DNA from: Planctomycetota bacterium
GTDB taxonomy: Bacteria; Planctomycetota; UBA8108; SXIK01
NCBI GenBank assembly: GCA_965223845.1
Contig: CBDCXR010000004.1
Span: 896,001-960,000, forward strand
DNA length: 64,000 nt
Direction of reading: 5' to 3'
Position 1 is the first letter of the stretch. Each line of letters opens with the position of its first letter. This document shows positions 1-64,000 of the stretch, in pieces. The position numbers and the translations under genes are program-made. The notes below the pieces were generated by a model that worked only from the letters and a program-made list of their open reading frames with translations, was not told where the DNA came from and did not search any database.

Positions 1-302
1 CTATTCCATCGTTCGGTCGAGCTGTCGTCTGATCGGATGAATCCAAAAAGGACGATATCGGTAGCTCGTCGCTCGCAGACCACCGTCTCGGACCGGACTG
101 CTTCCCGTCTTCGGCGGTGAGGTTCTGTCAAGAACTTGTCCAGCGGTGCCGAGTACATCCCTACCCATCGCTCGAGACGCACGGGGTCGGCGTCTGGCGC
201 GCGGAGATTCCGCGATCGAGCTCTCTCCCTCACGCACCTTCGCGATTCGTACGCGCTCGGCGACCGCCGGGCGACTCGCGCACACGAAACGGAGTCTCCC
301 GA

Positions 303-554
303 ATGGGTTCCATCTACGTTCAAGACCCTTCTCCGAGCGCCGGTCTACGACCCGTCTCCGACCGGATCGCGGGACTCTGCCGCGCGGTTTCCGACGAGCG
401 GATGTTCCTCGTCGTCAGCGAAGACGAGGAGGGACTCGATCCCCCGGTGATCGTCGAGGCGATTCTCACTCAGGACGGAGTCGTCGTGCGGTCGCATGCC
501 GTCGACGTCTCGGACGAGTTCGACCTCGAGGATCCTTCCCTCGACGCGAACTGA
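303..554 (+). CDS. Small acidic hypothetical protein (~83 aa) at the head of the export-like operon
   Basis: ATG at 303 inside ORF 117..554; protein-like sequence MGSIYVQDP...DEFDLEDPSLDAN; ends 19 nt before the next ATG (574). Start uncertain. Confidence 0.5.
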   Translation: MGSIYVQDPSPSAGLRPVSDRIAGLCRAVSDERMFLVVSEDEEGLDPPVIVEAILTQDGVVVRSHAVDVSDEFDLEDPSLDAN

Positions 555-573
555 AGCCGGAGTCATTCATCCC

Positions 574-2070
574 ATGGATCCGACGCCATCTGCCGCTCCC
601 GAAGCGACCGAAGGGGCGACCTCGACCGTCGCTGCTTCGACTCATCCGGCTACTGCGGCAACGGCGGTCGCCGCGAACGCAGCCGCCATGTCGGCGCGCC
701 TGAAGGCCGTGCTGTCGCTTTTGGCGACCTCACTTCAGCACGAACGTTTCGAGGCTGCGATCACCGCGTTCGTCACCGATCTCGCGATCCGAACGCGATG
801 CGATCGAGTGAGTCTCGGCTTCGTGCACCGCCGGCAGGTTCGCATTCGCGCGATGTCACACACGGCGCACTTCGTGAAGAACGCCGGGCTCGTCCAGGCA
901 GTCGAGTCGGCGATGGAAGAAAGCATCGACCAGGAAGCGACCGTCAACTTTCCTGCCGCAGCCGAAGCGGAGGGGACGGCGTTCCGCATCACGCGTCTTC
1001 ACGATGAGCTCGGTCGCCGGTACGGCTCGAGCTCGATCTGCTCGATTCCGTTTTTCATGAACGGCGAGCTCCTCGGTGTGCTCACTCTCGAGCGCTCCGC
1101 CGCGCCGCCGTTCGACACGGAGATCATCGAGCTTCTCGAAGCGGCGATGAACATGGCCGGGCCGCTCCTCCACCTCAAGCGACGCGAGGAGATGACTCTC
1201 ATCGGCCGGTCGGTCGAATCGACGCGTTGGCTCCTCGGCCGAACGCTCGGACCGGGGCATCTCAAGTGGAAGATCGCTTGCCTCCTCGTCGCCGGGCTGA
1301 CCGTCTTTCTCTGCTTCGCGAAGGCCGAGTACAAAATCGCTTCGCGTGCGATCGTCGAGGGGGCGATCCAGCAGGCTGCGGTCGCACCGTTCGACGGCTA
1401 CATCAAGTCGGCCCGGTTCCGCGCCGGCGACGTCGTCGAGTCGGGACAGGTGCTCTGCGAGCTGGACGATCGAGAGTACCGGCTCGAGCATCTCAAGTGG
1501 AAGAGCAAGCACGAGCAGATGTCGAAGCAGCACCAGCAAGCCTTGGCGCAGCTCGACGCCGCTCAGATCAAGATCATCGCCGCTCAAATCGAACAAGCTC
1601 AGGCCCAGATTCATCTGACCGAAGCCCACCTCGAGCGCACGCAGATCGAAGCTCCGTTCCCGGGAGTCGTCGTCGCGGGCGATCTCAGCCAGTCGATCGG
1701 CGCTCCCGTCCAGCGGGGAGACGTGCTCTTCGAGATCGCTCCGCTCGATCGTTATCGGCTCGTTCTGCACGTCGACGAACGCGATATCGGCGAAGTGGCG
1801 CTCGGACAGTCCGGCGACATCGTGCTGGCCGCGCTGCCGGGTGAACCGCACCCCTTCGTCGTCGAGAAGGTGACGCCGATCTCGTCGACTGCCGACGGGC
1901 TCAACTACTTCCGAGTCGAGGCGTCTCTCTCAGGCCGCGCCGACGCACGCGTCCGCCCGGGCATGGAGGGCGTGGCGAAGGTTCGGCTCGACCGCCGGCA
2001 CCTCGTGTGGATCTGGACGCACAAAACGATCGACTGGGTGCGGATCACGCTTTGGCACTGGCTGCCCTAG
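574..2070 (+). CDS. GAF-domain HlyD/RND-type periplasmic adaptor (membrane fusion protein)
   Basis: N-terminal GAF-like segment (SICSIPF..GELLGVLTLER), one TM helix, lipoyl half-motifs (APFDGYI..GDVVESGQVL; IEAPFPGVV..V.RGDVLFEI), coiled coil, RPGMEG beta-barrel motif. Confidence 0.85.
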   Translation: MDPTPSAAPEATEGATSTVAASTHPATAATAVAANAAAMSARLKAVLSLLATSLQHERFEAAITAFVTDLAIRTRCDRVSLGFVHRRQVRIRAMSHTAHFVKNAGLVQAVESAMEESIDQEATVNFPAAAEAEGTAFRITRLHDELGRRYGSSSICSIPFFMNGELLGVLTLERSAAPPFDTEIIELLEAAMNMAGPLLHLKRREEMTLIGRSVESTRWLLGRTLGPGHLKWKIACLLVAGLTVFLCFAKAEYKIASRAIVEGAIQQAAVAPFDGYIKSARFRAGDVVESGQVLCELDDREYRLEHLKWKSKHEQMSKQHQQALAQLDAAQIKIIAAQIEQAQAQIHLTEAHLERTQIEAPFPGVVVAGDLSQSIGAPVQRGDVLFEIAPLDRYRLVLHVDERDIGEVALGQSGDIVLAALPGEPHPFVVEKVTPISSTADGLNYFRVEASLSGRADARVRPGMEGVAKVRLDRRHLVWIWTHKTIDWVRITLWHWLP

Positions 2071-2109
2071 CTGCCGCCTCGACCGGCGACGCGAAGGAGA
2101 GGATCGAAC

Positions 2110-4257
2110 TTGAACGATCGATGGCTCAGCTCGTCCTGGTACCGGGTCGCCCGGCTGACGCCGAAGCTCCGCACGCAGGCGAGGATCCACCGTCACCTCT
2201 ATCGCGGGGAGCCTGCGTACATCCTGCAAAACGAAGCGAGCGGGCGTCACTACCGTTTCGACGCCGCGACCTACGAGTTGCTCGCGCTCTTCGATGGCCG
2301 ACGCACCGTCGAAGAGGCATGGGAGCTCGCGTGTGAACGCCTGGGCGACGACGCGCCCACCCAAGACCGATGCATCCGGCTCCTCTCTCAGCTTCACGCT
2401 GCCGATGTCCTGCAGTGTGACGTCCCGCCGGACGCACTCGAGGTCGTCGGACGCGGCGATCGCGGTCGCCATCGGGCCACGCTGCATCGGTGGGCGAATC
2501 CGTTCAGCGTGCGCGTACCGCTGTTCGATCCGGACGCTCTTCTCCGCCGCCTTCTTCCCGCCGTGCGACCGCTCTTCAGTCGGTACGCGTTCGTCCTCTG
2601 GCTCGTGGTCGTGCTGTGGGCGATCGGCCTCGCGACTTTCCACTGGGCGGAGCTGACCCACAACATCGCGGACCGCGTCCTTTCCTGGGAAGGACTCGCG
2701 ATCCTCGCGGCGGCGTTCGTCGCACTCAAGATCGTCCACGAATTCGCGCACGCGTTCGCCGTCAAGGTGTTTGGCGGCGAGGTCCACGACATGGGGATCA
2801 TGTTCCTCGTGTTCGCGCCGATTCCGTATGTCGATGCCTCGGCATCGACGGCGTTCCGCTCGCGGCGCCGTCGATTCATCGTCGGCGCGGCGGGGATGAT
2901 GGCAGAGCTCGGAATCGCGTCCGTCGCTCTCGCCTTTTGGACGTACGCCGAGCCGGGCCTCGCGCGCAGCCTCGCTTTCGGAATCGTGCTCGTCGCGGGA
3001 GTTTCGACGTTCTTCTTCAATGCGAATCCCCTGATTCGATTCGACGGCTACTACATGCTCTGCGACGCGCTCGAGATTCCGAACCTCAACTCGAGGGGAC
3101 GCGAGTATCTCGTCTATCTCGTCGAGCGCTACGCATTCGGTGTGCGCGGTCTCGAGACAAACGCGAACACGTGGTCGGAACGCTTTTGGTACGTCGGGTA
3201 CTCGATCACCTCTTGGATCTACCGCTTTTTCCTCTACGCCGCGATCCTGGTCTTCGTCGCCGGAAAGTTCTTCTACATCGGAACGGCGCTCGCACTCTGG
3301 GGGGTGGGAACGTGGCTCGTTGTCCCCGCAGTCCGTCTCTGTCGCTACCTCCAGACTCAGCCGCGCATCGCCGCAGTTCGTCGTCGGGCGGTCATCGTGA
3401 GCGGCGCGGCCGTGCTTTTCGTCATCGGAGCGACATGCTGGACTCGAGCTCCCCTCCGCACGACGACCGAAGGAGTCGTGTGGGTGCCGGAGGAGGCGAT
3501 CGTCCGCGCGAACGCGAGCGGGTTCGTCGCAAAGATCGTCGCGAAGCCCGGCACGCGCGTCGAGAAGGGAGACCCGATCTTCGTGTGCGAGGACCCGACG
3601 ATCGACTTTCGCATCGCCCTCCTCGAAGCCGAATTGAGCGAATATCGCGCGCGGCGCGAGGGTGTGTGGGGAGTGGATCAGGTCGCCGCAAAGATGTACG
3701 ACGAAGAGATCGCCTTCCGGGAGAAGCGGCTCGCGCGTGAACGCGAGCGGCGGCGCGATCTCACCGTGCGGAGCCGCGCGGCCGGAATCGTCGTCGTCCC
3801 GCGAGCCGAGGATCTGCCGGGACGGTTCGCACGTCAGGGAGAGGTGCTCGCACACGTTCTCGACGAATCCACACCGACGATCCGCGCGGTGGTTTCGGAG
3901 GATCATATCGACCTCGTGCGATCGGCTATGGGGCGGGTCGAAGTCCAGCTCGCCGGAGGAATCGCCGAGCCGATGGAGGCGAAGGTGGCGCGAGAGATTC
4001 CCGCGGCGAGCCGCGAGCTACCGAGCACCGTCCTCGGGCTCGAAGGCGGAGGGACGATCGCGACGGATCCGCGCGACGAGAGGGGCGTTCAGTCGTTCGA
4101 GCAATATTTTCAGATCGAGCTCGCGCTTCTCGGGACGAAACCCGGACTCAACATCGGCCGGCGCGCGTTCGTGCGGTTCGACCACGGTTCCGAGCCGCTC
4201 GCCGTCCGTTGGTACCGAAGTGTTCGGCGCCTCTTCCTCCGCCATCTGGGCACTTGA
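2110..4257 (+). CDS. PqqD/RRE-like N-terminus + M50 (site-2) metalloprotease + HlyD-like adaptor fusion
   Basis: HEFAH zinc motif and NANPLIRFDGYY (NPxxxDG) of M50, multiple TM helices; N-terminal LFDGRRTVEE winged-helix-like segment; C-terminal lipoyl/coiled-coil adaptor. TTG start. Confidence 0.85.
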   Translation: MNDRWLSSSWYRVARLTPKLRTQARIHRHLYRGEPAYILQNEASGRHYRFDAATYELLALFDGRRTVEEAWELACERLGDDAPTQDRCIRLLSQLHAADVLQCDVPPDALEVVGRGDRGRHRATLHRWANPFSVRVPLFDPDALLRRLLPAVRPLFSRYAFVLWLVVVLWAIGLATFHWAELTHNIADRVLSWEGLAILAAAFVALKIVHEFAHAFAVKVFGGEVHDMGIMFLVFAPIPYVDASASTAFRSRRRRFIVGAAGMMAELGIASVALAFWTYAEPGLARSLAFGIVLVAGVSTFFFNANPLIRFDGYYMLCDALEIPNLNSRGREYLVYLVERYAFGVRGLETNANTWSERFWYVGYSITSWIYRFFLYAAILVFVAGKFFYIGTALALWGVGTWLVVPAVRLCRYLQTQPRIAAVRRRAVIVSGAAVLFVIGATCWTRAPLRTTTEGVVWVPEEAIVRANASGFVAKIVAKPGTRVEKGDPIFVCEDPTIDFRIALLEAELSEYRARREGVWGVDQVAAKMYDEEIAFREKRLARERERRRDLTVRSRAAGIVVVPRAEDLPGRFARQGEVLAHVLDESTPTIRAVVSEDHIDLVRSAMGRVEVQLAGGIAEPMEAKVAREIPAASRELPSTVLGLEGGGTIATDPRDERGVQSFEQYFQIELALLGTKPGLNIGRRAFVRFDHGSEPLAVRWYRSVRRLFLRHLGT

Positions 4258-4267
4258 GGTCCGAGCG

Positions 4268-6268
4268 ATGTCCGATCGCGTGATCATGCGCCTCCGATCC
4301 GCGGAGGCGACCCGTTTCGCCCGCGATGAGATTAGGCCGGGTGCCCGACTCGAGTGGTCGCAGCTCGTACGCTCGCGCGCTTCGGGTCGTCGGCCTCAGG
4401 GAAGGGGAGCCGCTCGATTCCTCCGCGCCGTAGCCGCCTCGGAGCGTGTAGCGCGCGACCTCGACGACGAGACGCTCGCCCGCGAAGCGAGACGCCTGCG
4501 CGAAGTCCTGCGCCGACGCGGCATAGCACGCGACAGCGCCGCGCTTTCCTTCGGGCTCGTCCGCGCCGCCGCCGAGCGTACGATTCGCCAGCGGCACTAC
4601 GATGTCCAGGTTCTCGGCGGTTGGACTCTCCTCCAAGGTCGCATCGCAGAGATGGAGACCGGCGAGGGGAAGACGCTCACCGCGACTCTAGCGGGCGGCA
4701 CGGCTGCGCTCGCGGGAATCTCCGTCCACGTCATCACGGTCAACGACTATCTGGCGCGCCGCGACGCCGAGGCGATGGGGCCGATCTACCGCGCACTCGG
4801 TCTGACGGTGGGCGTCATCGTCGCCGGGATGGAGCCGGCGGAGCGTCGGCGAGCGTACGCATGCGACGTAACCTACTGCACAAACAAAGAGATCGTGTTC
4901 GACTACCTGCGGGACTGCGTGGCGTCGCGGCGCGCGGCGAGCCCACTTCACGAGAAAGTCGAATCACTCGCGCGCGGCGGAGCGGCCTCACGGCTCATCG
5001 CCTCGGGACTTCAGTTCGCAATCGTCGACGAAGCTGACAGCGTCCTCGTCGACGACGCGAAGACGCCGCTCATTCTCTCCGAAACGGTGCCGAATCACCG
5101 CGAGCGCGAAGTCTACTCGACCGCGATCGACATCGCGCGACAGCTCAGTGAGGGTTCCGACTATCGCGTCGATCGAAAGCTCCGAAGCGTCGTACTGACT
5201 TCACGCGGTTCACGGCGCGTTGAGCGGTTCGTCGATGCGATTCCTCGAGGTCGCAGGGGGATTTGGATGCACCGCCGCCAGCGGAGCGAGCTCATCGCGC
5301 AGGCCCTCGCGGCGGTCCACCTCTACGAACGAGACAAGCACTACCTCGTCCGTGAGGACGAGATCGACATCATCGACGAATACACCGGAAGAACTCTTCC
5401 CGATCGCGCCTGGGAGCACGGGCTTCACCAGGCGATCGAGGCGAAGGAAGGATGCCCACTGAGTTCGGAGCGACAACCGATCGCTCGGCTGACGTACCAG
5501 CGCTTCTTTCGGCGGTACACATGGCTTTCGGGAATGACCGGAACCGCGCAGGAAGTCGCCGGTGAGCTCGCCGGCGTCTACGACGTCGTCACCGTGCGCG
5601 TTCCGACCCACCAACCCGTCCGTCGCGAGTCGAGGGGAGTGCGCGTATTCAGGACCGCGGAGGAGAAGTGGGAGGCCGTCGTCGGCCGCATTCAAGAGAT
5701 GCGCGAGCGTCTGCGCCCCGTCCTCGTCGGAACTCGGTTTCTTTCGGACTCGGAGCACTTGAGCGCACTCCTCAAGGCGGCCGCGATCCCGCATCAGGTG
5801 CTGAATGCGAACTGCCACGAGGATGAAGCCGAGATCGTCGCCCGGGCGGGCGAGCTCGAGAGGGTGACCGTTGCGACGAACATGGCCGGACGGGGAACGG
5901 ACATTCGGCTTCCCGGTGACGTGGTGGTTCGCGGGGGACTCCACGTGATCGCCGCGGACGTCAACGAAGCCCGCCGGATCGACCGCCAGCTCTACGGCCG
6001 CGGGGGCCGCCAAGGGGATCCAGGGACCTTCGAGGGGATCTTCTCGCTCGAAGATGAATTGATCCGCACCTACGCCTCGGGGTGGGCTCGGTGGCTCGCC
6101 GCCAAAGCCGGTCGGCTCGGTGAGCCGATCCATCGATTGGCGGGGGAGTGGATCGTGCGGGAAGCGCAAACTCGCTGCGAGCGACACCACCGGCGCATCC
6201 GTCGGAACATGCTGCAGCGGGAAGGAGATTTGGAGACGACACTCGCGTTCGCCGGAGCGGGCGAGTGA
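4268..6268 (+). CDS. Secondary, C-terminally short SecA-like DEAD ATPase (666 aa)
   Basis: SecA motifs EMETGEGKT, VITVNDYLARRD, VDEADS, GMTGT, ATNMAGRGTDI, RIDRQLYGRGGRQGDPG; ends soon after NBD2. ATG 4268 lies 10 nt after the previous stop. Confidence 0.9.
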   Translation: MSDRVIMRLRSAEATRFARDEIRPGARLEWSQLVRSRASGRRPQGRGAARFLRAVAASERVARDLDDETLAREARRLREVLRRRGIARDSAALSFGLVRAAAERTIRQRHYDVQVLGGWTLLQGRIAEMETGEGKTLTATLAGGTAALAGISVHVITVNDYLARRDAEAMGPIYRALGLTVGVIVAGMEPAERRRAYACDVTYCTNKEIVFDYLRDCVASRRAASPLHEKVESLARGGAASRLIASGLQFAIVDEADSVLVDDAKTPLILSETVPNHREREVYSTAIDIARQLSEGSDYRVDRKLRSVVLTSRGSRRVERFVDAIPRGRRGIWMHRRQRSELIAQALAAVHLYERDKHYLVREDEIDIIDEYTGRTLPDRAWEHGLHQAIEAKEGCPLSSERQPIARLTYQRFFRRYTWLSGMTGTAQEVAGELAGVYDVVTVRVPTHQPVRRESRGVRVFRTAEEKWEAVVGRIQEMRERLRPVLVGTRFLSDSEHLSALLKAAAIPHQVLNANCHEDEAEIVARAGELERVTVATNMAGRGTDIRLPGDVVVRGGLHVIAADVNEARRIDRQLYGRGGRQGDPGTFEGIFSLEDELIRTYASGWARWLAAKAGRLGEPIHRLAGEWIVREAQTRCERHHRRIRRNMLQREGDLETTLAFAGAGE

Positions 6269-6316
6269 GAGTCCTTCGCCGAGAAACTCTCGGCTAGAGT
6301 CGAGGAGCACCGGATC

Positions 6317-7162
6317 ATGAAGAAACGAACCCTCATCGTCGCGGCGGTCCTGATGACCGCAGCGTTTCTCCCTGCGAACGAGCCGAACGGAGAACCGGAG
6401 GCTTCGCGTCCCGTCCGGATCGAGGCGTTCGAGGGGCTCATCGAGGCGAATCGCATCCTGAAGCTCGGATCGTCTGTCGACGGAGTGATCAGCGAAGTCC
6501 GGGTCGAGCGCGGAGATCTCGTCAAAGCCGGAGATGTGATCGCCCAGCTCGACACTCGCGTGGAGAAAGCCGAAGTGGCTCTCGCGAAGGCGCGCGCCGA
6601 GTCGGAAGGTGCCCTCAAGAAAAGGAAGGCGCGACTCGCATTCGGCCGGAGTAAGTACAAGAACGATCTCGAGCTCCACCGGACTGGGATTCTCTCGGAC
6701 GAACTGCTCGATCAAAGCCGCACCGAGCTCGCTCTCGCGGAGGCGGAGTTCATCGAAGCGGAGGAAACCGCACAGCTCGCTCAGCTCGCGTACAAGCAAG
6801 CGCTCGCCGCTCTCGAATTGCGCACGATTCGGAGTCCCGTCGACGCCGTCGTCGTCGAACGGTACCTCTCGCCCGGGGAGACGGTGACGCGTCAGTCGCA
6901 GTCGCACATCGTCCAGCTCGCCCAGGTCGATCCCCTCAAGGTGGAGATCATCCTTCCGGCGCTCATGTTCGGAAACGTCAAGGCCGGCGATCGAGCGACG
7001 GTCCGCACTCAGTTCGAGCCGAATCGCTCCTACCCGGCCGAAGTGGTTCAAGTCGACCGCGTCGTCGACGCTGCGAGTGGAACGTTCCGTGTTCGGCTTC
7101 GCATGGACAACCCGAACAACGAAGTGCCGTCCGGGCTCAAGTGCTCGGTGCTGCTCGACTGA
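6317..7162 (+). CDS. Efflux RND/HlyD periplasmic adaptor subunit
   Basis: RBS GAGGAG; signal peptide; VDGVISEVRVERGDLVKAGDVIAQLD; IRSPVDAVV; VVDAASGTFRVR. Confidence 0.9.
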   Translation: MKKRTLIVAAVLMTAAFLPANEPNGEPEASRPVRIEAFEGLIEANRILKLGSSVDGVISEVRVERGDLVKAGDVIAQLDTRVEKAEVALAKARAESEGALKKRKARLAFGRSKYKNDLELHRTGILSDELLDQSRTELALAEAEFIEAEETAQLAQLAYKQALAALELRTIRSPVDAVVVERYLSPGETVTRQSQSHIVQLAQVDPLKVEIILPALMFGNVKAGDRATVRTQFEPNRSYPAEVVQVDRVVDAASGTFRVRLRMDNPNNEVPSGLKCSVLLD

Positions 7163-7167
7163 GCGGG

Positions 7168-8004
7168 TCAGTCGACCGGCGCCGATGCGGATTCCGCCTC
7201 ACTCGAGGGCGTCGGCGCCGGATGCTTCCCGTCGACATCGCGATCGGGATCCCGCTTCTCTTTGCGCTCGGCGAGAGTCGCGAGATGGAGTCGGGCCACG
7301 TGCCACATGTACCGGGGGCCGTAGCCGGCTCTCGGCGCCCAGCGATTGCGCGTCGCGCGGCGGAGGTGCGCTTTCGCCGCCGGAATACGGTTTTCCGTCG
7401 ACGCGAGGAGCCCGGCGTAGAGCTCGCCGTAGAAGCGCTGCTTCTCGCGTTCGGCCGGCGCGAGATCCGCCGCTTCGATCCCGCGGAGGAGTGCCTCCGC
7501 GCTGAGCTTACCCTGGAACATGCGGTACACCTCGGGTAGCGGTGCTCGATCGGGCTTCTCGTAGTCGATCAGGCGCTTCCGCGCCTTCTCGATTCCCTCC
7601 ACCCGCGCTTGCGCTAGAAAGCGCCAGATTCCGTTCTCGCGATCGACAGTGTCGAACTCGTGGTAGAGGCCGAACTGGGCGGCAGACTCTCGAAAGCGCT
7701 CGCAATAGTACTGGGCGATTCCCCGGCGCCAGTGAGATCGCGCGGCCGCGGGGCGGAGGCGCACCATCGCCTCGTAGTCGTCCAGCGCGGCGCGAAACTT
7801 GCCGGAGAAGAAGTGAACGTCGCCGCGTCGAGAGTAAAGATCGACGCGCTCGGGTTCGCGTTCTATCGCCGCGGAAAGGGCGGCGATGCGCTCGGCGAGC
7901 TGTGCCTTATCGACCGCGCTCGACGCGTCCGGCGGTGGACGATCCTCGGCGATCGCGGGAGCGGCGAGCGCACCCGCGAGGACCGCCGTGAAAATGTGTC
8001 GCAC
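7168..8004 (-). CDS. Exported TPR protein, NlpI-like
   Basis: AGGAG RBS, GTG start, signal peptide; TPR helices; WRRGIAQYY, DRENGIWRFL and FYGELYAGL segments resemble the NlpI family. Confidence 0.7.
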   Translation of the reverse strand: MRHIFTAVLAGALAAPAIAEDRPPPDASSAVDKAQLAERIAALSAAIEREPERVDLYSRRGDVHFFSGKFRAALDDYEAMVRLRPAAARSHWRRGIAQYYCERFRESAAQFGLYHEFDTVDRENGIWRFLAQARVEGIEKARKRLIDYEKPDRAPLPEVYRMFQGKLSAEALLRGIEAADLAPAEREKQRFYGELYAGLLASTENRIPAAKAHLRRATRNRWAPRAGYGPRYMWHVARLHLATLAERKEKRDPDRDVDGKHPAPTPSSEAESASAPVD

Positions 8005-8076
8005 ATTCGTCTCCTGTCGGATTTGCGCTGGGCTCTTTAGGGCGCTCTGCCCGTTCCCGCAACCGAACTGCAGACG

Positions 8077-9375
8077 TCAGGACTGCGACCGCTGAATCAG
8101 CATCCCCGCGGCGACGGTTTGGTTCGTGAACGGATCGATGAGCACGATACTCCCCGTTATGCGGTTCTTGCGATAAGAATCGACGAAGAGGGGAGAGGAG
8201 GCCCGGATCGACACGCGGCCGATTTCGTTGAGTCCGAGTTCGAGATCGCCCTCGACCTTGTGCGTCGTATTGATGTTCACCTTGTAGAGGACCTCGCGCA
8301 GTATGCACTGGACCTCTTTCGTCGTGTGGCGGAGGACGTACTTCTTCCCGACGTCGAGCTTTGCGCGCTCGGAGAACCAGCACACCATCGCCTCGAGGTC
8401 CTGCGTCGTCTCCGGCGAGTTGTGTGGCTTCACGATCATGTCGCCGCGGCTGATATCGAGCTCGTCGGTGAGCGTGATCGCTACGGACATCGGGGCGAAC
8501 GCCTCCTCGAGATCGTCCTCCAAGGAGTGGATTCCCTTCACGTGGGTCGTAAATCCCGAAGGAAGCACCATCACCTCGTCGCCGCGGCGAAAGACGCCGC
8601 CCGCGACGCGCCCCGCGAAGCCGCGGAAGTCGTGGTACTCGTCGGCGTGCGGGCGGATCACCCACTGCACGGGGAAGCGCGCGTCGACGTGCTTGTGCAC
8701 GCCGCCGACGTAGACGGTTTCGAGTGTGTAGAGAAGGGACGTGCCCTTGTACCAGGGCATGCGCTCCGATGTCTCGACGACGTTGTCACCGTGGAGCGCG
8801 CTGATCGGGATGAAGGTGATGCCGGGGATGTCGAGCCGTGAGACCCACTCTTTGTAGTCGGCAACGATGCGATCGAACACCTCCTCGTCGAAGTCGACGA
8901 GATCCATCTTATTCACGCACACGATCACGTGCGGAATGCCGAGGAGGTGCGCGATGAACGAGTGGCGCTTCGTCTGCTCGAGGATGCCCTTTCGGGCGTC
9001 GACGAGGATGATCGCGAGATCGGCCGTCGAGGCGCCCGTCACCATGTTGCGAGTGTATTGCTCGTGGCCGGGAGTGTCCGCGATGATGAACTTCCGACGC
9101 GGCGTCGCGAAGTAGCGGTAGGCGACGTCGATGGTGATCCCCTGCTCCCTCTCCGCGCGCAGCCCGTCGGTGAGGAGAGCGAGATTGACGTGCTCATCGC
9201 CGCGCTGCGAGCTCGAGCGCTCGATGGCTTCGAGCTGATCCTCGAAGATCTGCTTCGAGTCGTAGAGGAGCCGTCCGATGAGCGTGCTCTTTCCGTCGTC
9301 GACGCTCCCCGCCGTGGTGAAGCGGAGGAGGTCCATGTCGAGGTAGCTTTGGCTGGTTTCGTCGGCTGCAGTCAT
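8077..9375 (-). CDS. cysN: Sulfate adenylyltransferase subunit 1 (GTPase)
   Basis: LLRFTTAGSVDDGKSTLIGRLL, AEREQGITIDVAYRYF, DTPGHEQYTRNM, NKMD; no fused CysC domain. Confidence 0.97.
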   Translation of the reverse strand: MTAADETSQSYLDMDLLRFTTAGSVDDGKSTLIGRLLYDSKQIFEDQLEAIERSSSQRGDEHVNLALLTDGLRAEREQGITIDVAYRYFATPRRKFIIADTPGHEQYTRNMVTGASTADLAIILVDARKGILEQTKRHSFIAHLLGIPHVIVCVNKMDLVDFDEEVFDRIVADYKEWVSRLDIPGITFIPISALHGDNVVETSERMPWYKGTSLLYTLETVYVGGVHKHVDARFPVQWVIRPHADEYHDFRGFAGRVAGGVFRRGDEVMVLPSGFTTHVKGIHSLEDDLEEAFAPMSVAITLTDELDISRGDMIVKPHNSPETTQDLEAMVCWFSERAKLDVGKKYVLRHTTKEVQCILREVLYKVNINTTHKVEGDLELGLNEIGRVSIRASSPLFVDSYRKNRITGSIVLIDPFTNQTVAAGMLIQRSQS

Positions 9376-9398
9376 CGTGGCGTCAACTTTCGGCGCGC

Positions 9399-10304
9399 TC
9401 AAAAATAGCCTTCCTTTTTTCGATCCTCCATCGCGGTCTCCGACCGCTTGTCGTCGGCTCGACCTCCCCGCTCCGTGACGCGAGCGGCCGCGATCTCGCG
9501 GATGATGTCTTGAACCGACTGCGCGTCCGACTCGACCGCTCCGGTGCACGTCATGTCACCGATCGTGCGGAACCGGATCGTGCGCCGCGTGACCTCCTCA
9601 CCGTTCCTAAGCTGAATGTACGGCGAATTCGCCAGCAGCGTGCCGCCGCGGTCGACGACGTCTCGCTCGTGCGCGAAGTAGATCTCGGGAATGTCGAGCT
9701 TCTCGAGCGCGATGTACTGCCACACGTCCATCTCCGTCCAGTTGCTGAGCGGAAACACGCGGAAGTGCTCACCGATCTGCTTTCGGCCGTTGAAGAGATT
9801 CCACAGCTCTGGCCGCTGATTCTTCGGGTCCCACTGGCCGAATTCGTCGCGCGCCGAAAAGAACCGCTCTTTCGCGCGAGCCTTTTCCTCGTCGCGTCGC
9901 GCCCCGCCGAGCGCGGCGTCGAACTGGAACTCTTCGATCGCGTCGAGGAGCGTCGTCGTCTGGAGTCGATTGCGGCTCGCGTTCGGGCCGCGTTCCTCGG
10001 CGACTCGGCCGCGATCGATCGACTCCTGCACGGTGCGCACGACGAGGTTCGCGCCGATGTCCGCCGCCAGGCGATTCCGAAACTCGAGCGTCTCCGGGAA
10101 GTTGTGGCCCGTGTCGACGTGAAGAAGCGGGAAGGGAAGACGGGCCGGCCAGAACGCCTTCTGCGCGAGCCGGACCATCACGATCGAGTCCTTGCCGCCC
10201 GAGAACATCAGCGTGGGTTTCTCGAACTGGGCGGCCGTCTCGCGGATGACGAAGATGGCCTCCGCCTCGAGATGCTGGAGGTGAGTGAGGTGATAAGCGG
10301 GCAT
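9399..10304 (-). CDS. cysD: Sulfate adenylyltransferase subunit 2
   Basis: FSGGKDS, HVDTGHNF, GGARRDEEKARAKER, WDPKNQRPELW, C-terminal MEDRKKEGYF. Confidence 0.97.
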   Translation of the reverse strand: MPAYHLTHLQHLEAEAIFVIRETAAQFEKPTLMFSGGKDSIVMVRLAQKAFWPARLPFPLLHVDTGHNFPETLEFRNRLAADIGANLVVRTVQESIDRGRVAEERGPNASRNRLQTTTLLDAIEEFQFDAALGGARRDEEKARAKERFFSARDEFGQWDPKNQRPELWNLFNGRKQIGEHFRVFPLSNWTEMDVWQYIALEKLDIPEIYFAHERDVVDRGGTLLANSPYIQLRNGEEVTRRTIRFRTIGDMTCTGAVESDAQSVQDIIREIAAARVTERGGRADDKRSETAMEDRKKEGYF

Positions 10305-10425
10305 GGTCGAAGCGGCGGCTGGGATCCTGGTCGTAATGAGCTGGTCTTAATGAGGACGGGCGCGCTGTGGCCGCGCTCGCGACGCGCCGGCGGCGTTTTC
10401 TATGGATCGGCTGTTCGCGCGCGTT

Positions 10426-11034
10426 TCAGTGGGACTCCGTCGGACGGATCGTTCCGATGACGTGACGGTAGAGTCTCTCCAGCGAATCGGCCGGCGTTTC
10501 TTCCGCTGTGTGCAGAGTCAGCGCGTCGTCTTCCGGCGCGGGCGGCTCGAATCCCGAATCCTTTCCGGTAAAATTCGCGACCTTGCCCGCCGCCGCTTTC
10601 GCGTAGAGACCTTTTACGTCGCGCTCCGCGCAGACCTCGAACGGACAGTCGACGAAGATCTCCATGAAGTCTTCGCCGATCGTCTCGCGGGCGAGGCTCC
10701 GCATGGACCGAGATGGGGTGATGAACGACGCGAGCGTGACGATTCCGCACTCGACGAAGAGCTTGGCGACCTCTGCGACGCGCCGGATGTTCTCCCGACG
10801 GTCCTCGTCGGAGAACCCGAGGTTCGCATTGAGTCCCGTTCGCACGTTGTCGCCGTCGAGAAGCATCGTCGTCACTCCGTCGGAGTGAAGCTTCCTCTCG
10901 AGCGAGCATGCGAGTGTGCTCTTCCCGGAGCCGGAGAGTCCGTAAAGCCACACCACGGCGGCGTGCTGACCGAGTCGAGACTCTTTCTCAGCTCGTGTGA
11001 GGGTGCGATCGAAGATCGGGTAGAGATCGTTCAC
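10426..11034 (-). CDS. cysC: Adenylyl-sulfate (APS) kinase
   Basis: [10 protein letters not shown]-loop, [35 protein letters not shown]. Confidence 0.96.
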
Positions 11035-11510
11035 GAAGCTCGCGGTGGGGCAGCGGATTGGCGCTCGGGAATTCGGCGGCGTCGACGACGCCTCTTATCG
11101 GACGGCGTCGCCGAGCACAGAATCCCCCATCCAGCCACGGGCGAAGGGTGAAGTCAACGGCGGACGATCGGGGTACGCCGGAGGTGAACTCGGGGGACAC
11201 CAGGCCGCGGCGCGAGCCGGAATCCAGCGCGGGAGATCGGCTTCGTGTATACTCTTCGGAACCACTCGCGGGCGCGCCGGGGAGTCGACCCGCGGCGCGG
11301 AGAGGAGCCTCGGGCCGGCTGGCCCCCCGAGAATCGGCCGGAAGCCGCGGCGTTCGTCGTCCTGTGCCGCCGCCTCGACGAAAGCCCTCCGCGCGAGGGC
11401 CGTCGACTCTCCTCGCCGCGCCGTGGACGGTGAGTCCGCCCCGGGCCGCGATCGATGCCGGAAACTCCCCGCGCTGCGGGATCCGGCGAGAACGAACGAC
11501 CATAGCTTAC

Positions 11511-14500
11511 ATGTCTCGATTCAAGCACCAGAACCACCCGCTCGTCTCCCTCCTCGAGGAGCGCATCCTCGTCCTCGACGGCGCGACGGGGACGATGATC
11601 CAGTCCTACGGTCTCGGCGAGTCCGACTTTCGCGGCGAGCGCTTCGCCGAGCACACGACGGACCTTCAGGGGAACAACGATCTCCTGTGTCTCACCCGTC
11701 CCGACGTCGTCGAAGAGGTGCACCGCGCGTATCTGCGTGCGGGAGCGGATCTGATCTCGACGAACACCTTCAACGGCACTCGCATCTCGCAGGCCGACTA
11801 CGGTCTCGAGGAGGAAGCGTACGCGCTCAATCGAGCGGCGGCCGAGATCGCCCGCCGGGCGGTCGAGGCGGCAACCGCCGAGACTCCGCGGCAGCCGCGC
11901 TTCGTCGTCGGCGCGATGGGCCCGACGAATAAGACACTCTCGGTCTCTCCCGACGTAAATCGCCCGGGATACCGCGACGGCAGCTGGCAGGAGCTCGTCG
12001 ACGCATACGTCGAGCAGGCTCGCGGACTCCTCGACGGCGGTGTCGACGTCCTCATGGTCGAGACGGTATTCGATACTCTGAACGCGAAGGCGGCGCTCTT
12101 CGGACTCGCGAACCTACTCGCCGAGCGCGGCGAGTCCGTCCCGATCATGGTCTCCGGTACGATCGTCGACAAGAGCGGAAGAACGCTCTCGGGCCAGACG
12201 ACCGAAGCCTTCTGGACGTCGGTCGCGTCGTCGCGGCCCATCGCAGTCGGACTCAACTGCGCCCTCGGCGCCGATCTCCTCCGACCCTACGCGATGGAGC
12301 TGTCGCGCGTCGCGGACACCTTCGTCTCCTGCCACCCGAACGCCGGCCTCCCAAACGAGATGGGCGGGTACGACCAGAGCCCCGAGCACATGGCCGGGAT
12401 CCTCGAGGAGTTCGCGCGCGACGGGCTCCTCAATCTCGTCGGCGGATGCTGCGGGACGACTCCCGAGCACATCGCGGCGATTCGAGACGCAGTGTCGGCC
12501 TTCCCGCCGCGGCGCGTTCCCGATCGGTCCGTGTGCATGCGGCTGAGTGGACTCGAGCCCTTCTCGATCACGGAGCGGACGAATTTCGTCAACGTCGGCG
12601 AACGGACGAACATCGCGGGATCCCGTAAGTTCGCCAAGCTGATCCTCGCCGGGGACTACGAAAGCGCGGTTGAGATCGCCCGCGAGCAGGTCGAGAACGG
12701 CGCGCAGATCATCGATGTCAATATGGACGAGGGCCTCCTCGACGCCGTCGAGGCCATGCGGACCTTCCTCAATCTCATCGCTGTCGAGCCGGAGATCGCC
12801 CGTGTTCCGGTGATGATCGACTCCTCCGACTGGGCGGTCATCGAGGCCGGCCTCCAGTGCGTGCAGGGGAAGGCGATCGTCAACTCGATCAGCCTCAAGG
12901 AGGGCGCGGAGGAGTTCCGGCGGCGCGCGCGCGAAATCCTCGCCTTCGGCGCGGCGGTGGTCGTGATGGCGTTCGATGAGAAGGGACAGGCGGAGACCTG
13001 CGAGCGCAAGGTCGAGATCTGCACGCGCTCGTATCGCATCCTCGTCGACGAGGTGGGGTTTCCGCCGGAGGACATCATCTTCGATCCGAACATTCTGACC
13101 GTGGCGACCGGCATCGAAGAGCACAACCGGTTCGCCGTCCACTTCATCGAAGCGACGCGTGAGATCAAGCGCACGCTGCCCCACGCGCTCGTCTCCGGGG
13201 GTGTGAGCAACATCTCGTTTTCGTTTCGCGGGAACAACGTCGTTCGCGAGGCGATGCACTCCGCGTTCCTCTACCATGCGATCGCGGCCGGGCTCGATCT
13301 CGGAATCGTGAACGCCGGCCAGCTCGCGGTCTACGAGGAGCTGCCGGCGGATCTTCTGCAGCACGTCGAGGACGTTCTCTTCGATCGCCGCCCCGACGCC
13401 ACGGAGCGCCTCGTCGAGCTCGCGGAGACCGTGCGCGGGAATGGAAAGAAGGCCGTTGCCGACGAGAGCTGGCGCGAGGAGTCGGTGGAGGAACGGCTGA
13501 AGCACGCGCTGATCAAGGGGATCGTCGATCACATCGACGCCGACACGGAGGAGGCCCGCGTGAAGTACGGACGGCCTCTCGCCGTCATCGAGGGGCCGCT
13601 CATGGACGGGATGAACGTCGTCGGCGACCTCTTCGGCTCAGGCCAGATGTTTCTTCCGCAAGTGGTGAAGAGCGCGCGCGTCATGAAAAAGGCCGTCGCG
13701 TATCTCCTCCCCTACATGGAGGCGGAGAAGGAAGCCAGCGGCGTCGACAGCTCGGGCCGCGTGCTCCTCGCGACGGTGAAGGGGGATGTCCATGACATCG
13801 GGAAGAACATCGTCGGCGTCGTGCTTCAGTGCAACAACTACGAAGTGATCGACCTCGGCGTCATGGTGCCTGCCCACGAGATTCTGGCTGCGGCGAGAGA
13901 GCACCGGGCCGACGTCATCGGTCTCAGCGGGCTGATCACGCCGTCCCTCCACGAGATGGTGCACGTCGCTCGCGAGATGGAGCGCGAGTCGTTCCGAGCA
14001 CCGCTCCTCATCGGGGGCGCGACGACGTCGCGGACGCACACCGCGGTCAAGGTCGCACCGGAGTATTCGGCGGCAACCGTGTACGTCGTCGATGCCTCGC
14101 GCGCGGTGGGAGTCGTCGGCAATCTCCTCAGCGAAAACCTCCGCGATGGCTTCGTCGACCAGGTCGCACGCGAGTACGACAAGGTTCGCACAGACTACGC
14201 GCAGCGAGACGGTCCGAGTCTTCTTCCGCTCGAAGAAGCACGGCGGAACGCGTTCCAGCCCGATCGCGAGACCGCGGACGTCGTTCGACCGATGAAGCTC
14301 GGGGTGACGGTGCTCGACGACTACCCTCTCGCGGAGCTCGTCGAGCGAATCGATTGGAGTCCGTTCTTCACCGCCTGGGAGCTGCCGGGCAATTATCCGA
14401 AGGTGCTCGACGACCCGCGGCGAGGCGAGGAGGCGCGGAAGCTGTTTCGCGACGCGGAGGCGTTTCTCGAGCGCGTCGTCGCCGAGAGCTCGATCCGCGC

Positions 14501-15191
14501 ACGCGGCGTCGTCGGCCTCTTTCCCGCGAACTCGAGCGGGGACGACATCGAGATCTACGCGGATGAGGAGCGCTCGAGCCTTCTCGCTACGTTCCGAACC
14601 CTCCGGCAGCAGAAGCGGGTCGACGGGAAGCCGCGCTACGCCCTCGCCGATTTCGTTCTGCCGCCGTCGACGGGTTTCATCGATTACGTCGGCTGCTTCG
14701 CCGTGACGGCCGGCTGCGGCGTCGACGAGCTCGTCGCGTTCTACGAGCGCGATCACGACGATTACCACGCGATTCTCGTCAAGGCGATCGCCGACCGGCT
14801 CGCCGAGGCGTTCGCCGAACGGCTCCACGAGCGAGTTCGACGAGAGTTTTGGGGGTACGCTCGCGACGAGCGGCTCTCCAACGAGGATCTGATTCGCTGC
14901 CGCTATCGCGGAATTCGTCCAGCACCCGGCTACCCGGCCTGTCCCGACCACACCGAGAAGCGCGTCCTCTGGAACCTGATCGAAGTCGAGAAGCACACCG
15001 GAATCCGGCTCACCGAGAGCTGCGCGATGTTACCCGCCGCGTCGGTGAGCGGTCTCTACTTCGCGCACCCGGAAGCGCGTTACTTCGGCCTCGGCCGCAT
15101 CGGACGCGATCAGGTCGAAGACTACGCCGAGCGGAAGGGGATGAGCGTCGAAACGGTGGAGAACTGGCTCGCGCCTTCGCTCGCCTACTGA
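11511..15191 (+). CDS. metH: Cobalamin-dependent methionine synthase
   Basis: [32 protein letters not shown]12-binding [24 protein letters not shown]; ATG at 11511. Confidence 0.98.
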
Positions 15192-15193
15192 GC

Positions 15194-15233
15194 GAAGCCC
15201 TCCCCCGTGGAGATCGGCCCGGAGGAGGGCTTC
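15194..15233. terminator. Hairpin between convergent metH and the next gene (putative terminator)
   Basis: 10-bp inverted repeat GAAGCCCTCC...GGAGGGCTTC right after the metH stop; no U-tract. Confidence 0.4.
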
Positions 15234-15292
15234 CGCGTGAGCGCCGAATCGGTGCCCCGGCCTAGCCCCAAGGCGCACAGACCGAGTCGGCG

Positions 15293-16273
15293 CTAACTCC
15301 GCACGCGCCAGACGTTGTTTTTCGGCGACTTCTGATCCGGAACCACCTCGAGGTTCACGGTCGCGGCCGCTCCGGCTTCGACCTTCACCTTGAGCAACAG
15401 GGGGCGCCGCTTTGTTCCCGGCGCGAGCGCTTCGTGCCAGAGCTCGAGGTCGTACTCGCCCGGCGGGACATTGACGAGACGATAGCTCCCGACCGCGTCC
15501 GTAACGTCGAACAGGTCGTGATCGAACACCTGGACGTGACCCGTCATCCACGGATGGATGTCGCACTTGAGGAGCGCCCACCCGGGCTTGCGCACGCCGC
15601 CGGTGATCTTGCCGCCGGCGCGGATCGCGTTGTTGAAGGGACGCTTCCACGTCGGGAAAACGGAGCGCGCGTTGTGGAGCATGGGGTCGCCGTTTGTGAT
15701 CTCGATCGTCGACCCTACGGTCGTCGCGACGACGTGAGGTTTGAACACGCAGTCCTTATTGTCGATGACGACCTTGCGCGGCTTCGCCTTCTCGGGCGGC
15801 TTATAGCCCGCGACGGCGATGACGACGTTCTTGAGCTCGCTCGCCTTCGAAACGAGAACTCTCTCGTCCTTCGCCTTCGGTCCGCAGTGCGCGTGATCCT
15901 TCTCGGGAATGAGCGGCAGCGGTCGTCGCGGCGGGGGTTCGCCGGCGAGAAAGACTTTTCCCGCGATCGCCCCCAGCTTCGGGTCCTGAGGCGGGTAGAT
16001 CTTCTTGAGCTTCGCTTCCGCGTCCGAGATCGCCTTCTCTGCCTCCGGAGGCGTGGTCTTCTCCCCGGAATCGACCGTCTTCTTCGATTTCTCGCCGTCG
16101 TCCACGACGCGGAGACCGGACGGTGGGGACGGCGGGGTCTTGTCGGCGTCCTGCGCTGCTGCGTTCACCGGATCGCCGTCCGGCACCGGAGGATTCGCGG
16201 AGGATATGGAGGCGACCGAGATCGTCGCGATCGCGGTGCCGACGAGAACGATGCCGACGAGTGTGAGCTTCAC
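15293..16273 (-). CDS. Exported cupredoxin-like / carboxypeptidase-regulatory-like domain protein
   Basis: AAGGAG RBS before GTG 16273; signal peptide; Pro/Lys linker; C.F.PHV, HN, CDIHPWM motifs; G.Y.L.NVPPGEY.L..WHE domain. Confidence 0.75.
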   Translation of the reverse strand: MKLTLVGIVLVGTAIATISVASISSANPPVPDGDPVNAAAQDADKTPPSPPSGLRVVDDGEKSKKTVDSGEKTTPPEAEKAISDAEAKLKKIYPPQDPKLGAIAGKVFLAGEPPPRRPLPLIPEKDHAHCGPKAKDERVLVSKASELKNVVIAVAGYKPPEKAKPRKVVIDNKDCVFKPHVVATTVGSTIEITNGDPMLHNARSVFPTWKRPFNNAIRAGGKITGGVRKPGWALLKCDIHPWMTGHVQVFDHDLFDVTDAVGSYRLVNVPPGEYDLELWHEALAPGTKRRPLLLKVKVEAGAAATVNLEVVPDQKSPKNNVWRVRS

Positions 16274-16454
16274 TGAGATCTCCTTCGAAAGTCTGGCTGC
16301 ACCCTTCGCCTCGAGGGGACGAACCGTTGGACGACGGCGGAGCGGCGATGATTCACCGCGGAGACCGTGCGGCCGAATCGGCCGTCTCATGGCGGCATAA
16401 ACCAGCTATTTTACCACAGTTCGAAATCCTCCTCCACGGCGTGAGCGGGGCGCG

Positions 16455-17612
16455 CTACCGGCCCGCAGGCTCCGTCCGGAGCAAGCGACCCACGCCCTCC
16501 GCGAGCGCGTGCAGCCACGACTCCTCGCGGGCGGACTCCCGCTCGAGGACGTGGCGGTACTCGGGCTGGAGCTCGAGCGCACGGCGGAGCGCCGCGAGCG
16601 CTCCGTCTCGATCGCCGGCTCCAGCGAGAACCTCGCCCGCGCGAAAGTGCGCGTGAGCTCGCGCCGGAAACCGTCCGAGCCATGATTCGAGAGTGCGGCG
16701 CGCGGTCGCGGCTTGTCCGGCGGCGAATTCGAGGCGCGCCTGCTCGAGCTGGAGGTCCGCCCACTCGGGATAGCGATCGAGAGCGCGCGCGAGCTCCTTC
16801 GCTCCCTCCGCCGGCCGACCGCTTCTCGCAATCCGGCGGGCGCGCGCGAGCGGGCTGCGCCCGAGTCGAAGGTCGACGAGTCGCCGCAGCTCCTCGATCG
16901 GGCGATCGTCCTCTTCGACGCGGAGATCGACGTAGCGATCGTCGTACCGGCCGTAGCCACCGCCGGCGCGAGCCACGCGGATCGCCGCCGACTGTCTCCC
17001 GCGGGCGTCGCCGCCGGCGGCCTGTCCCGCTTCGAGAGCGCGCAGCAGCCGCTCGGCGAGCTCGCCGCTCGAAGTCTCGAACGCGCGCGCCATCGCGTCG
17101 ACCGTGGCCCGGCTGACGAGGAGGTTTCCCTGAACGGAATAGTGCGTCCCACGGCGATGCCCCGCCCAGGCATGGCAGCCGTCACCGGTAAACACCGCGG
17201 CCCTTCCCTTCGCGTCGACGATCGCGGCTTGGCGAAGGTCGCGTCGGGGGTCCGCGCCGGTGAGTTGCGCGAGTACGTCGGCCGGGGCCGAACCTCGGCG
17301 CAGGAGCTCGAGTCCGCGAGGTCCGTAGGTCGTATTCGCGTAAGACTGAGTGGCGATCGCGCCCACTCCCGCCTCGACCCACGGGACGACCGCTCCGACG
17401 CCGAAAAACCGCGACTGAACGGCGACGCCGAGGTCACCGGTCTTCGGATCGAAACCGACGATCGAAAACGTCGACGGCGGAGACTCTAGCTCGTGGAAAG
17501 CGGCGTTGGCCGATGTTCGATCGGTGGAATCGAGAGTGCCGCAGCTCGACGCGAAGAGGAGTGCGATCGCGAGGACGCTCACGAACGTCGGGAAGTGCGA
17601 GGTGGATGGCAT
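16455..17612 (-). CDS. DUF1028 (Ntn-hydrolase-like) lipoprotein with C-terminal TPR
   Basis: Lipobox-like FASSC; TFSIVG.DP..GDLGVAVQS, GAIATQS, QGNLL, GGDARGRQSAA, DLRV; TPR tail. Confidence 0.85.
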   Translation of the reverse strand: MPSTSHFPTFVSVLAIALLFASSCGTLDSTDRTSANAAFHELESPPSTFSIVGFDPKTGDLGVAVQSRFFGVGAVVPWVEAGVGAIATQSYANTTYGPRGLELLRRGSAPADVLAQLTGADPRRDLRQAAIVDAKGRAAVFTGDGCHAWAGHRRGTHYSVQGNLLVSRATVDAMARAFETSSGELAERLLRALEAGQAAGGDARGRQSAAIRVARAGGGYGRYDDRYVDLRVEEDDRPIEELRRLVDLRLGRSPLARARRIARSGRPAEGAKELARALDRYPEWADLQLEQARLEFAAGQAATARRTLESWLGRFPARAHAHFRAGEVLAGAGDRDGALAALRRALELQPEYRHVLERESAREESWLHALAEGVGRLLRTEPAGR

Positions 17613-17750
17613 GAGAATCGACTCACTCGGGGGGACGGGTCGGCGTTCGGATTCGAGTGCGAAGCGGATATTGTAGGCCTGCCGGTCGATTCGGGCGAAC
17701 AGGAGCTTCGGCCGGGAGGTCGGTCCGCGCGACGGAGATGGCGACGAGGC

Positions 17751-18650
17751 ATGAACGTTGGCGAAGGGCTTCTCGCCGCCTGGCTCGACGGACGGCGCGC
17801 ACAGGCGATTCTCGCCGCGGCGGGGGACGGCGGCGCGAACGCGCTCCGCGTCTCGCTCGACCTCGGCCGAACGTGGGTCGAGGCCGAGGTCGAACGGGAC
17901 GAGTGGCGCGCCGAGGGAAGAAGATTTCCCGTGGCGCCCCTCGCGGAGCTCGCTCGGCATCCCCGGACTGTCTTCCGGGCCGTGTCCGGCGGCCGAGATT
18001 GGGAACCGGTCCGAGCGTATGGAGATCGCTTCTACCAGCTCGTCGCGACGGACGAAGCGCCGACGATCGAGATCGACGGCGTTCAGATGCACCGGACGAA
18101 GGGAATCGGGCCGTTCGGCGCGGCCGCACAGTTCGTCCGCGCCGTTGTTCGGCCCGGAGACCGCGTGCTGGATACTTGCGGGGGCCTCGGGTACACCGCG
18201 CTCCACGCGCTCGAAATGGGCGCCGCGCGCGTCGCTTCGTACGAAATCAGCGAGGAGGTTCTCGATCTTCGGCAGAACAACCCTTGGTCTCGCGCAGGCG
18301 ACGCGGTCGCTGAAACGCTGTCGCTTACGCGCGGGGACGTATTCCGCGCCCTCGCTCGCGCCGCCCCGGGCGAGTTCCACGCCGTCGTCCACGATCCTCC
18401 GCGCCCGAGCTTCGCTCCGGAGCTCTATTCGGGCGCGTTCTACCTCCGACTTCACTCGGCGCTCGCGCCGGGCGGGCGACTCTTCCACTACACCGGGGCG
18501 CCCTACGCGCGGCGGCGAGGGGATTCGTTCGTCCGAAACGTGGTGGACGAGTTGACCCGCGTCGGGTTTTCCGTCGAACTCCGCGCGGATCTTCAGGGCG
18601 TCGTCGCGGTTCGACGTGCGGCACGCAACTCGCCGGGAGATCGACGGTGA
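17751..18650 (+). CDS. Class I SAM-dependent methyltransferase, COG2521-like
   Basis: PTIEIDGVQMHRT, VLDTCGGLGYTA, NPWS, HDPPR...ELYS..FY, GGRLFHYTG. Confidence 0.8.
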   Translation: MNVGEGLLAAWLDGRRAQAILAAAGDGGANALRVSLDLGRTWVEAEVERDEWRAEGRRFPVAPLAELARHPRTVFRAVSGGRDWEPVRAYGDRFYQLVATDEAPTIEIDGVQMHRTKGIGPFGAAAQFVRAVVRPGDRVLDTCGGLGYTALHALEMGAARVASYEISEEVLDLRQNNPWSRAGDAVAETLSLTRGDVFRALARAAPGEFHAVVHDPPRPSFAPELYSGAFYLRLHSALAPGGRLFHYTGAPYARRRGDSFVRNVVDELTRVGFSVELRADLQGVVAVRRAARNSPGDRR

Positions 18651-19681
18651 TGCGCGAAGTCACCGCGCTTCCGCGACCGACCGGCGCCGTGTTCGCGCGG
18701 GCGTCGGTCGCCGAGTACCTTGCGGTTCTCTGGCCGCATCGTTCGCGACGAGTCATCGACGACCTATTCGCGCACGGGCGAATCCGGAGTGGGGGGCGTC
18801 CGGTATCGCCGCGCTCGATTTGCGGCTCGCTCGGGGACCTCGAGCTAGTCGGAGCCGCGAGTGAGTTGCCGGTGATGTTCGATCCCCCGGCGGCGGAGTC
18901 TCAACCACCGGCGGCAGACGCGATCGAGTTCGGTCTCCGCATTGTGCACGAGGACGAGCGACTCGTCGCCGTCGCCAAGCCCGAGGGCCTCCCGGTGGTC
19001 CCGGACCGTACCGGAGGACCCGAGAGTGTCCTCGCCGCGCTCACCCGCCGCGAGCTTGCCGCTCGGCGCGAACGCTCTCCCGCGGAGATGATTCGCTTTC
19101 GGGTCGTCCATCGCCTCGATCGCTGGACGAGCGGGATCGTTCTCCTCGCGAAGTCGCTGGCGGCCGAGAGGCGGCTCGCGTCCGACTTCGAGCACCGGCG
19201 GGTCCGCAAAGTCTACGCCGCCGTCCTCGCCGGGCGCGTCGCAGCCGCGCGGATCACGGTCCGCGTTCCCATCGGTCCGGGCCGGAAGGGAAAGATGCGA
19301 CCGCGGACGGTCGCGCACGGCGGGAAGGACGCGCAGACGACCTTCGACGTGGTCGAGCGCTGGACGGAGGCGACGCTCGTTCGCGCGTACCCGAGGACCG
19401 GGAGGCAGCATCAGATCCGAGTGCACGCCCGGTCGATCGAGCACCCGCTCGCGGTCGACCCCCTCTACTCGCCCGCCTCACGCACTACTGAGCTCGCCGA
19501 GTGTTCTCACCTCACTCTGCACGCCGAGCGGTACACGCTGTCGCCCGACTGGACGGAGCCGCGCGACTTTCGCGCGCCGTGGCCGGCTTCGTTCAAGGCG
19601 GTCGTCGATCGCCTGCGCGAAGGGAATCACTCTTCGAGGAGATCGGGCTCCGGTTCCGCGGGCCGAGACCTCGAGAAGTAG
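18647..19681 (+). CDS. RluA-family pseudouridine synthase
   Basis: KPEGL, catalytic HRLDRWTSG, KVYAAV, TGRQHQIRVH, DPLY, LHA; GTGA overlap with the upstream gene. Confidence 0.92.
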   Translation: MMREVTALPRPTGAVFARASVAEYLAVLWPHRSRRVIDDLFAHGRIRSGGRPVSPRSICGSLGDLELVGAASELPVMFDPPAAESQPPAADAIEFGLRIVHEDERLVAVAKPEGLPVVPDRTGGPESVLAALTRRELAARRERSPAEMIRFRVVHRLDRWTSGIVLLAKSLAAERRLASDFEHRRVRKVYAAVLAGRVAAARITVRVPIGPGRKGKMRPRTVAHGGKDAQTTFDVVERWTEATLVRAYPRTGRQHQIRVHARSIEHPLAVDPLYSPASRTTELAECSHLTLHAERYTLSPDWTEPRDFRAPWPASFKAVVDRLREGNHSSRRSGSGSAGRDLEK

Positions 19682-20124
19682 TGACTGACATCCCAGTCGT
19701 CGTCGGACGCCGCGGTTGCTGACCCGTCGGCTTCGTCCGGCGGAGTTTCTCCTCGGCTCGGCTCGACCTCCGCGCCCGTCCCTTCGGAGTCGATCGAGCT
19801 CGCGCGCTCGTCCCCGCCGGGAGCTCGATTTTCGGACGGACGGAGCGCGTTCGCGTCGCGGATTCCCTCGCGAACCTCGTCGAGATACGCGCGCCGGAGA
19901 GCTTCGTACTCCTCGGCCGAGAGATCGTCGACACCCGGTTCTCGTCCCTCGACGACGTCCCGGTGGATCTGCGTGAGGTAGGGGATGCACCAACCACATC
20001 CGGTGCCCGCGCCGAAGCACTCCGAGATCTGCGACGCTCGCCGGGGACGCTCGCGGCGGACGTAGTTGACGATCTTTCGCTTCGGGATGTGAAAGCAGTA
20101 GCAGAGGGTCTCGTCCGGTTCCAT
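19627..20124 (-). CDS. BFD-like [2Fe-2S]-binding protein with acidic tail
   Basis: LCYCFHI...AGTGCGWC (CxC..CxxC) pattern. Confidence 0.75.
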   Translation of the reverse strand: MEPDETLCYCFHIPKRKIVNYVRRERPRRASQISECFGAGTGCGWCIPYLTQIHRDVVEGREPGVDDLSAEEYEALRRAYLDEVREGIRDANALRPSENRAPGGDERASSIDSEGTGAEVEPSRGETPPDEADGSATAASDDDWDVSHYFSRSRPAEPEPDLLEE

Positions 20125-20314
20125 ACGGAGATGATATCGGTGTCCGGCCCGAGTTCCTGTGCGGAGGGCCGAGAATTCGTTCGTCGAGCGGGGGAGCGAT
20201 CGACGATTCCAAGAGCTGCCGTAGTTTGCCGGAGCCCCGATCGCGGGAGCATCGGGTCGAAGGCGCGTTCGCTCAGTTGAAGCTGGTGCGGATTCGACGC
20301 GCCGGCGCGGAGAC

Positions 20315-21577
20315 CTAATCCGGCTGCCATTCGCCCCGGGCGACCGCGGGCACGAAGTCGTCGAGCCCCGGCGGCGGGAACTCGAGAACGCGCTTTTCCT
20401 CGGCGGACTGGTAGCACGCCATCAAAGTCCGGACGACCTCGAGGCCGTCGTGCCACGTCTCGTCGGGCATGCGGCCCGCTCGGAAGCACTCGACCATGTG
20501 GCGATTCTCCGCTTCGTAGCCGTAGTACGCGGGCTCGGAGGCGAGAACGGGACTCAGACCTTGTTCGGCGTTCTGTTTCTCGACGAGGTCTTCCCCGGCG
20601 TCACCGCTCACCTCCCGGCTGAAGAACACTTTGAGGTCGGTTTCGAGCGAATTGATCGACATCGCGTACTCCGGGCCGAGCAACTCGAAGCTGAGGCGAA
20701 GTCCCGAGCCGACGAAACTCCACGACGTGCTCGCTTCGAGAATCAGCTCGTTGCCGTCGCCATCCTCGTAGGTGAGGTTCGCCCGTGCGAAGTCCTCGGC
20801 GGGCGCTCGCGCGTAGTCGATGCCGGACATGGCGCGACTCAGGCGACTCGCGTAGCGCTCGCGCCGCCACTTGAGGACGGCGATGGTCGCGTTCACGCTC
20901 TTCAGCCGGATCGAGTCGCGCGGCTGACTCGGGTCGGTGAGAAGCAGTCGACCCGCTTCGACGGAGTGGCACAGCATGTCGTTGAGTACGCCGCCGCCCT
21001 GCCGGGTTCCGTCCCAAAACCACGGATTGTGCGGACCCGAGTGCTCTTCGGCGGTCCGCGCGAGGTAAGGCCGGCCCGCGATCGCGGCGCCGCGCCGCCA
21101 GACGATCTCGCGCCCGCGAACCACCGACGGAGCGAAGACCTGGTTCTCGAGGTAGCCGTGGGGAAGTCCCGACGCGCCGGCGAGGTCGACCATGGCGCGG
21201 GCTTCCTTGACGTTGCGGCCGAGAGGCTTTTCGCAGGCGATCCCCTTGAGCTCCGCGTCCCCGGCACGGTGTGCCGCGAAGATCTCCTCGGCGTTCTCGA
21301 GACGCTTGTGGTTCGGGCCGACGATCCAAATCGCGTCGATCTCTGGAGCGCACGCGAGCTCGTGGAGTGACGGAAAGGCCCGACAACGCGCGCCGGCCGG
21401 CGACGTTCCTACGCCGAGGTCCACGGCGTATTGTGCCGTCGCCGCGGCGTGGTCGGCGTTCGGGCTCCAAATCCCGATGACGTCAGCGTTGCGCACGCCG
21501 ACGAAGCTCTCGAGATGGAAGCGCGTCATGAAGCCGCTCCCGACGATTCCGACGCCGAGCCGATTCGCCTCGCTCAT
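20315..21577 (-). CDS. Gfo/Idh/MocA family oxidoreductase
   Basis: GIVGSGFM Rossmann motif, CEKPL, GGGVLNDMLCH; RBS GAAGGAG before ATG 21577. Confidence 0.9.
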   Translation of the reverse strand: MSEANRLGVGIVGSGFMTRFHLESFVGVRNADVIGIWSPNADHAAATAQYAVDLGVGTSPAGARCRAFPSLHELACAPEIDAIWIVGPNHKRLENAEEIFAAHRAGDAELKGIACEKPLGRNVKEARAMVDLAGASGLPHGYLENQVFAPSVVRGREIVWRRGAAIAGRPYLARTAEEHSGPHNPWFWDGTRQGGGVLNDMLCHSVEAGRLLLTDPSQPRDSIRLKSVNATIAVLKWRRERYASRLSRAMSGIDYARAPAEDFARANLTYEDGDGNELILEASTSWSFVGSGLRLSFELLGPEYAMSINSLETDLKVFFSREVSGDAGEDLVEKQNAEQGLSPVLASEPAYYGYEAENRHMVECFRAGRMPDETWHDGLEVVRTLMACYQSAEEKRVLEFPPPGLDDFVPAVARGEWQPD

Positions 21578-22014
21578 CCTGGTCTCCTTCTCAAGGGTTC
21601 GACCGTCCGCTCGCAGAGGGAGGTCGAGAGGTCGCTTCATTCTTTACCGGAGCGCAGCGCGATGTGCTCCCGCACCGGGCGCGTCGCGACCGCGGTTCTT
21701 CGTGCGCCTCGGTGCCGCTTTCCCGTTGTGGCCGATCAAGGATCCGTTCACCCTAAGGTTGCCAACCCAGCCGCAAGAAACGCGCTCGCTCGGTGAAGAA
21801 CACCGCCCGCAGATCGTGGGCCGTTCCGCTAATCTTCACCTGCGACGAATACGCTCCGCTGCGCGAAACCGCACGAAATCGCCGCTCGGAAGGCACTCTT
21901 CGCCGTTCCGGCTCGCCCTTTTTTGCAACGTATAGGTCCACTCTCTCCGATATCGCGAGGGAGTCACCGGGGCGGCGACGACGAAGCTCCCTATTCTCTA
22001 CGGAACCTGCCCGC

Positions 22015-23235
22015 ATGAAAGTCCTCACGCTCACGAAAGAATTTCCACCGCACGTCTACGGGGGCGCTGGCGTCCACGTCGAGCATCTCACCGCGGCGCT
22101 CGCGCGGCGTATGAACGTAGACGTTCGCTGTTTCGGCGATCAAACCGTCGATCGCGCGGACGGAGTGCCCGCGGTGCGCGGATTCCCGTCGCCGCTCGAG
22201 CTTGGCGACACGGATGAGCGCGCCCGCCCGGCCTTCGATGCCCTAGCCCGCGGGCTCCGGATGGCGGCTGCACCGACCGATGCGGACATCGTCCACTGCC
22301 ACACCTGGTACTCCATGGCGGCGGGGATCTGGGCGAAAACGGTCGCGGGGATCCCCCTCGTCGTCACCACCCACTCGCTCGAGCCGATGCGTCCGTGGAA
22401 GGAGGAGCAGCTCGGACCCGGTTACCGACTCTCGAGCTGGATCGAGAAGCTCGCGGTCGAATCGGCCGACGCGGTGATCGCGGTCTCCGACGGAACGCGG
22501 CGGGAAGTCCTCGAGTGCTACGACGTCGCGCCGGATCGGGTGAAGGTGATTCATAACGGGATCGATCTCGACGTGTACCGTCGCACGGATCCCGCGCCGG
22601 CACTCGCCCGCTACGGACTCCCCGCCGATCGACCCTACGTTCTCTTCGTCGGACGGATCACGAAGCAGAAGGGCGTTGTCCATCTCGTTCATGCGATGCG
22701 GCACGTCGCCGGCGACGTCGATGTCGTCTTTTGCGCGGGGGCGCCCGACACGCCCGAGATCGCCGCCGACATGGAGCGCGCCGTACGCGAGCTCCAATCG
22801 AAGCGCGAAGGCGTTCACTGGATTCGGGAGATGGTTCCCGTTCCGGACCTCGTTCGACTCTACAGCGGCGCCACTCTCTTCGTATGCCCGTCGATCTACG
22901 AGCCGTTCGGAATCATCAACCTCGAGGCGATGGCGACCGGTTGCCCAGTCGTCGCGAGTGCGGTGGGCGGAATCCCGGAGGTCGTCGTCGACGGCGAAAC
23001 GGGGCTGCTCGTTCCGCTCGAGAGCCGGAGGAACGACTTCGAGCCGGTCGACCCCGACCGGTTCGCGCGCGATCTCGCCGCCGCCGTCGACCGACTCGCG
23101 GCCGACGCCGCGCTGCGAACGTCCATGGCCGAAGCGAGCCGGCGCCGCGTCGAAGAGCTCTTTTCCTGGGACCGCATCGCCGAGCAGACGAAAGCGCTCT
23201 ACGAATCGCTCGTCGTCGATCGCGTCTCGGCGTGA
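22015..23235 (+). CDS. glgA: GT4 glycogen synthase of the actinobacterial type (GlgA/GlgM, maltose-1-phosphate synthase-like)
   Basis: EFPPHVYGGAGVHV, HCHTWY, HSLEPMRPWKEEQLG.GY, VGRITKQKG, CPSIYEPFGIINLEAMA. Confidence 0.85.
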   Translation: MKVLTLTKEFPPHVYGGAGVHVEHLTAALARRMNVDVRCFGDQTVDRADGVPAVRGFPSPLELGDTDERARPAFDALARGLRMAAAPTDADIVHCHTWYSMAAGIWAKTVAGIPLVVTTHSLEPMRPWKEEQLGPGYRLSSWIEKLAVESADAVIAVSDGTRREVLECYDVAPDRVKVIHNGIDLDVYRRTDPAPALARYGLPADRPYVLFVGRITKQKGVVHLVHAMRHVAGDVDVVFCAGAPDTPEIAADMERAVRELQSKREGVHWIREMVPVPDLVRLYSGATLFVCPSIYEPFGIINLEAMATGCPVVASAVGGIPEVVVDGETGLLVPLESRRNDFEPVDPDRFARDLAAAVDRLAADAALRTSMAEASRRRVEELFSWDRIAEQTKALYESLVVDRVSA

Positions 23236-23286
23236 GTGCGGACCGCGACCGCGGCGGGCGACGGGAGCGGTAGCCCGGTTCGAGCG

Positions 23287-24564
23287 CTACTCGACGGGCG
23301 ACCAGTCCGGCTGCGGTTTCGCGTCGACGCGCGTCGGTCGTCCGCCGCGAATCGCCTCGATCCGCGTCTCAGCGGCGCGGACTTCTTCCGCGTTCGTGAG
23401 GGCGGTGAATTCGACGGTGAGTGCTCGGCGATCACCGCCGGCTAGCTTCGGCGTTCGACCTTGCGAGCGTTCGAACTTTCGCAGATTGGGAAAGTTCGTC
23501 CCGGGCTCGATCCCCGTCACGTAGCCGTCTGGATGCGTGTTCTTCCACACCGTGAGAAACGGAAGCTCGGCGACGGCGAACCGAAGCGTCGTGCCGCGGT
23601 CGCCGGCACGGTTCTTGAGGAGAACCTCGGTCTTCCCCTCACCGTCGGAGTAGAGCTCGAGGAAATACACCTGCTCGGTGTATCCCTTCGTCGGCCCGAG
23701 GTACGAATCCCAAGCGTCGACGCCCTCTGCGGCGCGCGGATCCCTCGGCGCGACGCGTGCTGCCGGCGCGACGACTCTCGCGCCCTTCTCGAGGAGCGGC
23801 GCGCCGTAGTTTGCGTGATAGAGCATCTGAAACTCTTGCGGCTCGTGCGAAAGATTGACGATGACGTCGCGGATCGTGAGGGTCCGCGATCCCGCGACGG
23901 TCGAGATCGACGTCTCCATGCGCAGCTGAGTCCCGTACATCATCGTCTCGTCGACGACGCCCTTCACCGTGATCGTGCGAGGGCTCTCCTCCGACACTTC
24001 GACGCCGACGAAGCGCGCGGGAACGTAGCTGATCTTGCCGTGGAGGCTGAGCTGCACGGGGACCGGTGCGCCCGTGTTGCTCGGCACGATGTCCTCGCCG
24101 GGAGCTCCGTTCGACGCGAGCCCGCAGCGACACATCCAGGCGCCGAATCCCTCGAGCCAGCCGAGTCCGCCGCGGCTGTCGAGCTGCACGTACTGCGGAT
24201 GGACGATCTCCTTCACCGGTGAGTCCCAGGCTAGGCTGACGTCACCCGCGCGTGCGTCCCAGACATCCATGCCGCGAGTCGGTATGACGGTGAACGACAG
24301 CTCGCCGTTGTCGACGACGACGCGATCGACGCCCTCCTGACGTCCGCCGTGGAGAACATCCTTCCGCACACTCCAGGACCCGGCGGCATCGCCGGCCGTG
24401 CGCGCATCGAGAGACCAGTGGGCGAGCCGGATGTTCTTTTCGACGTCGATGAGAGTTGCCATGGTCGAGGGGCGCGGAGTCGTGGGCTCGGGAGAGGCGG
24501 AAGCGAGTCGGAAGAGTGTGACGAGAATCGCCGCGGCGATCGCGGCCGACGCCGTGTACCTCAT
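23287..24564 (-). CDS. DUF4432 / aldose 1-epimerase-like exported protein
   Basis: Signal peptide; LHGGRQEGV, PTRGMD, GWLEGFG...CGL, LHGKIS, YH.NYG.PLL, YVTGIEPGT. Confidence 0.8.
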   Translation of the reverse strand: MRYTASAAIAAAILVTLFRLASASPEPTTPRPSTMATLIDVEKNIRLAHWSLDARTAGDAAGSWSVRKDVLHGGRQEGVDRVVVDNGELSFTVIPTRGMDVWDARAGDVSLAWDSPVKEIVHPQYVQLDSRGGLGWLEGFGAWMCRCGLASNGAPGEDIVPSNTGAPVPVQLSLHGKISYVPARFVGVEVSEESPRTITVKGVVDETMMYGTQLRMETSISTVAGSRTLTIRDVIVNLSHEPQEFQMLYHANYGAPLLEKGARVVAPAARVAPRDPRAAEGVDAWDSYLGPTKGYTEQVYFLELYSDGEGKTEVLLKNRAGDRGTTLRFAVAELPFLTVWKNTHPDGYVTGIEPGTNFPNLRKFERSQGRTPKLAGGDRRALTVEFTALTNAEEVRAAETRIEAIRGGRPTRVDAKPQPDWSPVE

Positions 24565-24789
24565 GCGCAGGTTCCTTTTCTTTCGGATGCGACAAATCGT
24601 CCGCGAAATCGTCGCGGCGCGGGCGGCGGCGATTCGGGTGGACGTAGGCGATGGGGAAGAGATAATACCGATTCCGCGGGCGGCCATTGTAGCGGCGGTG
24701 ACCTCGACGCCCGAAAAGAAAGCCGATCTGCCGCTCCCTGCCGTCGGCGCAACTAGCGGGTTCGTTCTTCTTCGTCCAGTGTATCAGTC

Positions 24790-25626
24790 ATGGCAAACAG
24801 TGATTCCCTCCGGGGAGTGAAGTCCGTCGTCGCGGTTGCGAGCGGGAAGGGCGGAGTCGGCAAGTCGACAACGGCCGTGAATCTCGCGCTCGCGCTCAAG
24901 GCGAAGGGTGAGGCGGTGGGTCTTCTCGACGCCGACGTCTACGGGCCGAGTGCGCAGATGATGCTCGGGATCCGTGATCGTCCGCTGGTCACACCGGAGA
25001 AGATGCTCGTTCCGGTCGAAGCCCACGGGCTCAAAGTGATTTCGATGGCGCTCCTCCAAGATCCCGACAAGCCGGTGATCTGGCGAGGCCCCATGGTGCA
25101 CGGGCTTCTCCGCCAGTTCATCCGCGACGTCGATTGGGGCGAGCTCGACACACTGGTCCTCGATCTGCCGCCCGGAACGGGAGATGCGCAGCTCTCGATC
25201 TCTCAGGAGTGCTCGATCACGGGCGCCGTGATCGTGACGACCCCGCAGGAGGTCAGCCTCATCGATGCGAAAAAGGGATTGAAGACCTTTCGACAGCTCA
25301 AGGTTCCCGTGCTGGGGATCGTCGAGAACATGAGCTACTTCGTCTGCGAGAAATGCGGACACCGCGCGGAGATCTTCCGCCACGGCGGCGCGCGGAAGGC
25401 TTGCGAAGAGCTCGAGGTCGATCTCCTCGGCGAGATCCCGCTCGACCCGCGCGTCGTTCTGGGCGGGGACAGCGGTGAGCCGATCGTCGTTCGAGACGCG
25501 GAGTCTCCGGCGGCGGCGGCGTACCGAGAGTTCGCCGAGCGCGTACGCGCGCAACTCGATCGCGCGGCGGGCGAAGACGTGCCGTCCCAGCCGCCGATCA
25601 TGCCGGGTCGCATCGAGTGGGAATGA
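24790..25626 (+). CDS. apbC: Mrp/ApbC/NBP35 Fe-S carrier ATPase
   Basis: ASGKGGVGKST, DADVYGPS, WRGPM, DLPPGTGD, VTTPQ, ENMS...CEKC. Confidence 0.93.
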   Translation: MANSDSLRGVKSVVAVASGKGGVGKSTTAVNLALALKAKGEAVGLLDADVYGPSAQMMLGIRDRPLVTPEKMLVPVEAHGLKVISMALLQDPDKPVIWRGPMVHGLLRQFIRDVDWGELDTLVLDLPPGTGDAQLSISQECSITGAVIVTTPQEVSLIDAKKGLKTFRQLKVPVLGIVENMSYFVCEKCGHRAEIFRHGGARKACEELEVDLLGEIPLDPRVVLGGDSGEPIVVRDAESPAAAAYREFAERVRAQLDRAAGEDVPSQPPIMPGRIEWE

Positions 25627-25949
25627 ACTCGTCGCGCGGACTGGAACCCGATCCGGCGACCACTCCGAGCGAGATTCGCCAGTCCGGCCCCGCCGAGCTC
25701 GAGATCGTATGGCGAGACGGCCACCGGAGCGTTTATCCCGTCGCGTTTCTTCGGCGTTCCTGTCCGTGTGCCGCGTGCGTCGACGAATGGACGGGCGAGC
25801 AGATTCTCCGGCCGGATCAAGTCCCCGACGAAGTGAAGCCCGTCACCATCGAGCCGACGGGCAACTACGCGATTCAGATTCGCTGGAGCGACGGACACTC
25901 GAGCGGGATCTACACCTTCGAGTTTTTGCGCGGCCTCACGCCGCAGTAG
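25623..25949 (+). CDS. DUF971 (gamma-butyrobetaine hydroxylase N-terminal-like) protein
   Basis: W.DGH.S.Y...LR..CPCAAC, GNYAIQI.WSDGHSSGIY; ATGA overlap with the apbC stop. Confidence 0.9.
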   Translation: MNSSRGLEPDPATTPSEIRQSGPAELEIVWRDGHRSVYPVAFLRRSCPCAACVDEWTGEQILRPDQVPDEVKPVTIEPTGNYAIQIRWSDGHSSGIYTFEFLRGLTPQ

Positions 25950-26102
25950 CTCGGGCCGGTCCCGGAACAAGTGTCGCGAACCCGAACCGGTGCACCGCTT
26001 TTGAGCGATTCCCCCGCTGTCCAGCCAGTGGACGGTTCCGATATCGAGATTCCCCGGCGCCGGCGGCGATTCCCGAACAGTGGCCCCAGGCTCCCGGCCG
26101 AA

Positions 26103-26242
26103 GGAGGGTGATGCGGCGGACCCGGAGATTCAGCGTGTCGATTCGCCCGGCCGAACCACGAAGTCCCGGCATTCCCGTTGAATGCGTGGCGCGGTCACGG
26201 CGTCTTCTGGGATGGACCGTGGGCGAGCCGCCCGTCGCCTCT
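26103..26242 (+). ncRNA. Candidate rod-shaped structured RNA (6S-like?)
   Basis: Long imperfect end-to-end pairing with several G-U pairs, internal bubble and apical hairpin GCATTC-CCGTT-GAATGC, in a 350-nt intergenic gap. Folded by eye only. Confidence 0.25.
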
Positions 26243-26299
26243 GCCGTCGCAATCCGCGGGAGGCGGCACCCATGCTTTTGTAGGGAGGAGACAGTCGTC

Positions 26300-27766
26300 A
26301 TGACGCACAGAATCGAATCGAGTGGGACGCGCGCACGGCTGCGCGCACTCATTGCAGCGTGTGCGGTGGGGACCGCGCTTGGCTGCGGTGGTCCGGAGAG
26401 AGCGCCGCGCCAACCCATCACGGGCGTGGATCGACCCGCGGAGGAGCGCGCGCCGAATCCGCACGACGAACCGGCCGCGGAGCCGGAAGAAGACGAGGAC
26501 GAGACCGAAGGATCCGAGACGTCCGCGCTTCGACCCGGAGCACCGGGCTCCGCTCCGCCCTCGACGGACACGGTCGTTCGCGGCGATCTGATCGCGGCAT
26601 TCTCAGCGCAAGTTGCGAGCGCGCAGCAGAGCGCGCCGGGTCCGGTTGCAGTGTTTTGGCCTCTCTCGCCGGATCCGCTACGGCCGGGAGTCCGGCACGT
26701 GAACGGACTCGGCGAGCGCGTTGCACGCGAAATCGCGGACGGACTTCGCGCCGAAGGGATTTCCCCGCTCGCGGGCGCGGCGCTCCGAAACGACATTCAA
26801 GCGGCGAATCGATGCCTCCACCATCTGCGCGATGTTGACGACGTGTTCTGGATCGCGCAGCGACTCGGAGTCGAGTACGTCGTCTACGGGACGATCAGCG
26901 TTCGGAACTACAACAAGCTGAGTCGTGATACGCGGATGGAGTTCCGCCTCCACTGTAAGCGACTGAACGACAACATCGACGTCGCGCGACTTCAGCGGAG
27001 CTTCACTTGGGGGGAGCGCCTCCGCGACTACTACCGCGACTACCAGCATCCGTCGGAGATCCGAATCGGGATCGCGGCGGCCCCGTGCACGAACTCCGCG
27101 AGTGCGGAGGCGACGTACTTGATGAGTCTTCTCACTCGGCGAGTGATTTCCCAGTCGGGTCGCGCACTCGCCGGGAAGCGGCTTCTCGTCGAACCGACTG
27201 CGATCCGTAGTGCGAGTCAGACGTCGGCGGAAGTCGCGGCGCAGCTCGCGGCGGTGGGGCGTGCCTACGCCGCCGCACTCCAGCGTGCGGCCGACGCGAA
27301 CGCGAAGGATCCGCGCGGCGAAGCGCTCGGGAGTGGCCCGGTCACGATCCTCGGCACGGAGCACGCGACGCTCGGTAGTGCGGTCGACGCCGCGCAGGCG
27401 GCCGTTCTCCGGAGCGGCGCGACGCCACCCCTCGAGCTCGCGGTCGATCTGTCACGCGCGCTCGGCGAAAGCCTGACTCGTTTCGGTGAGTCGATGGAAG
27501 TCATCACCGAGGATCCGCAGCGGGCCTCGATTTTCGCGCTCTTGCGCTCGGGCGACGACGCGAACGACACCGTGGCGAGTTACGAGACGTCGGTCGCGCG
27601 GGCGCGAGGCGCAGACTTCCTCGTCCGAAGCACCCTCCGTCCCTACCTCGGCACGTATCAACTCCGCCTGATGCTGATCGACAGCCAGAGCGGAAAAGTG
27701 CATTCCGAGGTGATCAGCTTCGACGAGCAATTCAAAGCGGATCTCGACGCCGTTACCGCTGGTTGA
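26300..27766 (+). CDS. Hypothetical lipoprotein with CsgG/LpoB/FlgO-like alpha/beta domains
   Basis: GGAGGAG RBS, lipobox ALGC, acidic/Pro linker, LGVEYVVYGTI and GADFLVRS..LRLMLID.QSGKV segments. Confidence 0.7.
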   Translation: MTHRIESSGTRARLRALIAACAVGTALGCGGPERAPRQPITGVDRPAEERAPNPHDEPAAEPEEDEDETEGSETSALRPGAPGSAPPSTDTVVRGDLIAAFSAQVASAQQSAPGPVAVFWPLSPDPLRPGVRHVNGLGERVAREIADGLRAEGISPLAGAALRNDIQAANRCLHHLRDVDDVFWIAQRLGVEYVVYGTISVRNYNKLSRDTRMEFRLHCKRLNDNIDVARLQRSFTWGERLRDYYRDYQHPSEIRIGIAAAPCTNSASAEATYLMSLLTRRVISQSGRALAGKRLLVEPTAIRSASQTSAEVAAQLAAVGRAYAAALQRAADANAKDPRGEALGSGPVTILGTEHATLGSAVDAAQAAVLRSGATPPLELAVDLSRALGESLTRFGESMEVITEDPQRASIFALLRSGDDANDTVASYETSVARARGADFLVRSTLRPYLGTYQLRLMLIDSQSGKVHSEVISFDEQFKADLDAVTAG

Positions 27767-27801
27767 AGCGGTTTCGCGACAACTCTGAAGAGGAAAAATC
27801 A

Positions 27802-28398
27802 ATGAATCGAATCCATCTCTACGCCGCGCTCGGCTGTGCGGTCCTCGCGTTCGGTTGCCGGACTCCGGAAGGTCGCATCATGGGCGACGAGGAAGAAGGC
27901 TACGTCGGGAACCGCGCCGCCGGTTCGTCGACGTACGACCGACTGATCGAGGGAGCCGTCGCGAAGATCCTCGATCGGACGGCAGCGGCACACGCAGGCA
28001 CGGGGGATCTGCGCGTTGCATTCTTGGGCGTCGAGAACAAGTCGCGCGAGGCCCTCGGCGACTTTCACGATCAGATCTACCAGTTCATCGATACCTCGAT
28101 CAACACGTCGGAGCGGTTTCGAACGATCAGCAGTCGCTTCGTCGAAGCGGCGCTGCGCGAGACGCGGATCAAATCCGACCAGCTTTTCATTCCGCAGCAT
28201 CGACGTGCGTTCGCGCAGACGCTCGAGGCGAGCGGTCACCCGGTCGAGGCGCTTCTCTTCGCGACGTTGACGTCCGGGACGACGCGCGGCGAGGGAGTGC
28301 GCCAGGTGGACTACGCACTCACTATGGAGCTCGTCGACATCCAGACGGGCGACAACCAGAAGGAGAGCGTCCGCCTGCGCAAGGCGTACACTCGCTGA
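27802..28398 (+). CDS. LpoB-like (PBP activator / CsgG-fold) lipoprotein
   Basis: Lipobox AFGC; VAFLGVENKS.E, DY.LTMELVDIQTG. Confidence 0.75.
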   Translation: MNRIHLYAALGCAVLAFGCRTPEGRIMGDEEEGYVGNRAAGSSTYDRLIEGAVAKILDRTAAAHAGTGDLRVAFLGVENKSREALGDFHDQIYQFIDTSINTSERFRTISSRFVEAALRETRIKSDQLFIPQHRRAFAQTLEASGHPVEALLFATLTSGTTRGEGVRQVDYALTMELVDIQTGDNQKESVRLRKAYTR

Positions 28399-28416
28399 TC
28401 GAGGCTCGATCCATCC

Positions 28417-29889
28417 GTGCCCGTTCGAGGGAGCAACGCGACGACCTCCGTCCTCCGCGCGAGTGTGTGCGTGAGCAGTGGGAGAACACGTCTCGACGCG
28501 GTGCGGTCGGGGACGTGTGCCGTGACGCTCGCAGCGGTTCTCGCTCTGAGCGGCTGCGCGACCTACTTCGAGCGAGTCGCGGAGGCGCGCTACGCCTGGC
28601 GTCAAGGGGATTACCGTTTCGCGGATGAGGAGCTCCGGCGAGTCGCCTCGGAGGACGACGACTCCGCGCACCTCTATCGCCTCGAGCGCGCGGTGGTGCA
28701 GCTCTGCCTCGGGCGTCCAGACGTCGCGGAAGAGCTCCTCAGCGAGGGGCTCGCCGGGCTAGACGAGCGGTACTCGAGCTCGTTTGTGGACTCCGTCGGA
28801 GCGATGCTCCTCGACGATCGCTCGCTCGAATACGGGGGCGAGGACTACGAGCATGTGATCGGTCGCGCACTGCTCGCCGTCGCCAACTTGATGGCCGGAG
28901 GACGCGACGTGGCCGCCTACGCGAACGCGGTCATCGAAAAGCAGCTCGAGATCATGGACGCGTATGAGGATCACGAAGGGACGAAACCGAAGCTCGCGTA
29001 CAAGCTCGTTCCGTTCGGAGTCTACCTGCGGGCGATTCTGGCCGAGGAGTCTCCGCTGAAGACCGATGTCGCCCGTCGCGAGTTCGCTCGGTTCGCCGAG
29101 CTCCAGCCCGACTTCCCGTACGCCGAGGCGGACATCGATCGCGTCGAGAATGGGATTCATTCGGCGCCCGGAAACGGCGTGATCCACGTGATCGCTCTCG
29201 TCGGAACTGGCCCCACCAAGGTGGAGACCGAGGAGCCGGTGAGCGGCGCGGCGCTCGCGATCGCGCAGTACATTTGGGCGATCTACCGCCGGCGCGTCGT
29301 TCTTCCGAACATCACGGCGGTGGTCATCCCCACGCTCGCGTTTCACCGCGACAATCCGACTGCCGTTCAAGTGAGCCTGAACGGCGATGACGCCGGCATC
29401 ACGGCCACGGCGACGGACGTCGACGCCATCGCGCGCGAGCAGTTTGTGGTGATGCGCGATGCCGTCATCGCGCGGGCAGTGCTTCGCCGGGCGATCAAGA
29501 TCGCGGCGGTCGAGGGGACGAAGGAAGCGGTCAATCGTGAGCGCGATCCCGTCATCGATCTCTTTCTCTCGATCTTCGGTCTCATCTGGACCGGCGCGGA
29601 GCGCGCCGACACGCGGGGCTGGTCGTTTCTTCCGTCTAAGTTTCAGGTGCTCCGCGTCGAGGCTCCCGCGGGAGATCACGAGCTGAGCTTTCAGCCGCTC
29701 CGCGGGCAGAATCCCGTGGGTCGTGTGCCGTCCGTGCGTGTGCGCGTGCGCGACGGCTTCAACTCCTACGTCGTCGTGCAGGTCCCGTCACAGTGGGGGG
29801 GACCGCAGCCACTCACCTCGGAGCCGGTCGAGGACCCCGGCGTCGAGTCACCATCCGAATCGGTCCCTGCTGCGGAGGTTCAGCCATGA
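28417..29889 (+). CDS. COG3014-like lipoprotein
   Basis: Lipobox LSGC; LYRLER, Y.GEDYE, ERADTRGWSFLP. True start may be GTG 28522. Confidence 0.75.
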   Translation: MPVRGSNATTSVLRASVCVSSGRTRLDAVRSGTCAVTLAAVLALSGCATYFERVAEARYAWRQGDYRFADEELRRVASEDDDSAHLYRLERAVVQLCLGRPDVAEELLSEGLAGLDERYSSSFVDSVGAMLLDDRSLEYGGEDYEHVIGRALLAVANLMAGGRDVAAYANAVIEKQLEIMDAYEDHEGTKPKLAYKLVPFGVYLRAILAEESPLKTDVARREFARFAELQPDFPYAEADIDRVENGIHSAPGNGVIHVIALVGTGPTKVETEEPVSGAALAIAQYIWAIYRRRVVLPNITAVVIPTLAFHRDNPTAVQVSLNGDDAGITATATDVDAIAREQFVVMRDAVIARAVLRRAIKIAAVEGTKEAVNRERDPVIDLFLSIFGLIWTGAERADTRGWSFLPSKFQVLRVEAPAGDHELSFQPLRGQNPVGRVPSVRVRVRDGFNSYVVVQVPSQWGGPQPLTSEPVEDPGVESPSESVPAAEVQP

Positions 29890-30215
29890 ATCGGTCTCTC
29901 GCCCGCTCGCTCGTCTCGACGAGCGCTCTCATCGCCCTCGCTTTCGGCGCGACGGCTTGTGTATCGAACCGCCACCACGGTCAGGACACTCCGCGCGTGA
30001 CGCGTGTCGTAACCGTGCCGGCCGGCGCCACGCTGCGCCACGTCGATCTCAATCGCGAGTGGATTACTCCCTGCGATCTCACGGACGAGTCCTTCGACAT
30101 CGACGAGGAGATCGTCGTCGAGAAAGAAGGATTTCGCACGTGGGCGGGGACTCTCGAGGAACTGCCACAGATCAGTCTCGGGACGTACCAACTAAAGCTC
30201 GTGCCCGTACCGTGA
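29886..30215 (+). CDS. Small lipoprotein (PEGA-like beta domain)
   Basis: ATGA overlap; lipobox ATAC; T.PAGA, TP, VEKEGF. Confidence 0.7.
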   Translation: MNRSLARSLVSTSALIALAFGATACVSNRHHGQDTPRVTRVVTVPAGATLRHVDLNREWITPCDLTDESFDIDEEIVVEKEGFRTWAGTLEELPQISLGTYQLKLVPVP

Positions 30216-30269
30216 ACAGCCGGGACGATCTCGAACGGCGTTCACGCACACGACGAGACTGAGTTGAAG

Positions 30270-30325
30270 ATGGGCTTCGTGCCCTTCGTGGTGAAATCCT
30301 CTTCCACGAAGGAAGGACGAGCCAT
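30270..30325. repeat. Intergenic palindrome (REP-like or terminator)
   Basis: Perfect 9-bp inverted repeat CCTTCGTGG (30283-30291) / CCACGAAGG (30304-30312), extended imperfectly to ATGG...CCAT. Confidence 0.55.
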
Positions 30326-30409
30326 AGATCCACAAATCCGCTACCATGCCCCCCTTTCGCGCTCGGTTCGGCGCGATGCGAGGCCATCGACATCGGGAGA
30401 CCGGGATCC

Positions 30410-31471
30410 ATGAGCTCTGAGCCGCTCGGAATCGCGATCATCGGCTGCGGGATGATCAGCGAGTTTCAATCGAAAGCGATCGAAGCACTGCCGGAAGCGA
30501 AGCTCATCGGCTACTACGACACGGTTTCCGACATGGCCGCGAAGCGCGCCGAACAGTTCGGCGCTCGGGCCTTCGATTCGGTCGCAGCGCTCGCCGAGGA
30601 TCCCGAAGTCGGCGCAGTTTCGATCTGTACCCCGAGCGGCGCCCACCTGGAGCCGGCGCTCACGGTGGCGGGGGCGGGAAAGCACCTCATGATCGAGAAG
30701 CCGCTCGAAATCACGACCGAGCGCATCGATCAAATCATCGCGGCGTGCCAGAAGAGCGGCGTGACGCTCGGCGCGATCTTTCCCCGCCGGTTTCAGGAAC
30801 CGAGCCGCATCCTCAAACGCGCCATCGACGACGGTCGCTTCGGGACGATTTCGCTCGCCGACGTCTACATCAAGTGGTATCGCACGCAGGAATACTACGA
30901 CCGGGGCGGGTGGCGTGGAACGTGGAAGCTCGACGGCGGCGGCGCGCTCATGAACCAGGGAATCCACGGCATCGATCTTCTCCAGTGGCTCATGGGAGGC
31001 GTGGCCGAGGTCGTCGCGCACACCGCTACGCTCTCGCACGAAAACATCGAAGTCGAGGACGTCGCGACGGCGAGCGTTCGTTTTCGCTCAGGTGCTCTAG
31101 GAGTCATCGAAGGGACGACGGGGAGCTGGCCCGGAGCAAAAATCCGTGTCGAGATCGGCGGATCAAAGGGGAGTGCGGTCCTCGAGGACGAAATCATCGT
31201 TCAGTGGACGTTCCAGGACGAGCGACCCGAAGACGAAGAGATCCGGGCCGAGTACGGACCGCGTGAGGGGCTCTCTGGAGGAGGTGCGAGCGACCCGAGC
31301 GCGATCGACTTCGAGGGCCACCGTCGCCAGTTCGAAGACTTCGCACGCGCGATCCGCGACGGCCGCCGCCCGTTCTGCGACGGCGTCGAAGCGCGAGCGG
31401 CGGTCGAGGTGATCACGGGGATCTACCGCTCCGCGAAGGCGAAGCGGTTCGTCGCCATCGGATCGAGCTGA
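30410..31471 (+). CDS. Gfo/Idh/MocA family oxidoreductase
   Basis: IIGCGMI, CTPSGAH, IEKPL, WRGTWKLDGGGALMNQGIH. Confidence 0.92.
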   Translation: MSSEPLGIAIIGCGMISEFQSKAIEALPEAKLIGYYDTVSDMAAKRAEQFGARAFDSVAALAEDPEVGAVSICTPSGAHLEPALTVAGAGKHLMIEKPLEITTERIDQIIAACQKSGVTLGAIFPRRFQEPSRILKRAIDDGRFGTISLADVYIKWYRTQEYYDRGGWRGTWKLDGGGALMNQGIHGIDLLQWLMGGVAEVVAHTATLSHENIEVEDVATASVRFRSGALGVIEGTTGSWPGAKIRVEIGGSKGSAVLEDEIIVQWTFQDERPEDEEIRAEYGPREGLSGGGASDPSAIDFEGHRRQFEDFARAIRDGRRPFCDGVEARAAVEVITGIYRSAKAKRFVAIGSS

Positions 31472-31489
31472 TCGGAGCGACCGCGTTCC

Positions 31490-34400
31490 CTACCGAGCGC
31501 ACGCGCCGAGATCGTCGGTTGTCGGATCGGTGCCGGCGCGAGGAAACGGCGGAGCGGGCGGCGCCCCGCGCGCGAAGGTGTACTCGAGGAGCGCGATCGC
31601 ATCGCGGAGGCGGAGCTCGCCGTCGTCATCGACGTCGCCCGAATCGGGACAGCGGAGTGGTCGACCGGCGAACAACGCACGCAGGATCGCGATCGCGTCG
31701 GAGACAGTGAGTCGAGCGTCGCGGTCGGTATCGCCGCGGACGAACGACTCCGGACCGACGCCGGCTCGGAGAGAGATGGAATCCACCCCGACGACTTCTC
31801 CCCGAGAGTCGAGGGCGGTCGCTCGAATGGCGTGCTCGCCGGGTTCGAGCCGGATCTCTGCGCGCCAGCGAAGTGCGTGCGACGCGCCGAGCGTCACCGA
31901 AGCGGCGATCGGCTCTTCGCCCGAGTGGAGCACCACGGCGTCGACTTCGAGGGGCGCGATCCCGCCGAGGCGAATCGGCTCTCCAGCCTCGAGTTCGTCC
32001 TCCGGGCGAGGCTCGACGATGGCGAAGGGAGCCTCCTCGCCCCGTCCGCCGGCGAGAACCGCTTCGAGGAGGCGACGGCGTTCGGCGATGAATCCTCCGG
32101 GCTGGGCGTGCCCGATTCCGGTTCGTCCCGCCTGCATCAGGCGCTCGACGAACGGCGCGAGAAATTCGGGATCGAACGCTCCGCGGACGAGACGATCGAC
32201 CGCGCGGTAGTAGCGTCGCTGAATGATCGGGCGATTGAGGAAGCGCGTGACTTCATCGAACGGGAGGAGATACCGGCTCTCTACGTTCGTCGAGAGCGCG
32301 GGCGGGAGGAAGCTCGCCGGGTTTCCGTAGCTGATCTCGAGGTCCCACGGGAGGAGGACCCACCCTCTCCGTTCATCGCGGTACCAGTACGCATTCTTTC
32401 CGCGCCGGGCGCCCCAGGTGTCGTGATCGTCGGTGTTCAATCGAACCGCGAGAACGCGCAGGATCGCGTCGACGTCGGCAACGGCGAAGATGGCATCGTC
32501 GAACTCCGGGTCGAGGAGGAGGCCCGGCGTCATCACCCGCGCGAAATCGATGAGAGTCCGCCAGTCGCTCGGGCGAGTACGCCCCCGTGGGCGAAAATAG
32601 CCGCGGTATTCCTCGACGTCGCCGCCGCGCCCGGGATCGCCGTAGGGGGGCGCACGCAGTCGAGAATCCGCGCTCGCGATCCGCCGCCCCGCATCGGAAA
32701 ACGTGTGGCGGTCGTCCATCTCGAAACGCGGTCCGCTCGTCTCGGGGAACCACCGCCGCACGAAGTCGCGGTTGGGAAGCGGAGTGTGGTCGCGCAAGCC
32801 GTCGACATTAGGCCAAACCTGCCAGCGAACGAGCCACGGATCGGCGAACGGCGTTGTTCTCCCTTCCTCGTTTTGAAAGCGGAGGAGGTAGTGCGAGAGT
32901 TTCTCTCGCCCGTCGCGTGCGCCGCCGCCTTGGTGCTCTTCCAGGTTGAAGCTTCGGTACTCGCCGAACAGACGGTCGTCGCGCGGGAACTCGATCCGCC
33001 AGCTCCCCGACCAGCGCGTGCGCGCGAAGGGGCTCCCGGAAAACCGGACCCCGGCGCCGTAGTGAATTCGCTCGCCGTCGACCACGATCGTCGCCGGGAG
33101 GAGGTGGTTCGAGTGGAGCGCCCGCGCTTCGAGGAGCCGAGTCGTTTGTGGCGAGATGAACGCGGCGTAGGACAAGATCGCCGCGCCTTCGAGCACGCGC
33201 GCCGGCAGGTGACGGTAGACGAGGAAGGCGTCGTTCTCTCGACTCTCGAGCGAATGCGTGCGTGATTCCGGAAGTGGCGGGAAGCGCGCGACCGTCCCGC
33301 GTTCGTCTTCCGACTCGACGGCGAACTGCACCGAAGCTCCCTCCGCCTGACCGGGGATCGCGGCTGCGTACTCGTCGCGTTCGAGAGTTTTCTCCATCGG
33401 AACGCGCGACTCGCGATCGCTGTCGCCTGTCCGATAGACGAGAGTCGCGCGGGCGATTCCGTCCGGATCTCGAACGCGCGCGGTCACCGTAACGGGGTGA
33501 TCCGCGATCGGCGTCGCCGGCGACTCACCCGAGCCGCGGTGCCGCACGCGGTCGATCGCCGGACCGACATTGTTCGTTCCTTCGCGGAGAGCCTGGCGGA
33601 GCGCGACCGAGTTGGTGCGTCCGGGCGTTCCGAGACGTTCGGGTACCGAGAGCGCGAGCTCCGCGGCGAAGCTCGGAGATCGAGTTCCGGTCACGGCCCC
33701 GCGGACGAGAAGAGTCGGGGAGCCGGCGATCCAACGCGAGAGAAGCCGGACGGAGTACCGTGCGCCGAGCTCGAGCGCGGGAAGTGCCGCGTCGGTAGTT
33801 TCGACGCGATTCACTTTTTCGTCGCCGCTGCCGCTCGAGGCGAGGTGCAGCGAGGAAGTGCCGCGGAGGGCGTCGTCGCGCCGGATGGCCGAGAGAACGT
33901 GCGTTCCCTCGATGCGCCAGAGTGTTTCAGGAGCCGCGGGGTCGATCTCGAAGTCACCTCCACGAAGTAGATTGTCGCCGAGACTTCGCCGAATCCACCC
34001 GCGAACGAGGCGAGCTTCGAGCCGCAGGTCGTCGCCAGTGCGGGACGCGTTGTGAACTTCGATTGCGAGTGAGTTTTCGCCGGGGTGAAGTCGATCCTTC
34101 GCTCCGGCGATCGCCACTCGAATCGTCCGGTGCTCGGACGCGAGCGCGACGCTGTTCGCCTCGAGAAGAGCGGGAAGGTTCGCGCGGGCGACGGGGACGC
34201 CGTTCAGATACGCCGCGAACCCGTCGTCGTACTCGACCTCGAGAACGAGAGCCTGCTCGTCGAGGGCGCGGAGATCGTCTGCGGACACGAAAAAGCTCGT
34301 TCGTGCAAAGAGCGCGACCGGTCGGTCGCCCCCCTCATCTGCCGGCAGGTTCGTGCCCTCGTCCCCGAAGCCGAATCCGAGCGGTGCAGGTCCCGCACCC

Positions 34401-36043
34401 TTCAGCCGCGCCGTCGTCCTCCAATCGGGAGGGAGAGGATCTGTCGAGGTCTCGTACGCCCAGTTCGAACGTTCGGCGACGAGCGTCGCCTCGACGCCGA
34501 CACGTTCCTCGATTCGCCGAAGCTCGATCTCGTCGACAAGCGTGATCCCGCGACGAGGGAGGATCAGGTGAAGCTCTGATTCTCCACCGGAGTATTCCCC
34601 TTCGGCCGTGAGCACAGTCGGCTCTGCGGCGCTCGATTCGTCGCTCGCGTCCCAGGTCGCTGGACAGTCGCTCGGAGCGAACGGATCGATGCGCTCGAGC
34701 GTCGACCCGCCGCCATCGGCCCAGCGCGGCCATCGTCCGCCGTCGTGGTACTCGACGGCATCGACGAGATTCCCGTCCGCGTCCCGGAGCACGATGCGCT
34801 CCGAGCGATTCGAGAGCTCACCGAAGTCGGCACGCGCGTCCGGTGTCGCCGGACCGACGAGGAGCTCGGGGGCGAGAACGGCATCCAGATCGTAGATCGC
34901 GCGGATCTCCTCCGGCTCACGCGCGACGACGAGGAAACTGCCGCTCGGAACTGAGATCTCAGGCAGCTCGAAGCGGATTCCGCTCGTGAAGCGCCAGCCA
35001 GCGACGGACACGGCGGCGGCGCCGTAGTTGAAGATCTCGATGAACTCGCCCTCATCGCCGCCGGTGAGCGGGTGATACTGAATCTCGTTGATGACGACCG
35101 TGTGCTCGATCGGGAGGCGATTCGGTGCGCTGCGAGTGGGTGCCGCTGCGGGTTCGACTTCGCGCGCACCGTCGGGGATCGACGCAGCGCTTCGCCCGGT
35201 GGGGGCGGAGGAGTACCAGCGTGCGTCCACGACACGATCGTCCGGATCGAGGAGGACGATGAGGATCTCGTCGTCTCTCATCGCGAGGGAAACCCCGAGA
35301 GCATCCTCTCCGAGAGCGAGAAACGGCGTGTCGGCGGCGCGGAGGAGGGTGCGATCTTCGATCACCGCGGTGTGATCTCCGATCGCGAATCGATACCCGG
35401 CGAGGTTCACATCGGCGGCGCCGGCGTTGTAGATCTCGAGGTAGCGATCGTCCGCGTCATCCGTCGCCGAATAGAGCTCGTTGAGTCGAAGGGAAGACTC
35501 GGCCACTCGCCGGTCGACGCGCCCCGGCGATCCCCGGCGCTCGGTGCTCGGCACCCAGCTCGCCGGATGGTCGACGCGCTCGTACGGACTGGCGAGGACG
35601 AGTGAGCTCCCCGCGCCGTCGGCCGCCGCTGGCCACCGGCCGCGATCGGAGTAGCGAACGCTCGTGATGGCGACGCCGCTCGCTTCGCAGAGGGTGACGC
35701 GTTCGCCGTCGTTGTCGAGCGCGCCACGAAAGTCGCCGACGACCGCCTGGGTCCCGAGCTCGCGGCGAGCGAGATCGGTGTTTCGCGCAACGACGATGAC
35801 CTCCCCCGCGTCGAGAATCGTTCGCTCCTCGAAGCGAAACTCGATTCCTTCGCAGAAGTATCGTCCGGTGAGATCGACTGGCTCCGACGTCTCGTTGTAG
35901 AGCTCGATGTACTCGAGATCGGACGGCTCGCCGGGACCCGGGTGGTAGTAGATCTCCGTGATGCGAAGGGCCCTTGCCGGCGTCGAAAGTGACGCGAGGG
36001 CGAGCGCGGTCGCCGCGAGTAAGCCGAGATTTCGCCGAAGCAT
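31490..36043 (-). CDS. Secreted lamin-tail-domain (LTD) + CotH kinase-like + dockerin-like protein
   Basis: Signal peptide; repeated (I/L)(T/N)E.yY...EyiE.yN LTD units; D..D....GKN.YWY and W.L.PWD.E CotH-like motifs; C-terminal FVRGD..SDAI..LF..C.D..DVDDDG. Confidence 0.85.
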   Translation of the reverse strand: MLRRNLGLLAATALALASLSTPARALRITEIYYHPGPGEPSDLEYIELYNETSEPVDLTGRYFCEGIEFRFEERTILDAGEVIVVARNTDLARRELGTQAVVGDFRGALDNDGERVTLCEASGVAITSVRYSDRGRWPAAADGAGSSLVLASPYERVDHPASWVPSTERRGSPGRVDRRVAESSLRLNELYSATDDADDRYLEIYNAGAADVNLAGYRFAIGDHTAVIEDRTLLRAADTPFLALGEDALGVSLAMRDDEILIVLLDPDDRVVDARWYSSAPTGRSAASIPDGAREVEPAAAPTRSAPNRLPIEHTVVINEIQYHPLTGGDEGEFIEIFNYGAAAVSVAGWRFTSGIRFELPEISVPSGSFLVVAREPEEIRAIYDLDAVLAPELLVGPATPDARADFGELSNRSERIVLRDADGNLVDAVEYHDGGRWPRWADGGGSTLERIDPFAPSDCPATWDASDESSAAEPTVLTAEGEYSGGESELHLILPRRGITLVDEIELRRIEERVGVEATLVAERSNWAYETSTDPLPPDWRTTARLKGAGPAPLGFGFGDEGTNLPADEGGDRPVALFARTSFFVSADDLRALDEQALVLEVEYDDGFAAYLNGVPVARANLPALLEANSVALASEHRTIRVAIAGAKDRLHPGENSLAIEVHNASRTGDDLRLEARLVRGWIRRSLGDNLLRGGDFEIDPAAPETLWRIEGTHVLSAIRRDDALRGTSSLHLASSGSGDEKVNRVETTDAALPALELGARYSVRLLSRWIAGSPTLLVRGAVTGTRSPSFAAELALSVPERLGTPGRTNSVALRQALREGTNNVGPAIDRVRHRGSGESPATPIADHPVTVTARVRDPDGIARATLVYRTGDSDRESRVPMEKTLERDEYAAAIPGQAEGASVQFAVESEDERGTVARFPPLPESRTHSLESRENDAFLVYRHLPARVLEGAAILSYAAFISPQTTRLLEARALHSNHLLPATIVVDGERIHYGAGVRFSGSPFARTRWSGSWRIEFPRDDRLFGEYRSFNLEEHQGGGARDGREKLSHYLLRFQNEEGRTTPFADPWLVRWQVWPNVDGLRDHTPLPNRDFVRRWFPETSGPRFEMDDRHTFSDAGRRIASADSRLRAPPYGDPGRGGDVEEYRGYFRPRGRTRPSDWRTLIDFARVMTPGLLLDPEFDDAIFAVADVDAILRVLAVRLNTDDHDTWGARRGKNAYWYRDERRGWVLLPWDLEISYGNPASFLPPALSTNVESRYLLPFDEVTRFLNRPIIQRRYYRAVDRLVRGAFDPEFLAPFVERLMQAGRTGIGHAQPGGFIAERRRLLEAVLAGGRGEEAPFAIVEPRPEDELEAGEPIRLGGIAPLEVDAVVLHSGEEPIAASVTLGASHALRWRAEIRLEPGEHAIRATALDSRGEVVGVDSISLRAGVGPESFVRGDTDRDARLTVSDAIAILRALFAGRPLRCPDSGDVDDDGELRLRDAIALLEYTFARGAPPAPPFPRAGTDPTTDDLGACAR

Positions 36044-36238
36044 TTGCGATCGACCGCGGAGCGACGTTCTCGATTCAGGCCGCCGGCGAGCCGCCGGCGA
36101 ACGGAGTCCTCGATCTATCCCACACGCGCCATTCGGTACGGCGGCAGCGGAAAACGTGCGCGTCTCCGGGGGAACTCTTCCGCCCTCGGAGACGCGCTGT
36201 CTTCGTCCGCCCGCCCGACTCGATCGTGACGGGCCGAG

Positions 36239-39200
36239 CTACGGCACGGGAATCCCTTCCGTACAGGTGAGCAGATCCTCGGTCGTATCCTCTCCTGGGC
36301 CCGGGAACGGGTTCGCGGGCGGCGCGCCGCGCTGGAAGAGGTAGCCGAGCGTCGCGATCGCGTCGGTCTGGTTGACGGATCCGTCATCGTTGGTGTCGGC
36401 CGCGTCGCGGCATGGGATCGTCTTCCCACCGAAGAGGTGGAGCAGCGTGTGAATCGCGTCCGTGATGTTGATCTTTCCGTTCAGATCGACGTCCCCTCGA
36501 ATGAAGAGTGTCGCCGAGTGGCCTGCGGTGACCTCGATCGACGTCCGAGCGACGAAGTTCTGGTGGGAGTCGAAGCCGAGGAACTCGACGGTGTGGGTAC
36601 CGGCCGGAACCTCGCCGGTCGCGATCCAGCCGAAGAAATCGTCGTTCTTGAACCTGACGTCGAGAAGGTCGGTGTCCTCATCGTCGATGCGGACGGACAT
36701 CGAGAAGATATCGACCGGCGCGATTCCTTCGATGGTGATGCGCGGGTCGATGACCTCGATCGGCGCGCCGTCGTTGGTCGTTACCTCGAAGGGCACGCTC
36801 GCCGAGTTCGTCGAACGGAGATCTTGAACGAGGTTTCGCTTCCGCCGGTCCACGTACCCGTTCGGCTTCGCGATTCCGGTGTTCGTCATCCCGGCCTGGT
36901 CGAGGCTCGAGGCGTACGGCGCCAGAAACGAGCCGTCAAAATGAGCCGCGACCATCTCGTTCAGGATTCCGTAGTACATGCGCTTGATCCGCGGCCGGTT
37001 CACGAACCACGTCGCCTCGCGGAACTTGTCCATGTTCCAGGTCGGGTTGCTCGACTGGCTCACTCGCGGCGGACGGAAGGCGTTGATGTCACCGTAGGTG
37101 AGCTCCATGTCCCACGCGAGGAGCACCCAGCGTCCATGGTTCGGCGGGAGGTACCAGTAGCAGTTTTTGCCGCGCCGACCGCCCCAAGTGTCCCAGTCGT
37201 CGGTATTGAGGCGGACCGACCAAATTCGGAGGATCTCCTCGACGTCGGCGATCTCCCAAATGCGCTCGTCGAACTCTTCCTCCGAGAGAATGTTCGGCGT
37301 CATGACGCGACAGAACTCGATGAAGTCCGTCCAGTCGTCGAACGGATTCCCGCCGCGCGGCATGAAGAAGTAGCGGTACTGCTCCTTGTCCGCGCCGAGC
37401 GTCGGCGAGCCGACCGGCGGGTAGCGCACGAAAGCGTCGTTACTGGCTTGTCGCGTGCCGGAGTCGGTGATCGTGTGCCGGTCGTCCATCTCGAGAAACG
37501 GTCCGGTGTGATCGTCCGGATACCACTGCTCGAGAAACTCCCGGTTCGGCATGCCGTAGTGCTCGCGCGGCTCGTTGACACGGCTGTTCACCTGCCACTG
37601 GGCGAGCCAGAGCCTCGAGTACGGGACGCGAGTTTGGCCGGTGTTGCTGAAGCGAAGCAGATAGTGGGAGACCCGCTCGCGTGCGTCGCGCGCGCCGGAG
37701 CCCTGATGGTCCTCCATACCGAACTTCTTGATCTCACCCCAGAGCGGTTTGTCGCGCGGCATGCGGACCCGCCAGCTCTCACTCCACGCTTGGCGCGCCC
37801 AGGGACTGCCGGAGAAGCGGACCTTGGAGTTGTAGTAGACGTCCTCGTTGCCAAAAACGAACGTCGCGTCGATGAGGTCGTTCGAATGGAGCGGACGCCG
37901 GGAGAGAGCAAGCTCGTTCCCCTTGTGCATGAAGCAGCGATAGGAAAGCAGCCGGCCGTTGTAGCGCGCGTCGTGTGCGTAGACGGCGTAGTTCGGGTCG
38001 ATGATCGCCGGGTCCTCCGGATCGCGCCGAGGCGCGTGAGTCGCGGCGAGGTAGTCGCGGGGGAAGCGTCCCGTGCGTCCCTTCGTGTCGGTCGCGGTTA
38101 CGTAGTAGACGACGAGCTTTCGTCGCTCCTGACCCGGAATAGTCGCAGTGTAGACGCCGTCGCTGTCGTCATCTTCCATCGCCAGGGAGACGAGCCCGTC
38201 GGCCGCATTCAGCTCGGGGTTGTCGATGCTGTAGTGAAGCATCACGGTCGCGAGGCCATCCGGATCGAAGACCTTCGCTTCGACCGTCACGACCTCACCC
38301 GCGTCGGGAATCGCCGGGGAGTGCTTGACGTTCGTCAGGACGGGGCCGGTGTTCACGTCGCCGAAGCGATCGATTTGTCGCTGAGTGACGGAGTTGATCG
38401 CACCCGGCGTTCCGAACTGCGTCGGGATCGCGAGCTGGTGCGAGGTCGCGTACGAGGGCGAGACGGTGTTGGTGTACTTTCCGTGAGTGAGGAGCGCGGC
38501 GACGCCGACGACCCACTTTGCCTTCAGGCTGACGCGGTACTCCGCACCGGGTGTGAGTCGAGCGAGTCCGGTATTGGACGTTTCGATTCGGTTTACCTTG
38601 TTGTCGCCGTTTCCCGTCGAAATGATCTTGAGTGAGCCATCACCGCTGATCGACTGCTTCGTCGTCCGGCCCGAGTGGACGTGCGTTCCTTGAATCACCC
38701 AGGAACGCTGATAATCGTCGGTCTCGAACATCCCGTCGGTGAGGAGGTTCGGTCCGTCCTCGTGCACGTACTCGCCGTTGACGAGCTGGCCTGCGAAGCG
38801 GACGTCGTTGCTGTTCGTCGTCGAATTGAGGACCTGCACCGCGAGAACGTTTCGCCCCTCGACGAGGAGCTCGGTGAGGTGCGTCCAATCGAGCTGAAGC
38901 TCTGCGGTCTCGCGCGAGCGCCGGGCGCGGTCGTCGAACGCGGGAACTTCGTCGTCTTCGACGCGTAGATTCTCGTTGTATACGTGTTGGCCGTTCAGGA
39001 AACAGGCGAAACCGTCGTCGTACTGAACGTCGAAGATGAAGTTCGTCATATTGGCGATGTCGTCCGCCGTCAGTTCGAACTCCTGGCGGAAGAACAGCGA
39101 CGTGTACTCGCCGCGCATGTCGTCGATGACCGTAGTCTCGTCGTCTTCGCCGTAGCCGATGATCGCCCGCCCTTCGAGCCACCCGTCATCGTCGAACTCG

Positions 39201-40894
39201 GTTTGCGCCCAGTCCGCCGGCGGAGCCTCTCGGCCCTTGAAGTAGCGCCACGACGACTGCGCGGGAATGAACGTCTTGAACACATTGACGCGCGTCGTCC
39301 GCGTCGTCATCTGGATGTCGTCGACGATCGTGATGCCGCGTCCGGGGAGGACGAGATGCAGCTCGGACTCGTCGGTCCCCTGAACGAACGTTCCGGTGTA
39401 TTCGAACTCGGTGACCGGCGCGCGGTGCGAATCGTCGCTCGCGTCCCACGCGTGTCCGGCATTGTTGTCCTGGTAGGGGTCGATCAGCTCGAGGCTCGAG
39501 CCGCCCGCGTCGGGCCACGCCGGCCATTCTCCGCCGTCCTGGTACCGCACGGAGTCGGCGACGTTGCCGATCGAATCGAGCAGCGTCACGCGCTCCCCGC
39601 CGTTCGCGAACCGGCCGTAGTCCTCGACCGCTTCGGGAGTCTCCGGACCGATGACCTGGCTCGGTGACAGCTCGTAGGTTTCGCGAATCAGCTCCGGGTT
39701 TCGCGCGATGACGAGGTAGCTACCGGCGGGAAGCGAGACCGCGGGGAAGCTGAAATCGATGCCCTCGTCGAACGCCCAACCGGTGAGATCGACGGTGGAT
39801 TCGCCGCGATTGAAGATCTCGACGAATTCCTTCTCCTCATCCCCGTCGAGCGGGTTGTAGTGGATCTCGTTGATGACGATCGAACTCTCGACTTCGATCC
39901 GATTGACGGCGCCGGGCGTTGGCTGCGCGAACTCGGAGATCGATTTCGTGCCGTCTGGAACTCGCGCCTCGCTCAGCCCTTCGACGCGCGGCCGAAAGAT
40001 GCGCGCGTCGACGACGAGATCGCCGGTCGGATTCGTGAGAATGAAATACACGCGCTCGCCCGCCTCGGCGACCGAGAGGTCGAGCCCTAGCTCCGATTCC
40101 GTGAACGAGATGTGCGACTGGCCGCGGAGTACGGTATCGGCGGGGATTTCGACCTGCTTGAGATTGCCGCGGTCGATGCTCAAGTAGTAACCGGAGAGAT
40201 CGACCTCTGCTTCCCCTCGGTTGTAGAGCTCGACGAAGCGCTCCTCGCCGTCCGCCACCATCGAGTAAAGCTCGTTGAGAACGACGGGGACTCGATCGTT
40301 TTCCGCCGGGTTCTCTTCTCCGGGGGAGCCACCGAGCACACTGCTCGCGCTCCAATTGTCCGGGTCAGCCTGCTCGCCGTACGGACGCTCGATTTCGAGC
40401 GAATGACCGGTCCCGTCGGCGGCTCCCGGCCACTTGCCGCGATCGTTGTAACGCAGGGTCGCGATGACGACGCCCGCGTTGTCGCAGAGCGAGACGCGCT
40501 CTCCGCCGTTCGCGAGACGCGCGCCGTCCGCCATTCCGTCTTCGCCGACGATGCCCCACGGGCCTACGACGTTTCTGAGGTCCGGATGCTGTTCCTTGAG
40601 CGCGTCGGGATCCGCGGCGATCACGAGATACGCCCCCGCGGCGAGGAATCGCCGGTCGGCGAACACGAACTCGATCCCTTCGCAGAAGTGGTAGCCGAAG
40701 AGATCGACGGCATTCGGCTCTTCGTTGAAGATCTCGATGAATTCGAGGTTCGGTCCGTCCGCGGTCGTCCCGGCCGGGTTGTACATGATTTCCGTTATGC
40801 GGACGGCGAACGCGGGGCTCGCTAGCCCGACGATCAGCGCTGCGAGCGCGATCATTCGGATGGACGACGGGCGGCGTGCGATTCTCATCGACAT
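36239..40894 (-). CDS. Secreted LTD + CotH kinase-like + dockerin-like protein (tandem paralogue)
   Basis: Same collinear architecture as 31490..36043; DDWDTWGGRRGKNCYWY, WVLLAWDMELTYG; C-terminal FIRGDVD..ITDAI..CRDAADTNDDG. Confidence 0.88.
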   Translation of the reverse strand: MSMRIARRPSSIRMIALAALIVGLASPAFAVRITEIMYNPAGTTADGPNLEFIEIFNEEPNAVDLFGYHFCEGIEFVFADRRFLAAGAYLVIAADPDALKEQHPDLRNVVGPWGIVGEDGMADGARLANGGERVSLCDNAGVVIATLRYNDRGKWPGAADGTGHSLEIERPYGEQADPDNWSASSVLGGSPGEENPAENDRVPVVLNELYSMVADGEERFVELYNRGEAEVDLSGYYLSIDRGNLKQVEIPADTVLRGQSHISFTESELGLDLSVAEAGERVYFILTNPTGDLVVDARIFRPRVEGLSEARVPDGTKSISEFAQPTPGAVNRIEVESSIVINEIHYNPLDGDEEKEFVEIFNRGESTVDLTGWAFDEGIDFSFPAVSLPAGSYLVIARNPELIRETYELSPSQVIGPETPEAVEDYGRFANGGERVTLLDSIGNVADSVRYQDGGEWPAWPDAGGSSLELIDPYQDNNAGHAWDASDDSHRAPVTEFEYTGTFVQGTDESELHLVLPGRGITIVDDIQMTTRTTRVNVFKTFIPAQSSWRYFKGREAPPADWAQTEFDDDGWLEGRAIIGYGEDDETTVIDDMRGEYTSLFFRQEFELTADDIANMTNFIFDVQYDDGFACFLNGQHVYNENLRVEDDEVPAFDDRARRSRETAELQLDWTHLTELLVEGRNVLAVQVLNSTTNSNDVRFAGQLVNGEYVHEDGPNLLTDGMFETDDYQRSWVIQGTHVHSGRTTKQSISGDGSLKIISTGNGDNKVNRIETSNTGLARLTPGAEYRVSLKAKWVVGVAALLTHGKYTNTVSPSYATSHQLAIPTQFGTPGAINSVTQRQIDRFGDVNTGPVLTNVKHSPAIPDAGEVVTVEAKVFDPDGLATVMLHYSIDNPELNAADGLVSLAMEDDDSDGVYTATIPGQERRKLVVYYVTATDTKGRTGRFPRDYLAATHAPRRDPEDPAIIDPNYAVYAHDARYNGRLLSYRCFMHKGNELALSRRPLHSNDLIDATFVFGNEDVYYNSKVRFSGSPWARQAWSESWRVRMPRDKPLWGEIKKFGMEDHQGSGARDARERVSHYLLRFSNTGQTRVPYSRLWLAQWQVNSRVNEPREHYGMPNREFLEQWYPDDHTGPFLEMDDRHTITDSGTRQASNDAFVRYPPVGSPTLGADKEQYRYFFMPRGGNPFDDWTDFIEFCRVMTPNILSEEEFDERIWEIADVEEILRIWSVRLNTDDWDTWGGRRGKNCYWYLPPNHGRWVLLAWDMELTYGDINAFRPPRVSQSSNPTWNMDKFREATWFVNRPRIKRMYYGILNEMVAAHFDGSFLAPYASSLDQAGMTNTGIAKPNGYVDRRKRNLVQDLRSTNSASVPFEVTTNDGAPIEVIDPRITIEGIAPVDIFSMSVRIDDEDTDLLDVRFKNDDFFGWIATGEVPAGTHTVEFLGFDSHQNFVARTSIEVTAGHSATLFIRGDVDLNGKINITDAIHTLLHLFGGKTIPCRDAADTNDDGSVNQTDAIATLGYLFQRGAPPANPFPGPGEDTTEDLLTCTEGIPVP

Positions 40895-41645
40895 TTCGGT
40901 TCCCTCGGTAATCTCTGGACGCGCTGTCGGTGGCGGCTCTCGTCCGAGCCGGGATGCGAGCGCGCCATCTCCATGTCCCCGCGTAGCTCGACAACGTCTG
41001 CTGCCGAGGCGTCTTTACGCAATCTTCTCGGAAAATCTCCCACGGTGCCCAGAACCAAGCTCCGTCGGTCTCGCTTCGCGGACCGATCGGGAGCACCCAA
41101 AATCCAAACGTCCATTGTAGACGCCGGGAGCGCCGTAGAGAAACGGTGACACTGGTCGATTCGAACCCCGACGACGCGAAGGCGCTGCGCCGAACTAACG
41201 AATTGTCCTAGAGTCCATGTTCCCAAAAAGTTAGGAAAGTTGGCGGCGAGAGCCAACGGTTTACTAGACACCAGACTGGCGCGTAGAATCGTGCCGTGAC
41301 GCCTTCGGATCGGAGTGGAGACGACGAAAGTCGATCCGAGAGGCGGCCGCGGACGTGAGAGACCGCAGCCGCGATGGGCGAGAGGAGCTCTGCCGGGAGG
41401 ACGGAGGAAGTCCCATTCGGCCGTCGTCTTGCCCGCACGGTGGGGAGATGGCCGGGTGCGTCCTCTTGGCCCGCGCTCGCGGCTTCGGTCGAAGTGACGC
41501 GCCGCTCGGAATGGTCGTGGCGGCCGCGATCGAATGACCCGAAACTGAGGATCGTCTATTCAGGGTGCGAATGCGCTCGAGGATCCGTTCTCGAGCTGCG
41601 TCCGCCGGGTCGACGCGCGTAGAGGAAACACTAGGGGATGCGCAA

Positions 41646-44600
41646 GTGAACTCGGGCGAGCTTCCCGCGGAGGTATCGCAGGACCGCGCCTCGGAGCCTC
41701 CAGTCCCGGAGGATTCACCTCGAGACGGGTCCGCCTCCGAACGAGCCGATTCGTCCCAGGACGACGTCACGCTCACGGAGTCGGGGCCGCAGACGATCGG
41801 CGCGGTAGCCACGATCGGGCCGGCGCAGCCGACCGGTGACGTGGCCGGCGAGTGGCGCGACGGGCTCGTCGTCGCCGGGCGATTTCGCATCGTCCGGTTC
41901 ATCAGTCAGGGCGGGATGGGGCGCGTCTACCAGGCGCACGACGAAATGCTCGATCGCCCGATCGCGCTCAAGCGGATTCCGGAGGCGATCCTTTTCGATG
42001 GTGACGCGCGCGACGACTTGCGTCAGGAAGCCAACCGCCTCCTCGATCTCGCGCACGACAACATCGTCCGGGTGCACACGTATTACGACGGACCGACCTG
42101 GCCGTTCATCGCGATGGAGTACCTGTCGGGGCCGACTCTCAAGCAGCTCCTCCGCGCACGGAAGCAGTACGGTCGCGCGTTCTCGGTCGACGAGATCACG
42201 ACGATCGCGCGGCAAGTAGCCAGCGGCCTCGCGCACGCGCACGCTAAGGGAATCGTCCACCGCGATCTGAAGCCGAGCAACCTGATGCTCGCAGCCGTCT
42301 CCGGAGACGAAATCCGCCCGGAAGACCTGGTGAAGATTACGGACTTCGGCATCTCGCGGGTGATCGCCGACGGCACGATGCGCCAAACCGGTCGGCGCAC
42401 GGGGACGCTCCCCTACATGAGCCCCGAACAGTTTCGCGGGGAGGTTTCGACCGCGACTAGCGACATCTATTCGTTCGCTTGCACGCTCTATGAGCTCCTC
42501 GCTGGACGACCACCGTTCTATACGGGCGACATCGGCTACCAGATCTTGAACGTCGCGCCGAAGCCGATCGATTCGGCACCGCGCGCGATCAACAACACGA
42601 TCCTCCGTGGACTTGCGAAAGACGCGAAGGAACGCTTCGAATCCGCCGAGCATCTCCTCGAGGGACTCGAGGGAAAGGTCGTGGTCACCCGCCCGCCGAT
42701 CCATCGCGCGCGGCGTGCGCGGTGGCTCAAGGTCGCTGTCGGCGCGGCGGTCGTACTCACTGGATTCCTCCTCGGGCGGATCTCGCAGAGCCCGGCGCCT
42801 TCGCCCCCTCCGTCCACCGCTTCGGGCAACGCCACGAGCGTCCGCAGCGAGGACTTGCCGGAGTTCAACACCTTTCGCGATCGAGTCCTCCAGCGACTCG
42901 AGTCGGAGATCCCGAGCAGCGTGGGGCGGAGCGACACCCTCGCCCCGACTCCCGACAGCCCGGTCGTCGCGCTCAGGTTTTCACTGCTCGAGCCGACCGA
43001 TTCCGCCTACCAGCGAGAACTCTTTGCCGAGCTCTCCTTCAGCTGCTTCCGACTCGACGACGACACCACGCTTCGGCGGATCGAGCGTAAGGACACCGAC
43101 GGCGAGGCCGTCTTCACGATCCTCGAGCTCTCGGGCGGTCGTTACGGTCTTCAACCCCACGTCACGTGGCCGGGGGCGACCACTCCCGAGCCGCTCTTTC
43201 CGACGCGCTCGTTCCAGTTTGAAGTCGATCTGACAGCGCCGTCGCTCGAGGTCTCCGTGCCGACCTCGAGCCCCGTTCTGGGTGGAGCCGGGACCGCCGG
43301 CGACGAGAGAGGGATTCCGACTTGGTCGACGTTCGCGCGAGACCTCGAGGTTCGCCTCGACGCGACCGAGCAGATCGAGAGCGCGGTCTACGCTCGGGTC
43401 GACTCGACCGAGCCCACGTGGCAGCCGATCCCGGACGTCACGTTCTGGAAACTCGAGCTCGACGAAGGAAAAAACGAGTTCAAGCTCGCCGCCTTCGATC
43501 GCGCGGGGAACCGCAGCCGCGAGGCGTCGTTCGTCGTCTTCCGGCGACGGCTCGGTCTACGTCAATTCGGACTCGCCGCGCCGCCGGCCGGGAATCGCGC
43601 GAAAGTACGCGGGACTCTGGTCGTCGAAGGGACCGAACTGCCGCGGATCTCGTACACGCTCGGAGGACAGCCGGTCGAGGTCGCCGACGCATCGATCATG
43701 CCTTCCAGTGAGCCGAGCGGGGGCGCGTTCCTTCACGAATTCTCGGCCGTGATCGAGCTCCCCGAGCCGACCGCCAACGCGATCGAGGTCAAGTACGCCC
43801 TCGGCGAAGCTCCGCCCCGCGCGTTCGACGGCCCGTCGGCCTCCCGCCTGAAGGTGGACGTCGAGGCGCCGGCGCTCGAGTGGATACGCGAAGTCCCGAG
43901 TCGTACTCGCGAAACGACACTCGAGCTCTACGGACGAATCACTCCCTACTTCGAAGGGCTCACCGTTCGACTCGACGAGTCGCAGCTCGATTCTCGCGTC
44001 GTCGTTCCGATTCCGAGCGCGACGGACGACACCGCGACGATTCACGAGTTGCTCGCGCTCGACGAGAACGAGGATCACGCGCTCGAAGTGCGCTTTCTCT
44101 ATCACGGAGTGCCGCTCACGTCGTCGCCGATCGTCCTCAGCTCGTACTGCGATACTCGGCCGCCTCTCCTCGTCGAGCCGCCGGAGTTTTCCGACGACGG
44201 GAACTGGATGCTTTGGATGACGCTCCGGCCGTCCGAGGAGCTGAGGCTTCTTCGTATCGTCGCCCTGACCTCAGTCGGCGAACCCGCGGGTCGGTGGCAC
44301 ACGGTCGCGCCGGATCTCTTCTCGCTCCTCACGTACCGCTATCAGATTCCCGTCCCGGAGGTGCGGACCCAGTACCGGATCGAGATGACGGATCTCGCCG
44401 GCAACACGCATTCGACGGACGAAGCCTGTGCGTGGACGCGCGAAGCGCTCGCTTTCCGCGCCCGCACGAGCGACCTGTCGTTGGGGGGGGCGCGGCCGGA
44501 TGAAGTGGCCGCCGCTCCGGCGATCACCGACGGCGAGGGCGACGTACGCCGCTCGACACATTCGCTTCCGGGTGATGCGCTCCTCCTCCGATCCCCGTTC

Positions 44601-45233
44601 GTCGAACGCATCGGTCTCGAGTTCCGGACGGTGAGCGCGGATCGGATCGACCTCGCCACGACCGAGGTGAGCGAGTCGGTGTGGGCCGAGTTTCTGCGAC
44701 AGACGGGGCGGGACGGCGAAGCGTCCGGCGAGCGGGAGGTGCCGAAGTTGCTGAGCTTCGAGGACACGCAGCTCCTCTCTGACTTCGTGCGCTGGTTCGA
44801 GGAGAACGCGCGCGACGGCTACGCCTACCGACTTCCGACGCCCGTCGAGTGGATGTGCGCGTTCGTGGCGGCGTCGGATCCCGATGAGGCGCGGCACAAG
44901 ATCTACGATTGGTTCGTCGGCAACCCGAACGACGCTCGGTACCCGCAGCAGTTCAACGAGGCGCCGCGCGCTCGCTACGGCGTCAATCGGATCGACCCGT
45001 CCCAGGCGCGACCGGAGAACAAGACGCCCTCCGGCCTCTACGACATGGAGGCGAACGCCCAAGAAGTGGTGCAAGCGAGCGGCCAATGGCTGGTGATCGG
45101 CGGGTTCAACCAACTGGAGCACAAGAGCGAGTTCGCGCGCGCGTGCACTGAGGCGCGGAGATTTGTCGAGGCAGAGCAGCGCTCCCGTCTCGTCGGCTTT
45201 CGCCTGCTCCGGTTCCCGCGGAGCGCGCGGTGA
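41646..45233 (+). CDS. Hanks-type Ser/Thr kinase with TM helix, Ig-like extracytoplasmic region and FGE-sulfatase-like C-terminal domain
   Basis: GGMGRVY, ALK, HRDLKPSN, DFG, GTLPYMSPE, DIYS; TM VAVGAAVVLTGFLL; DRAGN/DLAGN Ig-like ends; TEVS, YRLPT..EW, GLYDM..N..E, GFR. Start uncertain (41565-41646). Confidence 0.88.
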   Translation: MNSGELPAEVSQDRASEPPVPEDSPRDGSASERADSSQDDVTLTESGPQTIGAVATIGPAQPTGDVAGEWRDGLVVAGRFRIVRFISQGGMGRVYQAHDEMLDRPIALKRIPEAILFDGDARDDLRQEANRLLDLAHDNIVRVHTYYDGPTWPFIAMEYLSGPTLKQLLRARKQYGRAFSVDEITTIARQVASGLAHAHAKGIVHRDLKPSNLMLAAVSGDEIRPEDLVKITDFGISRVIADGTMRQTGRRTGTLPYMSPEQFRGEVSTATSDIYSFACTLYELLAGRPPFYTGDIGYQILNVAPKPIDSAPRAINNTILRGLAKDAKERFESAEHLLEGLEGKVVVTRPPIHRARRARWLKVAVGAAVVLTGFLLGRISQSPAPSPPPSTASGNATSVRSEDLPEFNTFRDRVLQRLESEIPSSVGRSDTLAPTPDSPVVALRFSLLEPTDSAYQRELFAELSFSCFRLDDDTTLRRIERKDTDGEAVFTILELSGGRYGLQPHVTWPGATTPEPLFPTRSFQFEVDLTAPSLEVSVPTSSPVLGGAGTAGDERGIPTWSTFARDLEVRLDATEQIESAVYARVDSTEPTWQPIPDVTFWKLELDEGKNEFKLAAFDRAGNRSREASFVVFRRRLGLRQFGLAAPPAGNRAKVRGTLVVEGTELPRISYTLGGQPVEVADASIMPSSEPSGGAFLHEFSAVIELPEPTANAIEVKYALGEAPPRAFDGPSASRLKVDVEAPALEWIREVPSRTRETTLELYGRITPYFEGLTVRLDESQLDSRVVVPIPSATDDTATIHELLALDENEDHALEVRFLYHGVPLTSSPIVLSSYCDTRPPLLVEPPEFSDDGNWMLWMTLRPSEELRLLRIVALTSVGEPAGRWHTVAPDLFSLLTYRYQIPVPEVRTQYRIEMTDLAGNTHSTDEACAWTREALAFRARTSDLSLGGARPDEVAAAPAITDGEGDVRRSTHSLPGDALLLRSPFVERIGLEFRTVSADRIDLATTEVSESVWAEFLRQTGRDGEASGEREVPKLLSFEDTQLLSDFVRWFEENARDGYAYRLPTPVEWMCAFVAASDPDEARHKIYDWFVGNPNDARYPQQFNEAPRARYGVNRIDPSQARPENKTPSGLYDMEANAQEVVQASGQWLVIGGFNQLEHKSEFARACTEARRFVEAEQRSRLVGFRLLRFPRSAR

Positions 45234-46153
45234 CGTCGGTGTCGATACGCCGGCGGCCGCTCGGAGCCGCGTTCGGGTGCTTTCTCTGTATCCAATTCGC
45301 TTTTCCCCTTCCCGCGGACGACGAGGTTCCTCCTCCCCGCCCGATCTTCAACTGGGACCTGGTCTCGCTCGAGCAGAACAGCAATCGATTCAACGCGAGC
45401 GTGCTTTCGGGGTTCCATACGGTCCGATCACCGGGGGTGACGCCCTACCGCGGGTGGAAGACCGGAGTCGGCATCCTCTTTTCGCGTGAGGAACAGGTCG
45501 CGGTTGCGACGAATACGGAGCTCTTCAACCGCGAGCAGATCCTGGTCAATCCGAAGCTCAACTACGGATTCTGGCCCGGCTTCGAGGTCGGAGCCGGATT
45601 CGAGACGGTCTGGACGAAGGCGAAGGACATCCGCGGCGCCCCGAGCGGCGCGATCGACGCGCGATCGGAGCAGCGCGTCGAGCCTAGCGCGGTGGGCCTC
45701 GGCCTCAAATGGAATGCGTTCGCGGCCGATCGACTCCGCCTCGCGCTCTCATTCGACTCGCGGATCGCCGTCAACCGAGGCGAGCTCGGAACGCTGCCCG
45801 CGACGATCATGAACGTCGAGGTCGATTCCGACTACACGATCACGCCGCGTTGGAGCGTGATTTCGAATCTTCAGTTTCAATTCGCGGACGAACAGCCCGT
45901 CGAGGACGAAGCAGTGCTCGATCTCGCTACGGCCTACACATTCAGCGATCAGTTCCGGGGGATGATCTTCACGACGGGGAAGGAAGACGACGAAGCGAGC
46001 TCGATCCTCTACTTCGTCGGGCTCGCCGGACAGTACGTCTACGAGCAGCACTCGTTCACGCTCGCGCTCGATTTTCAGTTGAACGATGCGGAGAGAGAGA
46101 TTCGCACGCAGAGTCAGCTCGATCTCGAGTTCAGCTACGCGTTTACGTTTTAG
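45230..46153 (+). CDS. Putative outer-membrane beta-barrel protein
   Basis: Signal peptide, alternating amphipathic beta strands, C-terminal LEFSYAFTF (BAM beta-signal-like); GTGA overlap with the kinase. Confidence 0.7.
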   Translation: MTSVSIRRRPLGAAFGCFLCIQFAFPLPADDEVPPPRPIFNWDLVSLEQNSNRFNASVLSGFHTVRSPGVTPYRGWKTGVGILFSREEQVAVATNTELFNREQILVNPKLNYGFWPGFEVGAGFETVWTKAKDIRGAPSGAIDARSEQRVEPSAVGLGLKWNAFAADRLRLALSFDSRIAVNRGELGTLPATIMNVEVDSDYTITPRWSVISNLQFQFADEQPVEDEAVLDLATAYTFSDQFRGMIFTTGKEDDEASSILYFVGLAGQYVYEQHSFTLALDFQLNDAEREIRTQSQLDLEFSYAFTF

Positions 46154-48006
46154 CGTTCCCGTTCTCGCCGCGAGTAGATCTCGACGTCCTCGTCCGTGTA
46201 GGCGGGAGGACCCCACACGTCCGTGAGCGCGCTCCGCACCGCGTCGAGCGCGGCCGCCGGCATCCCGCGCTCGGGGTTGTAGAGCCGGGCTCTCGCTGTC
46301 CCCGCGTGCCGTTGCCGCGCTCCTTCGAGGTGCTCTCGAGTTCGCTTGCGATGGACGACGACCGTGTCGACCGAAAGTGCTTTCAGCATCGGAGAGAGCT
46401 CGGCCGAGACGTCCACGTCCACCTGCGGGCGGCCCTCGAAGAGATGGCGCAGGATCGGATGGGCGTCTACGCGCGCGGCGACCTCGGGGAGGAGACAGGA
46501 CGTGTAGCCGCCGATGAGCGGCTGATCGTGGGCGATTTGGTAGTAGAGATCCTCGGCCGCTCGGGCGCGGTACCCTCCCGGGACGTTGAGAAGAATTCCC
46601 GGGTAGTCGCGGCGCACGACTTGCGGCCACGCGGGGCGCGCGAGCTCTCGCGTTGGAAACGGGATCCACGCGAAGTCGGCGAGGACGAGAAGCGCGATGC
46701 CGGCGATGATTCCTCGACGTCCGCGTTCGCTCGACGCGCGTCCAGCGATGATCGCTGCGCCCGCCGCCACGAGCATGCTGAGCGCGAGGGCCGCCGGGAC
46801 GAGAAAGCGATTGGCGACGCGCAGCGTGTCGTAGAACGGTACCAAGCGAAGGACGGGAAACGGGAGCGGGACGCCGGTATCCGAGCCTCCGACGACGAGC
46901 GTCGAGCCGAGTGCGAGAATCACGTACGCCGCAAGTACGGCGAGCCAAAACGCGAAGCCGAGCGGCCGCTCTCGTCCAAGCGATGCGAGCGCCGGCGAGT
47001 TTGGGGCAACTCGACGAGCGATCCAGGGGGAACCAAGCGCTGCGCAAACGATAGGGATCCAGCCGAGGTACGCGACGAAGCCGACGGACCGGTAGCTTCT
47101 GAGCTGTTCGTAGAGTTCCGTCGCCCATCCTCCGAGCAGCGAATGGCCCGGGTGAGGAATCGCGAGAAAGAGCGCGTCGATCCCTTTCGCAACCGGCGGC
47201 TTGCGAAAGTAGTCGGCTCCGCCCGCGATCTCGGCGAGCTTCGGCCAGAGAAACGGGAGGAGAAGAGCGGTCGCGATCAACGCGGCGACGGCCGAGTGAA
47301 CGAGCATCGTCCGGCGGCGCTCGCGGCAAGCGACGAACAGCGCGCCAAAGACCGCGAACCCGAGCGGAAGGATCATGAGCGCGTTGTGCCAGCCGTAAAG
47401 GGCGTTCAGCGCGAAGAAGGCGGCGCAGCCCACGGCGTCCCGCCCGCGACCCCTACGCAGCATGCGGATGAGAAAGAGGATGAAGAGCGGCATCCCCTGA
47501 TAGCTGGCGAGATTGACGTGCTCGAGGCTCTGCTCGACGTGCTGGGGCAGGTACGCGAAGACGATTCCGGCGACGATCGCCGGTCCCCAGGCGAATCCGA
47601 GCTCGCGGGCGAGGAGGCTCGCAGCCCACCCGGCGAGCGCAAACCCGAGAAGTGTGGACAGATTGAGCGCGCACTCCGGTCCGAAGAGACGCGTCAGTGG
47701 ATAGGCGGCGAGGACGTTCGCTTCGGAGTGGGTGTGAAACGCGAGCGAGACCGGCGGGCGCTCTCCGGTCTGAAAGAGCCGCGTCGTCGAGTACGGACTC
47801 TCTCCCTGCGAAAGGGATTCGCCCCAAGACCAAAAGTTCCAGACGTTTTGAAAGAGGTCGTTGTTCCCGGCCGGCAGACGCTCGGTGAGGTCGCGGGCGA
47901 GAGGCCACGTGAGAGCGACCGCGATGACGCCGAAGAGAGCGAGAGCGCCGAGCGAGGCTCGAAGACTCCCGGTCGCGCCGGTGCGTCCTTCTGGGGGACT
48001 CTGCAT
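46150..48006 (-). CDS. Polytopic membrane protein, GT-C/YfhO-like glycosyltransferase
   Basis: About 12 TM helices; TWPL, D..QNVWNFW, LRV..RF, QI.H.QPLIGGY.S motifs. Confidence 0.65.
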   Translation of the reverse strand: MQSPPEGRTGATGSLRASLGALALFGVIAVALTWPLARDLTERLPAGNNDLFQNVWNFWSWGESLSQGESPYSTTRLFQTGERPPVSLAFHTHSEANVLAAYPLTRLFGPECALNLSTLLGFALAGWAASLLARELGFAWGPAIVAGIVFAYLPQHVEQSLEHVNLASYQGMPLFILFLIRMLRRGRGRDAVGCAAFFALNALYGWHNALMILPLGFAVFGALFVACRERRRTMLVHSAVAALIATALLLPFLWPKLAEIAGGADYFRKPPVAKGIDALFLAIPHPGHSLLGGWATELYEQLRSYRSVGFVAYLGWIPIVCAALGSPWIARRVAPNSPALASLGRERPLGFAFWLAVLAAYVILALGSTLVVGGSDTGVPLPFPVLRLVPFYDTLRVANRFLVPAALALSMLVAAGAAIIAGRASSERGRRGIIAGIALLVLADFAWIPFPTRELARPAWPQVVRRDYPGILLNVPGGYRARAAEDLYYQIAHDQPLIGGYTSCLLPEVAARVDAHPILRHLFEGRPQVDVDVSAELSPMLKALSVDTVVVHRKRTREHLEGARQRHAGTARARLYNPERGMPAAALDAVRSALTDVWGPPAYTDEDVEIYSRRERER

Positions 48007-48291
48007 AGCCGATCCGATCTAGGAGACGGCGCGAGTCACTAAACTCGGCCGGACAACGGCCCTGTCGTTTTCGACTTCGAATCAGTCCGCGGAGAGACTC
48101 GGTCGGGGCGCGCGGTGACGGGCGCGGTTCCCTTCCGCGGAACCGAAGACCATACCGCGAGAGTCGGGCGAAGGAAACGGCGCGGCTCCCGTCCCCGGTT
48201 GGACGCGCCCCATCGCGCGAACTTCACCGGCCGATCCGGCGTTCGACCGGCGAACGCCCGCTCCGACAGGAGGCCGACCGAGGCGTCGACG

Positions 48292-49329
48292 CTACTCCGT
48301 CAGAACTCCGAGTCGCTCGATGACGGCGCTCGCAAACCTCTCCGTGTCGAGCTCGCCACCGAGATCGCGCGTCGTTTGGCCGTCGCCGAGCGCCTGGTCG
48401 TAGGCCGCGCGGACGCGCACCGCGGCCGCACGGGCGCCCGGATCGTTCCGCGTGTCGGCGATGTAGTGAAGCATCATCTCTCCCGACATGAGGAGCGCGA
48501 GCGGATTCGCGACGCCCTTGCCGGCGATGTCGGGCGCGGATCCGTGCACCGCCTCGAACACGGCGCCGTCGTCGCCGATGTTGGCTCCCGGCACGACGCC
48601 GAGTCCGCCGACGAGCCCCGCGGCGAGATCGCTGACGACGTCGCCGTAGAGATTCTGGAGCAGAAGAACGCTGAACTGCGTCGGATCCTGAACGAGCTTC
48701 ATGCAGCCCGCGTCGATGATGCGCTCCTGGTACTCGACGTCCGGGAACTCGCGCTCGTGGATCTCGCGCGCGCAGCGGATGAAGAGTCCGTCGCTCAGTT
48801 TCATGATGTTCGCCTTGTGAAACACCGTGACGTGGGGGAGCTTTCGCTCGCGCGTGTAGCGAAAGGCCCAGCGCGCGACGCGGTAGCTCGCCTTTTCCGT
48901 CGCGACCTTGAGGCTCGTCACGACGCCGTCGGTGATCTCGTTCTCGATGCCGCTGTAGAGCCCCTCGGTGTTCTCTCGCACGATGACGAGGTCGACGTCA
49001 TCGAAGCGCGTTTTCACGCCCGCGAGGCTGCGCACCGGGCGTACCGCAGCGTAGAGATTCAGGCGCTTGCGCAGCTGAACGTTGACCGACGAGAAACCCT
49101 TCCCGATCGGCGTCGTGCACGGTCCCTTGAGCGCGATCTGGTGCTCGCGGATGGCGTCGATGGTCTCGGCCGGAAGGACGTCGCCGGTCGCGTCGAGTGC
49201 CGCGACGCCGGCCTGTCTCTCGATCCATTCGACGGGGGCGCCCGCCGCCGCGAAGATGCGGCGAACGGCGCCGCTCACTTCCGGACCGATCCCGTCACCG
49301 GGAATGAGGACGACTTTGTGCGGATTCAT
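48292..49329 (-). CDS. Isocitrate/isopropylmalate dehydrogenase family (NAD-IDH3-like)
   Basis: IPGDGIGPEV, LKGPCTTP, SVNVQLRK, RENTEGLY, HKANIMK, NLYGDVVSDL, FEAVHGSAPDIAG. Confidence 0.92.
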   Translation of the reverse strand: MNPHKVVLIPGDGIGPEVSGAVRRIFAAAGAPVEWIERQAGVAALDATGDVLPAETIDAIREHQIALKGPCTTPIGKGFSSVNVQLRKRLNLYAAVRPVRSLAGVKTRFDDVDLVIVRENTEGLYSGIENEITDGVVTSLKVATEKASYRVARWAFRYTRERKLPHVTVFHKANIMKLSDGLFIRCAREIHEREFPDVEYQERIIDAGCMKLVQDPTQFSVLLLQNLYGDVVSDLAAGLVGGLGVVPGANIGDDGAVFEAVHGSAPDIAGKGVANPLALLMSGEMMLHYIADTRNDPGARAAAVRVRAAYDQALGDGQTTRDLGGELDTERFASAVIERLGVLTE

Positions 49330-49364
49330 GAGGCTCCTCTGGAGGCTTCTGATGGTCGGCGGGG

Positions 49365-49928
49365 CTACTGGACGGTGGCGGACGACCGAACGGCGGCGAT
49401 CTCTTCGTTCAGTTTTGCGAGGGCGCAGCTCCACTCGGCGGGAAGAGTCCCCGCGAATGTCTCCCTCACCCGCTCGGCGGCGGCGATCACCCGCCGCCGC
49501 GAGCTTGTCGAGAGCGAGTCCGCGTCGCGCAGATTGTCGATCGTATCGGCGATCTTGCAGAGCTTCGCTTCGACTGGAGCGTCCGCGAGCTGCTCGAAGT
49601 AGCGATTTTCGCGCTCGAGCTCGGGGAGGCGCGTATCCTTCGACAGCGCCGCGACGAACTCGCCGACACGGCCGCCGAACTGCTCCTCCAGGTCATCGCG
49701 GTCGACCGTCGTGTCCTCGATCGTGTCGTGGAGAAGCGCGGCGACGAGCGTGTCTTCGTCCGCGACATCGAGCTCGGTGGCGAGGATGGCGAACACCCGG
49801 CTTACGTGGGCCGCGTAGGGCGTGACTCCGTCCTTGCGCAGTTGACCGCGATGCGCTCGAGCCGCGAAGGAAATCGCTCGCGGGAGGCGCAAATCGCGTG
49901 AAGAGCTGGTTCGATCATTCGGCGTCAT
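49365..49928 (-). CDS. Stand-alone HD-domain (p)ppGpp hydrolase-like protein (Mesh1/SAH type)
   Basis: FAARAHRGQLRKDG.TPY..H, ALLHDTIEDT, KIAD.IDNL. Confidence 0.88.
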   Translation of the reverse strand: MTPNDRTSSSRDLRLPRAISFAARAHRGQLRKDGVTPYAAHVSRVFAILATELDVADEDTLVAALLHDTIEDTTVDRDDLEEQFGGRVGEFVAALSKDTRLPELERENRYFEQLADAPVEAKLCKIADTIDNLRDADSLSTSSRRRVIAAAERVRETFAGTLPAEWSCALAKLNEEIAAVRSSATVQ

Positions 49929-50068
49929 CGCCGTGAACTCGCGTTTGCTTGGACGTTCGCCGGCACGTACCCTCGACGCCGCGTGTTCCCGTCGTTCGCC
50001 CCTTGAGCGGCGCGAGCGGCTGAAACCCGTAGGAGTCTACCACCGCCCATCGGAGGAGAACAGGTGAC

Positions 50069-51604
50069 GTGAATCGTTCGCGAAGACGATATCGGACGCG
50101 TTGGATCCCGGGCGCTGCGGCAGCGATCGCGGGTGCGCTCGCTAGCGGCTCGATGCTCTTTGCCAACCTGGCGTCGATCGAGATGAATCTGGTCGAGCCG
50201 GCGTACCGGGGTTGGGTGTTCCCGGAACGACCGCTCGTTCGGCTCCAGCTTCGCGGAACACCGGGGTCGACTCTCGATGCGCGAGTGCGCATCGAAAGCG
50301 GCGCTGTGCGAAGCGATCGGACTCGACGCATCGAGCTCGGGGACGACGGCCGGGGAGAGTGGACGATTCCGGTCGACTACGTTCCGACCGGCAGCTTCGC
50401 GCTGCGCGCGACCGCGGGAGAAGCGGAGCGGCGATTCGACCTCCGTCGACTGACCCGCGACGAGGTCCGCGGCATCGTCGCCTACGTCGATCGGCGGGGT
50501 CGACTCGTCTGGCGCGGTCGGCCGATCTACGTTCGCGGTTGGTACAGCGACGGGAATCTCGAGCGACTACGACGCATCGGTGCGAGCAAATTCAACGCTG
50601 TGCTCGACTACGGCCTGACGAGCCGTCCGATCGCGGCGACGAAGGAGTACCTCGCGGAAGCCGAACGACTCGGCGTAGCGGTGATCCTCTGCGTGAACGA
50701 TGTTTATCCTTCTGCGACGTACCGCGAGCGACTCGGCGACTGGGAAGGAAACGACGAAATCCTCGCCGGTGTCGTCCGCGCGTTTCGCAACTCGCCCGCG
50801 GCCGTCGCCTGGTACAACAACGACGAGCTCGAGTTCGATCTGGCCGGAGAGGCGCGCGAGTACTACGACCGGATTCGTGCGCTCGACCCGTCGCGACCGC
50901 AGCTCATGGTTCATTTCAAGCGCGGTGGAATCGCGGCCTTCCGCGGCGCCGCCGACCTCTTCGGCATCGACCACTACCCCGTTCCGAAGAAACCTCTCGT
51001 GGCGGTCGCCGAAGCCTTGGATGCTGCGCGCGGCGAGGTCGCCCCGCCCGGTCGGCCGTGGGCCGTGATCCAGAACTTCGCCTGGTACCAACACCGCGAC
51101 CCGGAAACACCCGTGATCGCCGGGGATGTCGAGACGCCGCGCTCGCGGCTTCCGACGGCGAAGGAGTGGCGCGAGAATCGCCCTCCGACGTTCGAGGAAG
51201 TGCGAGCGATGACGTATCTCGCCGTCGTGCACGGCGCCGGGGGGATCCTCTTTTGGTCGCTCTACAACCTCGAGTTCCTTCCGGATCGTGTCGAGAGGTG
51301 GGAGAACGCTTGCCGCGTGGCCGCGGAGCTCTCGGAGCTCGAGCCGATCCTGCTTTCGCCGGACGCGCGATCGGTCGAGTGCTCGAATCCCGAGGTGCAT
51401 GTGACCGCGCGGATGTACGAAGGCGCGACCTACGTGATCGCGATCAACGCGAGCGATGAGCCGCTTCGCGCGACACTGCGCGTCGCAGGCGCACGGGACG
51501 GTCGCGTCAACGTCGTGTTCGAGAGACGGACGGTTCTCGTCGACGACGAGAGCTGGACGGACTTCTTCGCGCCGTACGGACGACACGTGTATCGCGTCGA
51601 GTAG
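50069..51604 (+). CDS. Exported glycoside hydrolase-like TIM-barrel protein
   Basis: GGAGG RBS; N-terminal hydrophobic helix; FNAV..Y, AWYNNDE, D.FG.DHYPVP, YLAVVHGA.GI.FW; C-terminal beta sandwich. Confidence 0.65.
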   Translation: MNRSRRRYRTRWIPGAAAAIAGALASGSMLFANLASIEMNLVEPAYRGWVFPERPLVRLQLRGTPGSTLDARVRIESGAVRSDRTRRIELGDDGRGEWTIPVDYVPTGSFALRATAGEAERRFDLRRLTRDEVRGIVAYVDRRGRLVWRGRPIYVRGWYSDGNLERLRRIGASKFNAVLDYGLTSRPIAATKEYLAEAERLGVAVILCVNDVYPSATYRERLGDWEGNDEILAGVVRAFRNSPAAVAWYNNDELEFDLAGEAREYYDRIRALDPSRPQLMVHFKRGGIAAFRGAADLFGIDHYPVPKKPLVAVAEALDAARGEVAPPGRPWAVIQNFAWYQHRDPETPVIAGDVETPRSRLPTAKEWRENRPPTFEEVRAMTYLAVVHGAGGILFWSLYNLEFLPDRVERWENACRVAAELSELEPILLSPDARSVECSNPEVHVTARMYEGATYVIAINASDEPLRATLRVAGARDGRVNVVFERRTVLVDDESWTDFFAPYGRHVYRVE

Positions 51605-51617
51605 ACGTCAACTCGTT

Positions 51618-51652
51618 CCCGTTCCCGGCACCAGGCCGGGACCGGGAACGGG
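51618..51652 (+). terminator. Hairpin after the GH-like gene (putative terminator)
   Basis: 11-bp inverted repeat CCCGTTCCCGG/CCGGGAACGGG followed by a pyrimidine-rich tract. Confidence 0.45.
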
Positions 51653-51703
51653 CAAACCGCTGCTTCTTCTTCTCCTCCTCCGCCTCTTCCGCCGCCGCGA
51701 ACG

Positions 51704-51742
51704 AAAAAAACCGGGCCGAGATCGAATGGATCTCGGCCCGGT
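51704..51742 (-). terminator. Rho-independent terminator for 51781..54165
   Basis: 14-bp perfect stem ACCGGGCCGAGATC/GATCTCGGCCCGGT, 5-nt loop, A7 run on plus (U-tract on minus). Confidence 0.85.
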
Positions 51743-51780
51743 CTCAATGTGAGGCTACGCGCTTGCGTGGCCCGTCGCGA

Positions 51781-54165
51781 TCACTGGCAGCTCACGTTCG
51801 TCGCGCATCCGAGAGCCGCGTCCACCGGGAAGCAGCCGTGGCCTTGCGCAAGACACGCCTCGCCTTGGAAGAGGAAGCGCGCGAGCGTGACGAGGTCGGC
51901 GATCGACCCCGCACCGTCACCCGACACATCGACGACCGCGAGGGTACCTTCCGGGCTTGCGCACGGGGGCACCGCGGCATCGCCGAGAATGAGGAACCCG
52001 GGGAAGAGGAGCCGGACACCGCAGATGATGTCGCTGATGTTGCGCTCACCGTCTTGGTTGCAGTCGCCCGCGAGCTGGCTGACGAGCTCTGGACACGGGT
52101 CGCCGAAGGCCTCCTTCGCCGCGATCGTCGCGGTGAACGTCGTACCGTCGGCGCCGTCGTTGATCGCATCGAGGCCGCCCGTCGCGAGGTTCCCCGCGCC
52201 GTCCGGATCGATCGCGAAGTCGACGATATCACCGACGGCCAAGGTCGTGTCCACCGCGTAAGGAACGGCGTTCCCGTCGGTGAGCATCTCCGCGATCTGC
52301 GTCCCGTTGACGAAGATCCGGCAGACGGTGCCGTCGCCGCCCGCGCTCGCGTTGTTCGCGACGCCGGAGATCTGAACGAGCCCGTCGTGCGTGCTCGTCC
52401 AGCGCCGCATCGCCCAGTGGACGTCGGGGTCCGTCTGGCCGTTCGCCGCCGGATGCCCGCCGGCGGCGCTGATCTCGGTCCACGGACCGTGGCTCACCGG
52501 CGCGCCGTTCGCGAGAAGGTCCCACTTGGTTCCGTCCCAGTGGTTCGCGGACGATTTCCAGCCTCCGACTTCCGGGTCGGCGCTGACGACGTCGCTTCCG
52601 TCGTTGAGGAAGAGGACGAAGTCACTCGTGTCGAACTGGCCGTTTTGGTTCTCGCCGTCGTCGCGGGCGTCGTAGTAGCCGTACTCCCAGCCGTTCTCGC
52701 CCTGAGTTCCCGTCGCCGACCAATCGGCCTGGGAATCGGCGATGGTCTGGAGGTTCGCGGCTTCGCACGGAATCTCGGGGTTGATCGCGAGGAACGTGAA
52801 GGATCCGTCCGCGCCGTCCGACGGATTGCCGTCGACGCCGACCGGTGTGAGGGCGAGGTCGACGATCGAGTTCGCCGAGAGATTCGTGTAATGGACGCGA
52901 TGCACGCCGGCCGGCGAGTTCGTCGCCACGCGGTCGATCTCGACGCCGTCGATGAAGAGGATCGCCGTCGTTCCTTGACCGCCCGTATTCTGGGCGCGGA
53001 CGGCCCAGTTGATTCCCACCGTCTGCTCGGCCGGCTCCGCCGGCGCCTGGTAGCGGCGGATCACCCAATGCTCGCCGCCGTTGTTGTCGCCGTTCGGGTG
53101 GACGAAGTCCTCGCGTAGGGTCGTCCAGGGCGCGTTCGTCGGCACGAGACGCCACTGTCCGTTCGGACCCTGATCCGCGCGCCAGTGATCTTCGAAGACG
53201 AACGGCATGAAGTCGCCGACCGCGTAGCCCTCTTCGGCATCCTCGCCAGGCACGTAGTAGCCGTTCGTCCAGCCGTTCGCGCCCTGCTCGCTGGAGAAAT
53301 CGATGGCCGAGTTCGGGTCACCGTCGCAGGCGTCGCCGTCGCCGTCGCCGTCGAAGTCGGCCTGGCCGGGATTCGCCACGCCGGGACAGTTGTCGCAGGC
53401 GTCGCCGAGACCGTCCGAGTCGGTGTCGGCCTGGTCGTCATTGCAGATCGTGGGGCAGTTGTCGATCGTGTCTGGCGTGCCGTCGCCGTCGGAGTCGAGG
53501 ATTTCGGTGTCCACCCAGAGCCGATTCCGCGAGCCGTCGCAGCCGTCGGTGAGGTCGGCGTCGGGGCCTGGGCTGAGGACGAGATCGACCACCTGGCCGG
53601 CGCTGAGACTGTAGACGAATCCCTTCGTGAAGCCCTCGCCGTCAGCGGCGCCGATCGAGACATCGTCCTCAATGACGCCGTCGACCAAGACGATGCCGCG
53701 AACGCCGTTGCCGCAGTTGACGTTCGCCTTCGACATCGACCAGAAGATCGTGACGTCGCCGGTGTGGTCGCTGGTCCAGCGCCTCACCGTGAGGTGGATT
53801 CCCCACGGGTCGGCGTTGTTCGAACCGTTCGGGTGGGTGTCCGTCTTGTTCATGAAGGTCCACGGCGCGGACGCTTCGCTCGTGAGATCGTAGACCTCAC
53901 CCGTCCAGTGGTTCCCGTCGGGTGCGACTCCGTCGGCCGGATCGCCGCGCGTAAACGGAATGAACTGCGCGGCATCGACCGACGCATTCACGTATCCGAA
54001 CGACCACTCGCCTGGCGCCGGTACCTCCGCCTGATTCTGCGGCGCGTCCCAGCCCGTCTCCGAGTCGGCGATGATGTCCGCCCGAACCGGAGTTGCGACG
54101 AGCGCGACCGCTAGCGCGACTCCGAGACCGGCGAGACGAAACAGATTTCGTGTACCCATAGTCAT
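51781..54165 (-). CDS. Secreted protein: three Trp-rich repeat domains + TSP3 Ca-binding repeats + dockerin-like tail
   Basis: GGAGG RBS, signal peptide (..VRA-D); DSDGDG..D..DNCP..N..Q.D TSP3 repeats; C-terminal AGDCNQDG..ISD..LF..C...DVSGDG. Confidence 0.85.
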   Translation of the reverse strand: MTMGTRNLFRLAGLGVALAVALVATPVRADIIADSETGWDAPQNQAEVPAPGEWSFGYVNASVDAAQFIPFTRGDPADGVAPDGNHWTGEVYDLTSEASAPWTFMNKTDTHPNGSNNADPWGIHLTVRRWTSDHTGDVTIFWSMSKANVNCGNGVRGIVLVDGVIEDDVSIGAADGEGFTKGFVYSLSAGQVVDLVLSPGPDADLTDGCDGSRNRLWVDTEILDSDGDGTPDTIDNCPTICNDDQADTDSDGLGDACDNCPGVANPGQADFDGDGDGDACDGDPNSAIDFSSEQGANGWTNGYYVPGEDAEEGYAVGDFMPFVFEDHWRADQGPNGQWRLVPTNAPWTTLREDFVHPNGDNNGGEHWVIRRYQAPAEPAEQTVGINWAVRAQNTGGQGTTAILFIDGVEIDRVATNSPAGVHRVHYTNLSANSIVDLALTPVGVDGNPSDGADGSFTFLAINPEIPCEAANLQTIADSQADWSATGTQGENGWEYGYYDARDDGENQNGQFDTSDFVLFLNDGSDVVSADPEVGGWKSSANHWDGTKWDLLANGAPVSHGPWTEISAAGGHPAANGQTDPDVHWAMRRWTSTHDGLVQISGVANNASAGGDGTVCRIFVNGTQIAEMLTDGNAVPYAVDTTLAVGDIVDFAIDPDGAGNLATGGLDAINDGADGTTFTATIAAKEAFGDPCPELVSQLAGDCNQDGERNISDIICGVRLLFPGFLILGDAAVPPCASPEGTLAVVDVSGDGAGSIADLVTLARFLFQGEACLAQGHGCFPVDAALGCATNVSCQ

Positions 54166-54542
54166 TGCACCTCCCAGCGCAACATGAGCGTCAACCCTCT
54201 GCGGGAGCCAAGGAGCGCCCGCTTTCCTCGCTACGGGCGCTTCTGCGCCCCCGTTCATTGTTCCTAGCCGCGAGCACACGAGCCGCTCTCGTCTCCGGTC
54301 ACTCGGATGGAGAACGTGCTCGATGAGGCGCGTTGGCGACGTGAATCGTGGATGAATCCACACCCTGAAGCTGCTCGGCGAATCCTCCGAGCGTCCACTT
54401 TCGACCCGTCGATTGTCATCATGGCGTCCGGGGATTTCTACAAAAAGGGCCGGCCGCGTCCGTTTTCCGCGCGCGTTTGGGGGCGGTACGGGTGCCGGTC
54501 GTGATCGGACTCCCGGCGGAGTCGTCTTGCGCCAGGTCCGAC

Positions 54543-57500
54543 TCACTCCGCGGCGAGCGGCTCGCGGTGAGGACGATTTGCCTCGTAGCCGGCGATGCGG
54601 TCGCGGACGGTCTCGGCGAGCGCGTCACCGGACCGCTGCTCGGCGATGGCGAGAGCCCGCCGGGCAAAGCGGAGCGCGGCTGCGAAATCACCCGCCTCGG
54701 CGTACGCCGCGCCGAGCGTGTCGAGGGGCCCGGCCGAGGAGTAGCGCGTGGCGCTCGCCGCCGTCTCGGCGTGTCGAACCGCTGCGCGACCGTCGCGAAT
54801 CGCCGCGTCGGGATGGGTCGCGAGCAACCAAGCGAGATCGTTGGCGGCGCGGTGAAGATCGGCTCTGAGTCGAAGGGCGCTTTCGTACTCGGCGATCGCA
54901 GCTCGGGCGTCGCCCGATCGGCGGAGCACTCCTCCGAGCGCGTAGTGAACGTCCGGTTGCCCGCCGTACTTCTCGAGTGTGGTGCGGAGGTGCGCGACCG
55001 CGGCGGCGCGATCGCCGCTTGCCTCGAGCGCGCCGCCGAGGTCGATCACCGCCGGAACGAGCTGCGGGTGGTAGGAGAGCGCCGCACGGAAGGACGACGC
55101 CGCGGCAAGATGATCGCCGCCTCGGACCGCGATCTGTCCGAGCAGATGGTGAACGTCGGCGAGCCGACGATTGCGTGCCGTCCCTTCGGGCGACGCCGCG
55201 CTCGGCGGGCCGGGATCCTCGGCGAGAAACTGCTCGAGGATCGCGCGCGCGTCCTCCGGGTACTCGCCCTCGAGATACGTGCGCGCGAGTGAGATCACGT
55301 TCGACACGAACGCGTCACCCGCCCAAATTCCCGGGAACGGCACCGAGAGATCGCGGAGCTCCTTGCCGCTCGCCGCGAGAGTCTTCGCATCGGCGAGAAT
55401 CTGGTCCTTTTCCACCGCTCCCTTGTAGACGACGGCGAGCCGTCGCTCGGCGTCGAGGAGGAAGCTCGACGGGAGCGGGAGCTGTCGCTCCCGGTAGATC
55501 GCAGCCTGCTGCAGGCCGTCGAGCGTCTCGACGAGAGCTTTGGGACCGATCCCCGCCGCGAACTCGACTCCGAGACGAGCGAGCATCGCGCGCGGTTTCG
55601 CCGGGTCGGTGGGCTCGCGCAGGCCGTCGACGTTGAGCGCGAGGAGAGCAATCCCCGCGGCCTCGAGCTCCTTCGCGGCCCCGGCGAGTGCGCGGAGCTC
55701 GACCGCGCAGGGACTGCACCAGGTTGCCCAGAGGAGAAGGAGCGTCGGTCGCGCCGGGAGGTTCGCGAGGGAAATCTCCCGACCGTCGAAACTCTCGTAG
55801 GCTCCGTCGACCTTCGGGCGATCCGACAGCCGGATGCGCGCCGCGTCGGTGAGCGGCGCTCCTTTTGGCGTCGATGAAGCTAGAGGAGAAGGCGGCTGGT
55901 TCGGCTCGACGGCTTCCGCTACTCCCGTCCCTTCCCGCAGACGGTGACGCGATCCGATCGCGACGCCGGTGAACGTCTCGCGGCGTACCGAGCCGGGCCA
56001 GCGGACGACGACGGACTCGACGCCTTCGGCTTCGCCCGTTCCGAAGTAGAGCCACTTTGTCGACTGACTGAGGTAGCCGTCGCCGGCGACCAGCGTCTTC
56101 GCGCGTTTCGCGGGCTCGACCCCGGCGAGCTCGATCTCGACGCGTGCACCGATCGCGTCGCGATTCGTTCCGCGGGCGGGATCGCCGAGGAGTCGGAGCG
56201 CGACGAATCGTCCGCGCGGCGCGGCGTCGTTCCGGAGGAGTCTCACCCGCGGACTCGTGCGTGAGGCGATCCAGAGGTCGACGTCACCGTCGCGGTCCCA
56301 ATCGCTCAGAGCGACCGTACGGCTGTCGTCGATGTGATCGAGTCCCGACGCCGCGGAGACGTCCGCGAACCGCGTGGCGCGCGTGTTGAGAAACGCGCAG
56401 TTTCGTTCCTTTCCGCTGAACGAGCGGCCCTTTCGAATGAGCTGCGCGAGCTCCTGCCACGCGTCCATGTAGCCGTCCAGAGGATCGCCCGCGTCCTCGC
56501 CGGCAGGGGTTTGCGACACGACCTGTCGCCAGTAGAAGCTTCACAAGTCGCCCGTGTCGTCGGGCTGTGTAATGAACCCGTTCGTGACGACGAGATCTTC
56601 CCAGCCGTCTGAGTTGAGATCGACGAACTTCGATCCCCAGGCCCAACGTCCGATGCTGACCGCGCTCGCGACGCTGACGTCCTCGAACGTACCGTCGCCG
56701 CGGTTTTGAAAGAGCGAGTTTCCCCGCGCATGCCGGCGGAGTTGCTTGCGGAATTCGCCCGAGCCGCCGGCGTGAAATCGGCTCTGCGTCGTGATGCGTC
56801 CCCCGGCAGAGGAGAACATGTTGCTGACGTAGAGGTCGGGGCGGCCGTCGTTGTTCGGGTCGCCCCAGCACACGGACATCCCCGGAGAGATGTCCTCGAC
56901 GCCCGCGGTCGCGGCGATGTCGCGAAAGTTCCCGCCGAGATTCTCGTAGAGGTTGTTGCGACCGAAATCGTTCGCGACGTAGAGGTCGAGATCGCCGTCG
57001 CCGTCGAAATCTTCCCACGCCGCCGCGTAGCTGAAGCGGCGATTGTTCTCGTCGAGACCGGCGCTCTTCGTCGCGTGGCGAAAGCGCCAGTTGCCGTCGT
57101 TTCTGAGGAGTACGTTCCGGCCGCCGTTGTTCGCATCGTGGTAGGGGACGGGACGCGCGAAGACGAGGTGACGATTCACTTTCGGCCGGCGGTTGTAGCA
57201 GCAGACGAATAGGTCGAGGTCGCCGTCCGAGTCGTAGTCCGCCGCCGCGAGCGAGTAGGGAATCGCCGCGGGGATGATCTCGGCCGAGCGGACCGCGAAC
57301 CTTCCCGTGCCGTCGCCGCGGCAAAGGTAGACGCCGCTCGAGACTCCGACCGCGAGGTCCTGGTGGCCGTCGCCGTCGAAGTCGACCGCGACTGCGCCGT
57401 GGGTGGAGTCGAGGCAGTTGACTCCCGATTGGGCGGACACGTCGCGAAGCGTGCCATCGGGCGACTGCAAGTAGAGCAGATTCGGCAGCCCACCGGGCTG

Positions 57501-58469
57501 ACAGACGTAGACGTCGTCGCGGTCGTCGCCGTTGAAGTCGGCGACGGCGAGGCCCTGCCAGCCGCCGATGTCGAGACCGTGCCGCGTCTCGATGCGCGCG
57601 GTCCAGTGATCGATCCCCGGGAGAACCTGAGTCGCGTAGCTCGGCGCGTTCGCGAAGACCGCCTCGGTACAGTCGGCGAAGAGTGGAGCCGGGCCTTTGC
57701 CGACCGTCTCCTCGTAATCGACGAGACGGAGCGCGGTGAGCCGGGGACGCTCCGCATCGGCGAGCGCCCAGTGGTGTTCCCACGTTGAGCGAACCTGGAG
57801 GAGGCCGCCCGCGGTTCGTCCGCTCGCTTGGAAATAGCTTTCCGCGCGGGCCGTCGCGCCCGAAATCTCCGTGCGGAAGAGCTTGCTCTTTACGTGCACG
57901 TCCGCGTCGATCGGCCACAACTGCGCGACGCCGGAGAGCACGGACGCGAGGTCCGTAGCGGCGGCCGGGGCGGTGTCGGCCGATCCGCGGCGAACTTCGA
58001 AGGCGGCGTCCGTGAATGCGACTGAGAGCACCGGCGGCCGGAGGGCGGTCACCTCGTAGGACGGCGCGACGAGACCCTGGACCTCGTCGGATCCCACGGC
58101 GCGTCCGCTCGTAGCGAGCGCCTCGAGCTCGTGGAGGCGATCCGCGATCGAGGCGCCCACGACTTCGCTCGTCCACCCGTCTCGATCGGCGGGTTCCGCC
58201 GGCGGTGCGTCCGGCACGCCGGAGATCACGGCGGGTGGCTCGTCGGGCGCGGTAGCCACCGACGTCTGGTTTGCCGTTCCCGGCGACGGCGCCGTCGCCG
58301 GAGAGGGGTCCGAGGACGGCGAGCACGCGGACCCGAAGATCGCCCAGGCGGCTAGGGCGATGGTCGCGAGACCGCTTCGGATCGCCACCGGACGGCGCCA
58401 GCCCGCAAACGCGCGCCCGACGGCTCCGGAAGGTTCTCTATTCCCTTGGAAAAGCACAAATCGAATCAT
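54543..58469 (-). CDS. Predicted single ~1308-aa selenoprotein: lipoprotein signal, FG-GAP propeller, ASPIC/UnbV, TlpA-like thioredoxin (WCSPC), TPRs; UGA at 56541-56543 proposed as Sec
   Basis: Two ORFs (56541..58499 and 54543..56519) share a frame; translation across the gap reads DDTGDL*SFYWRQVVSQTP; six FG-GAP repeats precede the UGA and the seventh follows it; SECIS-like hairpin 11 nt downstream. Both halves are clearly coding; the fusion is inferred. Confidence 0.75.
56513..56529 (-). promoter_or_regulatory. Putative bacterial SECIS element
   Basis: UGA-AGCUUCUACUG-GCGACA-GGUCG-UGUCGC: 11-nt spacer, perfect 6-bp stem, loop beginning GGU; shares CAGGUC with the E. coli fdhF SECIS apex. 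Confidence 0.7.
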
Positions 58470-58812
58470 AAGATTGCGATCCGACGGGTCGGTCGACATC
58501 GGGTTCTCACCGCGTACTGAGTTTCATCGCGAGAGCGTGCTCTCGACGGGTCGAAGTCCGGCGGCGAGGCGGCGCTTTCGCTGCGTTTCGTCTCGGGCTC
58601 GGGTGCGTGGCAAGCAGGCGGACCGTCGCTCTCGGAGGATCGTGAAGAGAAAACCACCGTGCGGAGTCGGGGCTGCGAACGCAGGCTGTACTTCGTCTCG
58701 CCGGGGCGCTGTCGCTCGGCTCGATGCGGCCGCCTCGGTTCCGGCCATCCCGGCATCCGCGACGGCGCGGCGATCGGCGGGGATTACCGTTTCACCACAA
58801 GAATCATCGTTC

Positions 58813-61800
58813 ATGCTCGAGCTTAGACGACCTCGCGGGCAGTTGCGACGGCGTACCCAACAGATTGTGTCCGGCGGTCGGCGGCGGTCGAACGGGAGAC
58901 GATCTCTCTGGTTCGTACTCGGCGTGCCCGCAGTGGTGCTCGTGAGCTTCGGTTCTCGACCGGTGCACGCAGATATCATCGCCGACTCGTCCGCCGATTG
59001 GTCGACCACCGGGACTCAGGGCGCCGGCGGCTGGTTTCACGGGTACTACAACCGCTCCACCGACGGGAACGGAACTTACCAGACGGGGGACTTCACGGCG
59101 TACACGAACTCCGCCGGCGCGGGAGGGGGAGCGGTCAGCCCCGACGGGAATCACTGGACCGGCTCGGCGTGGGACCTTCTCGACGAGGCATCCGGACCGT
59201 GGACGTTCTCCGCGTCCGAGGCGACCCATCCGAACGGGACGAACAACGGCGACGAGCACTGGACCATCCGGCGGTGGGTCAGCGACTTCGACGGCCCCGT
59301 GACGATCGGCTGGTCGACCGCGAAGTCGAACACGAACTGCGGGAACGGCGTCGGGGCACGCCTCTACTTGAACGGAGCTCTCATCGATTCGGCGGCGATC
59401 GGCTCGGGCGATGGGACCGGTGTCACCCGAGAGCTCGACCGCACGATTTCTGCCGGTGACGTCATCGATCTCGCGCTCACGCCTACGGGGCCGGACGGCT
59501 CGCCGAGCGATGGCTGCGACGGCTCGATCAATCGGCTTTGGATCGACGATCTCGTGAGCGATCTCGACGACGACGGGGTTCTCGACGGAGACGACAATTG
59601 CCCGCGCGATCCGAATCCCGGGCAAGCGGACGGCGACTCCGACGGCGTCGGCGACGTCTGCGACAACTGCGTCGACGAGCCCAATGAAGACCAGCGCGAT
59701 CGCGATCGGGACGGACTCGGCGACGCCTGTGACGAACCGCTGACACCCGATCATTTCGACGTCGTCATCAGTGAGATCCACTACAACCCGGACGACGGGA
59801 GCGAGCTCGAGTTCGTCGAGTTCTTCAACGCGGCCGACGCGGCGCTCGATCTAACCGGCTGGTCGATGACGGGCGCGGTGCGCTTCGTGTTTCCCGACGG
59901 AGCGTCGATCCCGCCGGGCGGGCACGTCGTCGTCTGCCGGAATTCCGGTGTGCTTTCGAGCACTTTCGGCCTCGATCGCACCGCGCTCTTCGAATGGGTC
60001 GCGGCGGCGCTCGACAACGATGGGGAGGAAGTCGTCCTCCTCGACGCGACGGGAGCGATCGTCGATTCCGTGCGCTACGACGATTCCTTGCCGTGGGATA
60101 TCGACGCCGACGGAGACGGCCCCTCGCTGCAGCGACTCTGCGTCGAAGGGGAATCCGAGAATCCGCAGAACTGGCTCGCAGACATCGGAAGCCCGCCGAC
60201 GCCGATGGGGGAAGTTCAGGTGCCGCAGTGTCCGCCGCCCGTTCTCCCGCCGCCCGAGATCGCGATCAACGAGATCTACTACCATCCGCCGGGGGACCAG
60301 GAGGAGCGCGAGTACGTCGAGCTCACCAACACCACGGCAGCGCCGATCGACCTTCTCGGGTACTGCTTCTCGCAAGGGTTCAGTTTCTGCTTCGATACGA
60401 GCACGGTGATCGAGCCGGGCGAGTTTCTCGTCGTTTGCCGCGACGAGGCCGCAGTGAGGAGCGCGTTCGGGATCACGAATACGATCGGGAACTTCGTCGG
60501 GCAGCTCTCGAACAGCGGCGAGCGCATCACGCTCCTCAAGCCGGATGGCACGCTCGCCGATTCCGTGCGTTACCGCGACGAGGACAAATGGAATATCGCG
60601 GCCGATGGGCTCGGATTCAGCCTCGAGAAGTACGTTCCGGACGCGACTTCGGATCAGCCGGCGAGCTGGACGGACAGCGGCGCCGCCGAAGGGGGCGGCG
60701 GTGGAGGCTGGGCGACGGCATCCGTCCGCGGGACCGCGACGAGCGATCGCGTCTACTTCTACATCGAGGGGCCGGGCGAGTTTCTCATCGATGACGTCTC
60801 GCTCGTCAACATCGCCGATCCCGATCGAAATCTGCTTCCGAACGGAGACTTCGACGGCGGAATTGCCGGCTGGAGCGGAAACGGGAACCACTCGGGGAGC
60901 ACCTACAACACCGAGAACGAAGCCCTCCACGTCATCTCGAGCGGAACGGGTACCGGGTCGTCGAACGCGGTTCGAGTCGAGGCGATCGAGGCGCTCGAGC
61001 GCTCGAACGTCACCTACGAGCTGAAGTTTTCGTACTTCCACGTCTCGGGGAGCAACGAGCTGGTGGCTCGGCTTTCGAGCTCGACGCCGAGTCGGGGGAT
61101 CTACTGGGCCCTCGTTGGAGGCGGAGGCGCGGGGAGTGTCAGTCCTGGTGCTCCGAACAACGCGCTGAGCACTGTCGTCCCGCCGTTCGCGACCGGCATC
61201 GGTCGCTTCCCGCGGGAGCCGTTTTCCGACGAAGCCGTCTGGCTCACGACGAAAGTCATCGGCGAGGCGACCGAGGTGGAGCTCGTCGTCGACCTCGACA
61301 CCGGTACGCAGGAGCTCGAGATGTTCGACGACGGCGTATCGAATGACGGAATCGCGGGCGACGGTGTTTACGGAGCGTCGGTCCCGCCGCAGCCGCACCA
61401 CTCGGTGGTGACGTTCAAGATCGTCGCGACGGGGCCCGGCGGACAGCGAACGAGCCCACCGCGCACGGATACGGAGCCCGTGCACGCCTATTACGTGAGC
61501 GACTACCAGCCGCCGTCGGATCTCCCCGTCTACACCATGATCCTTCCGACGAGCAGCCCGAGGTCATGGATCGCCGGTCTCAACTGCTCGACCTACCGCT
61601 CTTGCTCCTTTGCGGTCGGAGGAGACGTCTACTACGACGTCGGCATCCGTCGCCGCGGCGGAAGCGTTTGCGGCGACGGCGACGTGATCAAGAAGTACCT
61701 CAAGATGAAGTTCAACCGTGGGCACGAGTTCAAGGGCGTGCGGCGGATCAACTTCCAGAGCCTCTGGACGGACAAGTCGCTGATTCGGGAGAACCTCGCC

Positions 61801-63438
61801 TGGGACGTTTTCGAGGAGACCGGGAATCCCGACTGTTTCCACGATTTCGTTCGGCTTCACGCGAACGGCGATTACTTCGGCCTCTACGCGGAGTACGAGC
61901 ACCCGGACGCACGTTTTCTCGCGCGAAACGATCTCAATCCGGACGGCAACCTCTACAAGGCGACGGCTTCACGCGAGCAGCGAGACGGCTGGACTTACGA
62001 GAAGAAGACGAACGAGAGCACGGGAAATGCAGACCTCGTCGACTTTATTCACACGATGCACGACATCCCGACGAACCAGCTCGTGAGCTTCTTCGAGACG
62101 AACACCGAGCCGGACGTCATCATCGAATACCAGATGGCGCAGATCCTCACGAACAACCGTGACTATCCGCACAAGAATCACTACCTCTTTCACGACACCG
62201 AGAAGGGAGTCTGGTTCCCGACGGCGTGGGACATCGATCTCGTCTACGGAAAGCGCTGGGACGGGTCGTTCGAGGGCGTCCTCAACGACAAGATGGACAA
62301 CCCGGGCATCACGCCGTGGTACACGACGACGGTGCGCGGCGGGGGGATCGGAAACCATCTACTCGACAAGTTCTTCTCCCAGGCCGGGACGCACTTCCGC
62401 CGGGCCTACATCGTCCGGCTGTGGAACGCGATCCAAGAGAAGTACACGCTCGAGTACTACGACGGTCGCATCGACGAGTATCGCGCGCTTCTGTTCGAGG
62501 AGCAGCTCGAGGATATCGACGAGTGGGGCCGGTCTCGGGCGTCTGCGAACGACCCGACGGCTCCGGCGGAATTCGAGCCGAATCTCGAGCGCGTCCGCGA
62601 TCATGTTCGCATCCGCCGGAATTACCTGATCAACTACCTCCGGAATACGGAGGGCTTCGCGGGGAGCGACCGGCTGAAGATCACCGAGGTGATGTACAAC
62701 CCCCTCGGAGACGACCAGAGCGAATACATCGAGTTTTGGAACAACTCGGGTCGCTCGATCGACATTTCCGGCTGGTCCGTCAGAGGAGTCGGCGTCGAGA
62801 CCTTCACCTTCCCCGGCGGAACGGAAGTCGCGGACAACGAGGTGATCATCCTCGCGCGCAACCCCGCTCACTTCGTCGGAGTCTACGGCAATGTTGCGCG
62901 GACCTTCGGACCCTACACCGGGAACTTGAGCAACAGCGGCGAGGTGCTGCGTCTCCGAGACGACGGCGCGGGCTACGATGCGACCGTCGACTACCTCGAG
63001 TACGGGACGAGCGACCCCTGGCCGGGAGAGCCCGACGGGCTCGGTCACAGCCTCGAGCTGTTCAACGTCAGCGGAGACATCGACAACGACCGAGCGGAGA
63101 ACTGGCGCTCGTCCGTCTCGTTCGGCGGCTCGCCCGGCTTCGTTCATTTCGAGGGACAAGACGTGCCGCACTTCCGTCGCGGCAACTGCAACAACGATCA
63201 ACGGGTCGATATCACGGACGCGCTGGCGATCCTTCTCTATCTTTTCGCCGAACGGGAAGAGCCGCGTTGCATCGACGGTTGCGACGTGAACGGAAACGAG
63301 GGCGTCGCCATCGACGACGCGCTCGCACTCCTTCAGTATCTGTTCACGTCGCAGGGCTTCGTGATTCCGGCGCCCGATCCCGGCGACTGCGCACCGGCGC
63401 GAGAAGGCTTCTGTCAGCAGTCGAACTGCGTTTTGTGA
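58813..63438 (+). CDS. Secreted multidomain CotH kinase protein: Trp-rich domain, TSP3, LTDs, CBM-like domain, CotH, LTD, dockerin-like tail
   Basis: Signal ending VHA-D; TSP3 repeats; ISEIHYNP/INEIYYHP/ITEVMYNP LTDs; MFDDG..DG.AGDGVYGA; GIRRRGGS..KKYLKMKF, NRDYPHKNHYL, WFPTAWDIDL; FRRGNCN..ITDAL..CIDGCDVNG. Start uncertain. Confidence 0.88.
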   Translation: MLELRRPRGQLRRRTQQIVSGGRRRSNGRRSLWFVLGVPAVVLVSFGSRPVHADIIADSSADWSTTGTQGAGGWFHGYYNRSTDGNGTYQTGDFTAYTNSAGAGGGAVSPDGNHWTGSAWDLLDEASGPWTFSASEATHPNGTNNGDEHWTIRRWVSDFDGPVTIGWSTAKSNTNCGNGVGARLYLNGALIDSAAIGSGDGTGVTRELDRTISAGDVIDLALTPTGPDGSPSDGCDGSINRLWIDDLVSDLDDDGVLDGDDNCPRDPNPGQADGDSDGVGDVCDNCVDEPNEDQRDRDRDGLGDACDEPLTPDHFDVVISEIHYNPDDGSELEFVEFFNAADAALDLTGWSMTGAVRFVFPDGASIPPGGHVVVCRNSGVLSSTFGLDRTALFEWVAAALDNDGEEVVLLDATGAIVDSVRYDDSLPWDIDADGDGPSLQRLCVEGESENPQNWLADIGSPPTPMGEVQVPQCPPPVLPPPEIAINEIYYHPPGDQEEREYVELTNTTAAPIDLLGYCFSQGFSFCFDTSTVIEPGEFLVVCRDEAAVRSAFGITNTIGNFVGQLSNSGERITLLKPDGTLADSVRYRDEDKWNIAADGLGFSLEKYVPDATSDQPASWTDSGAAEGGGGGGWATASVRGTATSDRVYFYIEGPGEFLIDDVSLVNIADPDRNLLPNGDFDGGIAGWSGNGNHSGSTYNTENEALHVISSGTGTGSSNAVRVEAIEALERSNVTYELKFSYFHVSGSNELVARLSSSTPSRGIYWALVGGGGAGSVSPGAPNNALSTVVPPFATGIGRFPREPFSDEAVWLTTKVIGEATEVELVVDLDTGTQELEMFDDGVSNDGIAGDGVYGASVPPQPHHSVVTFKIVATGPGGQRTSPPRTDTEPVHAYYVSDYQPPSDLPVYTMILPTSSPRSWIAGLNCSTYRSCSFAVGGDVYYDVGIRRRGGSVCGDGDVIKKYLKMKFNRGHEFKGVRRINFQSLWTDKSLIRENLAWDVFEETGNPDCFHDFVRLHANGDYFGLYAEYEHPDARFLARNDLNPDGNLYKATASREQRDGWTYEKKTNESTGNADLVDFIHTMHDIPTNQLVSFFETNTEPDVIIEYQMAQILTNNRDYPHKNHYLFHDTEKGVWFPTAWDIDLVYGKRWDGSFEGVLNDKMDNPGITPWYTTTVRGGGIGNHLLDKFFSQAGTHFRRAYIVRLWNAIQEKYTLEYYDGRIDEYRALLFEEQLEDIDEWGRSRASANDPTAPAEFEPNLERVRDHVRIRRNYLINYLRNTEGFAGSDRLKITEVMYNPLGDDQSEYIEFWNNSGRSIDISGWSVRGVGVETFTFPGGTEVADNEVIILARNPAHFVGVYGNVARTFGPYTGNLSNSGEVLRLRDDGAGYDATVDYLEYGTSDPWPGEPDGLGHSLELFNVSGDIDNDRAENWRSSVSFGGSPGFVHFEGQDVPHFRRGNCNNDQRVDITDALAILLYLFAEREEPRCIDGCDVNGNEGVAIDDALALLQYLFTSQGFVIPAPDPGDCAPAREGFCQQSNCVL

Positions 63439-63657
63439 AGGACGAGGCGCGGCTCTCAGACGGCCGTGTTCTTGCTGGGAGCAGAGCGACCGAGGAGAAT
63501 GGCGGGATCTCTTCCGAGCCCGACGGGTTTCGGAGAGTGCGGGTGAGAAACCACTTCGAATCGAGTGAGAGGTAAGAGGCGGGCCGCGAGCCATCCCGGG
63601 AACGACCGCCCGGGGGGGAGACGTGAGTCGCCGAGGTTCTTCTTGGAGGGTGAATCT

Positions 63658-64000
63658 ATGCGTTTTCGAACGCCCATCGGGGTTGGGGTCGCGCTCTTCG
63701 TGCTCGCTTGGGGTACGACGGCCGACGCGCAAGTCATCGCGGACTCGTTCGACGACTGGTCGATCGACGGGATCCAAGGCGATAACAACTGGTACAACGG
63801 GTGGTACGACCGCAGCGCGGACGAGGACGACACGTACTCCGCAGAAGAAGACTTCATGGAGTTCGTGAACGACGGGACGGGCGATATCGTCAGCCCCGAC
63901 GGCAACCACTGGAACGGGACGGCTTGGGACCTTCACCCGACGGGCGCTCCGTGGACGGTGGTCGCGCAGGAGGCCACGCACTCGAACGGGACGAACAACG
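63658..64000 (+). CDS. Secreted protein starting with the Trp-rich repeat domain (runs off the window end)
   Basis: GGAGGG RBS, ATG 63658, MRFRTPIGVGVALFVLAWGTTADA signal, then VIADSFDDWS..GIQG..NW..GWY...PDGNHWNGTAWDL...PWT...HSNGTNN; absent from the ORF track because it has no stop in the window. Confidence 0.88.
   Translation, partial: MRFRTPIGVGVALFVLAWGTTADAQVIADSFDDWSIDGIQGDNNWYNGWYDRSADEDDTYSAEEDFMEFVNDGTGDIVSPDGNHWNGTAWDLHPTGAPWTVVAQEATHSNGTNN

Follow-up and report, generated by a model that had tools for sequence, protein, structure and literature searches.

Comparative evidence that an in-frame UGA encodes selenocysteine in a putatively exported FG-GAP/UnbV-thioredoxin protein of a Planctomycetota bacterium

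We report on a minus-strand gene located in a 64,000-nucleotide stretch of a Planctomycetota bacterium genome (GenBank assembly GCA_965223845.1, contig CBDCXR010000004.1, positions 896,001 to 960,000), referred to below as the window and providing the position numbers of all features at the locus. The ORF list gives two same-frame ORFs here, 56541..58499 (652 aa, starting with ATG) and 54543..56519 (658 aa, starting with GTG), both on the minus strand. A preliminary description of this DNA had considered them to be one gene, split by a single UGA plus seven sense codons, and this arrangement was confirmed in the sequence: between 58499 and 54543 the sole interruption of the frame is the TGA at 56543-56541, and seven sense codons lie between it and the downstream GTG. 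The read-through gene (54543..58499, minus strand) comprises 1318 codons and a terminal stop, which is a TGA too. Its translation is TNGFITQPDDTGDL-U-SFYWRQVVSQTP, where U is residue 653 as counted from the ATG at 58499 (and not "about residue 643", as first proposed). The ORFs, the translation and Pfam together give an N-terminal region followed by an FG-GAP propeller, a UnbV_ASPIC domain, a TlpA/ResA-like thioredoxin domain and TPRs, with Pfam matches to FG-GAP, UnbV_ASPIC, AhpC-TSA/Redoxin and TPR families; the same architecture is seen in approximately 120 homologues that are full-length (about 1250 aa) and uninterrupted. A downstream, overlapping 921-aa ORF, which has homologues in the vicinity, was considered as a conserved partner and rejected, since no homologue of it adjoins the other seven paralogues of this genome, apart from a short C-terminal domain match near one of them.

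Near the N-terminus, the translation reveals a putative export signal at residues 34-59, WRRPVAIRSGLATIALAAWAIFGSAC (58323..58400), a hydrophobic stretch with a Cys at its end, and the N-termini of the paralogues look similar, with LVGGC, AVGC or LASC at the end. The read-through protein is therefore probably exported and membrane-anchored or lipidated, as judged from these sequences. The seven-bladed FG-GAP beta-propeller spans approximately residues 300-745 (56265..57602; Pfam, AF2 secondary structure and Foldseek), and its blade 7 is encoded 3' of the TGA; the seven Dx[DN]xDG-type repeats quoted previously were all found, with six on the 5' side of the TGA and the last, DWDRDGDVD, on its 3' side. 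Further downstream are the UnbV_ASPIC domain, residues 782-852 (55944..56156; PF07593, E 1.1e-13, 51.3 bits against a cut-off of 23.4), the thioredoxin-fold domain, residues 904-1022 (55434..55790; Pfam AhpC-TSA, 39.5 bits against a cut-off of 26, and Foldseek), with a CSPC active-site motif (Cys928 and Cys931, then Glu934; 55707..55718), and the C-terminal TPR repeats, residues 1128-1291 (54627..55118; Pfam TPR families). With the NCBIfam models, the thioredoxin domain scored 49.5 bits for TlpA (cut-off 230) and 33.4 bits for ResA (cut-off 170), i.e., below both cut-offs; it is a relative of TlpA/ResA and not an orthologue.

That the propeller is complete only with read-through, as had been suggested on the basis of the repeats, is borne out by an AF2 model with a pLDDT of 90.9 and a pTM of 0.91, for which murine CRTAC1 (9etn_A) was the top Foldseek match. 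The model has helices at 369-379 and 391-405, followed by strands at 417-462 (model numbering), and the residue encoded by the TGA is the first of helix 369-379. In this confident model, Sec caps the N-terminus of a short helix and opens a two-helix insert that separates propeller blades 6 and 7.

The proposed Sec codon (56541..56543, minus strand) is strongly conserved as TGA. Specifically, each of the eight full-length paralogues in this genome contains a single TGA within the 201-aa query region, and in all of them it occupies the same aligned codon. Across 41 genomes, this one among them, the top 65 matches (E ≤ 2e-49) contain one TGA each and no other stop. Among 149 related loci, 120 have a codon at the Sec column, which is TGA in 79 and TAA or TAG in none. 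The hosts of the TGA loci are Planctomycetota, Verrucomicrobiota, two Acidobacteria and one Gemmatimonadetes; some of these loci are down to approximately 30% identical at the protein level, and no other stops or frameshifts were detected around the TGA. Hence, the TGA is not peculiar to this assembly. Conservation as either TGA or Cys had been proposed as a check of this position: the non-Sec homologues mostly carry Asp, Glu, Ser or Ala, and also Asn, Gly, Arg, His or Leu, while Cys was found in only 3 of 134 (Cys carriers include L085, with TGC, P0024 and P0026). Nearly all known selenoproteins have Cys homologues at the Sec position; with Cys almost absent among the non-Sec homologues, a catalytic role can here not be transferred from Cys homologues.

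The genome encodes the Sec machinery that decoding of the UGA as Sec presupposes: selA (453 bits), selD (308 bits), selB (352.7 bits, summed over two matches within its frame) and one tRNA-Sec (UCA). The TGA form is present in 22 of 41 genomes (this one included), and selA was found in all 22. Since 40 of the 41 relatives have selA, its presence is uninformative within the class and genomes of other phyla were therefore compared; all five TGA-form genomes from other phyla have selA, and the sense-codon forms come from three genomes with and two genomes without selA.

A hairpin, GCGACA-GGUCG-UGUCGC (56513..56529, minus strand), starts exactly 11 nt past the TGA, as noted earlier, with its loop starting 17 nt after the codon. 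Within the 40 nt that follow the codon, it is the fold of minimum free energy. On this sequence alone the fold is at chance level (z = -0.62; 48 of 200 shuffles fold equally well), and an Rfam search of the hairpin gave no match at E ≤ 1. Its relevance as a SECIS-type element rests on sequence comparison and not on single-sequence folding. A stem of at least 6 bp follows the codon in 73 of the 79 TGA loci compared to 5 of the 20 homologues with a sense codon and a retained W motif. Of the 79 loci, 49 have a GGTCG loop and 11 a GGTC loop, and in 53 the loop is separated from the UGA by 17 nt. Moreover, for the 77 distinct sequences 85.1% of the cells are paired vs 72.8% in shuffles, and the covariation score is 0.286 vs 0.123, values that were reached by none of 500 shuffles in either case. 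One stem pair, for example, is AU in 30 sequences, GC in 17, GU in 15, CG in 5, UA in 2 and UG in 1; the conservation and covariation anticipated for a genuine element were thus found, with compensatory changes in the stem. Subfamilies with unrelated post-Sec peptides (ENVGRRS, AEFNxGAVAP) still have 7-bp stems and a GGUC cap. A counter-example is L135, a sense-codon (Asn) homologue in which a hairpin of 10 bp occupies this position. In the fdhA gene of this genome (G000:C4:4982921-4985686) the sequence GGTCGCC-GGTCT-GGCGGCC comes after an in-frame TGA, and its loop begins at +18.

A crude genome-wide scan for TGA codons followed by GGU hairpins resulted in 29 candidates. Nine that do not belong to the family were run through Pfam: two looked real (fdhA and DUF3179), six were without a family, and one is an HlyD-family protein for which all Pfam matches precede the TGA.

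The Sec forms also differ from the non-Sec forms in their cysteines. The CxxC motif is present in 61 of 62 Sec forms compared to 14 of 128 non-Sec forms, and in all eight paralogues of this genome. Cys701 (in ERNC; 56397..56399), a candidate resolving cysteine according to the column comparison, has a Cys in its column in 52 of 79 Sec forms and 10 of 135 non-Sec forms, and for the column beside it the corresponding numbers are 24 of 79 and 0 of 135. After the Sec column itself, Cys928, Glu934, Cys931 and Cys701 are among the best separators of the two forms. Co-evolution of Sec and CxxC, suggested by this striking raw table, was not upheld under phylogenetic control, for which only seven independent pairs were available: CxxC changed in the same way in approximately 1.5 of the 7 and did not differ in approximately 5.4 (sign test, median p = 1). 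Given that this test is not significant, our claim is limited to Sec forms keeping CxxC. The genome holds one DsbD_TM/CcdA gene.

These data have to be weighed against other explanations for the internal TGA. Many homologues in the public databases are uninterrupted and have a sense codon here, and the hairpin is not significant when taken singly, as might be the case if the TGA were a recent nonsense mutation, an assembly error or the mark of a pseudogene, without any read-through. However, neither a mutation nor an error accounts for a TGA at the same codon in eight paralogues and in 79 loci of four phyla, some at approximately 30% identity and free of other stops and frameshifts; this conservation has in practice already refuted such an origin, the probability of which we regard as negligible. 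Two genuine genes, a propeller fragment and a separately initiated protein with the hairpin acting in translational coupling or mRNA stability, would find a GTG seven codons past the TGA, and the terminal stop is a TGA as well. Against this, the internal stop is always at the same codon in mid-propeller, with blade 7 downstream such that the fold needs read-through, homologues without the interruption consist of one chain, all 79 loci have TGA as the stop, and the hairpin matches the fdhA SECIS of this genome in form and spacing. We therefore find two separate genes extremely unlikely.

Read-through might also occur without Sec, with a near-cognate tRNA inserting Trp, Cys or Arg at a UGA where the hairpin stimulates suppression. 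The many residues tolerated at this position in the non-Sec homologues speak for this, so that the chemistry of the site is not obviously required. On the other hand, among the samples searched TGA forms occur only in selA genomes (the 22 relatives and the five genomes of other phyla), a GGUC-capped stem at a fixed distance is a SelB-type signal that is present also on fdhA here, and a functional-looking CxxC-x2-E site is kept in 61 of 62 Sec forms. Insertion of a standard amino acid consequently appears very unlikely to us.

The comparative evidence strongly supports that the internal UGA is almost certainly read as Sec, and the machinery, the codon, the hairpin and the propeller fold all agree with this interpretation, which had been put forward earlier. 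We consider it highly probable that the locus is one gene for an exported, multidomain protein of 1318 residues in which UGA 653 is translated as Sec. Decoding would follow the standard bacterial SelB/tRNA-Sec route, directed by the in-ORF SECIS hairpin with its GGUC(G) loop from 17 nt past the UGA. Sec would then be the redox centre, reacting with an extracytoplasmic substrate, and could be regenerated by the fused TlpA/ResA-like CxxC domain, possibly with a selenenylsulfide to Cys701/702 as an intermediate. The CxxC domain would in turn take electrons from a CcdA/DsbD-type membrane protein, while the TPR region may recruit a partner or the substrate. This chemistry would no longer operate in non-Sec homologues, which have Asp, Glu, Ser or Ala and mostly a CxxC that has decayed. 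This selenol-thiol relay is our inference.

With respect to previous work, this widespread FG-GAP/UnbV family did not turn up in the selenoprotein lists covered, those in the main texts of publications. A literature search combining Sec or selenoprotein with FG-GAP, ASPIC-UnbV or CRTAC1 turned up a single relevant paper, Kim et al. 2016 (PLoS One; PMC4807772), which deals with selenoprotein gene candidates in planctomycetes P1 and P2; its main text mentions neither UnbV nor FG-GAP, and we found no analysis of the family in the passages covered. Likewise, the main texts of a 2026 AEM review, deep-Sep (2025) and BSepDB (2026) contain no FG-GAP, ASPIC, UnbV or propeller, and PF07593, PF13517 and PF01839 are absent from the main text of the AEM review, which has a table giving families by Pfam number. 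That discovery pipelines require a Cys homologue is described, in the parts covered, in the deep-Sep paper and the AEM review. With so few Cys forms among the non-Sec homologues, pipelines based on Sec/Cys pairs would miss this family, and the present case exposes this blind spot.

There is, in our judgement, about an even chance that we are dealing with a large class of extracytoplasmic selenoenzymes, uncatalogued and with a propeller-borne selenol, a fused TlpA-like reductase and essentially no Cys counterpart, which would constitute a dominant selenoprotein family. If so, the selenol would reside on a beta-propeller instead of a thioredoxin-type fold, in eight copies in this genome, and the family would follow a "Sec or nothing" pattern, where lineages that lose Sec take any residue and the CxxC decays. 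Many Planctomycetota and Verrucomicrobiota would have it as their dominant selenoprotein family, and it would have escaped the catalogues because Sec/Cys-pair searches cannot see it. Provided that the UGA is indeed read as Sec, annotation routinely splits common large exported proteins into two "genes", and the selenoproteomes of Planctomycetota, Verrucomicrobiota and some Acidobacteria would be undercounted; here, eight selenoprotein genes would join fdhA and DUF3179. Extracytoplasmic selenium chemistry could also be put to the test with this family, on a scaffold akin to that of vertebrate CRTAC1.

Finally, we compare the locus with known systems. It resembles CRTAC1 and other ASPIC-UnbV proteins in having a seven-bladed FG-GAP propeller followed by UnbV_ASPIC (PF13517, PF01839 and PF07593, all above cut-offs), and in its structural match to murine CRTAC1 (Foldseek E 3.4e-24, TMt 0.71). 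The sequence alignment is, however, weak and the Sec region lies outside it, and the product studied here has in addition a fused thioredoxin-like domain and TPRs. We know of no Sec in CRTAC1 and, to our knowledge, no molecular function has been established for it. With TlpA/ResA/DsbE the protein shares the thioredoxin fold, a CxxC (CSPC here) and a Glu three residues past the second Cys, and the domain is structurally similar to ResA and TlpA (Foldseek TMt 0.68-0.86), but here it is one domain within a protein of 1318 residues. In Neisseria PilB, an exported Trx-MsrA/B fusion, a DsbE/TlpA-like domain recycles a fused redox-active domain. The similarity to PilB concerns the layout only and is a functional analogy, as there is no Msr domain at this locus; the Trx domain gave a faint NCBIfam match to the MsrA/B fusion model PRK14018 (E 0.0096). 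The in-frame UGA followed by a GC-rich stem with a GGUC-type loop 17-18 nt after the codon is shared with the fdhF archetype and with fdhA of this genome, although the product does not belong to the molybdopterin enzymes. With its spacing of 11 nt and a loop containing GGUC, the hairpin agrees in these two respects with the minimal SECIS of the E. coli fdhF type; the E. coli element has a bulged U, whereas the stem here is a perfect 6 bp without a bulge.

Two minus-strand ORFs of the window, an upstream half at 56541..58499 and a downstream half at 54543..56519, share one frame and, as the preliminary description stated, have only one TGA (56543-56541) followed by seven sense codons between them. 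If the TGA is read as selenocysteine (Sec, U), the two halves become one 1318-residue chain in which U is residue 653, flanked as in ...TGDL-U-SFYWRQVVSQ.... On this minus-strand chain Pfam identifies FG-GAP repeats, a UnbV_ASPIC domain (residues 782-852), an AhpC-TSA/Redoxin thioredoxin-fold domain with the motif CSPC (residues 904-1022) and C-terminal TPRs. Since the protein database contains about 120 homologues with this architecture that run to some 1250 aa without interruption, the single chain is the normal form. The N-terminus consists of a hydrophobic stretch with a Cys at its end, and the N-termini of the paralogues in the same genome carry lipobox-like LVGGC, AVGC or LASC; judging from its N-terminal sequence the protein is putatively exported. 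A 921-aa ORF (window 51781-54546, minus strand) overlaps the end of this gene with its first 4 nt and is therefore probably co-transcribed with it, and was not found adjoining the other seven selenoprotein paralogues of this genome. It contains repeated modules, each about 220 aa long, together with Asp-rich thrombospondin-type-3-like repeats and, at the C-terminus, a Cys-rich domain; further copies of the modules are present at window 58960-59670 and beyond 63715. Modules are also shared with a divergent plus-strand ORF of 1692 aa (window 58360-63438) which carries three lamin-tail domains and a CotH kinase domain and has a C-terminus resembling a dockerin.

A six-frame search of the genome with a 201-aa query yielded eight full-length paralogues, each with one TGA within the query region, and in 41 genomes (40 relatives and the window's own) the best 65 matches (E <= 2e-49) have one TGA each and no other stop. 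At the column level, TGA occupies the same aligned codon in 62 of 69 loci from these genomes; the other seven comprise one Cys (TGC), one ambiguous Ser and five without the loop. A cross-phylum scan using one genome per species added 80 loci: 17 with TGA, 39 with a sense codon (mainly Acidobacteriota) and 24 with a gap or uncovered at this position. The 17 TGA loci come from Planctomycetota (including Phycisphaerae and Pirellulaceae), Verrucomicrobiota, two Acidobacteria and one Gemmatimonadetes; some TGA loci are only about 30% identical to the window's protein. Of the two states, TGA or Cys, between which conservation was to be checked, the first was confirmed, with TGA in 79 loci overall and TAA or TAG in none, but Cys aligns with Sec in just 3 of 134 non-Sec homologues, the residue there being mostly Asp, Glu, Ser, Ala or Asn. 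This near-absence of Cys counterparts is unlike nearly all known selenoproteins and, going by their published methods, would hide the family from discovery pipelines based on Sec/Cys pairs. The seven other paralogues of the genome (L074-L080) vary around a fixed core of propeller(U), UnbV_ASPIC and Trx(CxxC): L074 has additional N-terminal TPRs, L079 and L080 are without TPRs, and the terminal stop is TAA in L080 and TGA in the others.

The hairpin GCGACA-GGUCG-UGUCGC (56529-56513, minus strand) does lie exactly 11 nt after the TGA, as previously noted, and is the minimum-free-energy structure. Since it is unremarkable relative to shuffled sequences (z = -0.62; 48 of 200 shuffles fold equally well) and matches no Rfam family, the window's own sequence proves nothing by itself. 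Among the 79 TGA loci, 73 have a stem of at least 6 bp located 13-28 nt after the codon, compared to 5 of 20 sense-codon homologues that retain the W-R motif; the loop is GGTCG in 49 and GGTC in 11, and in 53 loci it begins 17 nt past the UGA. For 77 distinct sequences, six pairs and 500 shuffles, pairing holds in 85.1% of cells (72.8% shuffled; 0/500 as high) and the covariation score is 0.286 (0.123 shuffled; 0/500 reaching 0.286), with the middle stem pair being AU in 30, GC in 17, GU in 15, CG in 5, UA in 2 and UG in 1. Subfamilies with another post-Sec peptide (ENVGRRS, AEFNxGAVAP, VEGVGRR) also have 6- to 7-bp stems, a GGUC cap and compensatory variants, and these weigh more than the counts because coding conservation of WRQVV cannot explain the hairpin there. 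The compensatory variation that had been proposed as a check is thus present, and the comparison indicates that the hairpin is conserved at the RNA level. In an Asn-coding homologue from an uncultured Acidobacteriota MAG (L135), a 10-bp hairpin, TTTGGCGGCA-GGT-TGTTGCCAAG, occupies the SECIS place some 17 nt past the aligned AAC codon; it could be the remnant of a Sec codon since lost, or have arisen by chance.

The 7.93 Mb genome encodes SelA (G000:C4:7458164-7459255; 453 bits), SelB (G000:C4:7037323-7039215; 352.7 bits summed over its two matches in the frame), SelD (G000:C4:5317241-5318161; 308 bits) and one tRNA-Sec with anticodon UCA (G000:C4:7438635-7438732). These genes are dispersed and do not form one operon, with selA approximately 20 kb from the tRNA-Sec gene. 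As an internal control, a crude genome scan for TGA followed by a SECIS-like hairpin recovered seven of the eight paralogues. It also matched, outside the window, a formate dehydrogenase alpha-type molybdopterin enzyme (L201, G000:C4:4982921-4985686; 922 aa) bearing 2Fe-2S and 4Fe-4S domains. Its reading frame includes a TGA, and the loop of the hairpin GGTCGCC-GGTCT-GGCGGCC begins 18 nt after that codon; this is a standard selenoprotein and was used as SECIS control. A DUF3179 protein, likewise outside the window (L203, G000:C4:6835803-6837026), carries its in-frame TGA within a W-U-HLC (UxxC) motif, and the hairpin TGGCGT-GGTCT-ACGCCA comes after it; a 2026 AEM review counts DUF3179 among the known selenoprotein families. 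Across genomes, the TGA form is present in 22 of the 41 searched and selA in all 22, and selA is also present in 5/5 genomes with the TGA form from other phyla; no TGA form was found in any selA-lacking genome among these 41 and the other-phyla genomes tested, a comparison of limited power because almost all of the class carries selA (40 of the 41 genomes). Sense-codon forms occur in three genomes with selA and two where selA was not found. Taken together, codon conservation, hairpin covariation and the Sec machinery support the Sec interpretation of the preliminary description, and we consider it very probable that the UGA is decoded as Sec.

In an unbiased comparison of columns between 79 Sec and 135 non-Sec forms, excluding the Sec column itself, the best-separating columns include Cys928 (98% of Sec forms, 16% of non-Sec forms), Glu934 (87%, 11%), Cys931 (100%, 30%), Cys701 (66%, 7%) and a Cys in the column beside 701 (24/79, 0/135). 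Cys928, Cys931 and Glu934 constitute the CxxC-x2-E active site of the TlpA/ResA-like domain, and the CxxC is present in 8/8 paralogues of the genome. Of the 190 rows covering the motif, 62 are Sec forms, 61 with CxxC and 1 without, and 128 are non-Sec forms, 14 with CxxC and 114 without. The Sec state changes nine times on the tree, giving only seven independent pairs, over which a sign test for correlated change of Sec and CxxC is not significant because the nearest non-Sec relative retains CxxC in most pairs; the safe statement from these alignments is one-directional, namely that Sec forms retain CxxC. At the Sec position the CxxC-bearing non-Sec proteins (P0007-P0010, P0016, P0018, P0020, P0022, P0037, P0056, P0105) have Glu, His, Ser, Arg, Gly or Leu. 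Of these residues, Arg, Gly, Ser and Leu have codons one base away from UGA, a hint that Sec may have been lost by point mutation.

An AlphaFold2 model of residues 285-1045 (49 homologues; mean pLDDT 90.9, pTM 0.91) has murine CRTAC1 as its best PDB match (9etn_A, E 3.4e-24, TMt 0.71), and its thioredoxin domain matches ResA and TlpA (TMt 0.68-0.86). Blade 7 and the UnbV_ASPIC domain follow the UGA, and hence the complete fold exists only with read-through, in agreement with the earlier suggestion that read-through completes the propeller. A two-helix insert lies at the junction of blades 6 and 7, and one of its helices (model 369-379) starts with Sec; redox sites typically place a reactive Cys or Sec at a helix N-cap. 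The selenol of this putatively exported protein might react with an extracytoplasmic substrate, and the fused CxxC domain would then restore it, perhaps via Cys701/702; that domain in turn could be recharged by a CcdA/DsbD-type protein, one of which is encoded in the genome. We propose this selenol-CxxC relay tentatively, as a possibility falling slightly short of probable.

With respect to known selenoproteins, the main text of Kim et al. 2016 (PMC4807772) mentions selenoprotein candidates in general terms, and not UnbV or FG-GAP. FG-GAP, ASPIC, UnbV and propeller occur nowhere in the main text of deep-Sep (2025), of BSepDB (2026) or of the 2026 AEM review with its family table, and PF07593, PF13517 and PF01839 are likewise absent from the main text of the review. 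NCBIfam has no model for the family, giving sub-threshold TlpA, ResA and TPR matches only. The recoding mechanism is canonical and the protein family is, as far as our searches show, uncatalogued; it is a barely documented new bacterial selenoprotein, and its unusual traits are the propeller scaffold, the scarcity of Cys counterparts, the fused reductase and the eight paralogues in one genome.
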